Sequence record: SRR31156797_760
Direction: 5' to 3' (one strand)
Length of the DNA: 20,000 nucleotides
Shown here: piece by piece, positions 1 through 20,000 of the stretch
Position numbering within the stretch: the first letter of the stretch is position 1
Layout: each line of letters begins with the position of its first letter
Position numbers and translations under genes: made by a program
The notes under the pieces: generated by a model
Told to the model about the DNA's origin: nothing
The model's input: the letters and a program-made list of their open reading frames with translations, nothing else
Database searches by the model: none

Positions 1-621
1 ATAGCTGCAACAAGAAGAGAATGGGAATCGAAAACACTTCCCATCCGCATCCCCATCATAAAAGGACTTTTAGGATATCGTCTTTTCCTCATTAATAAAA
101 AGGATGCTCGCCTTTTTAAAAATATTGAAAATATTGAAATATTGAAAAAACTCAGAGCAGGGTCAGGACAACAATGGACCACAACCGCAGTTCTCCTAGA
201 CGCTGGCTTCACAGTTATTACCGGATCAGATTATGAGGGGCTTTTCGGCATGCTCGAAGCAAACCGATTTGACTATTTTCCACGCGGAATCAATGAAATC
301 TATTTTGAACTGGAAGCACAAAAACAAAAACACCCCGATTTGGACATCGACTCAGCATTGGCTCTTTACTTCCCCACTCCAAGCTATTTTTTCATATCCC
401 CTCAACATCCACATTTGGCTGATCGAATCCAACGGGGACTGGAAATTCTCATTCAAACAGGCGAATTCGACACAATGTTCAATAAAGAATTTGCCACATC
501 CATATCGCGTGCAAAGTTGAACAGTCGAAAATTATTCATAATCGAAAATCCTTTTTTGACCGATAAAACTCCTTTTGATCGACCAGAACTCTGGTTTTCC
601 CCTGATGTTTCGTCCCAGTAA
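1..621 (+). CDS. Family-3-like periplasmic solute-binding protein, 5'-truncated by the window edge
   Basis: Frame 1 is open from base 1 (IAATRREWESKTLPIRIPIIKGLLGYRLFLI...) through GLFGMLEANRFDYFPRG and YFFISPQHPHLADRIQRGL to TAA at 619-621. These motifs are typical of type-2 periplasmic binding fold proteins. Confidence 0.8.
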   Translation: MAATRREWESKTLPIRIPIIKGLLGYRLFLINKKDARLFKNIENIEILKKLRAGSGQQWTTTAVLLDAGFTVITGSDYEGLFGMLEANRFDYFPRGINEIYFELEAQKQKHPDLDIDSALALYFPTPSYFFISPQHPHLADRIQRGLEILIQTGEFDTMFNKEFATSISRAKLNSRKLFIIENPFLTDKTPFDRPELWFSPDVSSQ

Positions 622-671
622 AGGGTCAACAACAAAACCATTTCTTCCCTTAGAATCGCCACCGATCCTTC

Positions 672-715
672 TGTGCAAAAATCAGCGCACAAGGAGTGCA
701 CAGACATGCACTCCT
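672..715 (+). promoter_or_regulatory. Putative enhancer (UAS) for a sigma54 activator
   Basis: Perfect inverted repeat AGGAGTGCA-cagaca-TGCACTCCT (692-715, core GTGCA-N6-TGCAC) plus upstream GTGCA and GCGCAC half-sites, about 60 bp upstream of a -24/-12 element. Confidence 0.7.
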
Positions 716-772
716 GCACATTTCACATTTTATCAATTTTCTTAACACACTACTATACCTCAACATTAATCT

Positions 773-788
773 TGGCACGCCTCCTGCT
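773..788 (+). promoter_or_regulatory. Sigma54 (-24/-12) promoter of the SHOCT gene
   Basis: TGGCACGCCTCCTGCT has GG-N10-GC and matches the TGGCACG-N4-TTGCW consensus with one mismatch. It lies 34 bp upstream of ATG 823. Confidence 0.8.
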
Positions 789-822
789 ACTCTTCAGTAA
801 AAGCACGAGCGAGGTAACACAT

Positions 823-1101
823 ATGGAATTTTTTAATACAATAGGTAATTGGTGTGGTGGGCCTGCCTTCTGGCAGGGTAGCGGTCACGGAATGGGCGGA
901 TGGATGCCCTTCCATTTTGGCGGCATATTCCAACTCATCATTATCGGACTCATCATATATTTTACGGTCCGCATGTTTCGAAAACCCGCCACGAATGGCG
1001 GACCGGGCAGAGCTGAAGACATTCTCAAGCGCAGGTACGCAGCCGGAGAAATCGACACACAAACCTATGAAGCCATGAAAAAGGATTTACAAAATATTTA
1101 G
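823..1101 (+). CDS. Small membrane protein with C-terminal SHOCT domain (92 aa)
   Basis: RBS GAGGT at 811-815 before ATG 823. Gly/His/Met/Trp-rich N-terminus, one TM helix (IFQLIIIGLIIYFTV) and the SHOCT signature AEDILKRRYAAGEIDTQTYEAMKKDL. Confidence 0.85.
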   Translation: MEFFNTIGNWCGGPAFWQGSGHGMGGWMPFHFGGIFQLIIIGLIIYFTVRMFRKPATNGGPGRAEDILKRRYAAGEIDTQTYEAMKKDLQNI

Positions 1102-1128
1102 CGATTGAACAACCACCTCCCCATGACA

Positions 1129-1161
1129 AAGCCCCCGCCGAATCTCTTCCGGCGGGGGCTT
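1129..1161. terminator. Likely bidirectional intrinsic terminator between the convergent SHOCT gene and gltX
   Basis: 12-bp perfect stem AAGCCCCCGCCG / CGGCGGGGGCTT with a 9-nt loop and short T tracts on both strands. Confidence 0.7.
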
Positions 1162-1229
1162 CCTCTATACGATTACAGGACTCTCCCTCACGCTATAAAG
1201 TCTGAGAGAGAGCTGGCTGACATACAGTT

Positions 1230-2627
1230 TTACAGTTCAATAGCTCGCTTCATACGGGCCAAGGTCTGCTCTTTGCCAAGCACGATCATGGTCTCGAACA
1301 ACCCGGGGGACTGGGTTTTGCCCATGATTGCCACACGAATGGGCTGAGCAATGATCTTGAACTTGATGTCCTTATCTTCAAGGAACTGACGATGCACATC
1401 CTCCAGAGACTTTTCGGTGAATTCGTCGAGGGCTTCAATACGCTCAGCGATCTCTTCCAGCAAAGGTTTGGTCTCTTCGGTAAGAAATTTCTTCACAGCC
1501 TTCTCATCGTACGGCAGGAAACTCGCATCCACGATAAACGGACGGGATTGTTCCAGCATGTCCACGATAGATTTGGCACGTGGTTGAAGCAACGGCGCGA
1601 CCTTGGCAAAATCGGCCTTGAATACACTGGCTGCCTCTTCCTCTCCCACTTCACGGGTCAGGAAGTCACACAACATTTCAGCCAAACGCTCGGGGTCGGC
1701 CTTCTGCATGTACTGACCGTTCACCCATTCGAACTTGGTCAGATCGAACACGGACGGCGAGTTGCCCAAATGGTCAGGGGAAAACAATTCCACCATTTCA
1801 TCCATGGTAAACAACTCCTGATCACCATGGGACCAACCAAGGCGAGCAAGATAGTTAGTCACGGCTTCAGGCAGGTAGCCCATCTTCTCGTATTCCATGA
1901 CCGAAAGTGCACCGTGACGCTTTGAAAGTTTTTTCTTATCCGGGCCAAGAATCATGGGAACATGACCGAACTGCGGCACATCCCATCCCATAGCGCGATA
2001 AATCAAAATCTGACGAGGGGTGTTATTCACATGGTCATCACCACGCATAACGTGGTTCACGCCCATATCGTGATCATCAACCACAACAGCCAAATTGTAA
2101 GTCGGAGTTCCATCGGAACGACGCAAAATCATGTCGTCCATTTCAATATTTTCGACATTGATCGGCCCTTTGACCATATCCGTAAAGCCGGTGGCCCCTT
2201 CCTGTGGCGTCTTGAGACGAACCACACCCTCGGTCAGCCCTTTCTCTCGACAGGTGCCGTCATATTTGGGCTTACGGCCTTCTTTCATGGCCTTTTCACG
2301 CATGGCGTCCACATCTTCCTTGGAACACTGACAGTAATAGGCATGACCGTTTGCGATGAGCTGATCAATGACCTCGTTATGCCGATCAGCACGGGTGGAC
2401 TGAAACACAATCTCGCCGTCATGCTCAAGACCAAGCCATTTCATAGAATCAATGATGGCGTCCGTAGCTTCCTGCGTGGACCGTTCACGGTCCGTATCCT
2501 CGATACGCAAACGGAATTCACCGCCTGTAGCACGAGCCAGAAGCCAGGAAAACAGTGCGGTACGAGCACCGCCAATATGCAAATACCCAGTCGGGCTGGG
2601 TGCAAAACGAGAAACGATCTTGGTCAT
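1230..2627 (-). CDS. gltX: Glutamate--tRNA ligase
   Basis: MTKIVSRFAPSPTGYLHIGGART (HIGH motif), LRIEDTD, YYCQCS, RGDDH and KLSKR (KMSKS motif). Start placed at ATG 2627, downstream of GGAGG. Confidence 0.97.
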   Translation of the reverse strand: MTKIVSRFAPSPTGYLHIGGARTALFSWLLARATGGEFRLRIEDTDRERSTQEATDAIIDSMKWLGLEHDGEIVFQSTRADRHNEVIDQLIANGHAYYCQCSKEDVDAMREKAMKEGRKPKYDGTCREKGLTEGVVRLKTPQEGATGFTDMVKGPINVENIEMDDMILRRSDGTPTYNLAVVVDDHDMGVNHVMRGDDHVNNTPRQILIYRAMGWDVPQFGHVPMILGPDKKKLSKRHGALSVMEYEKMGYLPEAVTNYLARLGWSHGDQELFTMDEMVELFSPDHLGNSPSVFDLTKFEWVNGQYMQKADPERLAEMLCDFLTREVGEEEAASVFKADFAKVAPLLQPRAKSIVDMLEQSRPFIVDASFLPYDEKAVKKFLTEETKPLLEEIAERIEALDEFTEKSLEDVHRQFLEDKDIKFKIIAQPIRVAIMGKTQSPGLFETMIVLGKEQTLARMKRAIEL

Positions 2628-2634
2628 GATGGGA

Positions 2635-2715
2635 TGCCTCCGGCGGCTCAAAAACCTTTTGCAAAAGATTCCCGAGCATCTCCAAAATTTTGTATTGCGC
2701 TTCGCAAGGGTGTGC
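2635..2715 (+). repeat. Possible degenerate Desulfovibrionaceae intergenic REP-like repeat
   Basis: GCCTCCGGCGGCTCAAAAACCTTTTGCAAAAG...CTCCAAAATTTT...GCGCTTCGC with an internal palindrome CTTTTGCAAAAG. It resembles GCCTCCGGCGGC-initiated repeats I recall from this family. Only one copy is present in the window. Confidence 0.4.
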
Positions 2716-2861
2716 AAACGCGATGGTTACTTCAATAAATATCTCAATGCCCCGAACATACGGGAAGACGGACTACTTCAAGTTACCCACGGTAGAATGG
2801 CTACAATGCGGATAATTTCAACCAATCCAACGATGCAGATGCATCGCTATCGAAAGCCGGG

Positions 2862-3083
2862 TTATACCGCCTCGACAGCTTTAACTTCGGGTATCTCTTT
2901 GAGAACAATACGTTCGATACCATTTCTCAGAGTCATCTGGGACATGGGGCATCCTTTACAGGCTCCGGTGAGCCGTACTTGGACCACACCGGAATCGGTG
3001 ATATCCACCAATTCCACGTCACCACCATCTGACTGCAACATGGGCCGGACTTTATCGAGAACAGCTTCAACTCTTTCACGCAT
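2862..3083 (-). CDS. NifU C-terminal (Nfu-type) Fe-S cluster carrier, single domain
   Basis: MRERVEAVLDKVRPMLQSDGGDVELV...LTGACKGCPMSQMTLRNGIE, containing the Nfu CxxC motif. GGAG RBS before ATG 3083. Confidence 0.92.
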   Translation of the reverse strand: MRERVEAVLDKVRPMLQSDGGDVELVDITDSGVVQVRLTGACKGCPMSQMTLRNGIERIVLKEIPEVKAVEAV

Positions 3084-3119
3084 GATATATATCTCCGTCA
3101 ATGTGTATTCGGACGTTGA

Positions 3120-3148
3120 GAAGTAAGGCTTTGAACCGAACCTGTCAA
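3120..3148 (-). promoter_or_regulatory. Possible sigma70 promoter for the NifU-C gene
   Basis: Perfect -35 TTGACA (3148-3143), a 17-nt spacer and a weak -10 TACTTC. Confidence 0.4.
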
Positions 3149-3186
3149 TTGGACCGGTGCAACACCGTCTGTTTTCGAGCGCCCTG

Positions 3187-4254
3187 CTATTGTTTGATCA
3201 AAACCTGAAAAGCTTCTTCCAATTCTTCATCCAAATCCTCGACCATTTCATCGATACGATCCGGCGTCAGCCCCATGGAAGCCCATATCTCCATATTCGG
3301 CGGCTGAACAAAAAACTCACCACTGGAGCCGATACCGAGGCCAGTGGCAATAGTTTCAGCGCAATGCACGAGTGCAGGTTCTGCCTCTTTCTGACCCAGC
3401 TTGGGATGATGATGCTCCAGCACTGCGGCCACAAGAACGAACGGGAAATTCCACTTTCTCAATAACATGCCGCCCAAGGTCGCATGATCAAAACCAAGCA
3501 AATTTTTCTCTTCGGCAAACAGAAGAGTATCCTTATCCCGTGCATGGGCATGTACAGCTGCAACTCTTTCCGGCTCAGCCTGCAACATGATCAACTGGCC
3601 AATGTCGTGCAGCAATCCCGACACAAATGCCCGCTCCGGGTCACCTTGACCGGTAATACGGCATAACCGTCTGGCAATCAGTCCACAGGCCACTGAATGT
3701 TTCCAGAACTGCTCCATATCAAGCACTTCTTCGGGAATATCCTTGAACAGACTTATGACCGAAGTGCCCACTGCCAAAGTGGAAAGTTGGTTTACGCCAA
3801 CAACCGTAACCGCACGGGAAATAGTATCGATCTGCATGGGCAAACTGTAAAATGCAGAGTTGACCATACGCAAAAGAAAGGCCGTCAATCCGGGGTCCTG
3901 ACTGATTATTTCGGCCAAATCGTCCGCCGAGGTAGATTCACTGGAAATAGCCTGTTGCAATTCCAGAAACACCTGAGGCAAAGCTGGAAGTTGATGATCC
4001 TGACGCAAAATATCCAACGGGTCCAGCGGGGAGACATCAGGTATCACCCTGTCAGACTCAACAGATGCGTATCTTTCAGGACTGGCCGTCATGTCTCGGG
4101 CAACGTGGGTCGCACCGATCCATGCCAGTCTTTTCATGGATTCATCGGGTTTCTTGATATATTTGTATCGCTTGACAAGCAGCGCCTTCGCGGCCTCAAG
4201 CATTTCCGGTGCGATATCATCTCCATTGCCATTATAGACGGTGTCGTCTGCCAT
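3187..4254 (-). CDS. HDOD domain signal-transduction protein
   Basis: LPALPQV, IISQDPGLTAFLLRMVNSAFY, FWKHSVACG, GLLHDIG and GFDHATLGGMLLRKWNFP are classic HDOD motifs. GAGG RBS upstream. Confidence 0.92.
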   Translation of the reverse strand: MADDTVYNGNGDDIAPEMLEAAKALLVKRYKYIKKPDESMKRLAWIGATHVARDMTASPERYASVESDRVIPDVSPLDPLDILRQDHQLPALPQVFLELQQAISSESTSADDLAEIISQDPGLTAFLLRMVNSAFYSLPMQIDTISRAVTVVGVNQLSTLAVGTSVISLFKDIPEEVLDMEQFWKHSVACGLIARRLCRITGQGDPERAFVSGLLHDIGQLIMLQAEPERVAAVHAHARDKDTLLFAEEKNLLGFDHATLGGMLLRKWNFPFVLVAAVLEHHHPKLGQKEAEPALVHCAETIATGLGIGSSGEFFVQPPNMEIWASMGLTPDRIDEMVEDLDEELEEAFQVLIKQ

Positions 4255-4375
4255 AAATCATTCCTCAGGTTTTATGAAGCGAGCCGAGTATTAACCCTAA
4301 AAGAAAAACCCGGGAAGAAAAAGCGGTTTATATTATATGATCATATGATGAGGTGATAGGGAGATACTTCCTCTC

Positions 4376-5617
4376 TTACAATAATTGAAAATTGTACTGG
4401 AATCTCAAACGCACCTGATAACCATCCCGGCCACCGAGGTCTTCGTCTGCATCCTGATAAGACCAACGATTAAGAATGGATAACCCCTCTAAGTCACCGT
4501 CAAACGCATACCCCAAATTCAAATTATATTCATTTCGATCAAAGGACGCATTGTCGCCGGAATCCGGCGTGTCACCAAAACCAGTCTTGATATTGGCAGT
4601 AAATCCATCGGCACCCAGCCGACTGAAATCGTAGGCAGCTCCCAGATATAAAGCTTTTTCACCAGCCCGGTTAAACGCGTAACTCATCAGATTGTTGAAA
4701 AAAGGATAGTTACCCCATGAATTACGAATACCGGCCGAGTTACCGACAACAGTTCCACCCACGTCAAAGGTAAAACCGCTGAAGGTGATGCCACCCTTAA
4801 GCCCACCTTCGGCCGTGCCATATCCCCCGGCCCGTTCATCACCGACACTGCGTTGATCAACACCCTGAAACAACACGGTAAAGCCAACGCCTTTGGGGTC
4901 GCCAAAGGCATACCCTGCCTGAGTAAAAAACGTATTATCCAAATCAGGCGCATAGTAGTTCCAGAATCTCAACGGGAATTTTTCGACGGGGGTCCAGTCC
5001 GCACCAGCCATCAAAACGCCACCGTCCGTTCCGTCCAAACCAGCCATGTCAGACATGGATTTGAAGAGTTCGGTGTCCCGCGCCTTTTCCTTGTCCACCC
5101 AGTACAGACTCCAGGTCAGATTTTCGACATCGCCTGATTTGATGCCATAGGCCTCATAGGTCTGGGGGATCATGCGACTGTCGTTACTGTTAATAAACGG
5201 AGTTTCAAGACGTTGCCGCCACAACCGCATTTCAGTCTGGGAATACCGGGCTTTAAAATATGCTTCGCCGAGCACGGCAAACCCTTCATTGTTGCTGGTC
5301 AACAGTCCGGTACCGCCCTCATCCGCCTGATTCAATTCGCCGGACAACGGAGCTGTGCCATATACGGCAGCACCAAAACCAAACATATCGGCCAGCCACG
5401 GGGTTTCGTATTTAAGAAAGCCACCCAAGGCCAATGACTCTTTGATATTGTCAAAATCATCACCCGTGGTTTTATTGCGCTGAGTAAAATAATACATCCG
5501 AGCCTGACCGGTCACAGTGCCATATTTCGACACGGTCTTTTCCGCGGCCAATACGGGAAATGAAAACAGAATGAGACACAGAACCATAAGGAAGATACAG
5601 ACTTTATTATTTCTCAT
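4376..5617 (-). CDS. OprD-family outer-membrane porin
   Basis: Signal peptide, LGEAYFK, RQRLETPFINSNDSRMIPQTYE (OprD-like motif), amphipathic beta strands and an aromatic C-terminal strand (LRFQYNF). GGAG RBS before ATG 5617. Confidence 0.85.
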   Translation of the reverse strand: MRNNKVCIFLMVLCLILFSFPVLAAEKTVSKYGTVTGQARMYYFTQRNKTTGDDFDNIKESLALGGFLKYETPWLADMFGFGAAVYGTAPLSGELNQADEGGTGLLTSNNEGFAVLGEAYFKARYSQTEMRLWRQRLETPFINSNDSRMIPQTYEAYGIKSGDVENLTWSLYWVDKEKARDTELFKSMSDMAGLDGTDGGVLMAGADWTPVEKFPLRFWNYYAPDLDNTFFTQAGYAFGDPKGVGFTVLFQGVDQRSVGDERAGGYGTAEGGLKGGITFSGFTFDVGGTVVGNSAGIRNSWGNYPFFNNLMSYAFNRAGEKALYLGAAYDFSRLGADGFTANIKTGFGDTPDSGDNASFDRNEYNLNLGYAFDGDLEGLSILNRWSYQDADEDLGGRDGYQVRLRFQYNFQLL

Positions 5618-5665
5618 GATAACTCCAAAATTTGCTGGACACAGTACAAGCAATCCCATTCGAAA

Positions 5666-6082
5666 CTATTGCCGTTTCAAGACAAAAGAATAACTGCCGC
5701 CGCACGCGAAAACGCCGTCGCTCCACTGCCATAAAGTCTTCCCCGTTGCAGATTGATTATTTTCAAACGTTATGTCCACAATTTCGGTAAGATATCCACC
5801 GTCTTTCATATATGTCGCCCGCAGATGTGCCTTGTTCGGCATATCCGGCAGAAACTTACCCACATACCGAACATGAGGTCTCTGCGGCACAATAATGATA
5901 GACTTTTCACCTTTGAGAATCTCAATGGTATAATTCCCGACAGGGTCCCAACCGAGGTCTTCACACTGAGTCTCGGCACTCGTGACATCAGCCAACCATT
6001 TGCCACTCAGGTCCTCGGCAAATGCTCCGTTGGCAATCAAAAGAAGAGTAAAAACACATATGAGAATATTTAATTTTTTCAT
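5666..6082 (-). CDS. Secreted hypothetical beta-rich protein (138 aa)
   Basis: Strong RBS AAGGAG, signal peptide ending AFA, two Cys in the mature part, and a start 10 bp after the cstA stop. Confidence 0.8.
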   Translation of the reverse strand: MKKLNILICVFTLLLIANGAFAEDLSGKWLADVTSAETQCEDLGWDPVGNYTIEILKGEKSIIIVPQRPHVRYVGKFLPDMPNKAHLRATYMKDGGYLTEIVDITFENNQSATGKTLWQWSDGVFACGGSYSFVLKRQ

Positions 6083-6092
6083 GTTTTTCTCC

Positions 6093-7520
6093 TTACTCCG
6101 TGTAGTCGATGGCTGCCGAGGCCGCAGCCTCTCCTGTCCGATACCGCAAGAACAGAATTAATGAAATCACGGAAACAGCTATACCGACGCCTGTAGCAAC
6201 GGGCATGGGTAAATTGAATCCAATCTGAGCATAACAGAGGAATGTCGTGACAACACAAGTCATGAATAATGCTGGAATCGTCGTCAGCCAATGGCTCTTG
6301 CCCACCATGGCGAGGTGTGCCGAAGCCGCCCACAATACGATGGCCGCCATTGTCTGGTTGGCCCACCCAAAATAGCGCCAAATCAAACCGAATTCCGTCA
6401 ATGACACCATGAATCCGACAAGAAAAAGCGGAACCGCGATAAAAATGCGCTTCATATTTTCTTTCTGAGACAGCCCCATGAAATCCGCGATGATTAACCG
6501 GGCACTTCTGAAAGCCGTGTCACCCGAAGTAACGGGGAGCAAAACCACTCCAATAACAGCCAGAATACCGCCAAATGCACCGAGGAGTTCAGTGGATACC
6601 GTGTTCACCACCAGAGCTGGACCGCCGGTTCCCAATACTTCGTTGAGTTCCTCAGGAGTATCGAAAAACGCAATAGCCAATGACGCCCAGATAATGGCGA
6701 TGATGCCCTCTGCAATCATACCGCCGTAAAAGACCATGTGCCCGTATTTTTCATTGGGCAGACAACGAGCCATCATTGGCGACTGTGTGGCATGAAATCC
6801 ACTGATCGCACCACAGGCGATAGTGATGAAGACCAACGGCCAAAGCGGCAGGTCTTGCGGATTGGTGTGTGTAAACAGGGTCGAACTCTCGAACGAATAC
6901 CCTTTGGCTATCATCATCACAGCCAATCCAACGGCCATGAAAATAAGGATAGCACCGAAGATGGGATAAATGCGCCCGATGACCTTATCCACTGGCAAAA
7001 TAGTGGCTATGAAATAATAGATAAAAATGATGACCACCCACATCTGAGTGGAAAAATCCGTCAAATTCTGAAGCAAACCGGCTGGGCCGAGCACGAAGAC
7101 GATCCCTACTAAAACGAGCAGGACCACGGAGAAACCACGCATGAACTGCTGAAATCCTTTGCCAAGGGTCAACCCCACGACATCGGGAATACTACGCCCA
7201 CCATGTCTGACCGAAAGCATACCGGAAAAGAAATCATGTACTGCACCGCCGAAAATACACCCGACAACGATCCAGACAAGGGCAATGGGACCATAGAGCG
7301 CACCCAGTATCGGACCGAAAATCGGCCCCAATCCTGCGATATTCAACAACTGAATAAGAAAGACTTTCCAGACCGGCATTTCCACATAATCCACGCCGTC
7401 GGTCATCGTCTTGGCCGGAGTCGGCCTTCCGGGATCAATTCCAAAAACTTTTGCGACAAACGATCCGTAAATAAAATAACCAAGTATAAGCAGTATGATG
7501 GAACCAAAAAACAACGACAT
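6093..7520 (-). CDS. cstA: Carbon starvation protein A family transporter (CstA/BtsT-like, short form)
   Basis: TPAKTMTDGVDYVEM, IAGLGPIFGPILG, GGAVHDF, ITIACGAISGFHATQSP, TSGDTAFRSAR and WRYFGWANQ, with many TM helices. GGAGG RBS before ATG 7520. Confidence 0.93.
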   Translation of the reverse strand: MSLFFGSIILLILGYFIYGSFVAKVFGIDPGRPTPAKTMTDGVDYVEMPVWKVFLIQLLNIAGLGPIFGPILGALYGPIALVWIVVGCIFGGAVHDFFSGMLSVRHGGRSIPDVVGLTLGKGFQQFMRGFSVVLLVLVGIVFVLGPAGLLQNLTDFSTQMWVVIIFIYYFIATILPVDKVIGRIYPIFGAILIFMAVGLAVMMIAKGYSFESSTLFTHTNPQDLPLWPLVFITIACGAISGFHATQSPMMARCLPNEKYGHMVFYGGMIAEGIIAIIWASLAIAFFDTPEELNEVLGTGGPALVVNTVSTELLGAFGGILAVIGVVLLPVTSGDTAFRSARLIIADFMGLSQKENMKRIFIAVPLFLVGFMVSLTEFGLIWRYFGWANQTMAAIVLWAASAHLAMVGKSHWLTTIPALFMTCVVTTFLCYAQIGFNLPMPVATGVGIAVSVISLILFLRYRTGEAAASAAIDYTE

Positions 7521-7618
7521 TGGGGCCTCCGCACGCGCATTTATTGAACCGACGAGGGACAATCAGCGCGTACGCTACACCAATATAGTAAAAAAAGTAA
7601 AGAAAAGGAGAATCTTAC

Positions 7619-8245
7619 TCAGAGGACAAAATGCGGATTATTTTCTTTTTCATGAATCACCGATGTCATGGGACCATGACCGGAATAAATTCGCGTGGCA
7701 TCAGGCAATATAAAAATGCGTGAACGGATTGACCTAAGAAGCTCTGACGAACTCCCCCGAGGCAGGTCTGTCCGACCAACCGCGATCATAAAGATGAGAT
7801 CGCCCACAAAGACGCAACCCGCCGCCGGAAAGAAAAAGGAAAGACTGCCCGGAGTATGCCCCGGCGTATCAAGAACGAGCATGTCGTGTCCAAGAACCTT
7901 ACGCCGCCCCGGACCTATCTCTTCAAAAGGAAATTCCAAAAACTCGACAAGTTCTCGACACCCGCCCGCTTCAATAGACAAGTCCTTCATAAACTCATCA
8001 ACACCACTGATAAAAACCGGCGCGGGACACTCTTCAAGAAGTTCCTGAACCCCACCCACATGATCTATATGGAAATGAGTAATATAGATGCCGGTCAACT
8101 TCAGTCCCAACTCTTTGATGCGCTGAATGAGTCGCTGAGGCTCAGTCCCCACATCAATAACCACGGCTTCACCATCCACGCTGAGCAGATAGCAATTGGT
8201 CTCTTCCATACCAAGGACAAATGTTTCAACAGTCAGTTTGCTCAT
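7619..8245 (-). CDS. MBL-fold metallo-hydrolase (glyoxalase II/YcbL-like)
   Basis: TNCYL, THFHIDHVGG (HxHxDH), TPGHTPG, VGDLIF, GRTDLP and SGHGP. The start could alternatively be at 8269. Confidence 0.92.
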   Translation of the reverse strand: MSKLTVETFVLGMEETNCYLLSVDGEAVVIDVGTEPQRLIQRIKELGLKLTGIYITHFHIDHVGGVQELLEECPAPVFISGVDEFMKDLSIEAGGCRELVEFLEFPFEEIGPGRRKVLGHDMLVLDTPGHTPGSLSFFFPAAGCVFVGDLIFMIAVGRTDLPRGSSSELLRSIRSRIFILPDATRIYSGHGPMTSVIHEKENNPHFVL

Positions 8246-8304
8246 GCTTGACGAACGACTCCGGTTCATGAAAGTTTTAAGAATACCAACATCAAGGATG
8301 AAGA

Positions 8305-9480
8305 ATGCTTTACTTTTCGGGCAACTGTCAAATGGATTTCCTGAGTCGGGCTGTGGCAGAGCAAGGGCTTGACGTTACGTATCGTGTTCTGGCCTCGCCG
8401 CTGACATTGACCAGTCATCCTGGACAAGTACCGCCACAACTCGCCAGTTTGGTCCAAAACATGGGGCTTGAAAACTTCTTCCATGGACGCCTTCCAAGCA
8501 ATCAATTTCAGATCATCACACCGAATGACCCGCCGCCAAAACTTCTGGTCATGAACCTGTTCCATGAGAACTCCCCGCTCTTCATCCACAAGCAGGACAA
8601 GTACATTTTCTTCATAGACCCGGTGGTCTGGAAATCACATCCGAAAATGGAAACATGGATGAAGGCCGAATGCGGCATGATTCAACCCAATCCGACCACG
8701 TATCTCAAACGATACGGCGAGATGCTGGCAACACTACGATCCATGCACCCGGATCTTCCCATTGTGGTGGTTTCGCGACTCTCTCCTTATCCTGCCTTTG
8801 GCCCGGAACCACACTCCTACCTTGACGGATGGGCTGATATCTATCGAGAGGCCCCGGCTCACATGAAAGTCTGGGAAAGAGAACTTGGTAACGTGCACAC
8901 CGTAGACATGGACCGAATCTTCGGCGGTATCTGGAATGAATCAGACAAGCGCATCGAAAGTCACTGCCCGTTCCTCAAGCTCTCTCTGGAAGAAACAGAC
9001 GGAACCGTGACAGGCCTGCATGCCGGACGTGATGTGGAACATATCGGGTCCATGTGGCCACGGTTGGCAGAGAAAATCATTGCATACTTAAAAACAGGCC
9101 GTATCGAATACACGCAAAACGAAACCATCCCGGTTGAATGGAACAGGCCATGGCAACCACACAAACTTGATCAATCCGCCATGCTGGAAAAGCTTTCTTC
9201 GGGGGGCAATTATCTCTGTGCCGAAGCTGTGGGGAGTTTCTTCCTTGATCTCGGCACGGACTACACGGAACTGCTGGCCCAAACCGGACACCTGACCCCG
9301 GTCTGCCACAACACCCTGCACATGATAAAGACCTATGGCCGCATCTTCAAGAATCCGCTGATGGCTCAGTGGTGCGAAGCCCACAGAAAAACCGCCGAAC
9401 GCTTTACGGACGGCGGCCCTCTTTATCAACAGGATTATCTTAAGCGCATTGATGAAATCAAAACGTTCGTGGCAGGCTAA
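8305..9480 (+). CDS. Hypothetical protein, SGNH/WcbI-like fold suspected
   Basis: 391-aa ORF with native-looking codon usage, N-terminal FSGNCQ, a hydrophobic strand LLVMNLFHE and a later DVEH (DxxH). Confidence 0.7.
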   Translation: MLYFSGNCQMDFLSRAVAEQGLDVTYRVLASPLTLTSHPGQVPPQLASLVQNMGLENFFHGRLPSNQFQIITPNDPPPKLLVMNLFHENSPLFIHKQDKYIFFIDPVVWKSHPKMETWMKAECGMIQPNPTTYLKRYGEMLATLRSMHPDLPIVVVSRLSPYPAFGPEPHSYLDGWADIYREAPAHMKVWERELGNVHTVDMDRIFGGIWNESDKRIESHCPFLKLSLEETDGTVTGLHAGRDVEHIGSMWPRLAEKIIAYLKTGRIEYTQNETIPVEWNRPWQPHKLDQSAMLEKLSSGGNYLCAEAVGSFFLDLGTDYTELLAQTGHLTPVCHNTLHMIKTYGRIFKNPLMAQWCEAHRKTAERFTDGGPLYQQDYLKRIDEIKTFVAG

Positions 9481-10868
9481 CGCCTCGTCAATCCATACTT
9501 TTTCAATTTATACTGCAAGGTTCTGCGGCTGATACCCAAAGCATCCGCCGTGCGTTCGCGATGATTGCCGTTTTCTTCCAACGCCTGAATAATGGCCTGC
9601 TTCTCGGCTTCTTCCAGATTTGCAGGTGCAGCAGAGCTTGCCGAGGTTGGTGGAGTAAAGTCTATGTGAACGGCAGCCTCACGCGCACCAGTTATCTGAG
9701 GTGGCAACAAGTCCGTCCCCAAGGCATCAGCGCGGGATAGAATCAGGGCACGCTCCAAAACATTTTCCAACTCACGCACATTACCGGGCCAATCATAGCC
9801 GGACAAAGCATCAAGGAAGGCAGGGGTTACCGTACGAATAATCTTGTTGTTCTTGTTGCCCAGACGACGCAGCAGAAAACTGACCAAAAGTGGCAGGTCT
9901 TCCTTGCGTTCATCCAGAGGAGGAATACGAATCTCCAACACGGCCAGTCGATAGTACAGATCTTCCCGGAATCGTCCGGCATCGACCTCTTTTTTCAAAT
10001 TCCGATTGGTGGCTGCGATAATACGCGTATCCACATGAATGGGTTTAATCGACCCCAACGGTTCAATGGTCTTTTCCTGCAAAGCGCGAAGCAACTTGGC
10101 TTGAAGCGCGGCAGGCATTTCGCCTATCTCATCCAAAAACAACGTACCGCCATCGGCCAATTGGAACCGACCGGGCTTATCCTTGACCGCACCGGTAAAC
10201 GCGCCTTTTTCGTAACCGAACAATTCCGATTCAAGCAGATCATCAGGCAACGCTGCACAATTGACCTTGATAAGAGGACGATTTGCCCGGTGACTTGCCC
10301 GGTGCAGCCCTTCGGCCACCAGTTCCTTACCCGTGCCGGATGGCCCAAGTATAAGGACAGTCGCCTCGGTGGGACCGGCCTGACCAATAAGGTCGCGCAC
10401 CCGTTCAATACCGGGACTGGCACCAATGAAATCGGCCTCGCCGCTCACTTCGGCCCTGAGCCGTACATTCTCCTCAAGCAACTTATGATATTCAAAGGCC
10501 TTGCCGATAACCGCCGTCAATTCATCGTTGTCAGCGGGTTTGGTCAAGTAATCGAAGGCCCCTTTTTTCATGGCATCAACGGCACTGCCGACACTGCCAA
10601 AGGCCGTCAACAAAACCACAGGCATACTCGGACGTCGAATCTGCAATTCCTTGAGCAATTGCATACCGTCCATACCGGGCATTTTCATGTCCACCATGGC
10701 CACATCGGGAAATGTGTCCGACTCGGCTTCCTCGGCCAAAACCTGCAAGGCCTGTTCGCCTGAATCGGCTTCGAGGACTGTCCAGTCTTCTTCCTCAAGA
10801 ACGGCACGGACCATCATTCGGTGGCCTGGCTCGTCGTCAACAACGAGAACAATACGTTCTTCAGTCAT
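9477..10868 (-). CDS. zraR: Sigma54-dependent two-component response regulator (ZraR/NtrC-like)
   Basis: REC domain ([14 protein letters not shown]), Walker [33 protein letters not shown] and a Fis-type HTH ([16 protein letters not shown]). The symbol rests on the context with the kinase and the ZraP-like gene. Confidence 0.9.
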
Positions 10869-10880
10869 ATATCTACTTCC

Positions 10881-12704
10881 TTAGCTATCGCTTTCGGTAT
10901 TCTTCGGGAAAAAAAGTTTCATCTCGGTGCCTTCACCCGGCTCGGAATGAATGACGACCTCGCCCTTGTGCGCCCGCATGATATTCTGGACAATGGCAAG
11001 TCCAAGACCTGTACCGGTCTTCTTGCCGGTCACAAACGGCTTGAATACGTCGCCTTCCAGATTGGGGTCCATACCCGGCCCATTGTCAGCCACAATAAGC
11101 CAGACGCCATCCTTGCCCTGAACCGAAGTCAGCAAAATATGCCCCGGCTTTGCGCACTCCGGGCATCCCTCGATGGCATCAAGGCTGTTGGTGATAAGGT
11201 TGAGCAGGATTTGTCTGAGCGCGTCCTGATCCGCAAAAACCGACTCCGGGCCAAAATTGAACTCCGCCACGGTTTCCTTGTCCTGGAAATCAAACCGCAT
11301 GAGCTGTTTGATGGAATCGCCAAGCGTGGACAAATCTATTTCCATGGGATCAAGCTGACGCGGACGTGCCAAATAAAGCAGGTCAGTAACAACCCGATTC
11401 AGGCGGTCCGCCTCCTGCACCATGGCAGCGGCATACTGATCAAGCGGAGCCTGCCCCTTGAGCTTGGTGGCAAACAATTGGGCAAAACCACGCAATGAAC
11501 TCAGTGGATTGCGCACCTCATGAGCCACTCCTGCGGCCAGAGAACCGATTTCCGCCAGCCGCTTGGCCTCGTTCAAATCTTCTTCGAGTGACCGAAGCTG
11601 GGTGCGGTCGCGTATGAGCACAAGCCGTTGACCGAGCTCAGGAGCTCCACCATCGTCATATTCCTGAAACGGCAACGTCAGAATTTCAAGCTGACGGCCC
11701 TGATAGTCAAACTGCTCCCACTCATACGGCACAGCAAGGCCGGTTTCGTCATGGGTCTTTCCAAAATCAAAATCATGCCAATTGGTACCGATAATCTCGG
11801 GCGCACCTTCTTCTCCTTCAGGAGCAAGAAGCTTCTTGGCCGAGTGATTGGCGGCCAAGACCTCTCCACTCTCGGCCAAAGTAACAAGACCGTCGGGCAT
11901 GTTGTCGAGCAATTTGCTCTGGAACCGTTCTAGACGAATCAGCTGACGGCTGGCCCCTCGACGGCGCAGATAAGCAAACGCCAACGACCAAAGAACAACT
12001 GCGGCAAGAAAAACATATCCGGTTTGATACGTGGCCGCTCGACGATACTGCCGAAACTGGGCCAGATGCTTCTCCGCATTGAGTCCTACCACCAGAAAAA
12101 CCGGCGGTTCTTCTGGCTCTCTTTGCATACCATGCCGCATGCCCTGCCCTTGGCCTTGGCCTCGACGCGGCATATGATTTGAACCATGTTCACCATCTTC
12201 AACAAAGGGAGGCATACCGCTCAAGGTGGATATACCAGGTCGAGCACGCAACCCGGAAATGAGAACACTTTTCTTGCCCACCTGAGCCATCACATGCCAC
12301 GCTCTGCCAGTCTCAATATCGCTGGTCACGGAATCAGGCAGACTAAACACGGGAGTATCTTCTACGGCAGAAGAAACCAGAGGACGGCCATCTTCGCCGA
12401 ACAGAGTAATAAACACTATATCTTCGGATTTGGTCAGTTCAGCAAACAATTCCTCGGACATCGCCTGAAAAAGTTCGGGCGACTGAGGTGTCATTCGTAA
12501 ATTCCGGGCAATACGTAATATATTATTATCCACGCCGCGCAGGATGGAGTTGCCGGTCATGATCATATGATCCTCGACGATCTTGCGCTGCTGTGCAATG
12601 GATCGCCAAGTCAAATAGAGACTTCCCACTCCCAACACGATAAGTGCCAGGACAAGGGCGACCAAAGGTCCTTTTTCCTTTCCGTCGGAATGAACAACTT
12701 CCAT
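10881..12704 (-). CDS. zraS: Membrane sensor histidine kinase with PAS-like domain (ZraS-like)
   Basis: Two TM helices around a periplasmic domain, PAS-like LLDNMPDGLV, H-box AAGVAHEVRNPL, N-box QILLNLITNS, DNGPGM and GTGLGLAIV. Confidence 0.9.
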   Translation of the reverse strand: MEVVHSDGKEKGPLVALVLALIVLGVGSLYLTWRSIAQQRKIVEDHMIMTGNSILRGVDNNILRIARNLRMTPQSPELFQAMSEELFAELTKSEDIVFITLFGEDGRPLVSSAVEDTPVFSLPDSVTSDIETGRAWHVMAQVGKKSVLISGLRARPGISTLSGMPPFVEDGEHGSNHMPRRGQGQGQGMRHGMQREPEEPPVFLVVGLNAEKHLAQFRQYRRAATYQTGYVFLAAVVLWSLAFAYLRRRGASRQLIRLERFQSKLLDNMPDGLVTLAESGEVLAANHSAKKLLAPEGEEGAPEIIGTNWHDFDFGKTHDETGLAVPYEWEQFDYQGRQLEILTLPFQEYDDGGAPELGQRLVLIRDRTQLRSLEEDLNEAKRLAEIGSLAAGVAHEVRNPLSSLRGFAQLFATKLKGQAPLDQYAAAMVQEADRLNRVVTDLLYLARPRQLDPMEIDLSTLGDSIKQLMRFDFQDKETVAEFNFGPESVFADQDALRQILLNLITNSLDAIEGCPECAKPGHILLTSVQGKDGVWLIVADNGPGMDPNLEGDVFKPFVTGKKTGTGLGLAIVQNIMRAHKGEVVIHSEPGEGTEMKLFFPKNTESDS

Positions 12705-12710
12705 ATACTG

Positions 12711-13526
12711 CTACTTGCCTTTGATAATCAGGTAAACATCTTTGGGAGTACTATCGTACTTCTCGGCCAGAGACTTGAAGGAACTCTCAGAAGTAGCATC
12801 CATGCCTGCGGCCTTAAGCTTCGCAAGGACTTCGTCAACATCAAGACCATATGTCTTGCACACATTTCCCACCTTGAGCTTACCGGTGCCGGCGGGTGGA
12901 ACAGCGGGCATTCCCTCGTACAAATCAACGTCCTGACCACCACGAATCGTGTCATACACCTGCTGCGGGCTTACACCCTTGGAACGGGCTATGTCCTTGA
13001 TAAGTGACTGCTCGTTAATGGTGGAATCATATCCGGCAGCGTGAAGAGTTTCCACGGCTTTTGCTGCATCAAGACCGAGAAAACCACAAAATTTCATGAG
13101 CGGGCTTGTTTCTGCGTGACCATATGGAGGATTGCCATAAGTCGTCGTGGCTTCTTCTTTTATCTCCGCAGAGAAATCGAGCAACTGCTGCATGGGCGGC
13201 AGGCCGAGCAACGTACCGACAAGCACGAAAAGCGTCAGAACCAAACTGATAACCATGGGCACCGTCAAAACCACGAATTCCCGGGCACGATTCTTCATGT
13301 AGGCCATGAGCGGCTTCCAGTTTAACCAAATATGCAGGAACATGGCGACCAAAAAAAGCGTTCCCACTGTAGTATGGATGTCCCCCCACTGGGTTTTGGT
13401 TAAACCAAGCAAATGCCAGTCAGCCCAGTAGGCCACGCGTCCCTCGGGTACAACGTACAAAATCACGCTGGTCAACAGCGTGATGAGAAAAGACAAAAGG
13501 CCTGTCAGGGATGTAATTTTCCTCAT
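12711..13526 (-). CDS. DUF4405-type membrane protein with a duplicated C-terminal soluble domain
   Basis: TSVILYVVPEGRVAYW, WGDIHTTVG and LHIWLNW match the DUF4405 pattern of TM His residues. Three TM helices. GAGGAGG RBS, start at ATG 13526 (or TTG 13532). Confidence 0.8.
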   Translation of the reverse strand: MRKITSLTGLLSFLITLLTSVILYVVPEGRVAYWADWHLLGLTKTQWGDIHTTVGTLFLVAMFLHIWLNWKPLMAYMKNRAREFVVLTVPMVISLVLTLFVLVGTLLGLPPMQQLLDFSAEIKEEATTTYGNPPYGHAETSPLMKFCGFLGLDAAKAVETLHAAGYDSTINEQSLIKDIARSKGVSPQQVYDTIRGGQDVDLYEGMPAVPPAGTGKLKVGNVCKTYGLDVDEVLAKLKAAGMDATSESSFKSLAEKYDSTPKDVYLIIKGK

Positions 13527-13606
13527 GGTCAAAATGCCTCCTCAAAAAGATGCATACTCCACTGTTCCGAGTTCTACGCGTGAAGCTATTTGAAGTTTAT
13601 TATTAT

Positions 13607-13644
13607 TTGCGGGACGGCCGCCACCGTGGCAGACCGTCCCGCAA
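13607..13644 (-). other. Long GC-rich hairpin between zraP-like and DUF4405 genes (mRNA stabiliser or partial terminator)
   Basis: TTGCGGGACGG...CCGTCCCGCAA, an 11-bp perfect stem extendable to about 17 bp. No U-tract follows it on the coding strand. Confidence 0.55.
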
Positions 13645-13677
13645 GCGTCCTGTTTTCCTGGTTATAGGAAATATTAT

Positions 13678-14175
13678 CTAGTTAAAGCGGGGACCCTGAC
13701 CGTTGCAGTTATATCCGTCGCCACGTCCCTGACCATAACAATCGCCATTATATCCACGTCCCTGACGTTGTCCGGGACCACGACCGTTGAATGCTACGAT
13801 ACCGGTTTCTTTTTCGAGTTCAGCACGCATGGAATCACGGGTGTCGCGCATCTGGTCACGCAGCTTGGTCATGTCGGTTGTCAACTTGGTGATCTTCTTT
13901 TCATCAGCATTGCCGCCATTAACCATGGCCTGCAAAGTGGCGTGTTTTGCCCACATCTGATCACGCAGCTCGGTGAATTTGGGCTGGTACTTATCAAAGA
14001 TCTTGTCGACCGCCGCCTGCTTTTCCGGGGTCAGCTGACTGTATACGCCGTTACCGCCGCAACCGTTTCCAGCCCTCTTTCCATGTCCATACCCTTGACC
14101 GGCCATAGCCATTGCGGCCATGCTCAGGACCAGGACAGCTGCCAAAGCCGTGATGGTGATGTTCTTTTTGTTCAT
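13678..14175 (-). CDS. zraP: ZraP/Spy/CpxP-family periplasmic protein
   Basis: Signal peptide (AMA/AG), Gly-rich N-terminal segment, YSQLTPEKQ (LTxxQ), long helical core and Gly-rich C-tail. GGAGG RBS. Confidence 0.85.
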   Translation of the reverse strand: MNKKNITITALAAVLVLSMAAMAMAGQGYGHGKRAGNGCGGNGVYSQLTPEKQAAVDKIFDKYQPKFTELRDQMWAKHATLQAMVNGGNADEKKITKLTTDMTKLRDQMRDTRDSMRAELEKETGIVAFNGRGPGQRQGRGYNGDCYGQGRGDGYNCNGQGPRFN

Positions 14176-14248
14176 TGTTCCTCCGAAAATATTAAAATGT
14201 TTTTTGCAATCAGGATGAAGAGAGTGTGTGATCTTCTGCTACTTATTA

Positions 14249-14264
14249 AGCACACCCCGTGCCA
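14249..14264 (-). promoter_or_regulatory. Sigma54 (-24/-12) promoter of the zraP-like operon
   Basis: Minus strand reads TGGCACGGGGTGTGCT, with GG-N10-GC, about 75 bp upstream of ATG 14175. Confidence 0.8.
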
Positions 14265-14327
14265 ACATTCTAACATCTCTATTTAAAAGGAAAGTCTGAG
14301 AATTCGTCCATATCAAGCAGCATCAAT

Positions 14328-14374
14328 TGTGCACACGACTGCACATACACTGCACAAAACTCGTGCAATGTGCA
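14328..14374 (-). promoter_or_regulatory. Putative activator binding sites (UAS) of the zraP-like promoter
   Basis: TGTGCA-cacgac-TGCACA (14328-14345) followed by further TGCAC/GTGCA half-sites (14351-14374). Confidence 0.7.
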
Positions 14375-14453
14375 AGCAACCATCCTTGACATCGTGGACA
14401 AAAGTCTCACATTTGAACAGGACACAATTTGAACGTCAATCCAAGGTAACGCA

Positions 14454-14657
14454 ATGCCCATATACGAATACATCTGCAAAAAATGCGACAATGAGTTCGA
14501 AGAACTTGTCTTTTCTCAAGACACCACTGTGGCCTGCCCAAAATGTGGCTCGGAAAAAACAGAAAAACTCATGAGTGCTTGCGCCGTACAAACTGACGGC
14601 GGTGGGCTCAACCTCGATGCGTTACAGGATTCAGGCTGCGGCTCCGGCGGCGGCTGA
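14454..14657 (+). CDS. FmdB-family zinc-ribbon protein, possibly extending to 14666 by Sec readthrough
   Basis: MPIYEYICKKC...FEELV...CPKCGS (CxxC-x17-CxxC) is the hallmark of the family. It ends GCGSGGG-TGA. Confidence 0.9.
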   Translation: MPIYEYICKKCDNEFEELVFSQDTTVACPKCGSEKTEKLMSACAVQTDGGGLNLDALQDSGCGSGGG

Positions 14658-14697
14658 GGTATCTAGATTCCGCACCCCGGTCCGGGGACGATCCCTT
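14655..14697 (+). promoter_or_regulatory. Candidate bacterial SECIS element
   Basis: TGA, then 21 nt, then a GGTC apex within the hairpin CCCCG-GTC-CGGGG (14675-14687). A lower stem GAGGTATC / GATCCCTT can form with one mismatch. Confidence 0.55.
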
Positions 14698-14833
14698 TTT
14701 AACAATGACTGTTGACCTTCAATAATCGCTGTCACGGAGTATGGGTACAGCCATTTGCACCGTTTCCTTTCCTTGTAAGAAATGATAGATAAATCAAACC
14801 GGTTTCCACATCTTGACCGTTCGAGGAGCTTCC

Positions 14834-15292
14834 ATGTCGAACAGATTGCCCTGGCCTGAATACTTCATGCGCATTGCCCATTTGGTGGCCCAGCGCTCCA
14901 CATGCACCCGCCGCGCAGTGGGTGCCATTGCCGTACGCGACAAACGCATCCTTGCCACCGGTTACAACGGTGTTCCCACCAATATAGCCCATTGTGAAGA
15001 AGTCGGATGTCTTCGCGACAAGCTTAACATTCCGTCTGGCGAACGCCACGAGCTGTGCCGGGGGCTCCACGCCGAACAAAATGTCATCATCCAGGCAGCC
15101 ACGCACAATCTGGACCTTAAAGGATGCGACATTTACTGCACTACCAAGCCGTGCATCCTGTGCACCAAGATGCTCATCAATTGCGAAGTGAAAAACATCT
15201 ATTTTTCCGAAAACTACCCTGACGAGTTGTCCGAAGAGATGCTCGCCGAGGCTGGAGTGAACTATGTGTTCATGGAAGGCGAATTCATCTAA
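14834..15292 (+). CDS. dCMP/cytidine deaminase family protein (ComEB-like)
   Basis: [32 protein letters not shown] and PCILC zinc motifs. GAGGAG RBS before ATG 14834. Confidence 0.93.
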
Positions 15293-16400
15293 AGACGAAC
15301 AATTCATGGCCGAGGCCGTGAATCTGGCCTATCAAGGGCGTGGCACCACTGCGCCCAATCCCTGCGTCGGCGCAGTCCTCGTGGACGGCGACCAAATCGT
15401 CGCCCGAGGATGGCACACCCGATACGGCCAACTGCACGCTGAACGAGAATGTCTGGCACAAGCCAAAACAAAAGGCGTCAACCCTAACGGGCTGACCATG
15501 TTTGTCACCCTCGAGCCATGCAACCACCACGGCAAAACCCCTCCCTGCACCGAAGCCATCATTGAAGCAGGCATCACCAAAGTCGTTATCGGCACTCGTG
15601 ACCCCAACCCCGTTGCCGCTGGCGGCGTGGAAAAACTGCAAAGCCACGGTATCGAAATCGTGGTGGGTGTCCTTGAGCAGCAATGCAAAGACCTCATTGC
15701 CGACTTTTTGCTCTGGCAGGACTCGCATTCCCCATTCAACATCATTAAAATGGCTGCAACGCTGGACGGGAAAATCGCATCCAGCGCAAAAAAACCTGAA
15801 CCGGTTTCCAGCCCGGAGTCTTTTGCCCGTGTCCACGATCTGCGTGGCATGGTCGGAGCCGTCGTCGTCGGCGGAACCACATTCTACGCCGATAACCCGA
15901 GTCTGAACTGTCGCTTGGAACAATTGCCACCAGATTTTATCCAACCCTTTGGCGTAGTCGTCACGTCACGACTCCCTGAAGATCCGGCGGCACACACCCT
16001 GCTTCGGAAACGTCCAGAACGTGCTATTTTCATGACCACCGAAACAGCCGCCCACAGTGAAGCCGCTGACCGTCTGCGAAGCCGAGGCACCTCGGTCTGG
16101 CCCCTGCCGGGACACCCTGGAGGCCTGGCTCTCTCCTGCGGATTCGAACGACTCCGCTACGAAAAAGGATGTCATTACACCCTGTGCGAAGGTGGTGGAA
16201 GATTTTCCATGGCCCTCATCCAACAGGGACTAGCCGATGAACTCGTCCATTTCGTGACCCCTCGCATACTTGGCGACAACACCGCTCCAGCGGCTTACTC
16301 TGGCCGCAAATCCATCTCCATGGCTGATTCAGTAGACTTCCGTATCATCAAAACGGAAACTACAGGATCGGATATCATGTTGACTTTACGGACAAAATAA
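15264..16400 (+). CDS. ribD: Bifunctional riboflavin biosynthesis deaminase/reductase
   Basis: [38 protein letters not shown] and EGGG. The start is uncertain (15264, overlapping the upstream gene, or 15306). Confidence 0.95.
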
Positions 16401-16417
16401 TCTTTCAACATAGAAAC

Positions 16418-16470
16418 ATGAACTAAGGTTCATTTTTTATATTGACAACATGAACCCGACCTCATATTTG
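16418..16470 (+). promoter_or_regulatory. Sigma70 promoter with two putative TetR operators
   Basis: Perfect palindrome ATGAAC-taag-GTTCAT (16418-16433), -35 TTGACA (16442-16447), and a second site ATGAAC-ccga-CCTCAT (16450-16465) in the spacer. The -10 is weak. Confidence 0.7.
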
Positions 16471-16501
16471 TATTTTATGAACAAACGCCAAGGAGGCATT
16501 C

Positions 16502-17071
16502 ATGAACTATGCATATAGAGAACAAGGCAACCACGTCATGTCATGGCGCAATCAATGGACCTTGGACAATCCAATACGGAGGCTCGTCCAGCCACCCAAA
16601 AAAATGTTCGGCCATATGGTTACCCCGGGCATGACGGTTATTGACACAGGATGCGGGGTCGGCTTTTTCACCATGGCGTTAGCACGCATGGTAGGAGAAA
16701 CTGGCAAGGTCATTGCTGTGGACCTTCAGGCTGAAGCATTAGCCAAGCTGGAGGAAAAGGTAGAACGAGCAGGCTTACACAGACGAGTGGAAACGTGGAA
16801 ATGCGATGCAAATGACATCGGAGTGCTCCCAAAAGCGGACTTCGTCCTTTCAGCATACATGGCGCACGAAGTTCCTGATATAGACATCTACTTTCACCGC
16901 ATGGCGCAATGCATCAAACGCAATGGGCGCATGCTTTTTGTCGAACCGAAGTTTCACGTCTCTCCCAACAACTATCGTGAAGAAGTCGCTGCTGCCATCA
17001 AGGCGGGATTTGAGCTGGACAGCCTGCCGTCCATATTCTTCAGTCACGCCGTCGTCCTCAGAAAGGGTTGA
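16502..17071 (+). CDS. Class I SAM-dependent methyltransferase
   Basis: Motif I VIDTGCGVG, VIAVD and a post-II AYMAHEV region. AGGAGG RBS before ATG 16502. Confidence 0.9.
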   Translation: MNYAYREQGNHVMSWRNQWTLDNPIRRLVQPPKKMFGHMVTPGMTVIDTGCGVGFFTMALARMVGETGKVIAVDLQAEALAKLEEKVERAGLHRRVETWKCDANDIGVLPKADFVLSAYMAHEVPDIDIYFHRMAQCIKRNGRMLFVEPKFHVSPNNYREEVAAAIKAGFELDSLPSIFFSHAVVLRKG

Positions 17072-17112
17072 TACCAAACCTCTTGCAGGGTACCTTCGCC
17101 TCGGAGCAAACA

Positions 17113-17766
17113 ATGATCGAACAAAACACTATCAGGGTTCCTCAGCAGACCCGAAGTATCGAAAAAAAGAAACGGCTTATGGATGCGGCCATGGCAGAAT
17201 TCGGCGCAAAGGGGTTCCATGGCACAAATGCCAAGGGAATTGCCAAAGGCGCAGATGTTTCTGTTGGAACTTTTTACGCCTATTTCACCGATAAAAAAGC
17301 AATTCTGTTTGAAATAATCAACCAGCATCTGATCGAAATCGACCAGTCCATATTCAAGACGCTCACCCGCAAGATTAAAGAGGGGGCTACGGGCAGGGAA
17401 GTGATCGGCCACATTGTCAAACTAGGACATGAAGCACACCATCATTCCCCGGAACTTTTGCGGGTCATGCTTTCCATGCAATACATTGACGAAGATTTTA
17501 AAGAATATGCTGCAACAGAATTCAATGGCACAACCACAAAGCTGAGTAAATTTCTCAAAACCATGAGCGACCGTCTCCGCATCACCGACATGGAGGCGGC
17601 AGCTCAGGTGGTCGCCAACGCGTTCGAAGAGACCATGCACTCGGTAGCCACCGGTAGGCCCCACGTTGAACAAAACCGCCTATATAATGCTCTGATCGAC
17701 ATGACCTCCATATACCTTTTCAAAGATCCGGATGTACCGCTTTCCTACCCTTCACAAGATAACTAA
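17113..17766 (+). CDS. TetR/AcrR family transcriptional regulator
   Basis: PQQTRS..KKKRLMDAAMAEFGAKGFHGTNAKGIAKGADVSVGTFYAYFTDK is a TetR HTH. GGAG RBS before ATG 17113. Confidence 0.93.
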   Translation: MIEQNTIRVPQQTRSIEKKKRLMDAAMAEFGAKGFHGTNAKGIAKGADVSVGTFYAYFTDKKAILFEIINQHLIEIDQSIFKTLTRKIKEGATGREVIGHIVKLGHEAHHHSPELLRVMLSMQYIDEDFKEYAATEFNGTTTKLSKFLKTMSDRLRITDMEAAAQVVANAFEETMHSVATGRPHVEQNRLYNALIDMTSIYLFKDPDVPLSYPSQDN

Positions 17767-17814
17767 AATTTATAACCCCCTTGTCACAACCCCGCACACA
17801 TCGTAAAGAAAGGT

Positions 17815-18576
17815 ATGCTCAACATACTTCGCCATGTGGTTGTGTTCATCATCCTCGTTTGCCTCCAGGTGGTCACAAGTCATGCGCAGTCAACACCCGA
17901 TCCGGCAACTCGCCTCGCATACCTGACTGAAGAGTTCAAACCATATAACTATACGGAAAATAATCATCAGACAGGATTGGCCGTCGACCTCCTGAAAATA
18001 ATATGGAAGGAAATAAACATCACACCACAGCCTCTTCATTTCCTTCCCTGGACTCGTGCTTACGAAATGCTTGAATCCGAAAAAAACATTGTCCTTTTTT
18101 CCATGCTCAGAACACCAGAACGAGAAAAACTTTTCAAATGGGCCGGGCCGATCGCCCTCTCCACAACTTTCTTTTATGCAAAGGCAGACTCTCCCATCAC
18201 CTTACAGTCTTTCACAGATGCTCAAGGACTATCCGTTGGCATTGTCAAAGGCTATGCTTCGGAAGGGCTACTCGCAAAAAAAAGTCACATAGTCCGCATC
18301 AATTCTCTGAAATCCGTTCAGGCCTGCATTGATATGCTTCTATCATCAAGAGTCGATCTCATTTCATTGGAAGCGCGGACTTTCGACAAAACTATTCGTG
18401 AGATGGGCCTCGCCCCAGACAACTTCAAAGCCGTGTGGAAAATTTCTGAAATGCGATCCTATTACGCCTTCAGCAAAGACGTTCCTGACACGCTCGTTGA
18501 TCGGTTTCAAAAAGCTATTGACCGGGTACGCAGCTCCTCTGTTTATAAGGATCTCGTCCGTCGTTATCTTCATTGA
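17815..18576 (+). CDS. Family-3 periplasmic solute-binding protein
   Basis: Signal peptide, TEEFKPYNY, GLAVDLL, LPWTRA, RTPEREKLFKWAGPI and YYAFSK. Confidence 0.88.
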   Translation: MLNILRHVVVFIILVCLQVVTSHAQSTPDPATRLAYLTEEFKPYNYTENNHQTGLAVDLLKIIWKEINITPQPLHFLPWTRAYEMLESEKNIVLFSMLRTPEREKLFKWAGPIALSTTFFYAKADSPITLQSFTDAQGLSVGIVKGYASEGLLAKKSHIVRINSLKSVQACIDMLLSSRVDLISLEARTFDKTIREMGLAPDNFKAVWKISEMRSYYAFSKDVPDTLVDRFQKAIDRVRSSSVYKDLVRRYLH

Positions 18577-18638
18577 TCCCGGATTTACACCCGCCCCGCA
18601 CCCTGATACAAGAGCGCCAGACAACAGCGAGGATTATT

Positions 18639-19298
18639 ATGTTCACAGGACTGGTCATGGGTATGGGGCGTATCGAAGCCGCTGAAAATCGGGGAGCTGA
18701 AACGCGATTCCGCATTAAGGCGTTATTCGATCTCAACGACATCGAACTGGGTGAATCCATTGCGGTAAACGGCGTCTGCCTGACCGTGGAAACCTTTGGC
18801 GATGGTTGGTTCACCTGTTACGCTTCCAAAGAAACCACCTCTGTCACCAGCCTTGGTACATTGCGAATGGGATCCTCCGTCAATCTTGAACGCGCCATGG
18901 CTATGGGAGATCGTTTTGGCGGGCACATCGTGTCCGGCCATGTGGACTGCATGGCTGAAGTGTCCGAAATTCGTCCTTCCGGTGAATCAAAAATCTACCG
19001 CCTCACCTTTGATGCCGCGCACGGGAAATACGTCATCCCCAAAGGCTCCATTACATTGGATGGCATCAGTCTCACCGTCAACGACTGCGCTCCTACGTGG
19101 CTTGAGGTAAACATCATTCCCGAGACCCAAAAGGTGACAACTATCGGAGGTTGGTCCCCCGGCACAACGGTCAACATGGAAACCGACATCATCGGCAAAT
19201 ATGTCGAGCGCATGGTAACTCCATGGGTCGGGGACAAAGGGGCAGGCGAAACCAAGCCCGGCATCACCATGGATTATCTTCGGGAACACGGATTTTAA
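18639..19298 (+). CDS. ribE: Riboflavin synthase (alpha chain)
   Basis: Invariant N-terminal MFTG, GESIAVNGVCLTV, VNLERAM, GGHIVSGHVD, KGSITLDGISLTVN and VNMETDIIGKYV. GAGG RBS. Confidence 0.96.
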   Translation: MFTGLVMGMGRIEAAENRGAETRFRIKALFDLNDIELGESIAVNGVCLTVETFGDGWFTCYASKETTSVTSLGTLRMGSSVNLERAMAMGDRFGGHIVSGHVDCMAEVSEIRPSGESKIYRLTFDAAHGKYVIPKGSITLDGISLTVNDCAPTWLEVNIIPETQKVTTIGGWSPGTTVNMETDIIGKYVERMVTPWVGDKGAGETKPGITMDYLREHGF

Positions 19299-19307
19299 TA
19301 AATACAC

Positions 19308-19335
19308 AAGGCACGCTGCAAAGCGTGCCTTTTTT
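19308..19335 (+). terminator. Intrinsic terminator after ribE
   Basis: AAGGCACGCT-gcaa-AGCGTGCCTT, a 10-bp stem with a GNRA loop, running into a T6 tract. Confidence 0.85.
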
Positions 19336-19367
19336 GATGCGAATACCTTACATCAGGAGCAGAATTG

Positions 19368-19907
19368 ATGGCCGACCAGACCGTTCTCGTTGTCATAGAT
19401 GTTCAGAACATCATGTTTGAGACCCCCGGCGAAATCCCCTTTGAAGGCGAACGCGTTCTCAAAACCATTGAAAGCCTTATTGCTTCGGCCCGTAAAAGCA
19501 ATATTCCAGTACACTACATTCAGCACACCACTGAAGGGGCGGGATCTGAATTTGAAAAGGACTCCCACAACTGGTTGTTCAAATCTGAAATAGCCCCGCA
19601 GGATGGCGACCTCGTTTCCTCCAAATCCTCGTATGACGCATTCTGGAAAACTGATTTTGATGCCAACCTCAAAAGTCTCGGGGCCAAAAGGCTTGTCTTC
19701 TGTGGGCTTCAGACTGAATGTTGTGTGGATACCACTATTCGAAGTGCTTTGGCCCATGGGTATGAGAATGTTTTGATCGGCGATGCGCATACTTCATACG
19801 ACAATGGAGTACTCACGGGGGAACAGATTGTGTGTCATCATAATCAGACCTTGAACAGGCGGTTTTGTAGGGTTGTTATGGCGAGGGATTTTAGCTTCGA
19901 TGAATAA
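19368..19907 (+). CDS. Isochorismatase-like cysteine hydrolase
   Basis: Catalytic triad motifs VIDVQN (D), SKSSYDAF (K) and GLQTECCVDTT (C), plus DAHT. AGGAG RBS before ATG 19368. Confidence 0.92.
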   Translation: MADQTVLVVIDVQNIMFETPGEIPFEGERVLKTIESLIASARKSNIPVHYIQHTTEGAGSEFEKDSHNWLFKSEIAPQDGDLVSSKSSYDAFWKTDFDANLKSLGAKRLVFCGLQTECCVDTTIRSALAHGYENVLIGDAHTSYDNGVLTGEQIVCHHNQTLNRRFCRVVMARDFSFDE

Positions 19908-20000
19908 TTAAAGCAGACGGGGTTTAAACCCCGACGGGAAATAAGAAATAAGGAAGGGCTGCTTTCATGTGGCCTTTTTCTTTGAAGATGCGCCTTCGGC

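Follow-up and report, generated by a model that had tools for sequence, protein, structure and literature searches.

A short gene of the FmdB zinc-ribbon family lies in the 20,000-nucleotide stretch of DNA analyzed here (hereafter, the window), where its reading frame reaches a TGA codon that is followed after only two more codons by a second in-frame stop. The arrangement raises the question of whether the TGA ends the protein or encodes selenocysteine (Sec, U). The original prediction for this locus, made from the sequence of the window, proposed a 70-residue product with a flexible Cys-x5-Sec tail. The TGA, the short extension behind it and a downstream hairpin are conserved in relatives, which supports this proposal. 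At a probability of about 0.87, we consider that the UGA at 14655–14657 is read as selenocysteine and that the gene encodes a 70-residue selenoprotein of the FmdB family.

An FmdB zinc-ribbon gene with a near-terminal TGA

The features of the locus are the following.

14443–14446, + strand: Shine-Dalgarno-like AAGG, read from the sequence, 7 nt ahead of the ATG at 14454
14454–14666, + strand: full proposed coding sequence, 70 codons plus TAG, for an FmdB-family zinc ribbon with the Gly-rich tail C62-GSGGG-U68-G-I
14475–14546, + strand: zinc-ribbon core, with C8 (14475–77), C11 (14484–86), C28 (14535–37) and C31 (14544–46) all specified by ordinary Cys codons
14637–14639, + strand: Cys62, the sole Cys of the tail, five residues ahead of the proposed Sec codon
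14655–14657, + strand: TGA proposed as selenocysteine U68, conserved in relatives with the same type of tail
14658–14666, + strand: extension GGT ATC (Gly-Ile; 14658–14663) and the proposed true stop, TAG (14664–14666)
14675–14687, + strand: SECIS-like hairpin in the 3′ UTR, with CCCCG (14675–14679), loop GTC (14680–14682) and CGGGG (14683–14687); apex GGUCC
14696–14700, + strand: run of five T (T5), 8 nt past the stem and outside the conserved module

The frame closes with GGC TGC GGC TCC GGC GGC GGC, TGA, GGT ATC and TAG, and the predicted zinc-ribbon ORF, TGA and second stop two codons on were thus exact to the base. Gene calling with translation table 11 takes the TGA as the stop and gives an ORF of 67 amino acids (14454–14657). 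Database homologs are cut in the same way, as had been anticipated for standard gene callers. When the TGA is read as U, the frame yields a 70-residue protein ending in C62-G-S-G-G-G-U68-G-I. The 67-residue ORF matched both TIGR02605 (FmdB; 65.3 bits, cut-off 31.3) and PF09723 (Zn_ribbon_8; 59.9 bits, cut-off 34.4).

Proteins of the FmdB family start at the initiator Met and carry two CxxC pairs near the N-terminus. The window protein has both pairs (C8-x2-C11 and C28-x2-C31), and M1, C8, C11, C28 and C31 are invariant in three alignments of homologs (A1, A2 and A6). Cys62 likewise never varies in A1 or A2 and is conserved to at least 90% in A6, and it precedes the proposed Sec among relatives with a spacing of C-x4–7-U. 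Codon 68 is the only in-frame TGA of the gene, all four positions of the zinc-ribbon motif being Cys codons. An AlphaFold2 model built from the 17-sequence alignment A6 has a three-stranded zinc ribbon (pLDDT 79–86 over residues 1–40) followed by a tail modeled with low confidence (pLDDT of about 50). In this model the Gly-rich tail looks like a flexible arm.

The hairpin downstream of the TGA

The GGTC-apex stem CCCCG-GTC-CGGGG is present as predicted, although the distance from the UGA to the loop is 22 nt rather than the 21 nt first given. The hairpin itself begins 17 nt past the TGA. The upper stem of 5 bp has a free energy of −6.9 kcal/mol on its own. The minimum free energy (MFE) of the 50 nt from the UGA is −10.1 kcal/mol, a fold that includes the lower stem suspected earlier (GAGG/AUC with GAU/CCUU). 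In the published model of bacterial SECIS elements (bSECIS), the loop has 3–9 nt with G in its first two positions, the upper stem has 4–16 bp, the element lies 16–37 nt from the UGA and the MFE is −7.5 kcal/mol or lower (PMC13188914). The window hairpin falls within these ranges with its GUC loop, its 5-bp stem and its spacing of 22 nt; the upper stem (−6.9 kcal/mol) is above the energy threshold and the 50-nt fold with the lower stem (−10.1 kcal/mol) is below it.

Taken by itself, the hairpin signal of the window is weak. An 81-nt fold of the region was not more stable than its shuffles (z = 0.21). An Rfam search of positions 14560–14780 (E ≤ 10) recovered no SECIS family; a match to the ybhL leader was dismissed as chance, its 13.8 bits falling short of the gathering score of 50. 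Because the RNA signal of the window is weak alone, the case for recoding has to rest on comparison.

The original prediction had also named an alternative, that the hairpin and the T5 run are only a transcription terminator. A consensus scan of positions 14150–14900 for intrinsic terminators, defined as a GC-rich stem with a T run within 0–2 nt, returned 0 sites and thereby spoke against this alternative, although the T5 run may contribute some terminator activity.

Contigs from four related strains carry six to eight differences over positions 14400–14780, and all of these lie outside the TGA with its extension and TAG and outside the hairpin; the TGA is unchanged in strains X2, X6 and X9, whose contigs span it, and the contigs of X8 do not reach across it. 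One substitution, A to G at 14688, is found in all four strains and in the genome nearest to that of the window (G001) and adds pairing beneath the stem.

Conservation of the TGA, the extension and the hairpin among relatives

A protein search with the window protein gave 89 database homologs. About 46 of them, judged by eye from the sequences, share its type of tail, in which a lone Cys sits among many Gly residues and the protein ends a few residues later (for example, GCGSGGG, GGCSGGG or GCGSGGFT). In the others the tail has four Cys, as in GGCAGCSGGSCSTCGH. Eight of the tail-type entries are named NCBI proteins from Pseudodesulfovibrio, Desulfovibrio or Desulfovibrionaceae. These proteins have 66–70 residues, which suggests that they are truncated at the same place as the window ORF.

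We collected the DNA of 110 related loci, 30 from 121 genomes of Desulfovibrionaceae and 80 from species-representative genomes. The search for the 80 loci used a 24-sequence subset (A2) of the homolog alignment, the full set of 51 (A1) being too divergent. The loci were grouped by the composition of the tail and not by the stop codon, with the tail type defined as having at most one Cys after residue 45. The grouping produced 17 loci with a single-Cys tail (13 of the 80, 3 of the 30 and the window). The remaining loci provided 93 multi-Cys FmdB controls, one of which (L053) is an odd read-through of 137 residues with an X; another locus (L084) runs off its contig. To judge by record titles, the tail-type loci belong to Desulfovibrionaceae, to other 'delta proteobacteria', to a metagenome-assembled genome (MAG) of Candidatus Tariuqbacter (L112) and to a MAG of Anaerolineae (L120), and their proteins are 43–99% identical to that of the window. 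The locus of G001, the nearest genome, is 95% identical and has the same TGA.

The two groups differ behind the last codon of the annotated proteins. TGA is the first stop in 17 of 17 single-Cys tails, compared to 18 of 93 multi-Cys controls, which otherwise end in TAA (38) or TAG (37). A second in-frame stop follows after one or two codons in all 17 tail-type loci and in 8 of the controls, and the first codon of the extension specifies Gly in 15/17 versus 9/93. The combination of a TGA with a short extension is found in 17/17 tail-type loci versus 1/93 controls. The relatives are kin to one another, and these counts and those for the hairpin below overstate the independent support.

The hairpin follows the same division. 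A stem of at least 5 contiguous bp with its loop starting 16–24 nt past the stop is present in 17/17 tail-type loci, where the loop starts 16–22 nt past the UGA, and in 15/93 controls. Its apex is GGU in 14 of the 17 loci and in none of the 93 controls; the other three have GGA (two loci) or GUG. Of 3400 shuffled sequences, 559 had a qualifying hairpin and 40 had one with a GGU apex. With 14/17 relatives set against 0/93 controls and 40/3400 shuffles, we judge the hairpin of the window to be beyond chance. The bSECIS model, when applied to the contiguous stem alone, passes 14/17 tail-type loci versus 7/93 controls. The three that fail (the window, G001 and L118) do so on energy only. Judged by eye from the downstream sequences, a T run behind the hairpin is missing in most relatives.

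The stems vary among lineages while their pairing is kept, as in CCCCG/CGGGG and UUGCCC/GGGCAA and, in further lineages, GCGGCCCGG/CCGGGCCGC, GGGCUCAG/CUGAGCCC and GCGGGGCA/UGCCCCGC. The compensatory changes expected of a conserved stem were indeed found: in a structural alignment of the hairpins (A5), both sides change in 7 of 8 pairs. Furthermore, 78.9% of the cells in A5 are paired, versus 61.5% in shuffles, a value reached in 0 of 500 of them; A5 was fitted to the model and therefore leans toward structure, yet about six of its rows are misplaced. Controls with a slid register had 36–49% of the cells paired. MAFFT and the realignment with a covariance model both misplace about six hairpins with other loop lengths, and we added the per-sequence hairpin counts given above for this reason.

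Selenocysteine machinery and a covariance model of the tail

The genes needed to insert selenocysteine, whose presence had been set as a check on the prediction, were all found in G001, the nearest genome, in which 63% of 31-mers are shared. The matches to selA (615 bits), selB (398 bits), selD (341.6 bits) and tRNA-Sec, the product of selC (81.8 bits), are all above cut-off, and selD itself carries an in-frame TGA. Four formate-dehydrogenase-like genes of G001 also have an in-frame TGA. Their SECIS loops read GGC, GGG or GGUCU and start 18–23 nt past the UGA, and one of them (GUCGUC-GGUCU-GACGAC) closely resembles the CCCC-GGUCC-GGGG of the window. Beyond G001, we tested 10 more genomes that carry the tail, among them the Tariuqbacter and Anaerolineae MAGs, and selB is above cut-off in every one.

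We also built a covariance model (R1) solely from the 17 FmdB tails; the hairpin of the window scores 52.2 bits against it. Across 151 genomes of Desulfovibrionaceae, R1 gave 12 matches in 11 genomes. Three are training loci and one (L153) looks spurious. Seven are further FmdB-type ORFs ending in C-x4–6-U-G(x)-stop or U-A-P-stop and followed by a GGUC hairpin, although the upstream frame of one of them (L150) is unclear. The TGA is kept in all 17 tail-type loci and in these seven, with no TAA or TAG at the codon, as the prediction required. The remaining match (L147) is a gene of family 1 of the UXX-star selenoproteins (NF041114; 76.6 bits, cut-off 72), which ends in GFGGS-U-G-V-stop. The recovery of a curated UXX-star selenoprotein by a model trained on FmdB tails indicates that the FmdB tail module is recognizably the same as that of the UXX-star family.

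Correspondence of Cys and the proposed Sec in FmdB tails

A classical criterion for selenocysteine is the Sec/Cys pair, in which an ortholog has Cys at the site of Sec. No ortholog with Cys exactly at the U68 site was found among the 89 database homologs or the 110 loci. The tail of the multi-Cys FmdB paralogs is CxxC-x4-CxxC with one or two residues behind it. In 83 of 93 cases, 1–2 residues follow the last Cys, and the proposed U is placed likewise in 17 of 17. Alignment with Cys in relatives had been set as a check in the original prediction, and the only Cys/Sec correspondence that we found is one of position, with the last Cys of the multi-Cys paralogs.

Gene neighborhood

The gene transcribed divergently from fmdB encodes a PF13801 heavy-metal-resistance (ZraP-like) protein, and a dCMP deaminase gene and ribD lie downstream. 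The presence of a divergent metal-stress gene, part of the original prediction, is borne out in this way; the functional link implied by it is not supported. The order ZraP-like gene, fmdB, dCMP deaminase gene and ribD is kept in close relatives only, and distant loci have no neighbor in common. Furthermore, three genomes of the same genus retain both neighbors with no fmdB between them. We rejected the neighborhood as a functional clue on these grounds.

A model for recoding and its alternatives

In the model that we favor, the UGA at 14655–14657 would be recoded to Sec in the way that is standard in bacteria. As the SECIS element, the hairpin at 14675–14687, which lies beyond the true stop, would bring SelB loaded with Sec-tRNA(Sec) to a ribosome that has paused at the UGA. 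Translation would then append Gly-Ile and end at the TAG (14664–14666). The predicted product combines a four-Cys zinc ribbon (residues 1–43) with a flexible Gly-rich arm bearing Cys62 and the antepenultimate Sec68 (C-x5-U-G-I-COOH), and this Cys/Sec arm would stand where FmdB paralogs have their four-Cys tail (CxxC-x4-CxxC). Comparison of the loci establishes, at the level of sequence, the conservation of the UGA, the short extension and the GGU-loop hairpin at a fixed distance, and the nearest genome is shown to have the machinery. From these features we infer that Sec is in fact inserted at the UGA. The C62/U68 pair would most likely serve as a selenenylsulfide redox couple or as a pair of soft-metal ligands on the mobile arm, and the protein may have a role in redox or metal sensing.

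The simplest alternative takes the TGA as an ordinary stop that ends a 67-residue protein, with the hairpin serving as a terminator or an mRNA-stabilizing 3′ structure and the TAG as a back-up tandem stop. Gene callers and public records do end the protein at the TGA, a codon that also closes 18 of the 93 control FmdB genes, and the T5 run 8 nt beyond the stem and the modest stability of the window hairpin (−6.9 kcal/mol; z = 0.21 for the 81-nt fold) would suit this explanation. However, a TGA in 17/17 loci, a near second stop in 17/17 and a Gly codon in 15/17 would be unexpected in untranslated sequence, and only 1 of the 93 controls joins a TGA to a short extension. A terminator or a stabilizing structure also fits poorly with a GGU loop whose distance stays fixed across differing stems, with the 0 sites of the terminator scan, with the missing T run of most relatives and with the match of R1 to the UGA and SECIS of a curated selenoprotein. 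We regard an ordinary stop as quite improbable. Read-through of the UGA by a near-cognate tRNA (Trp or Cys), stimulated by the hairpin, would also produce a longer protein, given that any downstream structure can raise read-through. Yet the loop and its spacing match the SelB-type SECIS elements of G001 and the published bSECIS model, and selB is present in all 11 genomes tested. This leaves read-through without Sec a vanishingly small chance.

A dual product is a further variant, in which inefficient decoding of the UGA would generate both a 67-residue and a 70-residue Sec form in a ratio set by the supply of selenium, the hairpin acting as a SECIS element and a weak terminator. Sec insertion and termination by RF2 are known to compete in E. 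coli (PMC3834832). The truncated form would be short of three residues only and should therefore fold, and both the window and G001 have a T5 run behind the hairpin. Most relatives do not conserve the T run, however. Mixed products of this kind are plausible, but they refine the Sec reading more than they compete with it, and we hold the dual product as an explanation of its own to be highly improbable.

The selenoprotein reading, which we prefer, can be extended into a broader and admittedly speculative scenario that is unlikely to hold as a whole. The single-Cys FmdB proteins would be a widespread selenoprotein subfamily missing from the catalogs, and their portable 'Sec-tail plus 3′-UTR SECIS' module would occur as well in the unrelated, glutaredoxin-like UXX-star proteins. 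Because termination at the UGA drops just three residues, the supply of selenium could set whether the Sec or the truncated form is made. The protein would then read out selenium (or soft-metal) status directly, or act as a switch for it, and would not be a constitutive redox enzyme.

If the Sec reading is true, public records shorten the whole group of FmdB proteins by two to three residues and drop their most reactive residue, and the counts for the selenoproteomes of sulfate reducers and related anaerobes rise by one. A Sec near a conserved Cys on a flexible arm would also mark the working part of a very common family, and the locus would add a natural case of a bacterial SECIS element located wholly in the 3′ UTR. 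A 70-residue protein with a C-terminal peptide would make an easy test case.

Relation to known selenoproteins

Selenoproteins of the FmdB family, which the original prediction mentioned as already reported, were indeed predicted earlier, with the Sec inside the CxxC motif (as CxxU): Zhang and Gladyshev (2008) described two of them in the Global Ocean Sampling metagenome (PMC2398784). They are the only published FmdB selenoproteins that we found and belong to the same family as the window protein (TIGR02605/COG2331), and both were likewise predicted from an in-frame TGA and a bacterial SECIS element. In the metagenomic proteins the Sec lies within the zinc-ribbon motif, whereas in the window it would be third from the C-terminus and the putative SECIS lies past the stop. 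Reviews from 2022 (PMC9312934) and 2026 (PMC13188914) list FmdB, without an accession, as U/CxxU or UxxU, and the table of the latter has no FmdB form with a C-terminal Sec. The article texts of deep-Sep (PMC12013277) and Peng 2016 (PMC5029168) make no mention of FmdB or of a zinc ribbon. A search of the main texts of the available literature turned up no account of FmdB proteins with Sec at the C-terminus. The mechanism of recoding would be the one ordinarily used by bacteria, and a Sec in the C-terminal tail of an FmdB zinc ribbon is a different position for the residue.

A SECIS element located beyond the stop codon is workable for a penultimate Sec, because rat thioredoxin reductase 1 (TrxR1; Sec498-Gly499-stop) has been produced in this way in E. 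coli, with a 17-nt fdhF-type element with a GGUC loop placed after the gene (PMC3834832). According to the same source, very little of the TrxR1 selenoprotein is produced without the element. The Gly-Cys-Sec-Gly arm of mammalian TrxR, as expressed with such an element in E. coli, resembles the proposed tail of the window protein in its near-C-terminal Sec, flexible Gly arm, nearby Cys and SECIS after the stop. The likeness is one of analogy only, without homology: TrxR has its Cys and Sec side by side, whereas five residues set them apart in the window protein, which has no flavoprotein domain.

In other folds, a Sec at or near the C-terminus is also known, from families listed in the 2026 review as UXX-star, KCU-star and Cys-Cys-COOH (PMC13188914). 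That source attributes the UXX-star families NF041114, NF041211 and NF041212 to Zhang and Gladyshev (2008) and Haft and Tolstoy (2025). Genes of the UXX-star group have the same ending as the window gene, G-x-G/S-U-x-x-stop with a GGU-loop hairpin in the 3′ UTR. Their products are glutaredoxin-like proteins, however, whereas that of the window has a zinc-ribbon fold, and the window protein had no match at E ≤ 1 to NF041114, NF041211, NF041212, NF041197 or NF049953. Of these, NF041197 (dual CXXC motif small (seleno)protein, OS_HP3) resembles the window protein in its small size, two CxxC motifs and a Sec form; G001 has a member of NF041197 at a different locus (80.1 bits). G001 also has a UXX-star-like gene that ends RGS TGA CAC GTT TAA (RGS-U-H-V-stop), and its hairpin (UCGGCA-GGU-UGUCGA), 19 nt downstream, folds with −6.4 kcal/mol and is weaker than the fold of the window.

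Genomic context of fmdB

The FmdB-family zinc-ribbon gene of the window lies next to a divergently transcribed metal-resistance gene and the following ORFs.

Genes around fmdB in the window
10881-12704, minus strand: histidine kinase-like ORF, past the PF13801 gene
12711-13532, minus strand: DUF4405 protein, past the PF13801 gene
13678-14175, minus strand: PF13801 (heavy-metal resistance, ZraP-like) protein of 165 residues, divergent neighbour of fmdB
14834-15292: dCMP deaminase ORF
15264-16400: ribD-like ORF

The PF13801 protein is rich in Gly/Asn/Cys at both ends. The dCMP deaminase and ribD-like ORFs overlap by 29 nt (15264-15292). The ZraP-like gene and the dCMP deaminase-ribD genes are still neighbours in three genomes of the same genus (loci L154, L155 and L156 in G121, G005 and G076, respectively), where fmdB is absent between them. 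Thus, fmdB is variably present within the genus.

A multi-Cys FmdB paralogue is found in many Desulfovibrionaceae (L022, L025, L026, L028, L033 and other loci) immediately 5' of an ORF starting MK..IATRGS.LALWQA, which is probably a porphobilinogen deaminase (hemC)-like gene.

Variation in the tail and hairpin

The tail of one relative (L062:1501-1713) has no Cys before the TGA (...PSGVGGGG-U-K-V), indicating that the Cys partner of the proposed selenocysteine (U) is not universal. A match to the covariance model R1 (L150, G075:C149:3910-3967) has the tail ...GGSCGSGGFT-U-A-P-stop, and its upstream frame contains no clean zinc ribbon on reading; this locus may reflect a frameshift or assembly error.

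Window position 14688, immediately 3' of the SECIS-like hairpin (14675-14687), is A, but G in G001, the nearest genome compared, and in contigs of four related strains. The G provides extra pairing beneath the 5-bp stem (-13.9 kcal/mol for the 50-nt fold versus -10.1 with A). Hence, the window carries the weaker hairpin variant.

Other selenocysteine candidates in G001

The selD match of G001 (C1:3423424-3424353) contains an in-frame TGA, which means that SelD is probably a selenoprotein itself in this genome. G001 also carries a glutaredoxin-like gene of the UXX-star type (L129, C1:808564-808677, minus strand) that ends in ...RGS TGA CAC GTT TAA; 19 nt past its UGA lies a hairpin with a GGU loop. 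The tail architecture of this gene is that of the FmdB gene, and it scores only 32 bits against the UXX-star family NF041211, under the cut-off.
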